NCBI GenBank assembly: GCA_964016885.1
Contig: OZ024763.1
Coordinates: forward strand, 23,188,001 to 23,252,000
Direction: 5' to 3'
Source of the DNA: Eledone cirrhosa
Lineage: Eukaryota
Length of the DNA stretch: 64,000 nt
The notes beneath the pieces are model-generated. The model had not been told where the DNA came from. It ran no database searches and saw only the letters and a program-made list of their open reading frames with translations. Made by a program: the position numbers and the translations under genes. Each line of letters begins with the position of its first letter. The first letter of the stretch is position 1. This document shows positions 1-64,000 of the stretch, piece by piece.

Positions 1-3000
1 CATAACCCTATCAGTGAAGCCCTTTAGTATAGGTTAACTTGGAAATTATAACACACATAACCCTATCAGTGAAGCCCTTCACTATAGGTCAACTGGGAAA
101 TTATAACATACATAACCCTATCAGAAAAACCCTTTAGTATAGGTCAACTGGGAAATTTATAACACATAACCCTATCAGTGAAGCCCTTTAGTATAGGTCA
201 ACTGGGAAATTATAACATACATAACCCTATCAGTAAAGCCCTTTAGTATAGGTCAACTGGGAAATTATAACACATAACCCTATCAGTGAAGCCCTTTAGT
301 ATAGGTCAACTGGGAAATTATAACACACATAACCCTATCAGTAAAGCCCTTTAGTATAGGTCAACTGGGAAATTATAACATACTAACCCCATCAGTGAAG
401 CCCTTTAGTATAGGTCAACTGGGAAATTATAACACATAACCCTATCAGTGAAGCCCTTTAGTATAGGTCAACTGGGAAATTATAACACACATAACCCTAT
501 CAGTGAAGCCCTTTAGTATAGGTCAACTGGGAAATTATAACACACATAACCCTATCAGTGAAGCCCTTTAGTATAGGTGAACTGGGAAATTATAACACAT
601 AACCCTATCAGTGAAGCCCTTTAGTATAGGTCAACTGGGAAATTATAACACACATAACCTCATCAGTAAAGCCCTTTAGTATAGGTCAACTGGGAAATTA
701 TAACACACATAACCCTATCAGTGAAGCCCTTTAATATAGGTCAACTGGGAAATTATAACACACATAACCCTATCAGAAAAACCCTTTAGTATAGGTCAAC
801 TGGGAAATTTATAACACATAACCCTATCAGTGAAGCCCTTTAGTATAGGTCAACTGGGAAATTATAACATACATAACCCTATCAGTAAAGCCCTTTAGTA
901 TAGGTCAACTGGGAAATTATAACACATAACCCTATCAGTGAAGCCCTTTAGTATAGGTCAACTGGGAAATTATAACACACATAACCCTATCAGTAAAGCC
1001 CTTTAGTATAGGTCAACTGGGAAATTATAACATACTAACCCCATCAGTGAAGCCCTTTAGTATAGGTCAACTGGGAAATTATAACACATAACCCTATCAG
1101 TGAAGCCCTTTAGTATAGGTCAACTGGGAAATTATAACACACATAACCCTATCAGTGAAGCCCTTTAGTATAGGTCAACTGGGAAATTATAACACACATA
1201 ACCCCATCAGTGAAGCCCTTCAGTATAGGTCAACTGGGAAATTATAACACACATAACCCCATCAGTGAAGCCCTTTAGTATAGGTCAACTGGGAAATTAT
1301 AACATACTAACCCCATCAGTGAAGCCCTTTAGTATAGGTGAACTGGGAAATTATAACATACTAACCCCATCAGTGAAGCCCTTTAGTATAGGTCAACTGG
1401 GAAATTATAACATACATAACCCTATCAGTGAAGCCCTTTAGTATAGGTCAACTGGGAAATTATAACACACATAATCCCATCAGTGAAGCCCTTTAGTATA
1501 GGTCAACTGGGAAATTATAACATACATAACCCCATCAGTGAAGCCCTTTAGTATAGGTCAACTGGGAAATTATAACACACATAACCCTATCAGTGAAGCC
1601 CTTTAGTATAGGTGAACTGGGAAATTATAACATACTAACCCCATCAGTGAAGCCCTTTAGTATAGGTCAACTGGGAAATTATAACATACATAACCCTATC
1701 AGTGAAGCCCTTTAGTATAGGTCAACTAGGAAATTATAACACACATAACCCCATCAGTGAAGCCCTTCAGTATAGGTCAACTGGGAATTTATAACACACA
1801 TAACCCCATCAGTGAAGCCCTTTAGTATAGGTGAACTGGGAAATTATAACATACTTAACCCTATCAGTGAAGCCCTTTAGTATAGGTTAACTTGGAAATT
1901 ATAACACACATAACCCTATCAGTGAAGCTCTTTAGTATAGGTCAAATGGGAAATTATAACACACATAACCCCGTCAGTGAAGCCCTTTAGTATAGGTCAA
2001 CTGCGAAATTATAACATACTAACCCCATCAGTGAAGCCCTTTAGTATAGGTCAACTGGGAAATTATAACATACATAACCCTATCAGTAAAGCCCTTTAGT
2101 ATATGTCAACTGGGAAATTATAACGTACATAACCGTATCAGTAAAGCCCTTTAGTATAGGTCAACTGGGAAATTATAACATACATAACCCTATCAGTGAA
2201 GCCCTTTAGTATAGGTTAACTTGGAAATTATAACACACATAACCCTATCAGTGAAGCCCTTTAGTATAGGTCAACTGGGAAATTATGACATACATAACCC
2301 TATCAGTGAAGCCCTTTAGTATAGGTCAACTGGGAAATTATAACACACATAACCCTATCAGTAAAGCCCTTTAGTATAGGTCAACTGGGAAATTATAACA
2401 CACATAACCCCATCAGTGAAGCCCTTTAGTATAGGTCAACTGGGAAATTATAACACACATAACCCTATCAGTGAAGCCCTTTAGTATAGGTCAACTGGGA
2501 AATTATAACACACATAACCCCATCAGTGAAGCCCTTTAGTATAGGTCAACTGGGAAATTATAACATACATAACACTATCAGTAAAGCCCTTTAGTATAGG
2601 TCAACTGGGAAATTATAAAACATAACCCTATCAGTGAAGCCCTTTAGTATAGGTCAACTGGGAAATTATAACACACATAACCCTATCAGTAAAGCCCTTT
2701 AGTATAGGTCAACTGGGAAATTATAACATACATAACCCTATCAGTAAAGCCCTTTAGTATATGTCAACTGGGAAATTATAACGTACATAACCGTATCAGT
2801 AAAGCCCTTTAGTATAGGTCAACTGGGAAATTATAACACATAACCCCATCAGTGAAGCCCTTTAGTATAGGTCAACTGGGAAATTATAACATACATAACC
2901 CTATCAGTAAAGCCCTTTAGTATAGGTCAACTGGGAAATTATAACACATGACCCTATCAGTGAAGCCCTTTAGTATAGGTCAACTGGGAAATTATAACAC

Positions 3001-6000
3001 ACATAACCCTATCAGTAAAGCCCTTTAGTATAGGTCAACTAGGAAATTATAACACACATAACCCCATCAGTGAAGCCTTTCAGTATAGGTCAACTGGGAA
3101 ATTATAACACACATAACCCCTTCAGTGAAGCCCTTTAGTATAGGTCAACTGGAAATTATGACATACATAACCCTATCAGTGAAGCCCTTTAGTATAGGTC
3201 AACTGGGAAATTATAACACACATAACCCTATCAGTGAAGCCCTTTAGTATAGGTCAACTGGGAAATTATAACACACATAACCCTATCAGTGAAGCCCTTT
3301 AGTATAGGTCAACTGGGAAATTATGACATACATAACCCTATCAGTGAAGCCCTTTAGTATAGGTCAACTGGGAAATTATAACACACGTAACCCAATCAGT
3401 GAAGCCCTTTAGTATAGGTCAACTGGGAAATTATAACACACATAACCCCATCAGTGAAACCCTTTAGTATAGGTCAACTGGGAAATTATAACACACATAA
3501 CCCCATCAGTGAAGCCCTTTAGTATAGGTCAACTGGGAAATTATAACACACATAACCCCATCAGTGAAGCCCTTTAGTATAGGTCAACTGGGAAATTATA
3601 ACACACATAACCCCATCAGTGAAGCCCTTTAGTATAGGTCAACTGGGAAATTATAACATACATAACCCCATCAGTGAAGCCCTTTAGTATAGGTCAACTG
3701 GGAAATTATAACATACATAACCCCATCAGTGAAGCCCTTTAGTATAGGTCAACTGGGAAATTATAACATACATAACCCCATCAGTGAAGCCCTTTAGTAT
3801 AGGTCAACTGGGAAATTATAACACACATAACCCTATCAGTGAAGCCCTTTAGTATAGGTGAACTGGGAAATTATAACATACCAACCCCATCAGTGAAGCC
3901 CTTTAGTATAGGTGAACTGGGAAATTATAACATACGTAACCCTATCAGTGAAGCCCTTTAGTATAGGTGAACTGGGAAATTATAACACACATAACCCCAT
4001 CAGTGAAGCCCTTTAGTATAGGTCAACTGGGAAATTATAACACACATAACCCCATCAGTGAAGCCCTTTAGTATAGGTGAACTGGGAAATTATAACATAC
4101 ATAACCCTATCAGTGAAGCCCTTTAGTATAGGTCAACTGGGAAATTATAACACACATAACCCTATCAGTAAAGCCCTTTAGTATAGGTCAACTGGGAAAT
4201 TATAACACATGACCCTATCAGTGAAGCCCTTTAGTATAGGTCAACTGGGAAATTATAACACACATAACCCTATCAGTAAAGCCCTTTAGTATAGGTCAAC
4301 TAGGAAATTATAACACACATAACCCCATCAGTGAAGCCCTTCAGTATAGGTCAACTGGGAAATTATAACACACATAACCCCATCAGTGAAGCCCTTTAGT
4401 ATAGGTGAACTGGAAAATTATAACACACATAACCCCATCAGTGAAGCCCTTTAGTATAGGTCAACTGGGAAATTATAACACACATAACCCCATCAGTGAA
4501 GCCCTTTAGTATAGGTCAACTGGGAAATTATAAAACACATAACCCCATCAGTGAAGCCCTTTAGTATAGGTCAACTGGGAAATTATAACATACATAACCC
4601 CATCAGTGAAGCCCTTTAGTATAGGTCAACTGGGAAATTATAACATACATAACCCCATCAGTGAAGCCCTTTAGTATAGGTCAACTGGGAAATTATAACA
4701 CACATAACCCCATCAGTGAAGCCCTTTAGTATAGGTCAACTGGGAAAGTATAACATACATAACCCCATCAGTGAAGCCCTTTAGTATAGGTCAACTGGGA
4801 AATTATAACACACATAACCCTATCAGTGAAGCCCTTTAGTATAGGTCAACTGGGAAATTATAACATACATAACCCTATCAGTGAAGCCCTTTAGTATAGG
4901 TTAACTTGGAAATTATAACACACATAACCCCATCAGTGAAGCCCTTTAGTATAGGTCAACTGCGAAATTATAACACACATAACCCTATCAGTGAAGCCCT
5001 TTAGTATAGGTCAACTGGGAAATTATAACATACTAACCCCATCAGTGAAGCCCTTTAGTATAGGTCAACTGGGAAATTATAACATACTTAACCCTATCAG
5101 TAAAGCCCTTTAGTATATGTCATCTGGGAAATTATAACGTACATAACCGTATCAGTAAAGCCCTTTAGTATAGGTCAACTGGGAAATTATAATACATAAC
5201 CCTATCAGTGAAGCCCTTTAGTATAGGTCAACTGGGAAATTATAACACACATAACTCTATCAGTGAAGCCCTTTAGTATAGGTCAACTGGGAAATTATAA
5301 CACATATAACCCTATCAGTGAAGCCCTTCAGTATAGGTCAACTGGGAAATTATAACACACATAACCCTATCAGTGAAGCCCTTTAATATAGGTCAACTGG
5401 GAAATTATAACACACATAACCCTATCAGTGAAGCCCTTTAATATAGGTCAACTGGGAAATTATAACACACATAACCCTATCAGAAAAGCCCTTTAGTATA
5501 GGTCAACTGGGAAATTATAACACATAACCCTATCAGTGAAGCCCTTTAGTATAGGTCAACTGGGAAATTATAACACACATAACCCTATCAGTGAAGCCCT
5601 TTAGTATAGGTCAACTGGGAAATTATAACATACATAACACTATCAGTAAAGCCCTTTAGTATAGGTCAACTGGGAAATTATAACACATAACCCTATCAGT
5701 GAAGCCCTTTAGTATAGGTGAACTGGGAAATTATAACACACATAACCCTATCAGTAAAGCCCTTTAGTATAGGTCAACTAGGAAATTATAACACACATAA
5801 CCCCATCAGTAAAGCCCTTCAGTATAGGTCAACTGGGAAATTATAACACACATAACCCCATCAGTGAAGCCCTTTAGTATAGGTGAACTGGGAAATTATA
5901 ACATACATAACCCTATCAGTGAAGCCCTTTAGTATAGGTTAACTTGGAAATTATAACACACATAACCCTATCAGTGAAGCTCTTTAGTATAGGTCAAATG

Positions 6001-9000
6001 GGAAATTATAACACACATAACCCCATCAGTGAAGCCCTTTAGTATAGGTCAACTGCGAAATTATAACACACATAACCCTATCAGTGAAGCCCTTTAGTAT
6101 AGGTGAACTGGGAAATTATAACATACTAACCCCATCAGTGAAGCCCTTTAGTATAGGTCAACTCGGAAATTATAACATACATAACCCTATCAGTAAAGCC
6201 CTTTAGTATATGTCAACTGGGAAATTATAACGTACATAACCGTATCAGTAAAGCCCTTTAGTATAGGTCAACTGGGAAATTATAACACATAACCCTATCA
6301 GCGAAGCCCTTTAGTATAGGTCAACTGGGAAATTATAACATACATAACCCCATCAGTGAAGCCCTTTAGTATAGGTCAACTGGGAAATTATAACACACAT
6401 AACCCCATCAGTGAAGCCCTTTAGTATAGGTCAACTGGGAAATTATAACATACATAACCCTATCAGTGAAGCCCTTTAGTATAGGTCAACTGGGAAATTA
6501 TAACATACATAACCCTATCAGTGAAGCCCTTTAGTATAGGTCAACTGGGAAATTATAACACACATAACCCCATCAGTGAAGCCCTTTAGTATAGGTCAAC
6601 TGGGAAATTATAACACACATAACCCTATCAGTGAAGCCCTTTAGTATAGGTCAACTTGGAAAATTATAACACACACAACCCCATCAGTGAAGCCCTTTAG
6701 TATAGGTGAACTGGGAAATTATAACACATAACCCTATCAGTGAAGCCCTTTAGTATAGGTCAACTGGGAAATTATAACACACATAACCCTATCAGTGAAG
6801 CCCTTTAGTATAGGTGAACTGGAAAATTATAACACATAACCCTATCAGTGAAGCCCTTTAGTATAGGTCAACTGGGAAATTATAACACACATAACCCCAT
6901 CAGTAAATCCCTTTAGTATAGGTCAACTGGGAAATTATAACACACATAACCCTATCAGTGAAGCCCTTTAGTATAGGTGAACTGGGAAATTATAACACAT
7001 AACCCTATCAGTGAAGCCCTTTAGTATAGGTCAACTGGGAAATTATAACACACATAACCTCATCAGTAAAGCCCTTTAGTATAGGTCAACTGGGAAATTA
7101 TAACATACATAACCCTATCAGTAAAGCCCTTTAGTATATGTCAACTGGGAAATTATAACGTACATAACCGTATCAGTAAAGCCCTTTAGTATAGGTCAAC
7201 TGGGAAATTATAACACATAACCCCATCAGTGAAGCCCTTTAGTATAGGTCAACTGGGAAATTATAACATACATAACCCTATCAGTAAAGCCCTTTAGTAT
7301 AGGTCAACTGGGAAATTATAACACATGACCCTATCAGTGAAGCCCTTTAGTATAGGTCAACTGGGAAATTATAACACACATAACCCTATCAGTAAAGCCC
7401 TTTAGTATAGGTCAACTAGGAAATTATAACACACATAACCCCATCAGTGAAGCCTTTCAGTATAGGTCAACTGGGAAATTATAACACACATAACCCCTTC
7501 AGTGAAGCCCTTTAGTATAGGTCAACTGGAAATTATGACACACATAACCCTATCAGTGAAGCCCTTTAGTATAGGTCAACTGGGAAATTATGACATACAT
7601 AACCCTATCAGTGAAGCCCTTTAGTATAGGTCAACTGGGAAATTATAACACACGTAACCCAATCAGTGAAGCCCTTTAGTATAGGTCAACTGGGAAATTA
7701 TAACACACATAACCCCATCAGTGAAACCCTTTAGTATAGGTCAACTGGGAAATTATAACACACATAACCCCATCAGTGAAGCCCTTTAGTATAGGTCAAC
7801 TGGGAAATTATAACACACATAACCCCATCAGTGAAGCCCTTTAGTATAGGTCAACTGGGAAATTATAACACACATAACCCCATCAGTGAAGCCCTTTAGT
7901 ATAGGTCAACTGGGAAATTATAACATACATAACCCCATCAATGAAGCCCTTTAGTATAGGTCAACTGGGAAATTATAACACATAACCCCATCAGTGAAGC
8001 CCTTTAGTATAGGTCAACTGGGAAATTATAACATACATAACCCCATCAGTGAAGCCCTTTAGTATAGGTCAACTGGGAAATTATAACACACATAACCCTA
8101 TCAGTGAAGCCCTTTAGTATAGGTGAACTGGGAAATTATAACATACCAACCCCATCAGTGAAGCCCTTTAGTATAGGTGAACTGGGAAATTATAACATAC
8201 GTAACCCTATCAGTGAAGCCCTTTAGTATAGGTGAACTGGGAAATTATAACACACATAACCCCATCAGTGAAGCCCTTTAGTATAGGTCAACTGGGAAAT
8301 TATAACATACATAACCCCATCAGTGAAGCCCTTTAGTATAGGTCAACTGAGAAATTATAACATACATAACCCTATCAGTGAAGCCCTTTAGTATAGGTCA
8401 ACTGGGAAATTATAACACACATAACCCTATCAGTAAAGCCCTTTAGTATAGGTCAACTGGGAAATTATAACACATGACCCTATCAGTGAAGCCCTTTAGT
8501 ATAGGTCAACTGGGAAATTATAACACACATAACCCTATCAGTAAAGCCCTTAAGTATAGGTCAACTAGGAAATTATAACACACATAACCCCATCAGTGAA
8601 GCCCTTCAGTATAGGTCAACTGGGAAATTATAACACACATAACCCCATCAGTGAAGCCCTTTAGTATAGGTGAACTGGAAAATTATAACACACATAACCC
8701 CATCAGTGAAGCCCTTTAGTATAGGTCAACTGGGAAATTATAACACACATAACCCCATCAGTGAAGCCCTTTAGTATAGGTCAACTGGGAAATTATAAAA
8801 CACATAACCCCATCAGTGAAGCCCTTTAGTATAGGTCAACTGGGAAATTATAACATACATAACCCCATCAGTGAAGCCCTTTAGTATAGGTCAACTGGGA
8901 AATTATAACATACATAACCCCATCAGTGAAGCCCTTTAGTATAGGTCAACTGGGAAATTATAACACACATAACCCCATCAGTGAAGCCCTTTAGTATAGG

Positions 9001-12000
9001 TCAACTGGGAAAGTATAACATACATAACCCCATCAGTGAAGCCCTTTAGTATAGGTCAACTGGGAAATTATAACACACATAACCCTATCAGTGAAGCCCT
9101 TTAGTATAGGTCAACTGGGAAATTATAACATACATAACCCTATCAGTGAAGCCCTTTAGTATAGGTTAACTTGGAAATTATAACACACATAACCCTATCA
9201 GTGAAGCCCTTTAGTATAGGTCAACTGGGAAATTATAACACACATAACCCCATCAGTGAAGCCCTTTAGTATAGGTCAACTGCGAAATTATAACACACAT
9301 AACCCTATCAGTGAAGCCCTTTAGTATAGGTCAACTGGGAAATTATAACATACTAACCCCATCAGTGAAGCCCTTTAGTATAGGTCAACTGGGAAATTAT
9401 AACATACTTAACCCTATCAGTAAAGCCCTTTAGTATATGTCATCTGGGAAATTATAACGTACATAACCGTATCAGTAAAGCCCTTTAGTATAGGTCAACT
9501 GGGAAATTATAACACATAACCCTATCAGTGAAGCCCTTTAGTATAGGTCAACTGGGAAATTATAACACACATAACCCTATCAGTGAAGCCCTTTAGTATA
9601 GGTCAACTGGGAAATTATAACACATATAAACCTATCAGTGAAGCCCTTCAGTATAGGTCAACTGGGAAATTATAACACACATAACCCTATCAGTGAAGCC
9701 CTTTAATATAGGTCAACTGGGAAATTATAACACACATAACCCTATCAGTGAAGCCCTTTAATATAGGTCAACTGGGAAATTATAACACACATAACCCTAT
9801 CAGTGAAGCCCTTTAGTATAGGTCAACTGGGAAATTATAACACACATAACCCCATCAGTGAAGCCCTTTAGTATAGGTCAACTGGGAAATTATAACACAT
9901 AACCCTATCAGTGAAGCCCTTTAGTATAGGTCAACTGGGAAATTATAACACACATAACCCTATCAGTGAAGCCCTTTAGTATAGGTCAACTGGGAAATTA
10001 TAACATACATAACACTATCAGTAAAGCCCTTTAGTATAGGTCAACTGGGAAATTATAACACACATAACCCTATCAGTAAAGCCCTTTAGTATAGGTCAAC
10101 TAGGAAATTATAACACACATAACCCCATCAGTAAAGCCCTTCAGTATAGGTCAACTGGGAAATTATAACACACATAACCCCATCAGTGAAGCCCTTTAGT
10201 ATAGGTGAACTGGGAAATTATAACATACATAACCCTATCAGTGAAGCCCTTTAGTATAGGTTAACTTGGAAATTATAACACACATAACCCTATCAGTGAA
10301 GCTCTTTAGTATAGGTCAAATGGGAAATTATAACACACATAACCCCATCAGTGAAGCCCTTTAGTATAGGTCAACTGCGAAATTATAACACACATAACCC
10401 TATCAGTGAAGCCCTTTAGTATAGGTGAACTGGGAAATTATAACGTACTAACCCCATCAGTGAAGCCCTTTAGTATAGGTCAACTGGGAAATTATAACAT
10501 ACATAACCCTATCAGTAAAGCCCTTTAGTATATGTCAACTGGGAAATTATAACGTACATAACCGTATCAGTAAAGCCCTTTAGTATAGGTCAACTGGGAA
10601 ATTATAACACATAACCCTATCAGCGAAGCCCTTTAGTATAGGTCAACTGGGAAATTATAACATACATAACCCCATCAGTGAAGCCCTTTAGTATAGGTCA
10701 ACTGGGAAATTATAACACACATAACCCCATCAGTGAAGCCCTTTAGTATAGGTCAACTGGGAAATTATAACATACATAACCCTATCAGTGAAGCCCTTTA
10801 GTATAGGTCAACTGGGAAATTACAACACACATAACCCCATCAGTGAAGCCCTTTAGTATAGGTCAACTGGGAAATTATAACACACATAATCCCATCAGTG
10901 AAGCCCTTTAGAATAGGTCAACTGGGAAATTATAACATACATAACCCCATCAGTGAAGCCCTTTAGTATAGGTCAACTGGGAAATTATGACATACATAAC
11001 CCTATCAGTGAAGCCCTTTAGTATAGGTCAACTGGGAAATTATAACATACATAACCCTATCAGTGAAGCCCTTTAGTATAGGTCAACTGGGAAATTATAA
11101 CACACATAACCCCATCAGTGAAGCCCTTTAGTATAGGTCAACTGGGAAATTATATCACATAACCCTATCAGTGAAGCCCTTTAGTATAGGTCAACTGGGA
11201 AATTATAACACACATAACCCTATCAGTGAAGCCCTTTAGTATAGGTGAACTGGGAAATTATAACACATAACCCTATCAGTGAAGCCCTTTAGTATAGGTC
11301 AACTGGGAAATTATAACACACATAACCCCATCAGTAAATCCCTTTAGTATAGGTCAACTGGGAAATTATAACACACATAACCCTATCAGTGAAGCCCTTT
11401 AGTATAGGTCAACTGGGAAATTATAACACACATAACCCTATCAGTGAAGCCCTTTAGTATAGGTGAACTGGGAAATTATAACACATAACCCTATCAGTGA
11501 AGCCCTTTAATATAGGTCAACTGGGAAATTATAACACACATAACCTCATCAGTAAAGCCCTTTAGTATAGGTCAACTGGGAAATTATAACACACATAACC
11601 CTATCAGTGAAGCCCTTTAATATAGGTCAACTGGGAAATTATAACACACATAACCCTATCAGAAAAACCCTTTAGTATAGGTCAACTGGGAAATTTATAA
11701 CACATAACCCTATCAGTGAAGCCCTTTAGTATAGGTCAACTGGGAAATTATAACATACATAACCCTATCAGTAAAGCCCTTTAGTATAGGTCAACTGGGA
11801 AATTATAACACATAACCCTATCAGTGAAGCCCTTTAGTATAGGTCAACTGGGAAATTATAACACACATAACCCTATCAGTAAAGCCCTTTAGTATAGGTC
11901 AACTGGGAAATTATAACATACTAACCCCATCAGTGAAGCCCTTTAGTATAGGTCAACTGGGAAATTATAACACATAACCCTATCAGTGAAGCCCTTTAGT

Positions 12001-15000
12001 ATAGGTCAACTGGGAAATTATAACACACATAACCCTATCAGTGAAGCCCTTTAGTATAGGTCAACTGGGAAATTATAACACACATAACCCCATCAGTGAA
12101 GCCCTTCAGTATAGGTCAACTGGGAAATTATAACACACATAACCCCATCAGTGAAGCCCTTTAGTATAGGTCAACTGGGAAATTATAACATACTAACCCC
12201 ATCAGTGAAGCCCTTTAGTATAGGTGAACTGGGAAATTATAAAATACTAACCCCATCAGTGAAGCCCTTTAGTATAGGTCAACTGGGAAATTATAACATA
12301 CATAACCCTATCAGTGAAGCCCTTTAGTATAGGTCAACTGGGAAATTACAACACACATAACCCCATCAGTGAAGCCCTTTAGTATAGGTCAACTGGGAAA
12401 TTATAACACACATAATCCCATCAGTGAAGCCCTTTAGTATAGGTCAACTGGGAAATTATAACATACATAACCCCATCAGTGAAGCCCTTTAGTATAGGTC
12501 AACTGGGAAATTATAACACACATAACCCTATCAGTGAAGCCCTTTAGTATAGGTGAACTGGGAAATTATAACATACTAACCCCATCAGTGAAGCCCTTTA
12601 GTATAGGTCAACTGGGAAATTATAACATACATAACCCTATCAGTAAAGCCGTTTAGTATAGGTGAACTGAGAAATTATAACACACATAACCCCATCAGTG
12701 AAGCCCTTTAGTATAGGTCAACTGGGAAATTATAACACACATAACCCCATCAGTGAAGCCCTTTAGTATAGGTGAACTGGGAAATTATAACACACATAAC
12801 CCCATCAGTGAAGCCCTTTAGTATAGGTCAACTGGGAAATTATAACATACATAACCCTATCAGTAAAGCCATTTAGTATAGGTCAACTGGGAAATTATAA
12901 CATACATAACCCCATCAGTGAAGCCCTTTAGTATAGGTGAACTGGGAAATTATAACATACATAACCCTATCAGTGAAGCCCTTTAGTATAGGTCAACTGG
13001 GAAATTATAACACACATAACCCTATCAGTAAAGCCCTTTAGTATAGGTCAACTGGGAAATTATAACACATGACCCTATCAGTGAAGCCCTTTAGTATAGG
13101 TCAACTGGGAAATTATAACACACATAACCCTATCAGTAAAGTCCTTTAGTATAGGTCAACTAGGAAATTATAACACACATAACCCCATCAGTGAAGCCCT
13201 TCAGTATAGGTCAACTGGGAAATTATAACACACATAACCCCATCAGTGAAGCCCTTTAGTATAGGTGAACTGGAAAATTATAACACACATAACCCCATCA
13301 GTGAAGCCCTTTAGTATAGGTGAACTGGGAAATTCTAACACACATAACCCCATCAGTGAAGCCCTTTAGTATAGGTCAACTGGGAAATTATAACACACAT
13401 AACCCTATCAGTGAAGCCCTTTAGTATAGGTCAACTGGGAAATTATAACATACATAACCCTATCAGTGAAGCCCTTTAGTATAGGTTAACTTGGAAATTA
13501 TAACACACATAACCCTATCAGTGAAGCCCTTCAGTATAGGTCAACTGGGAAATTATAACATACATAACCCTATCAGAAAAACCCTTTAGTATAGGTCAAC
13601 TGGGAAATTTATAACACATAACCCTATCAGTGAAGCCCTTTAGTATAGGTCAACTGGGAAATTATAACATACATAACCCTATCAGTAAAGCCCTTTAGTA
13701 TAGGTCAACTGGGAAATTATAACACATAACCCTATCAGTGAAGCCCTTTAGTATAGGTCAACTGGGAAATTATAACACACATAACCCTATCAGTAAAGCC
13801 CTTTAGTATAGGTCAACTGGGAAATTATAACATACTAACCCCATCAGTGAAGCCCTTTAGTATAGGTCAACTGGGAAATTATAACACATAACCCTATCAG
13901 TGAAGCCCTTTAGTATAGGTCAACTGGGAAATTATAACACACATAACCCTATCAGTGAAGCCCTTTAGTATAGGTCAACTGGGAAATTATAACACACATA
14001 ACCCTATCAGTGAAGCCCTTTAGTATAGGTGAACTGGGAAATTATAACACATAACCCTATCAGTGAAGCCCTTTAGTATAGGTCAACTGGGAAATTATAA
14101 CACACATAACCTCATCAGTAAAGCCCTTTAGTATAGGTCAACTGGGAAATTATAACACACATAACCCTATCAGTGAAGCCCTTTAATATAGGTCAACTGG
14201 GAAATTATAACACACATAACCCTATCAGAAAAACCCTTTAGTATAGGTCAACTGGGAAATTTATAACACATAACCCTATCAGTGAAGCCCTTTAGTATAG
14301 GTCAACTGGGAAATTATAACATACATAACCCTATCAGTAAAGCCCTTTAGTATAGGTCAACTGGGAAATTATAACACATAACCCTATCAGTGAAGCCCTT
14401 TAGTATAGGTCAACTGGGAAATTATAACACACATAACCCTATCAGTAAAGCCCTTTAGTATAGGTCAACTGGGAAATTATAACATACTAACCCCATCAGT
14501 GAAGCCCTTTAGTATAGGTCAACTGGGAAATTATAACACATAACCCTATCAGTGAAGCCCTTTAGTATAGGTCAACTGGGAAATTATAACACACATAACC
14601 CTATCAGTGAAGCCCTTTAGTATAGGTCAACTGGGAAATTATAACACACATAACCCCATCAGTGAAGCCCTTCAGTATAGGTCAACTGGGAAATTATAAC
14701 ACACATAACCCCATCAGTGAAGCCCTTTAGTATAGGTCAACTGGGAAATTATAACATACTAACCCCATCAGTGAAGCCCTTTAGTATAGGTGAACTGGGA
14801 AATTATAACATACTAACCCCATCAGTGAAGCCCTTTAGTATAGGTCAACTGGGAAATTATAACATACATAACCCTATCAGTGAAGCCCTTTAGTATAGGT
14901 CAACTGGGAAATTATAACACACATAATCCCATCAGTGAAGCCCTTTAGTATAGGTCAACTGGGAAATTATAACATACATAACCCCATCAGTGAAGCCCTT

Positions 15001-18000
15001 TAGTATAGGTCAACTGGGAAATTATAACACACATAACCCTATCAGTGAAGCCCTTTAGTATAGGTGAACTGGGAAATTATAACATACTAACCCCATCAGT
15101 GAAGCCCTTTAGTATAGGTCAACTGGGAAATTATAACATACATAACCCTATCAGTAAAGCCGTTTAGTATAGGTGAACTGAGAAATTATAACACACATAA
15201 CCCCATCAGTGAAGCCCTTTAGTATAGGTCAACTGGGAAATTATAACACACATAACCCCATCAGTGAAGCCCTTTAGTATAGGTGAACTGGGAAATTATA
15301 ACACACATAACCCCATCAGTGAAGCCCTTTAGTATAGGTCAACTGGGAAATTATAACATACATAACCCTATCAGTAAAGCCATTTAGTATAGGTCAACTG
15401 GGAAATTATAACATACATAACCCCATCAGTGAAGCCCTTTAGTATAGGTGAACTGGGAAATTATAACATACATAACCCTATCAGTGAAGCCCTTTAGTAT
15501 AGGTCAACTGGGAAATTATAACACACATAACCCTATCAGTAAAGCCCTTTAGTATAGGTCAACTGGGAAATTATAACACATGACCCTATCAGTGAAGCCC
15601 TTTAGTATAGGTCAACTGGGAAATTATAACACACATAACCCTATCAGTAAAGTCCTTTAGTATAGGTCAACTAGGAAATTATAACACACATAACCCCATC
15701 AGTGAAGCCCTTCAGTATAGGTCAACTGGGAAATTATAACACACATAACCCCATCAGTGAAGCCCTTTAGTATAGGTGAACTGGAAAATTATAACACACA
15801 TAACCCCATCAGTGAAGCCCTTTAGTATAGGTGAACTGGGAAATTCTAACACACATAACCCCATCAGTGAAGCCCTCTAGTATAGGTCAACTGGGAAATT
15901 ATAACACACATAACCCTATCAGTGAAGCCCTTTAGTATAGGTCAACTGGGAAATTATAACATACATAACCCTATCAGTGAAGCCCTTTAGTATAGGTTAA
16001 CTTGGAAATTATAACACACATAACCCTATCAGTGAAGCCCTTCAGTATAGGTCAACTGGGAAATTATAACATACATAACCCTATCAGAAAAACCCTTTAG
16101 TATAGGTCAACTGGGAAATTTATAACACATAACCCTATCAGTGAAGCCCTTTAGTATAGGTCAACTGGGAAATTATAACATACATAACCCTATCAGTAAA
16201 GCCCTTTAGTATAGGTCAACTGGGAAATTATAACACATAACCCTATCAGTGAAGCCCTTTAGTATAGGTCAACTGGGAAATTATAACACACATAACCCTA
16301 TCAGTAAAGCCCTTTAGTATAGGTCAACTGGGAAATTATAACATACTAACCCCATCAGTGAAGCCCTTTAGTATAGGTCAACTGGGAAATTATAACACAT
16401 AACCCTATCAGTGAAGCCCTTTAGTATAGGTCAACTGGGAAATTATAACACACATAACCCTATCAGTGAAGCCCTTTAGTATAGGTCAACTGGGAAATTA
16501 TAACACACATAACCCCATCAGTGAAGCCCTTCAGTATAGGTCAACTGGGAAATTATAACACACATAACCCCATCAGTGAAGCCCTTTAGTATAGGTCAAC
16601 TGGGAAATTATAACATACTAACCCCATCAGTGAAGCCCTTTAGTATAGGTGAACTGGGAAATTATAACATACTAACCCCATCAGTGAAGCCCTTTAGTAT
16701 AGGTCAACTGGGAAATTATAACATACATAACCCTATCAGTGAAGCCCTTTAGTATAGGTCAACTGGGAAATTACAACACACATAACCCCATCAGTGAAGC
16801 CCTTTAGTATAGGTCAACTGGGAAATTATAACACACATAACCCCTTCAGTGAAGCCCTTTAGTATAGGTCAACTGGAAATTATGACACACATAACCCTAT
16901 CAGTGAAGCCCTTTAGTATAGGTCAACTGGGAAATTATGACATACATAACCCTATCAGTGAAGCCCTTTAGTATAGGTCAACTGGGAAATTATAACACAC
17001 GTAACCCAATCAGTGAAGCCCTTTAGTATAGGTCAACTGGGAAATTATAACACACATAACCCCATCAGTGAAACCCTTTAGTATAGGTCAACTGGGAAAT
17101 TATAACACACATAACCCCATCAGTGAAGCCCTTTAGTATAGGTCAACTGGGAAATTATAACACACATAACCCCATCAGTGAAGCCCTTTAGTATAGGTCA
17201 ACTGGGAAATTATAACACACATAACCCCATCAGTGAAGCCCTTTAGTATAGGTCAACTGGGAAATTATAACATACATAACCCCATCAATGAAGCCCTTTA
17301 GTATAGGTCAACTGGGAAATTATAACACATAACCCCATCAGTGAAGCCCTTTAGTATAGGTCAACTGGGAAATTATAACATACATAACCCCATCAGTGAA
17401 GCCCTTTAGTATAGGTCAACTGGGAAATTATAACACACATAACCCTATCAGTGAAGCCCTTTAGTATAGGTGAACTGGGAAATTATAACATACCAACCCC
17501 ATCAGTGAAGCCCTTTAGTATAGGTGAACTGGGAAATTATAACATACGTAACCCTATCAGTGAAGCCCTTTAGTATAGGTGAACTGGGAAATGATAACAC
17601 ACATAACCCCATCAGTGAAGCCCTTTAGTATAGGTCAACTGGGAAATTATAACATACATAACCCCATCAGTGAAGCCCTTTAGTATAGGTCAACTGAGAA
17701 ATTATAACATACATAACCCTATCAGTGAAGCCCTTTAGTATAGGTCAACTGGGAAATTATAACACACATAACCCTATCAGTAAAGCCCTTTAGTATAGGT
17801 CAACTGGGAAATTATAACACATGACCCTATCAGTGAAGCCCTTTAGTATAGGTCAACTGGGAAATTATAACACACATAACCCTATCAGTAAAGCCCTTAA
17901 GTATAGGTCAACTAGGAAATTATAACACACATAACCCCATCAGTGAAGCCCTTCAGTATAGGTCAACTGGGAAATTATAACACACATAACCCCATCAGTG

Positions 18001-21000
18001 AAGCCCTTTAGTATAGGTGAACTGGAAAATTATAACACACATAACCCCATCAGTGAAGCCCTTTAGTATAGGTCAACTGGGAAATTATAACACACATAAC
18101 CCCATCAGTGAAGCCCTTTAGTATAGGTCAACTGGGAAATTATAAAACACATAACCCCATCAGTGAAGCCCTTTAGTATAGGTCAACTGGGAAATTATAA
18201 CATACATAACCCCATCAGTGAAGCCCTTTAGTATAGGTCAACTGGGAAATTATAACATACATAACCCCATCAGTGAAGCCCTTTAGTATAGGTCAACTGG
18301 GAAATTATAACACACATAACCCCATCAGTGAAGCCCTTTAGTATAGGTCAACTGGGAAAGTATAACATACATAACCCCATCAGTGAAGCCCTTTAGTATA
18401 GGTCAACTGGGAAATTATAACACACATAACCCTATCAGTGAAGCCCTTTAGTATAGGTCAACTGGGAAATTATAACACACATAACCCCATCAGTGAAGCC
18501 CTTTAGTATAGGTCAACTGCGAAATTATAACACACATAACCCTATCAGTGAAGCCCTTTAGTATAGGTCAACTGGGAAATTATAACATACTAACCCCATC
18601 AGTGAAGCCCTTTAGTATAGGTCAACTGGGAAATTATAACATACTTAACCCTATCAGTAAAGCCCTTTAGTATATGTCATCTGGGAAATTATAACGTACA
18701 TAACCGTATCAGTAAAGCCCTTTAGTATAGGTCAACTGGGAAATTATAACACATAACCCTATCAGTGAAGCCCTTTAGTATAGGTCAACTGGGAAATTAT
18801 AACACACATAACCCTATCAGTGAAGCCCTTTAGTATAGGTCAACTGGGAAATTATAACACATATAAACCTATCAGTGAAGCCCTTCAGTATAGGTCAACT
18901 GGGAAATTATAACACACATAACCCTATCAGTGAAGCCCTTTAATATAGGTCAACTGGGAAATTATAACACACATAACCCTATCAGTGAAGCCCTTTAATA
19001 TAGGTCAACTGGGAAATTATAACACACATAACCCTATCAGAAAAGCCCTTTAGTATAGGTCAACTGGGAAATTATAACACATAACCCTATCAGTGAAGCC
19101 CTTTAGTATAGGTCAACTGGGAAATTATAACACACATAACCCTATCAGTGAAGCCCTTTAGTATAGGTCAACTGGGAAATTATAACATACATAACACTAT
19201 CAGTAAAGCCCTTTAGTATAGGTCAACTGGGAAATTATAACACACATAACCCTATCAGTAAAGCCCTTTAGTATAGGTCAACTAGGAAATTATAACACAC
19301 ATAACCCCATCAGTAAAGCCCTTCAGTATAGGTCAACTGGGAAATTATAACACACATAACCCCATCAGTGAAGCCCTTTAGTATAGGTGAACTGGGAAAT
19401 TATAACATACATAACCCTATCAGTGAAGCCCTTTAGTATAGGTTAACTTGGAAATTATAACACACATAACCCTATCAGTGAAGCTCTTTAGTATAGGTCA
19501 AATGGGAAATTATAACACACATAACCCCATCAGTGAAGCCCTTTAGTATAGGTCAACTGCGAAATTATAACACACATAACCCTATCAGTGAAGCCCTTTA
19601 GTATAGGTGAACTGGGAAATTATAACGTACTAACCCCATCAGTGAAGCCCTTTAGTATAGGTCAACTGGGAAATTATAACATACATAACCCTATCAGTAA
19701 AGCCCTTTAGTATATGTCAACTGGGAAATTATAACGTACATAACCGTATCAGTAAAGCCCTTTAGTATAGGTCAACTGGGAAATTATAACACATAACCCT
19801 ATCAGCGAAGCCCTTTAGTATAGGTCAACTGGGAAATTATAACATACATAACCCCATCAGTGAAGCCCTTTAGTATAGGTCAACTGGGAAATTATAACAC
19901 ACATAACCCCATCAGTGAAGCCCTTTAGTATAGGTCAACTGGGAAATTATAACATACATAACCCTATCAGTGAAGCCCTTTAGTATAGGTCAACTGGGAA
20001 ATTACAACACACATAACCCCATCAGTGAAGCCCTTTAGTATAGGTCAACTGGGAAATTATAACACACATAATCCCATCAGTGAAGCCCTTTAGAATAGGT
20101 CAACTGGGAAATTATAACATACATAACCCCATCAGTGAAGCCCTTTAGTATAGGTCAACTGGGAAATTATGACATACATAACCCTATCAGTGAAGCCCTT
20201 TAGTATAGGTCAACTGGGAAATTATAACATACATAACCCTATCAGTGAAGCCCTTTAGTATAGGTCAACTGGGAAATTATAACACACATAACCCCATCAG
20301 TGAAGCCCTTTAGTATAGGTCAACTGGGAAATTATATCACATAACCCTATCAGTGAAGCCCTTTAGAATAGGTCAACTGGGAAATTATAACATACATAAC
20401 CCCATCAGTGAAGCCCTTTAGTATAGGTCAACTGGGAAATTATGACATACATAACCCTATCAGTGAAGCCCTTTAGTATAGGTCAACTGGGAAATTATAA
20501 CACATAACCCTATCAGTGAAGCCCTTTAGTATAGGTCAACTGGGAAATTATAACACACATAACCCTATCAGTAAAGCCCTTTAGTATAGGTCAACTGGGA
20601 AATTATAACATACTAACCCCATCAGTGAAGCCCTTTAGTATAGGTCAACTGGGAAATTATAACACATAACCCTATCAGTGAAGCCCTTTAGTATAGGTCA
20701 ACTGGGAAATTATAACACACATAACCCTATCAGTGAAGCCCTTTAGTATAGGTCAACTGGGAAATTATAACACACATAACCCCATCAGTGAAGCCCTTCA
20801 GTATAGGTCAACTGGGAAATTATAACACACATAACCCCATCAGTGAAGCCCTTTAGTATAGGTCAACTGGGAAATTATAACATACTAACCCCATCAGTGA
20901 AGCCCTTTAGTATAGGTGAACTGGGAAATTATAACATACTAACCCCATCAGTGAAGCCCTTTAGTATAGGTCAACTGGGAAATTATAACATACATAACCC

Positions 21001-24000
21001 TATCAGTGAAGCCCTTTAGTATAGGTCAACTGGGAAATTACAACACACATAACCCCATCAGTGAAGCCCTTTAGTATAGGTCAACTGGGAAATTATAACA
21101 CACATAACCCCTTCAGTGAAGCCCTTTAGTATAGGTCAACTGGAAATTATGACACACATAACCCTATCAGTGAAGCCCTTTAGTATAGGTCAACTGGGAA
21201 ATTATGACATACATAACCCTATCAGTGAAGCCCTTTAGTATAGGTCAACTGGGAAATTATAACACACGTAACCCAATCAGTGAAGCCCTTTAGTATAGGT
21301 CAACTGGGAAATTATAACACACATAACCCCATCAGTGAAACCCTTTAGTATAGGTCAACTGGGAAATTATAACACACATAACCCCATCAGTGAAGCCCTT
21401 TAGTATAGGTCAACTGGGAAATTATAACACACATAACCCCATCAGTGAAGCCCTTTAGTATAGGTCAACTGGGAAATTATAACACACATAACCCCATCAG
21501 TGAAGCCCTTTAGTATAGGTCAACTGGGAAATTATAACATACATAACCCCATCAATGAAGCCCTTTAGTATAGGTCAACTGGGAAATTATAACACATAAC
21601 CCCATCAGTGAAGCCCTTTAGTATAGGTCAACTGGGAAATTATAACATACATAACCCCATCAGTGAAGCCCTTTAGTATAGGTCAACTGGGAAATTATAA
21701 CACACATAACCCTATCAGTGAAGCCCTTTAGTATAGGTGAACTGGGAAATTATAACATACCAACCCCATCAGTGAAGCCCTTTAGTATAGGTGAACTGGG
21801 AAATTATAACATACGTAACCCTATCAGTGAAGCCCTTTAGTATAGGTGAACTGGGAAATGATAACACACATAACCCCATCAGTGAAGCCCTTTAGTATAG
21901 GTCAACTGGGAAATTATAACATACATAACCCCATCAGTGAAGCCCTTTAGTATAGGTCAACTGAGAAATTATAACATACATAACCCTATCAGTGAAGCCC
22001 TTTAGTATAGGTCAACTGGGAAATTATAACACACATAACCCTATCAGTAAAGCCCTTTAGTATAGGTCAACTGGGAAATTATAACACATGACCCTATCAG
22101 TGAAGCCCTTTAGTATAGGTCAACTGGGAAATTATAACACACATAACCCTATCAGTAAAGCCCTTAAGTATAGGTCAACTAGGAAATTATAACACACATA
22201 ACCCCATCAGTGAAGCCCTTCAGTATAGGTCAACTGGGAAATTATAACACACATAACCCCATCAGTGAAGCCCTTTAGTATAGGTGAACTGGAAAATTAT
22301 AACACACATAACCCCATCAGTGAAGCCCTTTAGTATAGGTCAACTGGGAAATTATAACACACATAACCCCATCAGTGAAGCCCTTTAGTATAGGTCAACT
22401 GGGAAATTATAAAACACATAACCCCATCAGTGAAGCCCTTTAGTATAGGTCAACTGGGAAATTATAACATACATAACCCCATCAGTGAAGCCCTTTAGTA
22501 TAGGTCAACTGGGAAATTATAACATACATAACCCCATCAGTGAAGCCCTTTAGTATAGGTCAACTGGGAAATTATAACACACATAACCCCATCAGTGAAG
22601 CCCTTTAGTATAGGTCAACTGGGAAAGTATAACATACATAACCCCATCAGTGAAGCCCTTTAGTATAGGTCAACTGGGAAATTATAACACACATAACCCT
22701 ATCAGTGAAGCCCTTTAGTATAGGTCAACTGGGAAATTATAACACACATAACCCCATCAGTGAAGCCCTTTAGTATAGGTCAACTGCGAAATTATAACAC
22801 ACATAACCCTATCAGTGAAGCCCTTTAGTATAGGTCAACTGGGAAATTATAACATACTAACCCCATCAGTGAAGCCCTTTAGTATAGGTCAACTGGGAAA
22901 TTATAACATACTTAACCCTATCAGTAAAGCCCTTTAGTATATGTCATCTGGGAAATTATAACGTACATAACCGTATCAGTAAAGCCCTTTAGTATAGGTC
23001 AACTGGGAAATTATAACACATAACCCTATCAGTGAAGCCCTTTAGTATAGGTCAACTGGGAAATTATAACACACATAACCCTATCAGTGAAGCCCTTTAG
23101 TATAGGTCAACTGGGAAATTATAACACATATAAACCTATCAGTGAAGCCCTTCAGTATAGGTCAACTGGGAAATTATAACACACATAACCCTATCAGTGA
23201 AGCCCTTTAATATAGGTCAACTGGGAAATTATAACACACATAACCCTATCAGTGAAGCCCTTTAATATAGGTCAACTGGGAAATTATAACACACATAACC
23301 CTATCAGAAAAGCCCTTTAGTATAGGTCAACTGGGAAATTATAACACATAACCCTATCAGTGAAGCCCTTTAGTATAGGTCAACTGGGAAATTATAACAC
23401 ACATAACCCTATCAGTGAAGCCCTTTAGTATAGGTCAACTGGGAAATTATAACATACATAACACTATCAGTAAAGCCCTTTAGTATAGGTCAACTGGGAA
23501 ATTATAACACACATAACCCTATCAGTAAAGCCCTTTAGTATAGGTCAACTAGGAAATTATAACACACATAACCCCATCAGTAAAGCCCTTCAGTATAGGT
23601 CAACTGGGAAATTATAACACACATAACCCCATCAGTGAAGCCCTTTAGTATAGGTGAACTGGGAAATTATAACATACATAACCCTATCAGTGAAGCCCTT
23701 TAGTATAGGTTAACTTGGAAATTATAACACACATAACCCTATCAGTGAAGCTCTTTAGTATAGGTCAAATGGGAAATTATAACACACATAACCCCATCAG
23801 TGAAGCCCTTTAGTATAGGTCAACTGCGAAATTATAACACACATAACCCTATCAGTGAAGCCCTTTAGTATAGGTGAACTGGGAAATTATAACGTACTAA
23901 CCCCATCAGTGAAGCCCTTTAGTATAGGTCAACTGGGAAATTATAACATACATAACCCTATCAGTAAAGCCCTTTAGTATATGTCAACTGGGAAATTATA

Positions 24001-27000
24001 ACGTACATAACCGTATCAGTAAAGCCCTTTAGTATAGGTCAACTGGGAAATTATAACACATAACCCTATCAGCGAAGCCCTTTAGTATAGGTCAACTGGG
24101 AAATTATAACATACATAACCCCATCAGTGAAGCCCTTTAGTATAGGTCAACTGGGAAATTATAACACACATAACCCCATCAGTGAAGCCCTTTAGTATAG
24201 GTCAACTGGGAAATTATAACATACATAACCCTATCAGTGAAGCCCTTTAGTATAGGTCAACTGGGAAATTACAACACACATAACCCCATCAGTGAAGCCC
24301 TTTAGTATAGGTCAACTGGGAAATTATAACACACATAATCCCATCAGTGAAGCCCTTTAGAATAGGTCAACTGGGAAATTATAACATACATAACCCCATC
24401 AGTGAAGCCCTTTAGTATAGGTCAACTGGGAAATTATGACATACATAACCCTATCAGTGAAGCCCTTTAGTATAGGTCAACTGGGAAATTATAACATACA
24501 TAACCCTATCAGTGAAGCCCTTTAGTATAGGTCAACTGGGAAATTATAACACACATAACCCCATCAGTGAAGCCCTTTAGTATAGGTCAACTGGGAAATT
24601 ATATCACATAACCCTATCAGTGAAGCCCTTTAGTATAGGTCAACTGGGAAATTATAACACACATAACCCTATCAGTGAAGCCCTTTAGTATAGGTGAACT
24701 GGGAAATTATAACACATAACCCTATCAGTGAAGCCCTTTAGTATAGGTCAACTGGGAAATTATAACACACATAACCCCATCAGTAAATCCCTTTAGTATA
24801 GGTCAACTGGGAAATTATAACACACATAACCCTATCAGTGAAGCCCTTTAGTATAGGTCAACTGGGAAATTATAACACACATAACCCTATCAGTGAAGCC
24901 CTTTAGTATAGGTGAACTGGGAAATTATAACACATAACCCTATCAGTGAAGCCCTTTAATATAGGTCAACTGGGAAATTATAACACACATAACCTCATCA
25001 GTAAAGCCCTTTAGTATAGGTCAACTGGGAAATTATAACACACATAACCCTATCAGTGAAGCCCTTTAATATAGGTCAACTGGGAAATTATAACACACAT
25101 AACCCTATCAGAAAAACCCTTTAGTATAGGTCAACTGGGAAATTTATAACACATAACCCTATCAGTGAAGCCCTTTAGTATAGGTCAACTGGGAAATTAT
25201 AACATACATAACCCTATCAGTAAAGCCCTTTAGTATAGGTCAACTGGGAAATTATAACACATAACCCTATCAGTGAAGCCCTTTAGTATAGGTCAACTGG
25301 GAAATTATAACACACATAACCCTATCAGTAAAGCCCTTTAGTATAGGTCAACTGGGAAATTATAACATACTAACCCCATCAGTGAAGCCCTTTAGTATAG
25401 GTCAACTGGGAAATTATAACACATAACCCTATCAGTGAAGCCCTTTAGTATAGGTCAACTGGGAAATTATAACACACATAACCCTATCAGTGAAGCCCTT
25501 TAGTATAGGTCAACTGGGAAATTATAACACACATAACCCCATCAGTGAAGCCCTTCAGTATAGGTCAACTGGGAAATTATAACACACATAACCCCATCAG
25601 TGAAGCCCTTTAGTATAGGTCAACTGGGAAATTATAACATACTAACCCCATCAGTGAAGCCCTTTAGTATAGGTGAACTGGGAAATTATAACATACTAAC
25701 CCCATCAGTGAAGCCCTTTAGTATAGGTCAACTGGGAAATTATAACATACATAACCCTATCAGTGAAGCCCTTTAGTATAGGTCAACTGGGAAATTACAA
25801 CACACATAACCCCATCAGTGAAGCCCTTTAGTATAGGTCAACTGGGAAATTATAACACACATAATCCCATCAGTGAAGCCCTTTAGTATAGGTCAACTGG
25901 GAAATTATAACATACATAACCCCATCAGTGAAGCCCTTTAGTATAGGTCAACTGGGAAATTATAACACACATAACCCTATCAGTGAAGCCCTTTAGTATA
26001 GGTGAACTGGGAAATTATAACATACTAACCCCATCAGTGAAGCCCTTTAGTATAGGTCAACTGGGAAATTATAACATACATAACCCTATCAGTAAAGCCG
26101 TTTAGTATAGGTGAACTGAGAAATTATAACACACATAACCCCATCAGTGAAGCCCTTTAGTATAGGTCAACTGGGAAATTATAACACACATAACCCCATC
26201 AGTGAAGCCCTTTAGTATAGGTCAACTGGGAAATTATAACACACATAACCCCATCAGTGAAGCCCTTTAGTATAGGTCAACTGGGAAATTATAACATACA
26301 TAACCCTATCAGTAAAGCCATTTAGTATAGGTCAACTGGGAAATTATAACATACATAACCCCATCAGTGAAGCCCTTTAGTATAGGTGAACTGGGAAATT
26401 ATAACATACATAACCCTATCAGTGAAGCCCTTTAGTATAGGTCAACTGGGAAATTATAACACACATAACCCTATCAGTAAAGCCCTTTAGTATAGGTCAA
26501 CTGGGAAATTATAACACATGACCCTATCAGTGAAGCCCTTTAGTATAGGTCAACTGGGAAATTATAACACACATAACCCTATCAGTAAAGTCCTTTAGTA
26601 TAGGTCAACTAGGAAATTATAACACACATAACCCCATCAGTGAAGCCCTTCAGTATAGGTCAACTGGGAAATTATAACATACATAACCCCATCAGTGAAG
26701 CCCTTTAGTATAGGTGAACTGGGAAATTATAACATACATAACCCTATCAGTGAAGCCCTTTAGTATAGGTCAACTGGGAAATTATAACACACATAACCCT
26801 ATCAGTAAAGCCCTTTAGTATAGGTCAACTGGGAAATTATAACACATAACCCTATCAGTGAAGCCCTTTAGTATAGGTCAACTGGGAAATTATAACACAC
26901 ATAACCCTATCAGTAAAGTCCTTTAGTATAGGTCAACTAGGAAATTATAACACACATAACCCCATCAGTGAAGCCCTTTAGTATAGGTCAACTGGGAAAT

Positions 27001-27486
27001 TATAACACACATAACCCCATCAGTGAAGCCCTTTAGTATAGGTCAACTGGGAAATTATAACACACATAACCCTATCAGTGAAGCCCTTTAGTATAGGTCA
27101 ACTGGGAAATTATAACATACATAACCCTATCAGTGAAGCCCTTTAGTATAGGTTAACTTGGAAATTATAACACACATAACCCTATCAGTGAAGCCCTTCA
27201 GTATAGGTCAACTGGGAAATTATAACATACATAACCCTATCAGTGAAGCCCTTTAGTATAGGTCAACTGGGAAATTATAACACACATAACCCTATCAGTA
27301 AAGCCCTTTAGTATAGGTCAACTGGGAAATTATAACACATAACCCTATCAGTGAAGCCCTTTAGTATAGGTCAACTGGGAAATTATAACACACATAACCC
27401 CATCAGTGAAGCCCTTTAGTATAGGTCAACTGGGAAATTATAACACACATAACCCTATCAGTGAAGCCCTTTAGTATAGGTCAACT
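1..27486. repeat. 55-bp satellite array (~500 units; 53/54-bp variants), open at the window start
   Basis: Unit CATAACCCTATCAGTGAAGCCCTTTAGTATAGGTCAACTGGGAAATTATAACACA repeats head-to-tail and ends abruptly at ...GGTCAACT (27486). Confidence 0.99.
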
Positions 27487-28259
27487 AACAGAAAATTGTA
27501 TTACTACTGTGAAAAAAATTCTAAATAAGGTAAAAATGAAAAACAGTCATTGCTGACCTGTGGGCTGCCTATTGCATGCCTTTGTTTTAAAGGGTTATTT
27601 GAAAAGCAACGTGGAATATTGGGTCTTGCTCAAGAATACAATACACCACTTGGTCTCCCCACTAAAAAAAAAACTAACAGGTCTTTAATTCTTCAAACAG
27701 TCAGCCTTATGGATGACACAATCATTACATCCCGGTGTCATGTACAAGAACATAGGGCACCGTCTGGTATTACTGGCAATTGACCCCACAAAACCCACAA
27801 CATTACGTGATTCATGCCACATTATATTGCACTTCAGCCCTCATGGTGCATTAGTGAATCTCCACCACCACCACCTCAATGGCAATGCAAATTCATTCAT
27901 GAAGACAGCCAGCGCTCGACATAGCTATTAAAAAGAGAGAAAGAGATAGAGAGATAGAGAGAGAGAAAGAGAGTAAGAGTGTGTGTGTGGGTGAGAGTGA
28001 GTAAAAGAGAGTGTGTGTGTGTAAGAGAGAGGAGGGTTTTAAATCATGAAAACGTTTTTCCAGCATGTATGTTCACATTTTGAATGAAAAACATTCAAGA
28101 AAATAGAAACACATAAAAAATGATTTAAAAAAAATATATATATAAAAAAAAATAAATATATAACTTCAAGAATTTATTTTTGTATTTTCAGGTTTTGTGA
28201 TATTTCAGCTAAGATTTCACGCCACGCTTTGTCATAACATGTGGTTTGATGTTAGTTGA

Positions 28260-28607
28260 TAATGTTTCTAGTTTAGGCACAAGGCTAGCAATTACCCCAG
28301 TACGTTACCGGAAATATATTTTATCAAACCCGGTAAGGATGTAAGGCAAAGTTAACCTCGGCGAGATTTGAACTCATAACTCTATGCTGCAAAGCATGGT
28401 GTCCGACCCTCTACCAATTCTGCAATAATAACAATAATTGTTTCTACTTTTGGCACAAGGCCAACAATTACCCCAGTGTATTACTGGTACTTTATTTTAT
28501 GGACCCCATAAGGATGAAAGGCAAAGTTAACCTCGGCAGGATTTGAACTCAGAACGGCAAGGGCCGTAACTCTATGCGTTAAAGCATTGCGTCCAACCCT
28601 CTACCAA
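28260..28607 (-). mobile_element. Two tandem degraded tRNA-derived SINEs (OK-like family, GCCTTTCATCC..GGGGTCGATAAA core)
   Basis: Reverse complement of TCTGAGTTCAAAT (B-box-like) plus the core and GGCCTTGTGCCTAAA..TAGAAACAATTATT tail shared with other copies in the window. Confidence 0.85.
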
Positions 28608-28854
28608 ATAATATATTTTAAACATTAAACTAGAAAAGAGAGACTAGAATTCTCTCTGCGGTTATGTTCCTGTGGGATTTTCACACCAAACATTTTACAA
28701 ATTGCATGAGAATAGCTTCTAGATTTTATGGCCATTATTTAGTGTATGTGTGTGTATATATGTGTGTGTGTATGTGTGTATATATAAATGAGTGTGTTTA
28801 TATGGTTAGGGAGGATTACAATCTTGTATGATTGCTACTTGCATCTCTGTGTGA

Positions 28855-28928
<74 letters not shown>

Positions 28929-29212
28929 CACACATATATATATATATGTGTCTGTGTGTGTATCTATATACATTTAAATATATATATATATATGTGTCTG
29001 TGTGTGTGTATATATATGTGTGTTTATATGTATGAATTGAGAGAGAAAGAGAACTAAATGAATCAACGGTTGTTTAAAGTGAGTCAGAATTGTCGAGTGT
29101 TTGGTTGGTTGAGACATCACATATGACTTCCATATCACGTGGTGGATTGAGGAGCAAGTCTGTATGACGGAACTAACACATTGTCATCACCATTATTATC
29201 ATTATTACAGAT

Positions 29213-29404
29213 TAGGTGGTGGATTGGCAGTATTGGTAGAGGGTCGGACGCCATGCTTTCCAGCATAGTTATGTCCCTTTATGATCTGAGTTCAAATCCC
29301 GCCGAGGTTGACTTTGCCTTTCATCCTTACGGGGTCGATAAAATAAAGTACCAGTAATGCACTGGGTAATTTCTGGCCTTGTGCCTAAAGTAGAAACAAT
29401 TATT
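29213..29404 (+). mobile_element. tRNA-derived SINE (OK-like family), near full length
   Basis: GGTGGTGGATTGGCAG...TCTGAGTTCAAATCCCGCCGAGG...GCCTTTCATCCTTACGGGGTCGATAAAATAAAGTACCAG...GTAGAAACAATTATT. Confidence 0.9.
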
Positions 29405-29469
29405 ACAGATTAGCAAGATAATTGGCAGAGCACCGGAAAACATGCTTCGTGACATTGCTCCTTGCGTAT

Positions 29470-29673
29470 GGCTACTCCATTCAATGGAAAGCCATCACTA
29501 AGTCCAAGCCATACGCAAGGGGCAATCCGCCGTGTGGACTATGTATTGATGAACGAATAAATATTCTAAAGAGATTAGGCAATAGTGATTGCCTAAATTT
29601 GAGAAATTAATTCTTCAAACGTTGTCCACACATCTGGAAACACCTCTTACATAACTACAAAGAACCGGATTGA
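29470..29673 (+). pseudogene. C-terminal GIY-YIG endonuclease fragment of a Penelope-like retroelement (Naiad/Neptune-like)
   Basis: YSIQWKAITKSKPY..CGLCIDERINIL..LNLRN*FFKRCPHIWKHLL fits the PLE pattern I.W.I....PY...C.LC..E...I....LN.R.E....C.H. One in-frame TAA. Confidence 0.8.
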
Positions 29674-29841
29674 ATTACAACAACATCCTAATTTTCTTAT
29701 CAACTATAAACTTTCGGATTTTCGCAGTTATCTCCCTTACACCTCTCGCACGCAATTTAGTATTGCCAGTGTGAAGTGATCGTTTCTGCACATGCGCATT
29801 CATACGGTTGTCCTTCCTGTTCCGTATAACCATGTCCATTA

Positions 29842-29879
29842 CGAGCTGAAGATCCGCTAAGGTGAAACAATTGTTCTCG
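29842..29879 (+). ncRNA. Minimal type I hammerhead ribozyme in the PLE 3' region (pLTR)
   Basis: cgag-CTGAAGA-tccgctaaggt-GAAA-caattg-TT-ctcg: 4-bp stem I, weak stem II, palindromic stem III. Confidence 0.75.
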
Positions 29880-30025
29880 GTATGGTGAACTAACTGTTGT
29901 GTTACCACTTCTACCTAACTCGTCCCATGGACTGAGTGCTCTATCACTATATATATATGTATATATATATATATTTCATTTCTGAATTTGTCTTATTGGC
30001 AACATGACCCTCCCAAAGCATAACA

Positions 30026-30080
<55 letters not shown>

Positions 30081-30090
30081 CATATATACA

Positions 30091-30993
30091 TCTAAGAACG
30101 TAGACTTTATATGTGGCCAATGCTCAGGTGCAATAGGTAGCAAGTGTCCACAGGATACTAGCCACTTCTATTGCCCAGATGGTTCTATAGAAATAGTAGA
30201 CACTTTCTGTTACCTGGGTGACGAAATCAGCAGTGATGAAGAGTGTTCTGAAAGTACAGTAGCCAGAGTCAGAACGGGATGGAAAAGTTCAGAGAGCTTA
30301 TACCGCTGTTGGCCACAAAAGGTTTCTCTCTAAAAATGAAAGGCAGATTGTATGATGCTTGTATACGAACAGCAATGCTACATGGCAGTGAGACATGGGC
30401 ATTGTGTGCAGAGGACCTGCGTAGACTGGAAAGGAACGAAGCATGCATGCTCCGTTGGATGTGTAATAGTAATATACGTGAACGGCAAAGCATAAATGAA
30501 CTAAGTGAGAAATTAGGAATAAGAGGGATCAGATGCTGTTTACTCGAGAGAAGACTACGTTGGTATGGCCACGTGATGCGCATGAAAGACGACAGCTGTA
30601 TAAAAAAGTGCAGGGCGATCAAAATTGATGGTAGTTACGGAGTAGGTAGACCCAGAAAAACCTTGGACGACACCCTCTCTCTATAAAGTTGGTACCACAA
30701 CATCCAGTCCAAATAAATGAGATAATGAGATCGAGATCGTGTAGGTGTCACGAGAAAAAAACACAGTCCACACCGTAATGTGGCCGTGTAGGTCACACGG
30801 TAAAAAGTTCCCAGTTCCACACTGTAAATGTGTTGGTGTTAGGAAGGGCATCCAGCCATAGAAAACCTGCCAGATAGTCCTATATGAGCGAGACACGGTC
30901 ACCCGACCAACCTTGCCTCAAGTGGGACAACTCCCGTCTAACCCATGCTAGTGTGGAAAGTGGACGTTAAATGAAGATGATGATGATAATGAT
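30091..30993 (+). mobile_element. 5'-truncated RTE-clade LINE (RT C-terminus and 3' UTR, internally deleted; subfamily A)
   Basis: FCYLG..ARVRTGW/KFRELIPLL..LYDACIRTAMLHGSETW..RLRWYGHVMRM..GRPRKT with a frameshift; (GAT)n tail. Confidence 0.9.
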
Positions 30994-31039
30994 GGTGTAT
31001 ATATATATGTATATATATATGTATATATATATGTATATA

Positions 31040-31090
<51 letters not shown>

Positions 31091-31127
31091 CTATATATGT
31101 ATATATATGTATATATATATATATATA

Positions 31128-31809
31128 TGTATAAAGAATCAAAAAGAACAGAAAGATGCAGTAAAAGAGGTTTATTCGGTTCTAACGTACGTTTCAATAG
31201 ACATCAATTTGCCTAGATCTCGCTGCATCTATAATATTATATAGTTAGTAGAACATTCGACATCCAATGCACAATTGATTCCATATCATCAGATCTCTGA
31301 TGATATGGAATCAATTGTGCATTGGATGTCGAATGTTCTACTAACTATATAATTGTTTCTACTTTTGGCACATGGCCAGCAATTACCCAGTACATTACTG
31401 GTACTTTATTTTATCGACCCCGTAAGGATGAAAGGCAAAGTCAACCTCGGCGGGATTTGAACTCAGATCGTAAAGGGACGTAACTCTGCTGGAAAGCATG
31501 GCGTCCGACCCTCTACCGACACTGCCAATCCACCGCCCGTTCTACTAACTATATAATATTATAGATGCAGCGAGATCTAGGCAAATTGATGTCTATTGAA
31601 ACGTACGTTAGAACCGAATAAACCTCTTTTACTGCATCTTTCTGTTCTTTTTGATTCTTTATACAGGCCCCGGAGTATAGCTAAACTGGAATATACACCT
31701 ATTTTCTGCATTTCGTTGAGCACCACTATGTTCTAAGCTGACCTTCCCCTACACGGTACATAACACAGTGTCCTAGAAAACCTTAATGCACTCGTGCATA
31801 ACCAATTAT
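31128..31809. mobile_element. Fold-back HHR-containing element (probable PLE pLTR derivative), 166-bp inverted arms
   Basis: 31128-31293 is the reverse complement of 31296-31665 once the SINE is removed. Right arm reads tct-CTGATGA(31297)...GAAA(31598)-cgtacg-TT-aga. Confidence 0.85.
31354..31538 (-). mobile_element. Full-length OK-like SINE with 19-bp target-site duplication
   Basis: TSD GTTCTACTAACTATATAAT at 31335-31353 and 31539-31557. Confidence 0.93.
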
Positions 31810-31831
31810 ATATATATATATATATATATAC

Positions 31832-31906
<75 letters not shown>

Positions 31907-31914
31907 CACACACA

Positions 31915-32253
31915 TGGAGGCACATGGCTTAGTGGTTAGAGCATTGGCCTTGCAATCGAAAGGTTGTGAGTTCAATTCTCAGACCAGGTGATGTGTTGTT
32001 TCCTTGAGCAAGACACTTTATTTCACATTGCTCCAGTTCACTCAACTATAGAAATGAGATGATAGGACTGGGGTCCCTATCATTCCACTGCAAAGTGGTC
32101 GTGGAGGTGCTATAGCAAAAAAGCACCCAGCACTCACTGTAAATGAGGTTGGTGTTGGGAAGGGCATCCAGCTGTAGAAATCAAGTCAGAATCACTTCCC
32201 GTCCCACCCTTGCAAGCAGGGAACAGCGGATGTCAAATGATGATGATGATGAC
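31915..32253 (+). mobile_element. tRNA-headed CORE-like SINE with RTE-derived tail
   Basis: A box TGGCTTAGTGG, B box GAGTTCAATTC, CCTTGAGCAAGACACTTT core, and tail CCCACCCTTGCAAGCAGGGAA..(GAT)n matching RTE 3' ends in the window. Confidence 0.88.
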
Positions 32254-32385
32254 ACCCATAGATATATATATATAAATATATATATATATACATACATATA
32301 TACATATATATATATAAAAATAAAATTAGAATTTTATTTCTCACCCTAGCAGAGCTGATACATAAATGTAAGTATGCATACACAC

Positions 32386-32770
32386 TAGAGTGACCCTTAT
32401 TTTTCAACTTTCTAAGAGTTTTCCTCCCACTCCCCCTACCTCGTTCCAAAAAACAAAACACTAATCGGTACAAAACTTTAGCTCCAGGGGACAACTGCAA
32501 GGCGACCCTCATCGACTGTGAAAGTTTGAAGTTTTTGCCTGGAAAGTCATTTTTTCAGATAAAAATATTTTTATCTCTTATATAATTTTCTCTTAAATGA
32601 AAAACTTGTTCAAACTTATTCTTGGTATTACAAGGATAAGTGACAATAAATATACTGGGAAAGGCAACTTGCAAAGCTGGGGACAGAGTGCAGGTATAGG
32701 GTAAACACCTATTTTTCGCTGTGGCAGCAGCAAAATTTTAACTTTCGGAAAATTACCTAGGGCCACCCTA
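32386..32770. mobile_element. Non-autonomous hAT-like (hATm-type) DNA transposon, ~385 bp
   Basis: Termini TAGAGTGACCC...GGGCCACCCTA. The subterminal GGCGACCCTC segment has an inverted match at ~33690-33745. Degenerate 8-bp flanks ATACACAC/ATATACAT. Confidence 0.6.
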
Positions 32771-33109
32771 ATATACATATATCTGTATGTGGTTGACAGC
32801 TGAGAGAAATGAGTACTGGGTATTGAGTAATATATATATATATGATATGTATATATATATATATGTATATATATACTCTCCTTATTATCTTTGCTTTCAT
32901 ATTTCTCCTTGCTCCCCTTTTCTCATTGTATTTGTATATAAACAAGTACATTGATACAAGGAGAAAAGGAGAGCAATGAGAGCAAGGAGAAAGGAGAGCA
33001 AGGAGAGCAAAGAGAGGTTAAAGCAAATATTGTTAAGGCAAGTATTGCTCAAGTTATGCTGGAAGCAGACAAAGGTGAAAAAATTAACGGAAGAGGTATT
33101 TTCTGCACC

Positions 33110-33823
33110 AAAATGACTTTTCTTTTTATTACAAACATCAAGTTTTCAACATGGAAGGATGATCCTGATTACAAAAGTGGACTTGAAAAACTTGAGAAGA
33201 CAGTTGTTGTGAATGATGTTGCAGAAAAAGGTGTCAAACTCATTCAGGATTACAATAACATTCTCACAAAAGATAAAACTGAGAAACAATTTGTTTTACA
33301 GATCGTTACTGAAAACCGTAAAACACACCCAACTGCCACTAAATCCTCTCTTATGCAAAAATGATTGTTTCTACTATTGTTCAATATTCAGTGTTCAGTG
33401 TTCACATTATGTTTTTGATTCTATAGAAATTATTTTTGTAAATAAAAATACATTTCTCTTAAGTTGTGTGCTTTATTAAGAAAACCTAATATTTTTTAGG
33501 TTTTTCATGTTATTTAAGGAATTTTTCAAATTAACTACTGGTAAATTTGATTCAGAACGTTTTTAAACATTTGCTAGGGTTGCCTGGATGTTTCCACATA
33601 AATTTCTCTCAGAAGAAAAAAGAAAATGGTCGAGATAGGGGACAGTATACTGCTTTTGAATAGAATTAATCGTTGCATATACTATGTTCCAACTTCAAGA
33701 CGATTGAGGGTCGCCTAACAGTTGTTCAATTGAGCTGAAACTTTGCACACCCCGTTTTTATGTTGATTGGAACAGGATTAGGGGGTGGGAGATGCAAAAT
33801 GTTAACTTTCGGAAAATTACCTA
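33110..33823 (+). pseudogene. C-terminal transposase remnant (hAT/hATm-like) plus right subterminal region
   Basis: STWKDDPDYKSGLEKLEKTVVVNDVAEKGVKLIQDYNNILTKD..Q.VLQIV.ENRK (VVND.AE[RK]GVKL motif). End AACTTTCGGAAAATTACCTA matches ~32740-32759. Confidence 0.7.
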
Positions 33824-33838
33824 TTGCTATATATATAT

Positions 33839-34718
33839 ATAATTGGTGTTGGATACTTAAAGCGTCCGTATGCGGTAGGCCGTATGAGCACTCGATGCTC
33901 TCATAGAGCAGAGTATGATACCACAGAAAAAGAGAATCAGTGTTGCGACGAATGGAATTTATTGGACATATTACAATCGTTTCTCTGGCGACCAGCTCGA
34001 GGCACGATCGATGTGGTGCGACCAGCTCGAGGCACGATCGATGTGGTGCGACCAGCTCGAGGCACGATCGATGTGGTGCGACCAGCTCGAGGCACGATCG
34101 ATGTGGTGCGACCAGCTCGAGGCACGATCGATGTGGTGCGACCAGCTCGAGGCACGATCGATGTGGTGCGACCAGCTCGGGGCACGATCGATGTGGTGCG
34201 ACCAGCTCGAGGCACGATCGATGTGGTGCGACCAGCTCGAGGCACGATCGATGTGGTGCGACCAGCTCGAGGCACGATCGATGTGGTGCGACCAGCTCGG
34301 GGCACGATCGATGTGGTGCGACCAGCTCGAGGCACGATCGATGTGGTGCGACCAGCTCGGGGCACGATCGATGTGGTGCGACCAGCTCGAGGCACGATCG
34401 ATGTGGTGCGACCAGCTCGGGGCACGATCGATGTGGTGCGACCAGCTCGGGGCACGATCGATGTGGTGCGACCAGCTCGGGGCACGATCGATGTGGTGCG
34501 ACCAGCTCGGGGCACGATCGATGTGGTGCGACCAGCTCGGGGCACGATCGATGTGGTGCGACCAGCTCGAGGCACGATCGATGTGCTGTGACCAGCTCGA
34601 GGCACGATCAATGTGGTGATCACCACATCGACCGTGCCTCGAGCTGGTCGCCACAGACACGATTGTAATATATCCAATAAATTCCATTCGTCGCAACACT
34701 GATTCTCTTTTTTTCTGT

Positions 34719-34723
<5 letters not shown>
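33839..34723. mobile_element. Fold-back HHR-derived element (same family as 45304-45510) with internal minisatellite
   Basis: Arms start at 33918 and end at 34723, centred on GTGGTGA|TCACCAC (34619/34620). GAAA-cgattg-TA on the minus strand at 33972-33983. Confidence 0.85.
33989..34618. repeat. 30-bp GC-rich minisatellite, 21 copies
   Basis: CGACCAGCTCGRGGCACGATCGATGTGGTG head-to-tail, no spacers. Confidence 0.98.
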
Positions 34724-34775
<52 letters not shown>

Positions 34776-34956
34776 GCACATATATACATATACACGTATG
34801 GGTTCTATTGAATATTAATTATAATATTCGATTTATTTGTAATCCCGATTAAAGCTGTGCTGATGACAAATTGTCATCTGTTTGTTCAACACTGGCTTTG
34901 AGGAACAATCAACATGTTTCTGGGTCATTACCCTTCATCAAGTATGCATACATATG

Positions 34957-34987
<31 letters not shown>

Positions 34988-35136
34988 ACACATATGGGTT
35001 ATATGGAATATTAATATATATATATATATACACACAAATATACATACATATATATGTATGCGTCTACACACGTACATATATATAAAAATAATATATATAT
35101 ATATATATATAAATACGTAATATGCAAACATATGTG

Positions 35137-35270
35137 ATGGGCTTCCTCACAGTTTCTGCCTACCAAATTTTATTCACAAGGCTAGAGTAGAGGCCACATG
35201 TGGAAGGTGTCACGCTGTGCCACTGAAATCCAGGGTCACCACGCGGTTGCAAAACAAACTCCTACTTAAC
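35137..35270 (-). mobile_element. Degraded SINE remnant
   Basis: ATGGGCTTC..CAGTTTC..CTACCAAAT..TCACAAGGCT..AAGGTGTCACGC..ACTGAA resembles octopus CORE-type SINEs (from memory). Confidence 0.45.
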
Positions 35271-35329
35271 TAATTAGCCAGGTTTAAGGTTAATTAATTC
35301 AAATATTTAATGAGCTTTAAGATAATATC

Positions 35330-35409
35330 TTGTAGGTATGTGTGTGTTTGTGTGTATGTCTATGTTTGTGTGTATGTCTATGTTTGTGTGTATGTGTGTG
35401 TTTATGTTT

Positions 35410-35455
<46 letters not shown>

Positions 35456-38170
35456 TTGTGTATTCAGAGTTGTATATGTATGCGTGTGCATGTGTAGCAT
35501 ATGTGTGTGTATGCATATATGTAAATGTGTGTGTATATGTATATATGTGTAGTGTATGTGTGTATATATGTATGTGTAATATAGGCATGTGTGTATATGT
35601 GTAGTACGAATGTGTTTGTGTTTGAGTGTGCTTGCTTTCAGAGTTGTATATGTATGTGTGTGCATATATGTGCAGTATATGCATGTGTAGATGCATATAT
35701 AGAGTATATATGTGTGTATGTGTTTGAGTGTACACATGTGTGCATGTATCCATATATATTACGCGTGTGAGTGTATGTATATATGTGAAGTATGTGTATA
35801 CGTGTTTGAGTGCAGTGTGTGTGTCTATGTGTGTGTATGTATGTGAGTGCAGTGTGTGTGTATATATGGAGTATGTGTATGTGTTTCAGTGTGTGCCTGT
35901 TTGCAAGTATTCATATATAATACATGTGTGTGTATGTATATATGTGCAGTGTGTGTGTGTGTGTTTATGTGCAGTATGTGTGTGTATGTATATATGTGTA
36001 GTGTGTGTGTGTGTGTGTATGTATATATGTGCAGTGTGTGTGTATGCATATATATGTGCAGTGTGTATATATATGAACAGTGTGTGTGTATGTATATATA
36101 TGTGTGTGTGTATGTATATATGTACAGTGTGTGTGTGTATGTATATTTGTACAGTGTGTGTGTATGTATATATGTGCAGTGTGTGTGTATGTATATATAT
36201 GTGCAGTGTGTGTGTATGTATATATATGTGCAGTGTGTGTATATATATGTGCAGTGCGTATGTATATATGTGCAGTGTGTGTGTTTATGTGTGTATGTAT
36301 ATATATATGTGCAGTGTGTGAGCATGTATATATGTGCAGTGTGTGTATGTATACATGTGCAGTATGTGTGTATATGAGCAGTATGTGTGTATATGAGCAG
36401 TATGTGTGTATATGAGCAGTATGTGTGTATATGTGCAGTATGTGTGTATATGAGCAGTGTGTGTATGTATACATGTGCAGTATGTGTGTATATGAGCAGT
36501 ATGTGTGTATATGAGCAGTGTGTGTGTATATGAGCAGTGTGTGTGTATATGAGCAGTGTGTGTGTGTATACATGTGCAGTATGTGTGTATATGAGCAGTA
36601 TGTGTGTATATGAGCAGTGTGTGTATGTATACATGTGCAGTATGTGTGTATATGAGCAGTATGTGTGTATATGAGCAGTGTGTGTGTGTATACATGCGCA
36701 GTATGTGTGTATATGAGCAGTATGTGTGTATATGAGCAGTGTGTGTATGTATACATGTGCAGTATGTGTGTATATGAGCAGTATGTGTGTATATGAGCAG
36801 TGTGTGTGTATATGAGCAGTGTGTGTATGTATACATGTGCAGTATGTGTGTATATGAGCAGTATGTGTGTATATGAGCAGTATGTGTGTATATGAGCAGT
36901 GTGTGTATGTATACATGTGCAGTATGTGTGTATATGAGCAGTATGTGTGTATATGAGCAGTGTGTGTGTGTATATGAGCAGTGTGTGTGTGTATACATGT
37001 GCAGTATGTGTGTATATGAGCAGTGTGTGTATGTATACATGTGCAGTATGTGTGTATATGAGCAGTGTGTGTATGTATACATGTGCAGTATGTGTGTATA
37101 TGAGCAGTATGTGTGTATATGTGTAGTATGTGTGTATATGAGCAGTGTGTGTGTGTATATGAGCAGTATGTGTGTATATGTGTAGTATGTGTGTATATGA
37201 GCAGTATGTGTGTATATGAGCAGTATGTGTGTATATGAGCAGTATGTGTGTATATGTGCAGTATGTGTGTATATGAGCAGTATGTGTGTATATGAGCAGT
37301 GTGTGTGTATATGAGCAGTGTGTGTATGTATACATGTGCAGTATGTGTGTATATGAGCAGTGTGTGTGTATATGAGCAGTGTGTGTATGTATACATGTGC
37401 AGTATGTGTGTATATGAGCAGTGTGTGTGTATATGAGCAGTGTGTGTATGTATACATGTGCAGTATGTGTGTATATGAGCAGTATGTGTGTATATGAGCA
37501 GTATGTGTGTATATGAGCAGTGTGTGTATGTATACATGTGCAGTATGTGTGTATATGAGCAGTATGTGTGTATATGAGCAGTGTGTGTGTGTATATGAGC
37601 AGTGTGTGTGTGTATACATGTGCAGTATGTGTGTATATGAGCAGTGTGTGTATGTATACATGTGCAGTATGTGTGTATATGAGCAGTGTGTGTATGTATA
37701 CATGTGCAGTATGTGTGTATATGAGCAGTGTGTGTATGTATACATGTGCAGTATGTGTGTATATGAGCAGTGTGTGTATGTATATGAGCAGTATGTGTGT
37801 ATATGTGTAGCATGTGTGTATATGAGCAGTGTGTGTGTGTGTATGAGCAGTATGTGTGTATATGAGCAGTATGTGTGTATATGTGCAGTATGTGTGTATA
37901 TGAGCAGTATGTGTGTATATGAGCAGTGTGTGTGTGTATGAGCAGTATGTGTGTATATGAGCAGTGTGTGTGTATATGTGTAGTATGTGTGTATATGAGC
38001 AGTATGTGTGTATGTGTAGTATGTGTGTGTATGAGCAGTATGTGTGTATATGAGCAGTGTGTGTGTATATGAGCAGTATGTGTGTGTATGAGCAGTGTGT
38101 GTGTATATGAGCAGTGTGTGTATGTATACATGTGCAGTATGTGTGTATATGAGCAGTGTGTGTGTGTGTG
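35330..38170. repeat. Compound (TG/TA) microsatellite grading into a ~19-24-bp minisatellite
   Basis: ATATGAGCAGTATGTGTGT and TACATGTGCAG units from ~36320 onward. Confidence 0.95.
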
Positions 38171-38455
38171 AGACCCGTTCCTTCACCCCCTCCCTTCCAT
38201 CTTCCTCTACCGCCACCTCATACTTTCACACAGTTGTTTACATGAGACAAGAGTCTATCAGGCCATTGTCACCCCCACAGCTTCGGGTTGACACATGCTC
38301 GGCTTTCTCGTGGCCTATGCACCAGCCCATCTACTCGTCTCATATGGCCTGGCCTTTCCTTCAAGAAATAAACCACCTCCTCCTCCACACCTCCACTTTG
38401 TTAGGTTTATGTATTACCTCATGCTACCCCCCTCTCATTATCTCTCTCTCTCTCG

Positions 38456-38503
<48 letters not shown>

Positions 38504-38527
38504 CTGTCGTGTGTGTATTTATGTATG

Positions 38528-38578
<51 letters not shown>

Positions 38579-38592
38579 ATATATATATATAT

Positions 38593-38791
38593 GTTTTAAT
38601 ATAGAAGAGCTTCTACAGGACTAGAACTGTTTCATTCGTGAGAAATCATCACGAATCTGATTCCTGGTGATTTCTCACGAATGAAACAGTTCTAGTCCTG
38701 TAGAAACTCTTCTATATTAAAACTTTTATACTCTGCTATGTATTGAGTTCCTTACTTACTGAGGTTACCTGCGATTGAACCCGGAATAACT
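38593..38791. mobile_element. Fold-back HHR element, 65-bp arms centred on 38658
   Basis: ttc-CTGGTGA-tttctcacgaat-GAAA-cag ttctagtc ctg-TA-gaa. The opposite arm reads GTGATGA, so the consensus core is CTGATGA. Flanked by (TA)n. Confidence 0.85.
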
Positions 38792-38808
38792 TTATATATA
38801 TATATTTA

Positions 38809-38906
<98 letters not shown>

Positions 38907-38954
38907 GCAGGGAAAAGCGGACGTAAAATGATCTAAAAAATATATATATATACA

Positions 38955-39290
38955 GAGTACCCGACCTCCCATGGGTACAAGCTGAAGCATATAGACAATA
39001 TGCCCCCACACCCCCCATCGCAAGGTGGTCGTGGAGGTGCCACGGCAAAAAAGCACCCAGCCCACACTGTAAAGTGGTCGTGTAGGCGCCACGGAAAAAA
39101 AGCACCCAGCACTCACTGTAAATGAGGTTGGTGTTAGGAAGGGCATCCAGCTGTAGAAATCAAGCCAAATCAGTTCCTGTATGAGCAAGGCATGGTCAGC
39201 CGACCAGACACTGCCCACAACAGGACAACCCGTCTAACCCATGCTAGCGTGGAAGAACGGACGTAAAACGGTGATGATGATGATGATGAT
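38955..39290 (+). mobile_element. 5'-truncated SINE / RTE 3'-UTR fragment
   Basis: CACTGTAAA..GTTGGTGTTAGGAAGGGCATCCAGC..CCGTCTAACCCATGCTAGCGTGGAA..(GAT)n. Confidence 0.8.
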
Positions 39291-39443
39291 ATATATATAT
39301 ATATATATTTTTAGATCATTTTACGTCTGCTTATATATATATATGTATATGATATGTATGTATATATATGTATTTATGTATATGTGTATATATATATATA
39401 CATATATAAGTATGTATATCATATAGTATATATATGTGTGTGT

Positions 39444-39503
<60 letters not shown>

Positions 39504-39588
39504 GTATATATATGTATATATATATATACACACACACATATATATACATACACATACATATATATATACTATATGATATACATACTTA

Positions 39589-39630
<42 letters not shown>

Positions 39631-40093
39631 TAAATACATATATACACATACATATCATATACATATATATATATATGTACATATACATATATATATATGT
39701 ATATATATACACATACACACATATATGTGTGTGTATATATATACATACACACACACATATATACTATATCATATACATACTTATATATGTATATATATAT
39801 ATATACTCATCCACATAAACGTAGACATATATAAATATACCAACACACACACCGCTCTCATGCTTTCTCCCCCCCCCCCCCGTCCATTCTTATTGCTTTT
39901 TCTCCAATCACTACCCGCCTCTCTCTCTAATTATTCCACCACTGGCGCCACCGCCACCACTGTTTCTCCACCATTTACATCACCCCACCACCACCACCAC
40001 CAACATCTTGATTCCCACTCTCCTACTTTTCATTTCATATTCCTCTCTCTCTTTCTCTACCACTTCTCATAAATTTCCCATCTCATACACCTT

Positions 40094-40125
<32 letters not shown>

Positions 40126-40190
40126 ATTCTCACCCATCCTCCTCTGCACATCACCTCTCTTCTCGTTCCTGTTTCAGTCTTACCAGCTGC

Positions 40191-40221
<31 letters not shown>

Positions 40222-40464
40222 TCGCTCACAAAGCCCACCCCTCTCTCTCTATATATATACATATATAATGATGATGATGATATATATATATGTCACCTTT
40301 AAATTCTTAACAAGCTTCATTAAAATAATTCAGGTCTTTTGTCTTAAATTCTTATTAACGATTATCTGTCAATTCAAAGTCACCATCCTTAACCGTTCAG
40401 TTCCCTCTACTCTCCTCTCTTCCCACATCGATTAATATATACATACATAAATACATATATACAT

Positions 40465-40499
<35 letters not shown>

Positions 40500-41367
40500 A
40501 ATGAGGGAGAAAGAGAGACAGCTAGATAGATAGATATCAGACACGTGCCCAAAGAACTCTACACATTCATATACACACACTCCATATATATAGCTACCGA
40601 AAAGGGCAAACATACTTTCAAATGAAACCAGGGTTGATGTGATTTAGTACCCCGCGATTTTCTCTGCTTGTTCGGATTAATACTTTTATTGAGTATTCTG
40701 TGTTCTAGCTATCTTATTTGACTTTAACTATTTATTACAGCAGATCAAGTTACCCATTCAAGTTATCCAGCACCCTGATCTATATATTTGTATATACATA
40801 TATATATTTATTCAAAGGTAGTTAATATTTTATTAACATTAAACTAATTCTTTTCCTTCAACCAAAGGAAATAGAAAATATACATACATATAATATATAT
40901 ATATATTCATATAAGCGGACTTGACTATATATTAGACAAGATCAAGTAATCAATCCATCTATTTATCCTGTTATTCATCTGTTTATTTAATCCGGTGATA
41001 TTAAAACAAATATCAACGCTTCATTAACATCAAATTAATTGCTTCCTTTAATTAAAGGTACCAACAAAAAAAAATTTGAATATACATACATATATATAAA
41101 CTTACATACTGCACAGACTTGACTTGTAAAACATCAAAAGAAAAATAATATATACAAGAAAAAAAAACATTTAAAAGACAACAACAACAAGAAAGACATT
41201 TTAAAATTGATTTGAGATATTGATTTTTAAGAGTAATTAACTGTAATTAATTACTGGTTAATTGCAACAACATCGATAACGAAGTCAGACTAGAAGAGAA
41301 GAGAAGGACATTTTTGTAAGTAATTATTTTTATATTTGCTTTCTTTCCTAATTATTATCTTGTTTTT

Positions 41368-44161
41368 TTAACTCTTTAGCATTTAAACCTGCCATATCTG
41401 GCTATTCATACTTATGTTAACTCTTTAGCATTTAAAGCTGCCGTATCTGACCAGAGTTCTCTCTCCTCATTTTGTTCAAACTGGCCGTAGCATGCTGCTC
41501 ATACTTATGTTAACACTTTAGCATTTAAACCTGCCGTATCTGGTCAGAGTTCTCTCCCCTCATTCTGTTCAAACTGGCCATAGCTTGCTGCTCACACTTA
41601 TGTTAAGGTATTGTTATCAAAATAAATAATGCCAAAATCTCATAAATTCGATATTATGTGAGATAAAGCCTTTTCTGGGAACCCCCAAGTCTACTTTTTT
41701 TCATTTATACCCCAGGCACTCCTTTGCAGAACCCTTGGGTTTCGTGTAACCCACTTTGGGAACCACTATGTTATGGTATTGTTCTCAAAATAAATAATAT
41801 CAAAATCTCATAGATTCAATATAAGGTGGGGTAAAGCCTTTACCGTGAAAATACAATAGTATATATAGAGTAATGTAAATGTTATGTGAGATAAAGCCTT
41901 TACTATGAAAATATAATAGTATATATAGAGTAATGTAAATGTTATGTGAGATATTATGTGAGATATAGCCTTTACCGTGAAAATACAATAGTATATATAG
42001 AGTAATGTAAATGTTATGTGAGATATTATGTGAGGTAAAGACTTTACTGTGAAAATATAATAGTATATATAGAGTAATGTAAATGTTATGTGAGATATTA
42101 TGTGAGATATAGCCTTTACCGTGAAAATACAATAGTATATATAGAGTAATGTAAATGTTATGTGAGATATTATGTGAGATATAGCCTTTACCGTGAAAAT
42201 ATAATAGTATATATAGAGTAATGTAAATGTTATGTGAGATATTATGTGAGATATAGCCTTTACCGTGAAAATACAATAGTATATATAGAGTAATGTAAAT
42301 GTTATGTGAGATATTATGTGAGATATAGCCTTTACCGTGAAAATACAATAGTATATATAGAGTAATGTAAATGTTATGTGAGATATTATGTGAGATATAG
42401 CCTTTACCGTGAAAATACAATAGTATATATAGAGTAATGTAAATGTTATGTGAGATATTATGTGAGATATAGCCTTTACCGTGAAAATACAATAGTATAT
42501 ATAGAGTAATGTAAATGTTATGTGAGATATTATGTGAGATATAGCCTTTACCGTGAAAATATAATAGTATATATAGAGTAATGTAAATGTTATGTGAGAT
42601 ATTATGTGAGATATAGCCTTTACCGTGAAAATACAATAGTATATATAGAGTAATGTAAATGTTATGTGAGATATTATGTGAGATAAAGCCTTTACCGTGA
42701 AAATACAATAGTATATATAGAGTAATGTAAATGTTATGTGAGATATTATGTGAGGTAAAGACTTTACTGTGAAAATATAATAGTATATATAGAGTAATGT
42801 AAATGTTATGTGAGATATTATGTGAGATAAAGCCTTTACTGTGAAAATACAATAGTATATATAGAGTAATGTAAATGTTATGTGAGATATTATGTGAGAT
42901 GATGCCTTTACTATGAAAATATAATAGTATGTATAGAGTAATGTAAATGTTATGTGAGATATTATGTGAGGTAAAGCCTTTACTGTGAAAATACAATAGT
43001 ATGTATAGAGTAATGTAAATGTTATGTGAGATATTATGTGAGGTAAAGACTTTACTGTGAAAATACAATAGTATATATAGAGTAATGTAAATGTTATGTG
43101 AGATAAAGCCTTTACTATGAAAATATAATAGTATATATAGAGTAATGTAAATGTTATGTGAGATATTATGTGAGATATAGCCTTTACTGTGAAAATACAA
43201 TAGTATATATAGAGTAATGTAAATGTTATGTGAGATATTATGTGAGATAAAGCCTTTACTGTGAAAATACAATAGTATATATAGAGTAATGTAAATGTTA
43301 TGTGAGATATTATGTGAGATATAGCCTTTACTGTGAAAATACAATAGTATATATAGAGTAATGTAAATGTTATGTGAGATATTATGTGAGATGATGCCTT
43401 TACTATGAAAATATAATAGTATGTATAGAGTAATGTAAATGTTATGTGAGATATTATATGAGGTAAAACCTTTACCGTGAAAATACAATAGTATATATAG
43501 AGTAATGTAAATGTTATGTGAGATATTATGTGAGGTAAAGACTTTACTGTGAAAATACAATAGTATGTATAGAGTAATGTAAATGTTATGTGAGATATTA
43601 TGTGAGGTAAAGCCTTTACTGTGAAAATACAATAGTATATATAGAGTAATGTAAATGTTAGGTGAGATATTATGTGAGGTAAAGACTTTACTGTGAAAAT
43701 ACAATAGTATATATAGAGTAATGTAAATGTTATGTGAGATATTATGTGAGGTAAAGTCTTTACTGTGAAAATACAATAGTATATATAGAGTAATGTAAAT
43801 GTTATGTGAGATATTATGTGAGGTAAAGCCTTTACTGTGAAAGTACAATAGTATATATAGAGTAATGTAAATGTTATGTGAGATATTATATGAGGTAAAA
43901 CCTTTACCGTGAAAATACAATAGTATATATAGAGTAATGTAAATGTTAGGTGAGATATTATGTGAGGTAAAGACTTTACTGTGAAAATACAATAGTATGT
44001 ATAGAGTAATGTAAATGTTATGTGAGATATTATGTGAGGTAAAGACTTTACTGTGAAAATACAATAGTATATATAGAGTAATGTAAATGTTATGTGAGGT
44101 AAAGCCTTTACTGTGAAAATATAATAGTATATATAGAGTAATGTAAATGTTAATGGGTTAA
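41368..44161. mobile_element. TTAA-bounded (piggyBac-like) MITE with reiterated left ends and an internal 72-bp array
   Basis: Left ends TTAAC[T/A]CTTTAGCATTTAAA at 41368, 41417 and 41510; right end TAAATGTTAATGGGTTAA at 44161. Colinear with the unexpanded copy at 63576-63872. Confidence 0.75.
41830..44150. repeat. 72-bp tandem array (~32 copies, some 60-bp variants)
   Basis: Lines 42121 and 42481 are identical (5x72). The 24-aa periodic ORF on the minus strand is a by-product. Confidence 0.97.
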
Positions 44162-44689
44162 TTCCCTATATAAGTAAGTACCAGTAATACACTGAGGGGG
44201 AGAAAATGATAGAAGTGTTGTGTTTGAATTCTTTCTTTCCTATCAATGCAGCTCTATGTTGTTGTTGCTACTGTTGTTGTTGGGCGTACATTGGTTCCGA
44301 TGACGAGTGTTCCAGCAGGACAGCCTAACAACCTGCACATGTATTCCACAGATCACGTGTACCTTTAACATAGTTCTCAGTGAGATTCAGCATGACACAG
44401 TGTGGAATGTGACAAAGCTGGACTTTTCTGTTGCACATACAACCACATTTTGTTTTCTCTAGCTGAGCGGACTGGAGCAACATGAAATTTTATTTAATTT
44501 AACCCTTTAGCATTTATATAATATCATCATCATCATCATCATCATCATCGTAAAACAGTCTAACCCACGCTAGCATGGGTTAGGCGCTTTTGTTCCATTT
44601 GATGCAGGAATGGTCGAGAGACCATGTCTCGCTCGCACAGTAGGTTTTTTTACAGCTGAATGCTCTTCCTAACACCAAACACATTTACA

Positions 44690-44930
44690 TCATCACGGTT
44701 TAATGTCCATCTTCCACGCTAGCATGGGTTAGATGGGTTTGTCCTATTGGAGGCAAGTTGGATCGTGTGACCATATATCGCTCGTATAGGACAGTTTCTG
44801 GCTGGTTTTCTATGGCTGGATGTCCTTCCTAACGCCAACCACATTGACAGTGTGTGCTGAGTGCTTTTTACTGCATCTTTTACATGACCACTTACAGAGT
44901 GGGCGGGATGTTTTATGGTACCAACACAAC
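44690..44930 (-). mobile_element. SINE / RTE 3'-UTR fragment
   Basis: TTTAATGTCCATCTTCCACGCTAGCATGGGTTAGA..GGATGTCCTTCCTAACGCCAACC; a similar shorter piece lies at ~44525-44690. Confidence 0.75.
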
Positions 44931-45032
44931 ACACACACACATATATATATATATATACATACACACATACACACACAGATATATATATATATATATCGTT
45001 AACTTCTGTGTGTATATATATATATATATATA

Positions 45033-45263
45033 GACATGTGATGCACATGGAGGATGACCGCTGGGTAAAGAAGTGCCAAGAAATCCCAGTAGAAGGAAGA
45101 CGTGGTAGAGGAAGACCACAAAAAACACGGGCGGAGGTGGTAAGAGCAGACCTCGGATCGCTGAAACTCACCGAGGAGATGACAAAGGACTGTGACAAGT
45201 GGAGAGATGCTGTGCTGAATAAGACCCGTCCCACCCTTGCAAGCAGGGAAAAACGTATGTGGA

Positions 45264-45295
<32 letters not shown>
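45033..45295 (+). mobile_element. RTE LINE 3' fragment (subfamily B)
   Basis: HVMHMEDDRWVKKCQEIPVEGRRGRGRPQKT..DKWRDAV; (GAT)n tail. Confidence 0.9.
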
Positions 45296-45374
45296 ATATA
45301 TATATAATTGGTGTGGGATGCTTAAAGCGTCCGTATGCGGTAGGCCGTTTGATCACTCTGCTTCTAAGAATCAA

Positions 45375-45461
45375 GACGTATCTGAGGATCTTGCGATTTC
45401 AGTCGATCATTGCATCGATCGTGCCTGGAGCTGGTCGCCAGAGAAACGGTTGTAATATGTC
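45375..45461 (+). ncRNA. Complete type I hammerhead ribozyme with extended stem II
   Basis: gacgtat-CTGAGGA-tct...aga-GAAA-cggttg-TA-atatgtc; 7-bp stem I, GUA cleavage triplet. Lies within element 45304-45510. Confidence 0.85.
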
Positions 45462-45583
45462 TAATAAATTTTATTCATCGCACCACTGATTCTCCATTTC
45501 TTATGTGATACATATATATATATATATATAACCAAGACTGGAATTGAACCATCAGCACAGTTGAGATATGTCAGACATCAATT

Positions 45584-45649
45584 TATTTTATCTGATGAGG
45601 ACGTACTGAGGAAACAGCACAGTACCTCTGAAATATATATAATAAAATA
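45584..45649 (+). ncRNA. Complete type I hammerhead ribozyme
   Basis: tattttat-CTGATGA-ggacgtactg..cagtacctct-GAAA-tatata-TA-ataaaata; 8-bp stem I, palindromic stem III. Confidence 0.85.
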
Positions 45650-45709
45650 TATTTGATCACATGAATGTCTATATTTATTAATATTTTTAATTAATATATA
45701 TATATATAT

Positions 45710-46170
45710 ACACCTCTCCAAGACAATGTCACTGGACCAAGATCTTTGGCGCTACACAGTAATAGAGAAGACCCGCCTTACCTAAGTACAAAGTGAAACC
45801 TAGTCAGTAGGCACCTCTAACAAAATACACCCCCGTCCCACTACCCCCACCCCATCCACACCACCCCTTTCAATGTAATGTTATGTTGGTGCCACAACAT
45901 CCAGCCCGAAACAAATGAGGTCGTGTAGGTGTCACGACAAAAAAACACACAGTCCACGCTGTAATGTGGCCGTGTAGGTAACACGGTAAAAACCTCCCAG
46001 TTCCACACTGTAAATGTGGTTGGTGATAGGAAGGGCATCCAGCCGTAGAAAGCCCGCCAGGCAGTCCTATGCAAGCAAGACAACCACTCTTGTCTCAAGT
46101 GGGAAAACTCCCGTCCAAACCCATGCAAGCGTGGAAAATGGACGTTAAACGATGATGATGATGATGATGA
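45710..46170 (+). mobile_element. RTE LINE 3' end with long UTR (subfamily A)
   Basis: Colinear with 47510-47998; (GAT)n tail. Confidence 0.85.
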
Positions 46171-46307
46171 TCGTTTAACGTCCATTTTCCACGCTTGCAT
46201 ATATATATATATATATATATGCATATATATATATATATATATTGTTATACTTGGGGAGGGTCATATTTGTGTAATATTGCCAGAATTAATAACAGAACCT
46301 CGCAAAA

Positions 46308-46342
<35 letters not shown>

Positions 46343-46475
46343 AGAAAGTGAGGTTTTTTTTACAAAATGAAAAATAACTGAGGTGTCCTACACGAGTGAA
46401 AGTATAAAGAAAAAAAGATGAAATCGAAAATGCAACTGGAGTCTTATTTTTAAAAAAATATATATATTTATTTGG

Positions 46476-47311
46476 TTCCTTTACCGGTTTCGCAGTTTTT
46501 CTGCTTTTCAAAAGTAGAGTTGAGATGGAAGGTCTGTGGTTTTTCTCACATCTGGTTGGTCTCTAAATGTTACTTGTTTTATATTGAAAAAAGTGGCTCG
46601 AAATGCCAGGTTTTTAGAGAAGAAATTGGTTGGTCAATGATTATAATAAATTTTGCGCCAGTTCGCGTTACAAAGTTACAAAGTAAAAAAAAGCCTTCAT
46701 GAGCCCCTTTTTTTAAGTAAAAAGAAATTCGAACACACACACACAACCACACAAATAAACATACATATCTTTACTTTCTTTATTTTAATAGAAAATCTGA
46801 ATTCTGACACCCCAGCGAACTAACCATATTCACTGAACCAGAACAATTCTCCCATCCCATTTCTCTTGACCATTATCTTTTGCTTGTCATAAAATTCTCT
46901 AAAAAGGCTACAGAATAGATTTCCAAATAAGGGCGCGGAAATTTAATGAAAACTTGTTCACGTGACAGCCATAATTTCATTTATAACCAATCAAATTACG
47001 TTTATTAAAAAAAAGCCTTCGTGAGCCCCTTTTTTTTAAGTAAAAAGAAATTCAAACACTCATATATGAAAAAACAACCTGTGCCCCCCCCACCTCCTGT
47101 TTGAAGAACTTTGTAACGCGAACTGGCGCGAAATTTATTATAATTATTGACCAACCAATCAAATTACTTCTCTAAAAACCTGGCATTTCGAGCCACTTTT
47201 TTCCATATAAAACAAGTAACATTCAGAGACCAAACAGATGTGAGAAAAACCAGACCCTCCATCTCAACTCTACTTTTGAAAAGCAGAAGAACTGCGAAAC
47301 CGGTAAAGGAA
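46476..47311. mobile_element. MITE / fold-back DNA element with ~200-bp inverted repeats
   Basis: 46476-46677 is an imperfect reverse complement of 47107-47311. An internal ~50-bp direct repeat sits at 46686 and 47008. Confidence 0.85.
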
Positions 47312-47313
47312 TC

Positions 47314-47998
47314 AAGTGAGAAATTAGGAATAAGAGGGATCAGATGCTGTTTACTCGAGAGAAGACTACGTTGGTAGGGCCACGTGATGCACATGAAAGA
47401 CGAAAGCTGTATAAAAAAGTGCAGGGTGATCAAAATTGATGGTAGTTACGGAGTAGGTAGACCCAGAAAAAACTGGGACGATCTGATAAATTCCGACCTT
47501 ACACACTTGCACCTCTCTAAGACAATGTCACTGGACCAAGATCTTTGGCGCTACGCAGTAATACAGAAGACCCGCCTTGCCTATGTACAAAGCGAAACCT
47601 ACAGTCAGTAGGCACCTCTTAACCAAATATACACCCCAATCCACTACCCCTACCCTATCCTCCCACTCCCACCAACACCACCCTCTCTCTGTAAAGTTGG
47701 TACCACAACATCCAGTCCAAATAAATGAGATAATGAGATCGAGATTGTGTAGGTGTCACGAGAAAAAAAACACACAGTCTACGCTGTAATGTGGCCGTGT
47801 AGGTAACACGGTAAAAAGGTCCCAGTCCACACTGTAAATGTGGTTGGTGTTAGGAAGGGCATCCAGCCGTAGAAAATCTGCCAGATAGTTCTATACGAGC
47901 GAGACACGGTCACCTGACTAATCTTGCCTCAAGTGGGACATTTCCCGTCTAACCCATGCTAACGGGGAAGATGGACGTTAAATGATGATGATGATGAT
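47314..47998 (+). mobile_element. RTE LINE 3' fragment with full 3' UTR (subfamily A)
   Basis: SEKLGIRGIRCCLLERRLRW*GHVMHM..GRPRKNWDDLI..DQDLWR; near-identical to 30503-30675. Confidence 0.92.
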
Positions 47999-48039
47999 AT
48001 ATATATATATACACACACACATATATTTATAAATATACC

Positions 48040-48373
48040 ATGGAGGCACATGGCTTAGTGGTTAGAGCAGTGGCCTTGCAATCGAAAGGTTGTGAGTTCA
48101 ATTCTCAGACCGGGTGATGTGTTGTTTCCTTGAGCAAGACACTTTATTTCACATTGCTCCAATTTACTCAGCTGTAGAAATGAGATGATAGGGACTGGGG
48201 TCCCTATCATTCCACTGCAAAGTGGACGTGGAGGTGCCACGGCAAAAAAGCACCCAGCACTCACTGTAAATGAGGTTGGTGTTAGGAAGGGCATTCAGCT
48301 GTAGAAATCAAGCCAGAATCAGTTCCCGTACCACTCTTGCAAGCAAGGAAAAGCGGACGTAAAATGATGATGA
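48040..48373 (+). mobile_element. tRNA-headed CORE-like SINE with RTE tail
   Basis: Near-identical to 31915-32253. Confidence 0.9.
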
Positions 48374-49199
48374 TACCACCTCTATTTTACAACTATTTTC
48401 CACTCTAGCATGGGTTAGACAGCTAGACAGACACACACACACACAAACACACATATATATATACACATACACAAACACACACATATATATATATACACAC
48501 ACACACATATATATATACACACAAACACATATATATATATATATACACACAAATACACATGTATATATATATATATACACACACACACAAGCACCCACAT
48601 ATACATATATATAGGTGTGTGTGTGTTTTACAGTGAGATGCCCTACCTGGTGCCAACTCTTTCTGTCACCTCTAACGACATACAGGTATAGTCTACCTAT
48701 TCTAAACAGGAGACAAACCACAACACTAACAATAACATATTCTATGTAAGGGTGTGGTGTTCCTCGTTAGGTATTTTCATTTTCTCATCTTTAATGGGAA
48801 TTTCTGCAGCTAATTATATCACGCCTTTCACTGAAACATGTGCTTGGAAGATGGTCACACCCTACATGAACACACACACGTGTACAGACACACACAGACA
48901 CAGAGATACACATACACACAAAAATACACACACACACACACACATAAATACACACAGGCACAAAAATACACACGCAGACAAATACAGATACTTACAAAGA
49001 TGCACACTTATACACACACACATACACACACCCTTCACACATACACATGCATGCAGACACACACATGTACACACATACACATAGATGCGCGCACACATAT
49101 ACACATGAGCACACATGCACACACATACACACCCACACACAAAAAGTGACACACATATAGAAATACACACATACACATATGCACTGATTTAGACACAAG

Positions 49200-49878
49200 A
49201 TCAACAATTTCGAGGGTCGGGATAGTCAATTAAATCGACCCCAGTGTGTTACTGGTACTTTATTTTATCGACCTCAGCGGGATTTGAAGTCAGAACGTAG
49301 AAAGTCTTAACAAAATGACCGAAAAACATTTTGTCTAACGCTCCACCGATCCTGTCCTGATTTGAGCTTAATAATTGTTTCTACTTTAGGCACAAGGCCA
49401 GCAAATACCCAGTGCATTACTGGTACTTTATTTTATCGACCCCTGTAAGGATAAAAGGCAAAGTTAACCTCGGTGGGATTTGAACTCAGATCATAAAGGG
49501 CTGTAACTCTATGCTGCAAAGCATGGCATCCAACCCTCTACTGATACTACCAATCCACCGCCCTCATATATAATAATAATAATGGTTTCTACTTTAGGCA
49601 CAAGGCCAGCAATCACCCAGTACATTACTGGTACTTTATTTTATCGACCCCGTAAGGATGAAAGGCAAAGTTAACCTCGGCGGGATTTGAACTCAGAATG
49701 GCAAGGGCCGTAACTCTATGCTACAAAGCATGGGGTCAGACCCTCTACCGATACTGCCATCCACCGCCCTTAATGGTTTCTTATATAGGCACAAGGCCAG
49801 CAATTTTGGGGGAGGGGAAAGTCGATTAAATCGACCCCAGTGCGTGACTGGTACTTTATTTTGTCAACCCCGTAAGGA
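49200..49878 (-). mobile_element. Cluster of four OK-like SINE copies or fragments in the same orientation
   Basis: Repeated TTTCT..GGCACAAGGCCAGC..CTGGTACTTTATTTTATCGACCCC..GATTTGAACTCAGA..CCACCGCCC. Confidence 0.88.
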
Positions 49879-50084
49879 GTTATATTTATAAATAATAATA
49901 ATGAAATTATTGTGTACAGTGCTCAGGTGCACTACAACTCATCAAAGGTGCATAAATTCTTGATAATCTTTTTTTCTCCAAAATATTTGAAAATGTGTGT
50001 ATTTTTGTCTTAGGCAGTTGGGTATAAAAAAGGGTTAATGTTAAATTTGGCTGCTATTTCTAGCAGGAAAAGTGGTCGTACAGA

Positions 50085-50890
50085 GGCTATCTAGGTGGCT
50101 TCTAATTAAATTATGTGAATATGTATGAGGTGTAGAAGTGGCCATACTGGGGTAATCTCGTTAGCTTCTAGTTAAATACGTGAATATGTATGAGGTGTAG
50201 AAGTGGCCATACTGGGGCAATCTGGGTGGCTTCTAATTAAATACGTGAATATGTATGAGGTGTAGAAGTGGCCATACTGGGGCAATCTGGGTGGCTTCTA
50301 ATTAAATTATGTGAATATGTATGAGGTGTAGAAGTGGCCATACTGGGGCAATCTGGGTGGCTTCTAATTAAATTATGTGAATATGTATGAGGTGTAGAAG
50401 TGGCCATACTGGGGTAATCTGGGTGGCTTCTAGTTAAATTATGTGAATATGTATGAGGTGTAGAAGTGGCCATACTGGGGTAATCTGGGTGGCTTCTAAT
50501 TAAATTATGTGAATATGTATGAGGTGTAAAAGTGGCCATACTGGAGCTATCTCGTTAGCTGCTAATTAAATACATATGTATGAGGTGTAGAAGTGGCCAT
50601 ACTGGGGCTATCTAGGTGGCTTCTAATTAAGTAGAGGAAGACCACGAAAAACATGGGCGGAGGTGGTGAGAGCAGACCTCAGATTGCTGAAGCTCACAGA
50701 GGAGATGACGAAGGACCATGACAAGTGGAGAGATGCTGTGCTGAATAGGACCCGTCCCACCCTTGCAAGCAGGGAAAAGGGGATATAAAATGATGATGAT
50801 GATGATGATGAATATGTATGAGGTGTAGAAGTGGCCATACTGAGGCTATCTAGGTGGATTCTAATTAAATTACGTGAATATGTATGAGGT
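50085..50890. repeat. 66-bp tandem array interrupted by an RTE 3' fragment
   Basis: Unit AATTAAATTATGTGAATATGTATGAGGTGTAGAAGTGGCCATACTGGGGCAATCTGGGTGGCTTCT. Confidence 0.95.
50631..50810 (+). mobile_element. RTE LINE 3' fragment (subfamily B) inserted in the 66-bp array
   Basis: Matches 45105-45295; (GAT)n tail. Confidence 0.9.
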
Positions 50891-51333
50891 TATGAATATT
50901 CAACATGTATAAAACAAGTAATTCCATTCTGAAATATGTTAATGGAGGACAGAACCATGGATGGGTGACCTGACAGCTACAATACCTTTGCTTAACAGGC
51001 AATGCCTTGTATTTATCTCAATCAGAACACACCATTATGTCTATATCAGGAATATATAAATAAATAAATAACATTTGAAATTTACAGCGTGTGTGTGCGT
51101 GTTTGCGTGTATATATATTTATGTGTGTGTGTGTGTGGATAAAGAAAGTGCTCAAACGCAGAAATCCTTCTAGATACCAGCTATATAGCGGGTATCTGGA
51201 AGATATGGGGCTTCAATTCCTCATAGCTGCCAATGGCAACTTCTTTTTCCGTTTTTTAAGGGTTTTCACCCTATTTTATAAGATATCTTTATAGCATTTC
51301 TGTGCTTGAGCGCTTTATTTATATATATATATA

Positions 51334-51422
<89 letters not shown>

Positions 51423-51683
51423 GTATATATATATGTGTATATATATATATATGTGTATGTATATATATATATATTAAAATAACAGATTAAAGTTTAAGCA
51501 AAGAATCGCTGCTGTCACCCTTAACGGGATCTTCTGAAACTAAAAAAATTATTATTATTATTATTATATATATATATATGAATGCACATACATATATATA
51601 TATACATCATCTAACCCATGCTAGCGTGGAAGGTGGACGTTAAATGACGATAATGATATATATATATATAAAAAATATATATA

Positions 51684-52233
51684 TAACCTTGGTCTTCCTC
51701 TTCCAGTGTGTCCATGTAGGGGCTCCCACAGGAGCACTGAGTGCAATGTCAACTCTGGATGTCGGTGAGCATGTCCAGCCAACCTCAGCCTCCTCTGTGT
51801 CACTTTTGAGCTGACTTTTGGGAGGCTCCCATACAGCTCTGAGTTTTTCTTCCTCAGTGTATACTGATTAATGTTCAGAGCCATCCTCAGCATTCTCGTG
51901 TAGCACCCATCCACCATCTGAGTGAGTTTCTTGGTCAGTGTCCAAGTCTCAGACCCGTACAGCAGCACAGACTCCACTACAGCAATTAAGAGGCGGATTT
52001 TCGGGTCTTTACGAAGGTCCGACTTCCACACCGATCTCAAGCTGTGGCACGCCGCCCAGGCTTTGCTCTTCCGCTCAACCACATCATCTTCTGTATTCCC
52101 AAGGTTAACATATGTTGATGCCCTAAGGACAGACACTGGTCTGTTGGAGACGCAGGACATGGCAGCGATAATGAGGGACAGAGACCGCTGGAGAGAACTC
52201 GTCCATGGATCTTGGGAATTTTACCCGCCCTAG
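51684..52233. mobile_element. RTE-type LINE fragment with 5' inversion (third subfamily)
   Basis: Minus strand 52098-51684: ..VESVLLYGSETWTLT..RLRLAGH..GRGRPRL. Plus strand 52099-52233 continues PRLTYVDALRTDTGL..MRDRDRWRELV. Confidence 0.88.
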
Positions 52234-52248
52234 AATGTGTATATATAC

Positions 52249-52312
<64 letters not shown>

Positions 52313-52718
52313 CACATATATATACAAACATATATATATATATTATATATACACATATATATACAAACCTTAACTTTACATTATTTTTCTCTTCGTTAAT
52401 TTTCAAATTCTTTTAATTTATACATTATCTTCCAACGGTTTTTCAACCTCTCTATGTAAAACAATATATTTTTCTCAGTTATAGAAGCTATCTCTCTCTC
52501 TGTATCACCCATCTCTCCTCCTATCTCATCCTTCCTCATTATACCCCCGCCCCGCCACTTTTTACTCTCATCTCCTCTTTTCATCCGTTCCACCCCACCC
52601 CACCCCCCTCAACATTTTTTCCCCCCAATATCACACATCAATCTAAAACTACTTTTCATATGTTGATTTAAAACTGCACTATCCACAAGTGTTTTTTAAC
52701 CTTCATATCATGTCTTCC

Positions 52719-52789
52719 TATTTTATCTGATGAAAACACAAATGTTATTGCATGATGATATTTGTTTTTGAAATGCGCATAATAAAATA
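52719..52789 (+). ncRNA. Complete type I hammerhead ribozyme
   Basis: tattttat-CTGATGA-aaacacaaatgttatt gcat gatgatatttgttttt-GAAA-tgcgca-TA-ataaaata. Confidence 0.87.
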
Positions 52790-53259
52790 CATGGAACTCT
52801 TTTAACCATCTTTTGATCTTATATATTACACACATATATATGTGTATATATAATATATATATATGTATTTATATGTGTGTGTGTATATATATATATATGC
52901 AATGGTCTAGAAAAGAAAGAGAGATCGGGAGAGTGAGAGCAAGAGAGAGCCTCATAATTATGCGAGAAAAAGGCTGACATTATCATAATTATCAACAAAG
53001 AAATAGTTGTGTGAACAGGCCAAGGAACTGGACATCTTGTTCCCACAGAGTCAAGGATTTTTATTAGGGTCATATATATAAATCCCTATTGTCAATTCTC
53101 CTATATCATCATCATCATGTTTATTGTGTGTGTGTATATATATATATATATTTATACAATAAGAAGTTACATATATATATGTGTGTGGGTATATATCATT
53201 TGCGTTTCAGCCGAAGAGCTGAGACCATGCTGGGGCACTGCCACTGATACATATATATT

Positions 53260-53291
<32 letters not shown>

Positions 53292-53294
<3 letters not shown>

Positions 53295-53648
53295 TCATCA
53301 TCATCATTTTACATCTGCTTTTCCCTGGGACGGGAACTGATTCTGGGTTGATTTCTACAGCCGGATGCCCTTCCTAACACCAACCTTATTTACAGTGAGT
53401 GCTGGGTGCTTTTTTTCCATGGCGCCTACATGTCCACTTTACAGTGAGTGCTGGGTGCTTTTTTGCCGTGGCACTTCCATGACCACTTTACAGTGAAATG
53501 ATAGGGACACCAGTCCTATCATCTCATTTCTACAGCTGAATAAACTGGAGCAATGTAAAATAAAGTGTCTTGCTCAAGGAAACAACACATCACCCGGTCT
53601 GAGAATTGAACTCACAACCTTTCAATTGCAAGGCCACTGCTCTAACCA
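53292..53648 (-). mobile_element. CORE-like SINE with RTE tail
   Basis: Reverse complement of the 48040-48373 family. Confidence 0.88.
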
Positions 53649-53692
53649 CATACATATATATGTATATATATATATATATGTATATATATATG

Positions 53693-53726
<34 letters not shown>

Positions 53727-53930
53727 TGCATATATATAAATATATAGAGAAAAGGTGAAGAAGGAAATAGCACGGAAAATATATTTTAGGGTCTGTTTTT
53801 CTTTTTTTATCCTTTCTTTGATTCGTCAAAGTTTTATAATGTATATAAAGTATATAAAGTATTACTGGTTTTAAAATTCATCTTATCAAATGTTGAGTAT
53901 TGAAATAAAAAATTAAAAAGAATTAATAGG

Positions 53931-53982
<52 letters not shown>

Positions 53983-54037
53983 GATAAATATATGTATACA
54001 TAATATGTATACATAATATATATATATATATGTATAC

Positions 54038-54090
<53 letters not shown>

Positions 54091-54092
<2 letters not shown>

Positions 54093-54220
54093 CAAAGAAA
54101 GTGTAAGGAACCAGGTGGACCATAACGCACCAGAGTACTCGATACTTAGTTAGTAGAGTGGGTAATAGGAAAAGAGTCAGGACCCCGGAGCTCAGCCGTC
54201 GGGGTCCTGACTATTTTCAT
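54091..54220. mobile_element. Short fold-back pLTR-like element (same family as 54993-55202)
   Basis: Arms 54169-54187 and 54200-54218; the 12-nt spacer is the 3' half of HHR stem III. Confidence 0.75.
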
Positions 54221-54409
54221 ATATATATATACACACACACATACAATACCTTTTTTATTGTATAAATAAATAAATATATAGACATTTTTTAATCACACCT
54301 GTTCAACAATATCTCCCGTGTTATTGTTTTAATTAGTAACTTCTGAACCACACCTGAATAATTTTCTCCTCATTAACGACTTTGATACTAAACCGCCCAA
54401 AACTACACC

Positions 54410-54840
54410 TGTTTATTTTTAAATGTTTATATTTATGTAAAAAAAACTTCTATCATAATTTTATGAGAGATCCTTTAAGTTATGTTCCAAACACTGACTT
54501 AATAAAAACATTTTTTACTAAATTTCTCTTTATTTACAAAATTATTTAAAAAAATTATAAGTGGGGTTTTTAAATGTTTACATTTATTTTTAAAAAACTT
54601 CCACATAATTTTATGTAAGAACCTTTGTTAAGTTATGTTCCAAACATTGACTTAATAAAAAAAATTATTTTATTAAATTCCTCTTCATTATTTACAAAAT
54701 TATTTTTGAAATTATAAGTGGGGTTTTTAAATGTTTATATTTATTTTTAAAAAACCTTCCTTCAAAATTTTATGTAAGAACCTTTGTTAAGTTATGTTCC
54801 AAACAGCAATAAAGAAGTTATTTTATTAAATCAAAATTAT
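54410..54840 (-). repeat. AT-rich dispersed/tandem repeat, inverted relative to 61600-64000
   Basis: ATAATTTTATGTAAGAACCTTTGTTAAGTTATGTTCCAAACA occurs about three times. Confidence 0.8.
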
Positions 54841-54992
54841 TAGAAAATATTTGGAAATATATTTAATTCAAAATGTACTCACACACACACATATATATAT
54901 ATACACTATATATATATATATTAAAAAAAATATATATATAGTATATATAGCATATATATATATATTTATATAGCATATATATATATATTTAT

Positions 54993-55202
54993 TACGAAGG
55001 AAATGTGGTAAGGAACCAGGTGGACCATAACGCACCAAAGTACTCAATACTTGAGGTAGTAGAGTGGGTAATAGGAACCAGTAAGACCCCGACAGCTGAG
55101 CTCAAGCCGTTTCGACGGCTAATTCTGGACGGCTAATTCTGAGTCCAGAATTAGCCGTCGAAACGGCTTGAGCTCAGCTGTCGGGGTCTTACTGGTTCCT
55201 AT
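54993..55202. mobile_element. Fold-back HHR-derived element, perfect 60-bp arms
   Basis: 55071-55130 and 55143-55202; stem II gacggctaattct..agaattagccgtc-GAAA-cggc ttgagctca gctg-TC. The CTGANGA box is absent. Confidence 0.85.
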
Positions 55203-55866
55203 ATATTTATTATATATATATAGCATATATATATATTTTAAAAAAAAAATATATATATATATACACATATATAAAAATATATATATACTATATATATTTT
55301 ATATCTACCCGACTTTCTGTCAACTTGTTTATTGAGAAATCTTATCAAGGACACACCCTAAACTAATTAACAATTCTATTCATTTGACGATCTTTCGCCT
55401 TAATTAACATTTGGTTCTCATCATTGCTGTCTGGCTATTGTTATAGTTTTGGTATTCATCTTCTCATTGTTGTTGTTGTAGTTATGTCTACCTGTCAACA
55501 GATTCTCTCCTATTCGCCCCCACTTCATTCAAAACCGTTTCAGCAATCGGTTCACTAATTTTATTTCTCCTGCTTCATTAACTTAGACACATTGATACAT
55601 TTAATTATCTAACCACACTTTATCATAGAATTTCTCTACTATAATAAATTATAGTACAGTATAATATACTACAATAGACTATACTATACTATATTAAACT
55701 ATACTACAGTATATTATACTGTACTATAGTATATCCTATATTATATTATATTATACTATATAATACTAAAACATATTAAATTACTGGAGTCTGGAGATCG
55801 AAAGTGAACAGAACAAGATGAAGGATTTCAAAGGTAATTATTGAATGCATTTTATACATACATACA

Positions 55867-55903
<37 letters not shown>

Positions 55904-56134
55904 AATATGTGTACTATATATAATATATATATATTGGGTTGCCAAGTATGAAATTTGTAGAAAGTTCTTTTTTTTTCTACAAATTTCTACAAATTTCATA
56001 CTTGACAACACAATATATATATATAATATTATATATATGTGTACTATTTGTGAGTTCAATCTCAGACCGGGTGATACATTGTGTTCTTGAGCAAGACACT
56101 TTATTTCACTTTATAATATGTATATATATATATA

Positions 56135-56202
<68 letters not shown>

Positions 56203-56459
56203 TAAACATATAATATATATATTCATATATGTATATACATTATAATACATACATATATAATATATATATGTATATATATATATATATAATATATATATGT
56301 GTATATATATATATAATATATATATATGTATATATACATATAATATATATATATATATATATAAATATATATATAATATATATATTTTATGTATATATAT
56401 ATATATGTATAAAATATATATATATATAAATATATATAACTACTATATATGTGTACTAT

Positions 56460-57158
56460 TTGTGAGTTCGATTCTCAGACCAGATGATGCGTTGTGTTCT
56501 TGAGCAAGACACTTTACTTCAAGTTGCGCCAGTTGACTCAGCTGTAGAAATGAGTTACGATGTCACTGGTGCCAAGCTGTATCAGCCATTACCTTTCCCT
56601 TGGACATCATCAGTGGCGTAGAGAGGAGAGACTGGTAAGCATGGGTGACTGGTCTTCCACAAAACAGACCTTGCCCAGGCTTGTGCCCTGGAGGAGAATT
56701 TTCTAGGTTGAAATGCCATGATCATTCGCGACCGAAGCGGTCTTTACCCTATATGCACTATATATAGGGAGTGTTTGAGGACCCTGCCACCATGACCCTC
56801 TCAGGAATAAGGTGGTGAAGAAGAAAATATATATATACATATCTTATATATATATACCCAGCCCACACTGTAAAGTGGTCATGCAGGTGTCACGACAAAA
56901 AGCATCCAGCCCACACTGTAAATGCGGTTAGCATTAGGAAAGGCATCCACCCGTAGAAAACCAGCCAGAAACTCTCCTATACGAACGAGACACGGTCACC
57001 CGACCAAACTTGCCTCAAATGGAACAAACCCATCTAACCCATGGTAGCGTGGAAGATAGATGTTAAAAAATAAAGTGTCTTGCTCAAGGACATAACACAT
57101 CGCCTGGTCCAGGCGATGCGTTATGTCCTTGAGCAAGACACTTTATTTCACGTTGCTC
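56460..57158 (+). mobile_element. SINE fragments (CORE-like head/body, RTE-UTR tail, and a fold-back CORE piece at 57068-57148)
   Basis: GAGTTCGATTC B box, CTTGAGCAAGACACTTT, CCCACACTGTAAA..AACCCATGGTAGCGTGGAAG. Confidence 0.75.
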
Positions 57159-57257
57159 CTTCTACCTGGAGTTGCGACCGATAGATAGTATCAGCAATTG
57201 GAAAGACCAACGGAAACATTGTTCCCTCGGTCCGATTTGACGTAAGTCGATCGTTCC

Positions 57258-57290
<33 letters not shown>

Positions 57291-57860
57291 GTATCTCCGA
57301 GGCCATAGTGTCTAGAATAAGGACGGGTTGGAAGAAGTTTAGAGAGCTACTTCCTCTGCTGACGAAGAAGGGTTTCTCCCTGCGTACGAAAGGCCGGTTA
57401 TATGATGACTGTGTGAGGAGCGCGATGCTGCATGGTAGTGAGACTTGGGCAGCAACTGTAGAGGATATGCGACGGCTGGAGAGAAATGAGGCAAGCATGC
57501 TCTGTTGGATGTGCAATGTGCGTGAACGACCCAGCATGGATGTGTTGAGAGAGAAAGTGTGTCTGAGAGGGATAGAATGTAGTGTGCGAGAGAGGAGACT
57601 GAGGTGGTATGGACATGTGATGCGCATGGAGGATGACCGATGGCTGAAGAAGTGCCAGGAAATGCCAGTTGAAGGAAGACGTGGTAGAGGTAGACCACAA
57701 AAAATATGGGCCAGAGGTGGTGAGAACAGACCTCAGATCACTGAAGCTCACGGTGGAGATGACGAAGGACCGTGACAAGTGGAGAGATGCTGTGCTGAAT
57801 AAGACCCGTCCCACCCTTGCAAGCAGGGAAAAGTGGATGTAAAATGATGATGATGATGAT
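57291..57860 (+). mobile_element. RTE LINE 3' fragment (subfamily B)
   Basis: SRIRTGWKKFRELLPLL..AMLHGSETW..RLRWYGHVMRMEDDRW..GRGRPQK; (GAT)n tail. Confidence 0.93.
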
Positions 57861-57879
57861 CATCATCATCATCATCATC

Positions 57880-58087
57880 ACATCATCATCATCATCATCA
57901 TCGTTTAACGTCTATCTTCCACGCTAGCATGGGTTTAGACGGGAATTGTCCCATTTGAGGCAAGGTTGGTCGGGTGACCATGTCTCGCTCGTATAGGGCT
58001 GTCTGGCAGGTTTTCTACGGCTAGATGCCCTTCCTAACACCAACCACGTTTACAGTGTGGACTGGGAGGTTTTTACCGTGTTACCTA
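57880..58087 (-). mobile_element. RTE subfamily A 3' UTR fragment, tail-to-tail with the preceding element
   Basis: Reverse complement of 47790-47998. Confidence 0.82.
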
Positions 58088-58509
58088 CATATATATATTT
58101 ATATAAAAATATATATCATCATCATCGTCATCATTCATTTTATGTCCGCTTTTCCCTGCTTGCAAGGGTGGGACTTGTTGTGCGGTTGCTTGATGACGGT
58201 GGGGGGTTTCTCGCAGCACATGGCCGCACCAGCCACCCCACTACCATGTGCAGCCCTAACATGGTTAATGTTATTGCTGTTTACGCAGTTGTTGCAATTC
58301 TCATTTGCTGTGCTCATAGCTTTTGGCATATATACTGGTTGGATGCCCTTCCTAATACAGCATGGACTAGGTGCTTTTATTCGTGCCACCAGCACTAGAG
58401 AGGTCGTCTTACTGGACTCAGGGGCCCTATCTACCACTCCATTTTACAGCATGGACTGGGTGCTTTTATTTGTGCCACCAGCACCACTAGAGAGGTTGTC
58501 TTACTGGAC

Positions 58510-58542
<33 letters not shown>

Positions 58543-58594
58543 CTGGACATATGTGTATATATATATATACACATACAAACATATAAATATATAT

Positions 58595-58755
58595 AATTGT
58601 TTCTACTTTTGGCACAAGGTCAGCAATTATCCTAGTGTATTACTGATACTTTATTTTATCGACCCCATAAGGATAAAAGGCAAAGTTAACCTCGGCGGGA
58701 TTTGAACTCAGACCATAAAGGGCCGTAACTCTTTGCTGCAAAGCATGGCGTCCGA

Positions 58756-58757
<2 letters not shown>
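58595..58757 (-). mobile_element. OK-like SINE, head slightly truncated
   Basis: Same core and tail as other copies. Confidence 0.88.
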
Positions 58758-58835
<78 letters not shown>

Positions 58836-59005
58836 TTATATATGACACACCGATGCTAGACTCCAAATATTAAATATGTTCAACGTTGTTATTGGAACAA
58901 ATTTCTTAAGAAAATATCTTTAATCTAGCAAATATTTTCAGCCACTTGACAAATATGGAGAAAGATTACGTCTGTTTAAGAATGGGGTGCGTCTATCTTG
59001 AGGTT

Positions 59006-59447
59006 ATTTGTAGTTCATGTACACAGTATGTGTGTCTACATGTATGTATTTGTAGTTCATGTACACAGTATGTGTGTGTACATGTATGTATTTGTAGTTC
59101 ATGTACAGTATGTGTGTGTGTGTAGGTATTTGTAGTTCATGTACACAGTATGTGTGTGTACATGTATGTATTTGTAGTTCATGTACAGTATGTGTGTGTG
59201 TGTAGGTATTTGTAGTTCATGTACACAGTATGTGTGTGTACATGTATGTATTTGTAGTTCATGTACAGTATGTGTGTGTGTGTAGGTATTTGTAGTTCAT
59301 GTACACAGTATGTGTGTGTACATGTATGTATTTGTAGTTCATGTACAGTATGTGTGTGTGTGTAGGTATTTGTAGTTCATGTACACAGTATGTGTGTGTA
59401 CATGTATGTATTTGTAGTTCATGTACAGTATGTGTGTGTGTGTAGGT
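59006..59447. repeat. 80-bp dimeric minisatellite (42+38 bp subunits)
   Basis: Lines 59101 and 59341 are identical (3x80); both subunits start TTTGTAGTTCATGTACA. Confidence 0.95.
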
Positions 59448-59449
59448 AT

Positions 59450-60895
59450 GCATCTGTATATATGTAGATTGTGTACACAATGTGTGAGTGTGTGTATGTA
59501 CATGTGTGTATGTGCATGTATGTGTGCAGGTGTAGGCACGTATTTATGTGTGTGTGTGCATATATGTGTGAGTGTAGGTATGCATGTGTGTGTGTGTGCG
59601 CGCATGTATGTGTGAGTGTAGGTATGCATGTGTGTATGCATGTGTTTATGTGTGTGCGCATGCATGTGTGTATGTGTGAGTGTAGGTATGCATGTGTGTG
59701 TGTGTACGTGTGAGTGCAGGTATGCATGTGTGCATGCATGCGTGTATGTGTGAGTGTAGGTATGCATGTGTATGTGTGTGCGTGTATGTGTGAGTGTAGG
59801 TATGCATGCGTGTATGTGTGTATGTATGAATGTATGTGTGCATGTGTATGTGCATGCATGTATGTTTGTGTACATATGAGTGTGTGCATTATGTGTGTAT
59901 GAATATGGGTGTTTGTGTATGTGTATGAATGACTATGAGTGTTTATGTGTATGTGTTTGTTATGTATACACATTGATAGGTAGGTTAGTTTCAGACACCT
60001 CCACACACACACATATACATACACATACACATACATACACACTCAGACATACACTCACACACATACATACACACTCATAGACATACACTCACACACACAC
60101 ACACACATATACTCACACACACACATATACATACACTCACACACACTCATAGATATACACTCACACATGCACTCATAGACATACGCATACACTCACACAC
60201 ACATATACATACGCACTTATAGACATACACTCACATACATATACATACGCACTCATAGACATACACGTACACACACATACATATACATACGCACTCATAG
60301 ACATACATGTACACACACATACATACACACTCATAGACATACATACACACTCATAGACATACACTCACACACACATATACATACGCACTCATAGACATAC
60401 ACTCACACATATACATATGCACTCATAGACATACACTCACACATACATATACATACGCACTCATAGACATACACGTACACACACATACATATACATACGC
60501 ACTCATAGACATACATGTACACACACATACATACACACTCATAGACATACACTCACACACACATATACATACGCACTCATAGACATACACTCACACATAT
60601 ACATATGCACTCATAGACATACACTCACACATACATATACATACGCACTCATAGACATACACTCACACATATACATATGCACTCATAGACATACACTCAC
60701 ACATACATATACATATGCACTCATAGACGTACACACACACATACATATACATACGCACTCATAGATGTACACATACACATACATATACATATGCACTCAT
60801 AGTGTACACATACACATACATATACATACGCACTCATAGACATACACATACACATACATACACGCTCATAGATGTACACATACACACATACATAG
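59450..60895. repeat. Degenerate (TG)n then (CA)n compound microsatellites with ACTCATAGACATAC periodicity
   Basis: Direct inspection. Confidence 0.9.
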
Positions 60896-61141
60896 AAATT
60901 TAGATTTCCAACAGGTAAGAAACACCAATATTTACAGAATCAATAGAAACCAATTTGTATAAGTGGACTAATTAGTGGCTAATTAAGTAGTTAATAGCTG
61001 TGATTTACCTGTTGAAAGGAACAGAGACTGTCTGTCTGTCTTCTAAAATACCTGTATGGTGATGTTTGTGACTCATGATTAAATATTAACCATTTCATGG
61101 CAATATTTCTAATGAAAGACAGTGAAATAATTTTTAAAATA

Positions 61142-61540
61142 ATAATTGTTTCTACTTTAGGCACAAGGCCAGCAATTACCCAGTGCATTACTGGTACTTT
61201 ATTTTATCGATCCCGTAAGGATGAAAGGTAAAGTTAACCTCGGCGGGATTTGAACTCAGATCGTAAAAGGACGTAACTATGCTGGAAAGCATGGCGTCCG
61301 ACCCTCTACCGATACTGCCAAAATGGTTTCTTATATAGGCACAAGGCCAGCAATTTTGGGGGAGGAGAAAGTCGATTAAATTGACCCCAGTGCGTGACTG
61401 GTACTTTATTTTATCGACCCCGTAAGGATGAAAGGCAAAGTTAACCTCGGCGGGATTTGAACACAGATCATAAAGGGCCGTAAATCTATGCTGCAAAGCA
61501 TGGCGGCCGACCCTCTACTGATACTGCCAATCCACAACCC
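61142..61540 (-). mobile_element. Two tandem OK-like SINEs (short-tail and long-tail variants)
   Basis: Same core; the second copy carries the extra GGGGGAGG..GTCGATTAAAT segment. Confidence 0.9.
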
Positions 61541-61842
61541 TTTTTAAAATAATAATAATAATAATAATGAAATTATTGTGTACAGAGCTCAGGTGCACTA
61601 CAACTCGTTCTGACATAAAATTATGATGAAAGGATTTTAGATAAATATAAATACTTTAACCCCTTTTGTTACATATTTTAAAGGAAAATCACTGCCTATG
61701 AATTTTAAATAATTTTCTCAAAAATAATCAAGAATTTGGAGGGATTTAGTAAAATAACTTTCTCATTATAAGGCTGGTGTTTGGGACATAACTTAACAAA
61801 GGTTCTGACATAAAATTATGACGGAAGGTTTTTAGATAAATC

Positions 61843-62045
61843 TTCATCATCATTTTACGTCCGCTTTTCCCTGCTTGCAAGGGTGGGACCAGTCCTATTC
61901 AGCACAGCATCTCTCCACTTGTCACGCAGTCCTTCGTCATCTCCTCCGTGAGCTTCAGCGATCTGAGGTCTGCTCTCACCACCTCCGCCCATGTTTTTTG
62001 TGGTCTTCCTCTACTGGGATTTCTAGACACTTCTTTACCCAGTGA
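61843..62045 (-). mobile_element. RTE LINE 3' fragment (subfamily B)
   Basis: Reverse complement of 45055-45270 with a short internal deletion. Confidence 0.88.
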
Positions 62046-62636
62046 TCATAAATATAAATACTTTAACCCTTTCGATATCATATTTCTCATGAAAATCACT
62101 GTCTGAATTTCAAATAATTTTCTTTAAAATAATCAAGAATTTGGAGAGATTTAGTAATATAACTTAACTTTCACATTAAGCTGATGTTTGGGACATAACT
62201 TAACAAATGTTCTGACATAAAATTATGATGGAAGGTTTTTAGATAAATATAAACATTTAAAAACCTCACATAAATTTTTAAATAATTTTGTAAATAATGA
62301 GGAATTTAGTAAAATAACTTTTTTATTATTAAGTTGTTGTATGGAACATAACTTAACAAAGGTTCTTATATAACATTTTGAAGGAAGGTTTTTTTAGATA
62401 AATATAAATACTTTAACCCTTTCGTTACCATATTTCTAATGAAAATAAATGTCTATGAATTTCAAATAATTTTCTCTAAAATAAACAAGATTTTGGAGAG
62501 ATTTAGTAATATAACTTAACTTTCTCATTAAGCTGATGTTTGGGACATAACTTAACAAAGGTTCTTATCTTACATAAAATTATGATGGAAGGTTTTTTGG
62601 ATAAATATAACTTCCTCATTATTAAGTTGTTGTTTA

Positions 62637-62855
62637 GGGCGGTGGATTGGCAGTATCAGTAGAGGATCGGACGCCATGCTTTGCAGCATAGAGTTACAGC
62701 CCTTTATGATCTGAGTTCAAATCCGCCCTAGGTTAACTTAGCCTTTCACCCTTACGGGGTCAATAAAATAAAGTACCAGTCATGTACTGGGGTTGATTTA
62801 ATCAACTCTCCTCTCCCCCAAAATTGCTGGCATTGAGCCTATATAAGAAACCATT
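62637..62855 (+). mobile_element. OK-like SINE (long-tail variant)
   Basis: GGGCGGTGGATTGGCAG..TCTGAGTTCAAAT..TATATAAGAAACCATT; flanks CATTATTAAGTTGTT recur on both sides. Confidence 0.88.
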
Positions 62856-63575
62856 ATTAAGTTGTTCTTTGGAATATAACTTAACAAAGGAGGGAATGCT
62901 TTGTGGTCTTGTCCACAAGGACGAGCCCCGATACCACGGCACCTTACGCCAAAATCCCATCACCCTTCTCCCTCCCGTTATTCTCTGACCCTACAGCCTT
63001 TGTATTTCCCTTCCTTTTCTGTTTTCATAACCACAAAGGACACTTGAATTTTTTTACAATAAATTATGTATTTAATAAAAGTTCTTACATAAAATTATGA
63101 TGGAAGGTTTGTTTTAGATAAACATAAACATTTTAACCCTTTATTACCATATTTCTCATGAAAGATACTGTCGATGAATTTCAAATAATTGAAAAAATAA
63201 TCAACAATTGGGAGGTATTTAGTCATATAACTAACTTTCTGGTGTTAGGAACATAACTTAACCCGTTAGAATTTAAACTGACCATATCTGGCCAGAATTC
63301 TCTCACCTCTTTCTGTTCAAACCGGCTGTAACTGGCTGCTCATACTGATGTTCAAAATCTCGTAGATTTGATATTATGTGAGATAAGCCTTTACTGCAAA
63401 AATACAATAGTATGTAGAGTTATTAAAGTTTCTTACATAAAATTATGATGGAAATTTTTTTTTAGATAAATATAGACATTTTTCTTTTAAATCATTTTGA
63501 AAATAATCATGAATTTGGAGGGATTTAGTAATATAACTAACTTTCTCATTATTGAGCTGGTGTTTGGAACATAAC

Positions 63576-63872
63576 TTAACCCTTTAGCATTTAAACTAGC
63601 CATATCTGGCCAGAATTCCCTCACCCCCTTCTGTACAAACTGGTTGTAAGCAGCCCCTCATACTGACGTTAACTCTTTAGCATTTAAACTGGCAGTATCC
63701 GGCCATAATTCCCTCACTTTTTCTGTTCATAACCAGCCACCCATACTGATGTTAAGGTATTCTTCTCAAAATAAATAATATCAAAATCTCATAGATTCGA
63801 TATTATGTGAGATAAAACTTTTTCTGCAAAAACACAATAGTAAATATAGAGCAATGTACATGGTAGAGTTAA
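63576..63872. mobile_element. TTAA-specific (piggyBac-like) MITE, unexpanded copy; a shorter copy lies at 63258-63422
   Basis: Splits the host unit GGAACATAAC-TTAA-[C/T]AAAGGTTCTTACATA at its TTAA, with TTAA on both sides; starts CCCTTTAGCATTTAAA. Confidence 0.8.
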
Positions 63873-64000
63873 TAAAGGTTCTTACATAAAAATATATGAT
63901 GGAAGGATTTTATATCAATATAAACACTTTAATCCTTTCATTACCATATTGCTAATGGAAGACACTGTCTAGGTTTTCAAATAATTTTGAAAATAATTAA

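Follow-up and report, generated by a model that had tools for sequence, protein, structure and literature searches.

Architecture of the palindromic unit

A unit at approximately 31128–31806 of the window, i.e., of the whole 64-kb stretch of DNA that was analysed, is bounded by two (TA)n tracts and consists of a palindrome, a dispersed repeat inserted in one of its arms, and a one-sided extension. Its features are as follows.

30998–31133, no strand: (TA)n microsatellite called by TRF, left flank and likely insertion target
31128–31293, minus strand: left arm, 166 bp, an inverted 5'-truncated copy without SINE that ends at the short 3' end of the family
31293–31296, plus strand: head-to-head junction, placed from the upstream sequence of the family and read loose ends at 31293
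31294–31295: spacer TC between the arms, 2 nt
31296–31353 and 31539–31665, plus strand: right arm, in parts of 58 bp and 127 bp that overlap by the 19-bp duplication
31335–31353, plus strand: SINE target-site duplication, copy 1, 19 bp, identical to copy 2
31354–31538, minus strand: SINE-like dispersed repeat in the right-arm stem II, 185 nt, strand assigned from A- and B-box-like motifs
31539–31557, plus strand: SINE target-site duplication, copy 2, 19 bp, identical to copy 1
31666–31806, plus strand: 3' extension (tail) on one arm only, its first 30 nt being family sequence as judged from contig loose ends
31807–31906, no strand: (TA)n microsatellite called by TRF, right flank

As the original prediction had it, the two arms are identical once the SINE is removed (166 bp, 2-nt spacer): both parts of the right arm match the left arm with 0 mismatches, corresponding to an arm divergence of 0% with a 95% upper bound of 1.8%. 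The palindrome is real, but the limits first given for the element require revision, since the unit ends near 31806 rather than at 31809, and the outer 6 bp of the left arm (31128–31133) are less certain because they lie within the (TA)n tract called by TRF. The tail has a length of up to 141 nt, and the sequence 31666–31806 is found on the right side only. Read against the natural upstream sequence of the family (see below), the sense copy has its first base at 31293, with the hammerhead core beginning 4 nt further on; this single base is common to both arms, which differ by 3 nt at the junction. A BLAST search of arm and tail against the 64-kb window returned no second copy.

The insert in the right arm has nine further copies of at least 150 nt in the window (78–95% identical) and, being a short dispersed repeat with a target-site duplication, resembles a tRNA-derived SINE, of a type that suggests a cephalopod-like genome. 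The A-box pattern is matched and the B-box pattern is not, with a B-box-like motif visible by eye, and ARAGORN found no tRNA in the insert. Since the arms are identical apart from the SINE and its 19-bp duplication, both of which lie in the right arm, the inversion preceded the SINE, and the proposed order of events, fold-back first and SINE later, is upheld. The same asymmetry bears on whether the palindrome is an assembly or library fold-back artefact, for which the 100% identity of the arms might speak; such an origin is hardly credible, as SINE and exact duplication are confined to one arm, the flanks outside the arms are not alike, and similar junctions are present in two other sequencing runs.

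A hammerhead motif with a long predicted stem II

The arms carry the elements of a hammerhead ribozyme motif, listed here for the sense copy.

31297–31303, plus strand: hammerhead core CUGAUGA, with a mirror copy at 31292–31286 on the minus strand
31304–31597, plus strand: stem II, 90 nt after subtraction of the SINE and one duplication
31598–31609, plus strand: GAAA core, palindromic stem III ACGUACGU and predicted cleavage triplet GUU
31610–31616, plus strand: 3' strand of stem I, 3 bp at the locus

GAAA occupies 31598–31601, ACGTACGT 31601–31608 and GTT 31607–31609, and an AAUAAA follows directly after the 3' strand of stem I (31617–31622). The order of cores, stem III and GUU is that of a type I hammerhead, with CUGANGA, GAAA and a UH triplet all present. 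The claimed hammerhead core and the long stem II of about 90 nt both exist in the family, and the SINE-free stem II is predicted to fold into 32 pairs at −24.5 kcal/mol. Of 1000 shuffles, 2 were as stable (z −3.2), for a region picked after the fact, and the 127-nt motif gave a z of −2.4 (1 of 200 shuffles); a relaxed type I descriptor was satisfied by 7 of 20,000 arm shuffles. At the base of stem II, the canonical G10.1–C11.1 pair is absent and a U.U lies beside the core instead, followed by a basal helix predicted to have 12 bp and a single bulge. Stem III is predicted to be unstable as a monomer (+2.4 kcal/mol) and to self-pair as a dimer (−11.6 kcal/mol). A comparison with Rfam yielded no family at gathering score and no hammerhead model among 39 weak hits.

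The ribozyme is predicted to be inactive at this locus, where neither copy is intact. The left-arm copy has 1 bp of stem I and fails the relaxed descriptor, and the right-arm copy combines a stem I of 3 bp with the SINE, which lies inside stem II at 31354–31538 as had been described. In the predicted minimum-energy fold of a plus-strand transcript of the locus, moreover, every core base is paired to the opposite arm.

The family in public sequencing runs

A run search matched 24 runs, four of which (X1, X2, X6 and X23) were compared against positions 31120–31312. The best two runs contain 0.47 and 0.45 of the sampled words and are therefore not the window's own source. No RNA run was among the matches listed, which carries no implication for expression. 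Matches were obtained in 1608 contigs of X1, 53 contigs of X2 and 92 raw reads of X23, and in none of X6, a run with a small share of the words, i.e., a multi-copy family is visible in three of the four runs compared. Contig depth does not equal copy number, but the X2 contig depths of 1031 and 728, compared with 4–20 for junction contigs, indicate many copies. Pattern scans of viral, metagenome and prokaryote genome collections gave 0 matches each.

Most copies are non-palindromic and continue upstream: 30 X23 reads, as well as 21 X1 contigs, depart from the arm at 31293 into a shared upstream sequence, known for 30 letters, and no X23 depth remains beyond 31294. In these non-inverted copies, stem I is predicted to comprise UCU/AGA, an 8-nt bulge and CGGU/ACCG. 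The suggestion that non-inverted copies with a longer stem I should exist is thereby supported, with 3+4 predicted bp compared with 3 bp at the locus.

At the opposite end, depth persists across the TA flank (31120–31126 relative to the next bin: 20,465/92,261 in X1, 1,197/3,257 in X2 and 4/~6 in X23), and other copies therefore share the short 3' end. Contigs that run on into the tail, with loose ends before 31128, number 41 in X1 and 2 in X2; compared by eye with the reverse complement of 31666–31695, these loose ends match in 29 of 30 letters (X2) and 27 of 30 letters (X1), so at least 30 nt of the tail belong to the family. In four X2 contigs, a 5'-truncated copy abuts TA repeats (at 31233, 31237, 31243 and 31263). 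Copies of the family thus vary in their 5' truncation, and they have a short 3' end located on (TA)n, to which a 3' tail may be added. X23 read ends at 31137, 31206 and 31209 were not taken for biological ends but attributed to RAD-library cuts at AATT sites, which are present at 31206 in the window and at 31137 once the common allele at 31140 is counted.

These observations argue strongly against a hairpin-type DNA transposon (MITE or foldback element) with the arms as terminal inverted repeats and TA as target. Perfect arms and TA at both ends fit such an element; however, the axis is crossed by 0 of about 30 X23 reads, copies differ in their junction positions, and there are single 5'-truncated arms as well as a tail on one side. 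We regard this alternative as largely refuted and very improbable.

Head-to-head junctions

Junctions of the kind seen at the locus recur in the family. In seven X1 contigs, an antisense arm ending at 31169–31242 is joined to a sense start at 31293 or 31295 with 3–29 letters between, and one X2 contig, carrying 8 differences and 2 gaps, crosses the axis. All of these eight other junctions have an arm that begins at the core or slightly upstream of it; by comparison with the upstream sequence, the sense arm begins approximately 2–11 nt before the core, within the roughly 14 nt upstream of the core in which junction starts are visible given short contigs and the limits of the reference. Among the joints listed there is none with both arms starting inside the motif, compared with about 34 expected under uniform starts, and we take these missing starts among the listed joints as a lead.

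Neither a depth step nor a junction is found at the cleavage site (31183/31184), and the idea that the axis is the cleavage site was rejected on these grounds. A cap-derived G at the junctions was likewise dropped, being clear in two of seven and absent or explained by the other arm in the remainder. At 31129, 31170, 31253 and 31276, both arms share bases that differ from nearly all X1, X2 and X23 copies; this is consistent with both arms having been made from one template, although the four bases are possibly fixed in the window's own species.

Probable origin as a Penelope-like element insertion

We conclude that the unit is probably a dead-on-arrival 3' end of a Penelope-like element (PLE), comprising pseudo-LTR (pLTR) and tail, placed head-to-head with an inverted copy in (TA)n and later interrupted by a SINE, and that the type I hammerhead motif of the family, its stem II predicted at 90 nt, would depend on a second copy or on the help of a protein to cut. 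PLE membership rests on architecture. For endonuclease-positive (EN+) PLEs, published features include an inverted 5'-truncated copy next to the element, a tail on one side, (TA)n as target and a hammerhead in the pLTR (PMC8557442, PMC3846280), palindromes at head-to-head junctions (PMC3846280), and paired hammerheads on opposite strands (PMC4209133). Correspondingly, the family shows an inverted 5'-truncated copy adjoining the 5' end (at the locus, in seven X1 contigs and in one X2 contig), a one-sided 3' tail, and variable 5' truncation into (TA)n; both 3' ends, short and tailed, occur in other copies. The fold-back is the head-to-head inverted copy known for PLEs and not a new structure (PMC8557442, PMC3846280); neither this parent class nor the (TA)n target or the one-sided tail was named in the original prediction. 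No reverse transcriptase (RT) or GIY-YIG open reading frame (ORF) linked to the family was found in the 30 upstream letters or among the 13 of 69 listed window ORFs compared with Pfam. With the Hydra clade, agreement is confined to the hammerhead style and the (TA)n target.

A plausible course of insertion can be proposed by analogy with a PLE protein that, according to PMC11167929, nicks AT-rich DNA on both strands in vitro, primes at two internal RNA sites bounding the tail, uses uncleaved RNA, and is required for hammerhead cleavage. The PLE enzyme would nick (TA)n DNA, and cDNA would be primed at a short and at a long 3' start, short-end priming giving the left arm and long-end priming the right arm. 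Synthesis would pass the uncleaved ribozyme and halt just past the core, at the 5' edge of stem I. The second arm might then be made from the same molecule, by template switch or snap-back, or two cDNAs might be joined over one shared base. A depth step at the cleavage site is not to be anticipated on this model, because uncleaved RNA is the expected template (PMC11167929).

The non-autonomous alternative is a retrozyme-like derivative of a PLE pseudo-LTR, ORF-less, mobilised in trans and possibly via circular RNA, of which the locus would be a truncated insertion. It accords with the lack of any ORF found, with an upstream sequence seen for 30 letters only, and with animal retrozymes, whose type I hammerheads have a palindromic stem III and are proposed to be pLTR-derived (10.64898/2026.07.22.740005; PMC7229834). 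Against this, no tandem unit is present in the window, a search of the window for the upstream motif, allowing up to 2 mismatches, found none, the inversions, the tail and the (TA)n junctions suit direct PLE-type integration, and there is no depth step at the cleavage site. Consequently, we consider a retrozyme-like family improbable, and retain a PLE insertion as the preferred origin.

Conservation of the motif and covariation in stem II

Among X1, X2 and X23, 22 of 165 sites are variable (at least 3%), none of which belongs to the 18 sites of core and stem III; taken by itself, this core invariance is not significant (P = 0.065). At this threshold the copies keep CTGATGA and GAAA, the loss of which the original prediction had named as contrary to its reading. 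At position 17, X1 has U, whereas A makes up 86% of X2 depth and occurs in 34 of 43 X23 reads, so that the predicted cleavage triplet is GUA instead of GUU in most X2 and X23 copies.

In stem II, the sole two-sided compensatory pair is 31276:31206, which is A–U in the window, G–C in X1 and mostly G–U in X2. Pairing is retained at 31280:31201 and 31253:31226, and at 31254:31225 it is retained in X2 and lost in X1. As regards the related expectation that stem II can pair across copies, four out of five majority states retain a confident pair, one pair is broken in X1, and there are pair-breaking minor alleles at 31204, 31206, 31215 and 31253 (that at 31206 accounts for 17% of X2 depth and 13 of 42 X23 reads). 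Furthermore, an X1 allele of 40% at 31177 alters the last distal stem I pair. The variant table lists no insertion or deletion, and in divergent X1 loose ends the apical stretch is swapped, by eye, for one of equal length. This pattern of sequence variation modestly backs the predicted stem II fold, without proving selection.

The same data bear on the proposal that the locus is a PLE end in which the long-stem motif is a dead vestige or a protein-binding hairpin, its conservation reflecting the youth of the family and not selection for cleavage. This proposal is compatible with the preferred explanation as regards origin, and we entertain it tentatively, with some doubt. The borderline core invariance (P = 0.065), the several pair-breaking alleles and the unstable stem III monomer (+2.4 kcal/mol) are in its favor, as are reports that PLE minimal hammerheads cleave poorly in vitro (PMC4209133) and that one needs the protein of the element (PMC11167929). 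It is less easily reconciled with variation that spares all 18 core and stem III sites while affecting 22 others, with the restriction of position 17 to U or A, or with the predicted self-pairing of the stem III dimer (−11.6 kcal/mol).

Two further readings of the region were considered. An intron inside stem II (TACTAAC, 31339–31345) was dropped, the last base of this motif being changed in 80% of X2 depth. A run of 19 open codons (31293–31349) with a stop at 31350–31352, too short for protein searches, might be an ORF end that passes through the hammerhead; one X1 subfamily retains the stop by eye, and four of four majority differences between X1 and X2 within these codons change the residue.

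Comparison with known systems

The architecture of the insertion is ordinary and already known for PLEs. The published EN+ PLE insertion units (Craig et al. 2021, PMC8557442; Arkhipova et al. 2013, PMC3846280) resemble the locus in the head-to-head inverted copy, the junction palindrome, the extension at one end, the variable 5' truncation, the (TA)n target and the hammerhead near the 3' end; the locus differs by its near-perfect symmetry, with a 3-nt arm difference at the junction. Tails of EN+ PLEs are usually 30–40 nt, compared with up to 141 nt here, of which 30 nt are confirmed as family sequence. Insertion in (TA)n with variable 5' truncation is described for Neptune, Hydra and Naiad PLEs (PMC8557442). 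A GAGCAC motif in the tail (31717–31724) recurs, as judged by eye, close to the ends of several consensus sequences of the Hydra clade, a weak, after-the-fact lead as to clade. A short-motif search of the Naiad, Chlamys and Hydra consensus files gave no match, in files whose line breaks may hide motifs.

With the type I hammerheads in the pLTRs of PLEs (Cervera and De la Pena 2014, PMC4209133; File S2 of PMC8557442), the motif shares the CUGAUGA and GAAA cores, a short palindromic stem III, and U or A as cleavage base, and it differs by the 8-nt bulge in stem I. Many Hydra-clade rows of File S2 have U on both sides of stem II, as is the case here. The U10.1–U11.1 combination is a known natural hammerhead variant that is partly tolerated (PMC3088659; PMC7229834), and axolotl HHR_Amex2 likewise has U–U at the base of helix II (PMC7229834). 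Animal non-LTR retrozymes (PMC7229834; 10.64898/2026.07.22.740005) are alike in the type I hammerhead, the dimer-suited palindromic stem III and the multi-copy state; however, no tandem units are seen here, and the insertions are truncated, inverted, and located on (TA)n.

What appears to be new is the predicted length of stem II. At 90 nt and 32 predicted pairs, it exceeds the approximately 11–25 nt of the Hydra rows and the maximum of approximately 53 nt (PLE-X1_sMoe) in the PLE hammerhead table (PMC8557442). The literature search found no PLE hammerhead with a stem II this long, although the supplementary figures of PMC4209133 and the supplement of 10.64898/2026.07.22.740005 may list long variants. 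Published searches for PLE hammerheads used core spacers of 7–17 nt, with half-cores noted at 35–50 nt (PMC8557442), so a conserved 90-nt helix II would be missed, and hammerhead counts for PLE clades are perhaps too low.

Further hammerhead fragments and what the family may reveal

Three further motifs in the window, at 29846, 45592 and 52727, satisfy the relaxed descriptor; their stem II lengths are 11, 31 and 36 nt and their stem I lengths 4, 8 and 8 bp, respectively. Each has an 8-nt palindromic stem III and lies approximately 40–100 nt before a TA-rich tract; extended similarity to the palindrome unit was found in none.

29846–29880, plus strand: compact type I hammerhead in the style of the Hydra clade, with CUGAAGA, 11-nt stem II and 4-bp stem I
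45531–45694, core at 45592, plus strand: 164-bp hammerhead fragment flanked on both sides by (TA)n, with stem I of 8 bp, stem II of 31 nt and stem III AUAUAUAU
approximately 52340–52820, core at 52727, plus strand: hammerhead fragment near TA-rich tracts, with 36-nt hairpin stem II and stem III AUGCGCAU

From these three further fragments it follows that probable PLE ends are common in the window and that a long helix II is recurrent. The compact motif, which lies approximately 70 nt before (TA)n at 29949 and whose 3' region is 76% like 46198–46345, is likely another PLE end. The cleavage site of the 45592 motif is overlapped by AAUAAA, and the 8-bp stem I is identical in the 45592 and 52727 motifs.

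A more far-reaching idea, speculative and in our view unlikely, is that the PLEs of this genome harbor a hidden class of active hammerheads in which helix II can lengthen freely, spanning 31, 36 and 90 nt in three fragments of the window that are unrelated to one another, so that some "hammerhead-less" PLE families would be descriptor misses. As part of this idea, the 5' edge of stem I would be a defined RNA start or RT stop: an RNA starting there would lack distal stem I and stay an uncut template, a read-through copy with full stem I would cut, and the folded motif would guide a template switch, giving rise to inversions. At stake are the way in which inverted copies arise in PLEs and the role of the hammerhead, for which the family offers a countable genomic test: in the visible junctions, one arm starts at the core or slightly upstream of it, and no junction lies at the cleavage site.

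Other repeats in the window

A second palindrome, at 54990–55202, lies in a TA-rich tract; it has perfect 60-bp arms (at 55071–55130 and 55143–55202), a short central duplication and approximately 80 extra nt on one side, giving a similar short-end-plus-tail appearance, and it contains no match to the CUGANGA descriptor. Smaller perfect inverted repeats are found at 38611–38705 and 46123–46200, and long inverted repeats at 46476–46622 and 47167–47311, approximately 550 nt apart, possibly belong to an element with terminal inverted repeats.

To the left of the palindrome unit, a multi-copy repeat (30300–30997) ends in (ATG)n-like repeats and resembles the 3' end of an RTE LINE; its ORFs gave no Pfam match. 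At 33927–34712, 80-bp inverted repeats surround a 21-copy tandem array of a 30-bp unit (33988–34618), with related sequence at 45405–45530. A 55-bp satellite of approximately 503 copies with 94% matches occupies positions 1–27486.

Follow-up and report, generated by a model that had tools for sequence, protein, structure and literature searches.

A minisatellite at 33988–34617 of the 64,000-nt stretch of Eledone cirrhosa DNA analysed here (the window) comprises 21.0 copies of a 30-bp unit (98% matches; the tandem call extends to 34618) and is likely transposon-derived, lying within a two-armed insertion that is itself probably of Penelope type. It is confined to the left arm of this insertion, where it abuts the fold-back axis, which takes up the position of unit 22, while the right arm (34622–34722) has a single copy of the unit; repeat call and alignment both confirm this arrangement, which had been described in the first-pass annotation. 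The locus as a whole is likely a Penelope-type inverted insertion in (TA)n, an assignment made by layout alone. Its features and those of a sister copy at 45.3 kb are as follows.

33828–33841, no strand: (TA)7, left part of the target microsatellite (from the sequence)
33842–33918, minus strand: family tail of ~75 bp, present in the left arm only (from the continuation behind 45358 in contigs and reads)
33919–33987, minus strand: body of the left arm, containing AATAAA, 3′ sequence and the predicted hammerhead's 3′ half (GAAAC, stem III, cut site, 3′ strand of stem I) (87% to 45413–45514)
33988–34617, minus strand: minisatellite, 21 × 30 bp, unit equal to the apical loop plus 3′ strand of stem II
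34617–34622, no strand: fold-back axis TGATCA, core GATC at 34618–34621 (from loose ends in family copies)
34622–34722, plus strand: right arm, one unit plus body, to the inner end of the family (from comparison with family depth)
34721–34764, no strand: (TA)22, right part of the target microsatellite (from the repeat call)
45306–45358, minus strand: sister copy, short inverted arm equal to the outer 53 bp of the tail (93% to 33835–33893)
45359–45510, plus strand: sister copy, forward 5′-truncated arm with a predicted type I hammerhead and a (TA)n end, without an array

Architecture of the insertion and its family

The reverse complement of the unit is identical at 25/26 bases to 45413–45438 of the sister copy, and the sole mismatch (45427) is private to that copy, the base of the array being present in 99% of X1 depth. 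On the fold of the hammerhead predicted there, the unit comprises the apical loop of stem II plus most of its 3′ strand, down to the first internal loop; the earlier derivation of the unit from stem II thus stands for this part, but not for the stem as a whole. Microhomology at the junction between units is just 1 nt, and the long open frames that run through the array result from the lack of stop codons in the 30-mer itself. By its context and by the family copies, the array is linked to the element rather than being an independent satellite, the alternative that the annotation had named.

The hammerhead predicted at 45374–45462, previously annotated as a complete ribozyme at 45375–45461, has a type I layout. 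Folding pairs 45374–81 with 45455–62 in an 8-bp stem I and gives a long stem II (45389–45442); the core (CTGAGGA at 45382, GAAA at 45443) and a stem III of 2 bp with a tetraloop were read from the sequence, with a predicted cut after 45454. Rfam returned 0 matches at gathering level, 45374–45462 included. In the 45.3-kb copy the 5′ strand of stem II is ~8 nt shorter than in many reads (158/339 and 181/421). Loose ends define a subfamily with TGATCA at the apex of stem II, in which CCGAGGA often replaces CTGAGGA in the core, and T>C at 45383 was seen in 46/538 reads. Three more predicted type I hammerhead-like motifs, of unrelated sequence (29834–29888, 45580–45652 and 52716–52792), each lie near (TA)n. 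At the array locus, C(T/C)GANGA is absent from both strands of 33840–34723 and GAAAC is changed in the right arm; the locus is therefore without a whole ribozyme, and it likely has no function.

Placement of four public runs on the sister copy (45306–45512), X4 being the one used among those with small word shares, gave 1,568 + 4 contigs and 2,067 + 1,972 reads. Behind 45358 the sequence continues as in the array locus at 33894 in 62 X1 contigs, 346 + 313 reads and one X4 contig (second organism), and behind 45510 it continues as (TA)n in 26 contigs and 158 reads. These recurrent continuations indicate a family with two fixed ends ~75 bp apart. After the tail continuation, family copies enter the body on the opposite strand, with opposite-strand joints from 45352–45358 to 45510. 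The left arm of the array locus begins at the outer end, with the tail, and its right arm reaches as far as the inner end; the same build, with an inverted (left) arm of 53 bp, is found in the sister copy, itself a fold-back insertion. The tail at 33842–33918 probably represents the stretch between two reverse-transcription start sites. Interpretation of 33842–33913 as a private second inversion was rejected, since the continuation is family-wide in reads and contigs.

In passages of PMC8557442, inverted insertions of Penelope-like elements (PLEs) consist of an inverted 5′-truncated copy joined to a forward copy, with a one-sided tail of 30–40 bp, (TA)n, and a type I hammerhead near the 3′ end. 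All of these were found here, the hammerhead as a predicted motif and the one-end tail longer than published (~75 bp); further differences are that no ORF was seen and that an array, which does not figure in those passages, occupies the joint. The same source gives (TA)n as the target of both the Hydra and Naiad clades, and in the part concerned hammerheads are reported for Hydra, not Naiad. Both copies here are flanked by (TA)n, a Hydra-clade feature that is common to Naiad too and hence not diagnostic. Within the window, where both copies are 3′ fragments of ≤280 bp (array aside), no reverse transcriptase ORF could be tied to the family; in EN+ PLEs such an ORF would encode a telomerase-related RT with a GIY-YIG endonuclease, and in the Hydra clade it would be marked by RWK and DKT and by the lack of CCHH. 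Four 12-nt motifs had 0 matches in the supplement of PMC8557442, where line breaks or divergence could mask one.

The two arms are complementary at 94% over 97 nt and meet without a spacer. The four runs were also placed on 34528–34722 for the axis word and the right arm. Parent copies carry the axis word: in one group it is GATC (10, 9 and 13 contigs with loose ends before 34618), and in another it is TGATCA (9, 9 and 5 contigs with loose ends before 34617; 8 + 4 contigs and 118 reads with loose ends behind 34622). Self-complementary words are frequent in stem II, so the coincidence of axis and word is not strong on its own, and joints in other family copies lie at varied places (45366, 45367, 45424, 45432, 45479 and 45484).

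Four private substitutions (34632, 34654, 34658 and 34672), one of them altering GAAAC, and a longer T run are found in the right arm. Nearly all family depth disagrees with the substitutions (25,753/25,761 at 34632 in X1; 88/89 reads at 34654 in X23), and at 4/4 sites where the arms differ the left arm has the family-majority base. Formation of the right arm by snap-back copying of the left cDNA is less likely, its end at the inner end of the family implying priming of its own. Between 34586 and 34672, ≤53 bp from the axis, there are 7 private substitutions (3 transversions), compared with 0–1 elsewhere in the element outside the array; these may stem from consensus error, mutagenesis of the hairpin or error-prone fill-in.

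The array length is that of the assembly alone. Among the 24 pieces listed of 2,008 placed on 34528–34722 (four runs, a reduced-representation run among them), none spans the axis or a unit junction; all 24 lie on the right arm, and no joints were listed. The best runs contain 0.21–0.36 of the words of 33370–34017, part of these being family words, so the public runs may not contain the array locus. A 20-nt unit-junction pattern was found at 3 loci in metagenome contigs, as the 20-mer only, with no array and in unrelated GC-rich DNA, and these matches were attributed to chance.

Elsewhere in the window, 1–27486 is a 55-bp satellite (about 503 copies, 94% matches) with no match in the remaining sequence, and six hand-picked local arrays account for 6,576 of the 36,514 bp outside it. 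A 72-bp × 31 array (41406–44098) and a 93-bp duplication match a dispersed repeat near 63.3–63.9 kb (63258–63896), and judged from its sequence this array is a second element-derived minisatellite. At 50070–50830 a 66-bp × 8.6 array is followed directly by a 3′ fragment common to 45105–45294 and 57684–57860, which looks like the end of an RTE-type LINE with an (ATG)n tail. Left of the insertion, at 32942–33364, is a 140-aa open remnant with no Pfam hit, presumably resembling the C-terminus of a DNA transposase; a Pfam search with four ORF remnants gave one weak match, below its cut-off. A fold-back element of another family follows (TA)n at 31128–31665. Its outer arms (127 nt) are 100% complementary, a 118-bp palindrome (98%) has its centre near 31294, shortly ahead of a CTGATGA motif, a dispersed repeat splits the element's right arm at about 31354–31538, and its axis is without an array.

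Unit variation and growth of the array

Unit by unit, the A/G state of all 21 units is AAAAAAGAAAGAGAGGGGGAA. The A>G change is common to 8/21 units, which are non-adjacent, and units 1–19 are otherwise identical; unit 1, unit 21 and both arms are of the A type. G units are skewed towards the axis (p = 0.0009 for units 1–19, p = 0.022 for all 21), and a runs test on the A/G order gives p = 0.25, not significant. One private transversion (34586) marks unit 20, and two CpG transitions (34589 and 34610) mark unit 21. The A/G variant had been taken as the variation among units and as a sign of later turnover; turnover agrees with the sharing of A>G by eight units and with its gradient, but the variant does not stand alone, given the three private changes in units 20–21.

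When independent decay of 21 units was simulated, a change shared by eight units arose in 0/20,000 runs for every one of the five rates used (0.5–5%), which implies at least seven copying or conversion events after A>G. Sharing by eight non-adjacent units also implies that the units were not each read from one RNA, and the argument from the shared variant is independent of the age of the insertion. The G variant is found in dispersed copies too (70/808 and 29/734 reads at 45426) and could therefore have entered the array by conversion. A-to-I editing was rejected as the source of the A/G difference: antisense retro-copying would be needed, and this type of editing disfavours a 5′ G context. 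Much of the 21-copy number is likely due to later slippage or unequal exchange at the DNA level; later slippage, which the first-pass annotation had offered as its alternative, fits the copy number in view of the shared and graded A>G change.

The interior of the array is homogeneous, with 1 distinct change in the 570 bp of units 1–19 vs 4–5 in 249 non-array bp (p = 0.012–0.032; split chosen post hoc), and CpG decay amounts to 0/76 in units 1–19 vs 2/4 in unit 21 (post hoc test, corrected p about 0.003). For all 21 units against non-array sequence, homogeneity is not significant (p = 0.08–0.16), and for an insertion at 0.5% divergence interior homogeneity alone would be unremarkable (P = 0.23). 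Units 20–21, with 3 changes in 60 bp, are similar to the right arm, with 4 in 101, and the left arm has 0–1 changes in 148 bp (variant site 33855). Within 53 bp of the axis lie 7/8 private changes, and the insertion may be young, with changes made at the joint.

Formation of the first duplication

The observed layout would arise if cDNA was primed from either end of a cut (TA)n, once at the outer start site (tailed arm) and once at the inner site (tail-less arm). Both cDNAs would then extend along the 3′ strand as far as the apex of stem II and join at GATC/TGATCA, giving the spacer-less palindrome. Pairing of two identical 3′ ends is possible only at a self-complementary word, hence a joint at GATC/TGATCA; the word is present at the axis and annealing there would account for it. 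The least secure step would be the third, in which stop-and-restart fill-in across the joint would re-copy the adjacent 30 nt with 1 nt of microhomology, yielding a seed of 2–3 units and possibly the axis-clustered substitutions as well. In the fourth, repeated copying or conversion of interior units, ≥7 times after A>G, with units 20–21 frozen at the axis, would produce the observed variant pattern. The first, second and fourth steps taken together are considered probable. Adding an early seed to them, i.e. a 30-bp duplication during or soon after joint closure, gives a reading that falls just short of an even chance.

An early seed is suggested by units 20–21, which are as diverged as the right arm, as if the array already had two or three units at an early stage. 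For a 30-bp duplication placed at random, contact with the axis is expected in 4–10% of placements. Among other family copies, seven distinct junctions have readable letters, and one of them (a single X1 contig at depth 6.9) carries 45484–45489 twice in tandem, a 6-bp duplication 9 nt from the joint 45336/45484. The window is rich in local arrays, however, so adjacency to the axis could be a selected coincidence.

The strongest alternative, plausible though somewhat doubtful, leaves the insertion and its DNA-level growth unchanged and places the first duplication afterwards, whether promoted by the palindrome (hairpin or cruciform stalling, central repair) or by chance. The palindrome is perfect over ~100 bp and the 64 bp around its axis fold at −30.1 kcal/mol as DNA, 2/3 edge-unit changes are of the CpG-transition type that slow decay typically produces, and the neighbouring 72-bp × 31 array likewise matches a dispersed repeat. 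A rough rate of 0.2–0.5% per element (6 arrays per 36.5 kb × 284 bp × 4–10%) would give several such cases among thousands of elements. A later seed fits less well with units 20 and 21, each of which has its own changes at the rate of the right arm, suggesting three early units (counts are low), and 1 nt of microhomology at the unit junction is little for ordinary replication slippage.

A further reading, in which Penelope joint closure acts as a minisatellite-seeding step through a vestigial telomerase-like repeat-addition cycle on the ribozyme arm, is unlikely. The enzyme would stall at the apex of stem II, the hairpin would refold and free the nascent strand, and synthesis would restart at the stem's base several times. 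Were this so, seeds would be left at inversion joints genome-wide.

That a Penelope reverse transcriptase produced the entire array at insertion, re-reading the 3′ strand of stem II ~20 times in the manner of telomerase or DRT2, is very improbable. The unit does span the first internal loop to the apical loop of stem II, as a hairpin-refolding model predicts, and the array has the orientation of first-strand cDNA and lies where the left cDNA ends; telomerase is the sister of the PLE reverse transcriptases (passages of PMC8557442), and DRT2 makes tandem cDNA by template jumps (passages of PMC12039810). The parts of the latter source that deal with telomerase and DRT2 describe head-to-tail antisense copies of a structured RNA segment, then a sense copy, as here, but DRT2 jumps recur at fixed borders on a dedicated RNA scaffold, whereas here the junction occurs once and a mutation is inherited between units. 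The shared and graded A/G variant requires DNA or cDNA as template, and with unit 1, unit 21 and both arms of the A type, two alternating RNA templates are unsupported. A structure-programmed jump should also recur, yet arrays are lacking from both the sister copy and the 31.1-kb fold-back, and 0/13 joints listed go back (1,568 + 4 contigs and 2,067 + 1,972 reads, of which ~800 and 730 cover 45426); joints with 21–25-base sides were listed, the sensitivity of detection for 26-base pieces being uncertain. The proposal of the first-pass annotation that reiterative reverse transcription made the 21 copies is thus not supported, given the eight units sharing A>G, the 0/20,000 simulations and the lack of a listed back-joint, and the tandem expansion it suggested looking for in other family copies, a duplication of this segment, is not among the 13 joints listed from contigs and reads of the four runs.

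Consensus error, with the array length or the axis substitutions as a long-read artefact at a hairpin, is likewise very improbable: the array or axis is in none of the pieces listed from public runs and the private changes are concentrated at the centre of the hairpin (post hoc p about 0.0015; 3/7 transversions), but the arms end at the two natural ends of the family, unlike those of a read fold-back, the A/G states follow an order, CpG transitions make up two of the edge changes, and absence from the listing is expected, as short-read contigs break in a 30-bp cycle.

Relation to known systems and significance

Two-sided priming has a parallel in Poseidon PAc (Anolis), for which passages of PMC11167929 report that both target strands are cut and extended in vitro and that two start sites bound the tail; two internal start sites would likewise bound the tail here. 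In those passages no reiterative synthesis is reported and the joining of two cDNAs is not shown. Templated insertions and L1 inversion junctions are alike in microhomology joining and in local re-copying that is sometimes iterative (parts of PMC12426944 and PMC11702581), and iterative, minimally primed templated insertion is a known outcome at microhomology joints (PMC12426944, in part). Templated insertions are, however, mostly <25 bp and patchy in the text concerned, so that 21 clean copies need later expansion, and in L1 inversion duplications (passages of PMC11702581) the template overlaps lie between opposite arms, a different geometry.

Minisatellites derived from transposons include those from Alu, B1, the MaLR loci Ms6-hm/Hm-2 and Gmr9 (passages of PMC9659126), in which the unit is a contiguous in-place piece of a retroelement, amplified at one locus. 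The same holds here, the unit being a contiguous piece of a dispersed element in its context (family copies in four runs), with variant units interspersed. The differences from the examples in that text are the source, a hammerhead stem of a PLE-type element, the position at an inversion joint and the flanking microhomology of 1 nt. Metazoan non-LTR retrozymes share the link to PLEs and a hammerhead of type I in which helix III has 2 bp and a tetraloop, the form known from invertebrates, but in the portions of PMC7229834 and bioRxiv 10.64898/2026.07.22.740005 concerned their monomers are of 170–400 nt, each with a whole ribozyme. The present unit is a 30-bp fragment with no core and the sister copy is single; the array is not a retrozyme array, though the family may have a longer monomer elsewhere. 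Titles and opening abstract lines in the literature covered, where subscription journals are thinly represented, describe no minisatellite at a PLE inversion joint.

As it stands, the array is one more transposon-derived minisatellite in a genome where these abound. The finishing of PLE inverted insertions is named as an open task in a passage of PMC8557442, and the locus adds two details on how Penelope-type inverted insertions are finished, namely the joint word and the clustering at the joint. The word at which the arms join is self-complementary and comes from the parent, a result that annealing of two identical cDNA ends would predict, and duplications and substitutions cluster at this joint. 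If joints seed tandem repeats genome-wide, which one locus is insufficient to show, PLE reverse transcriptases would be linked to repeat addition, and there would be a route from ribozyme-bearing elements to satellites.
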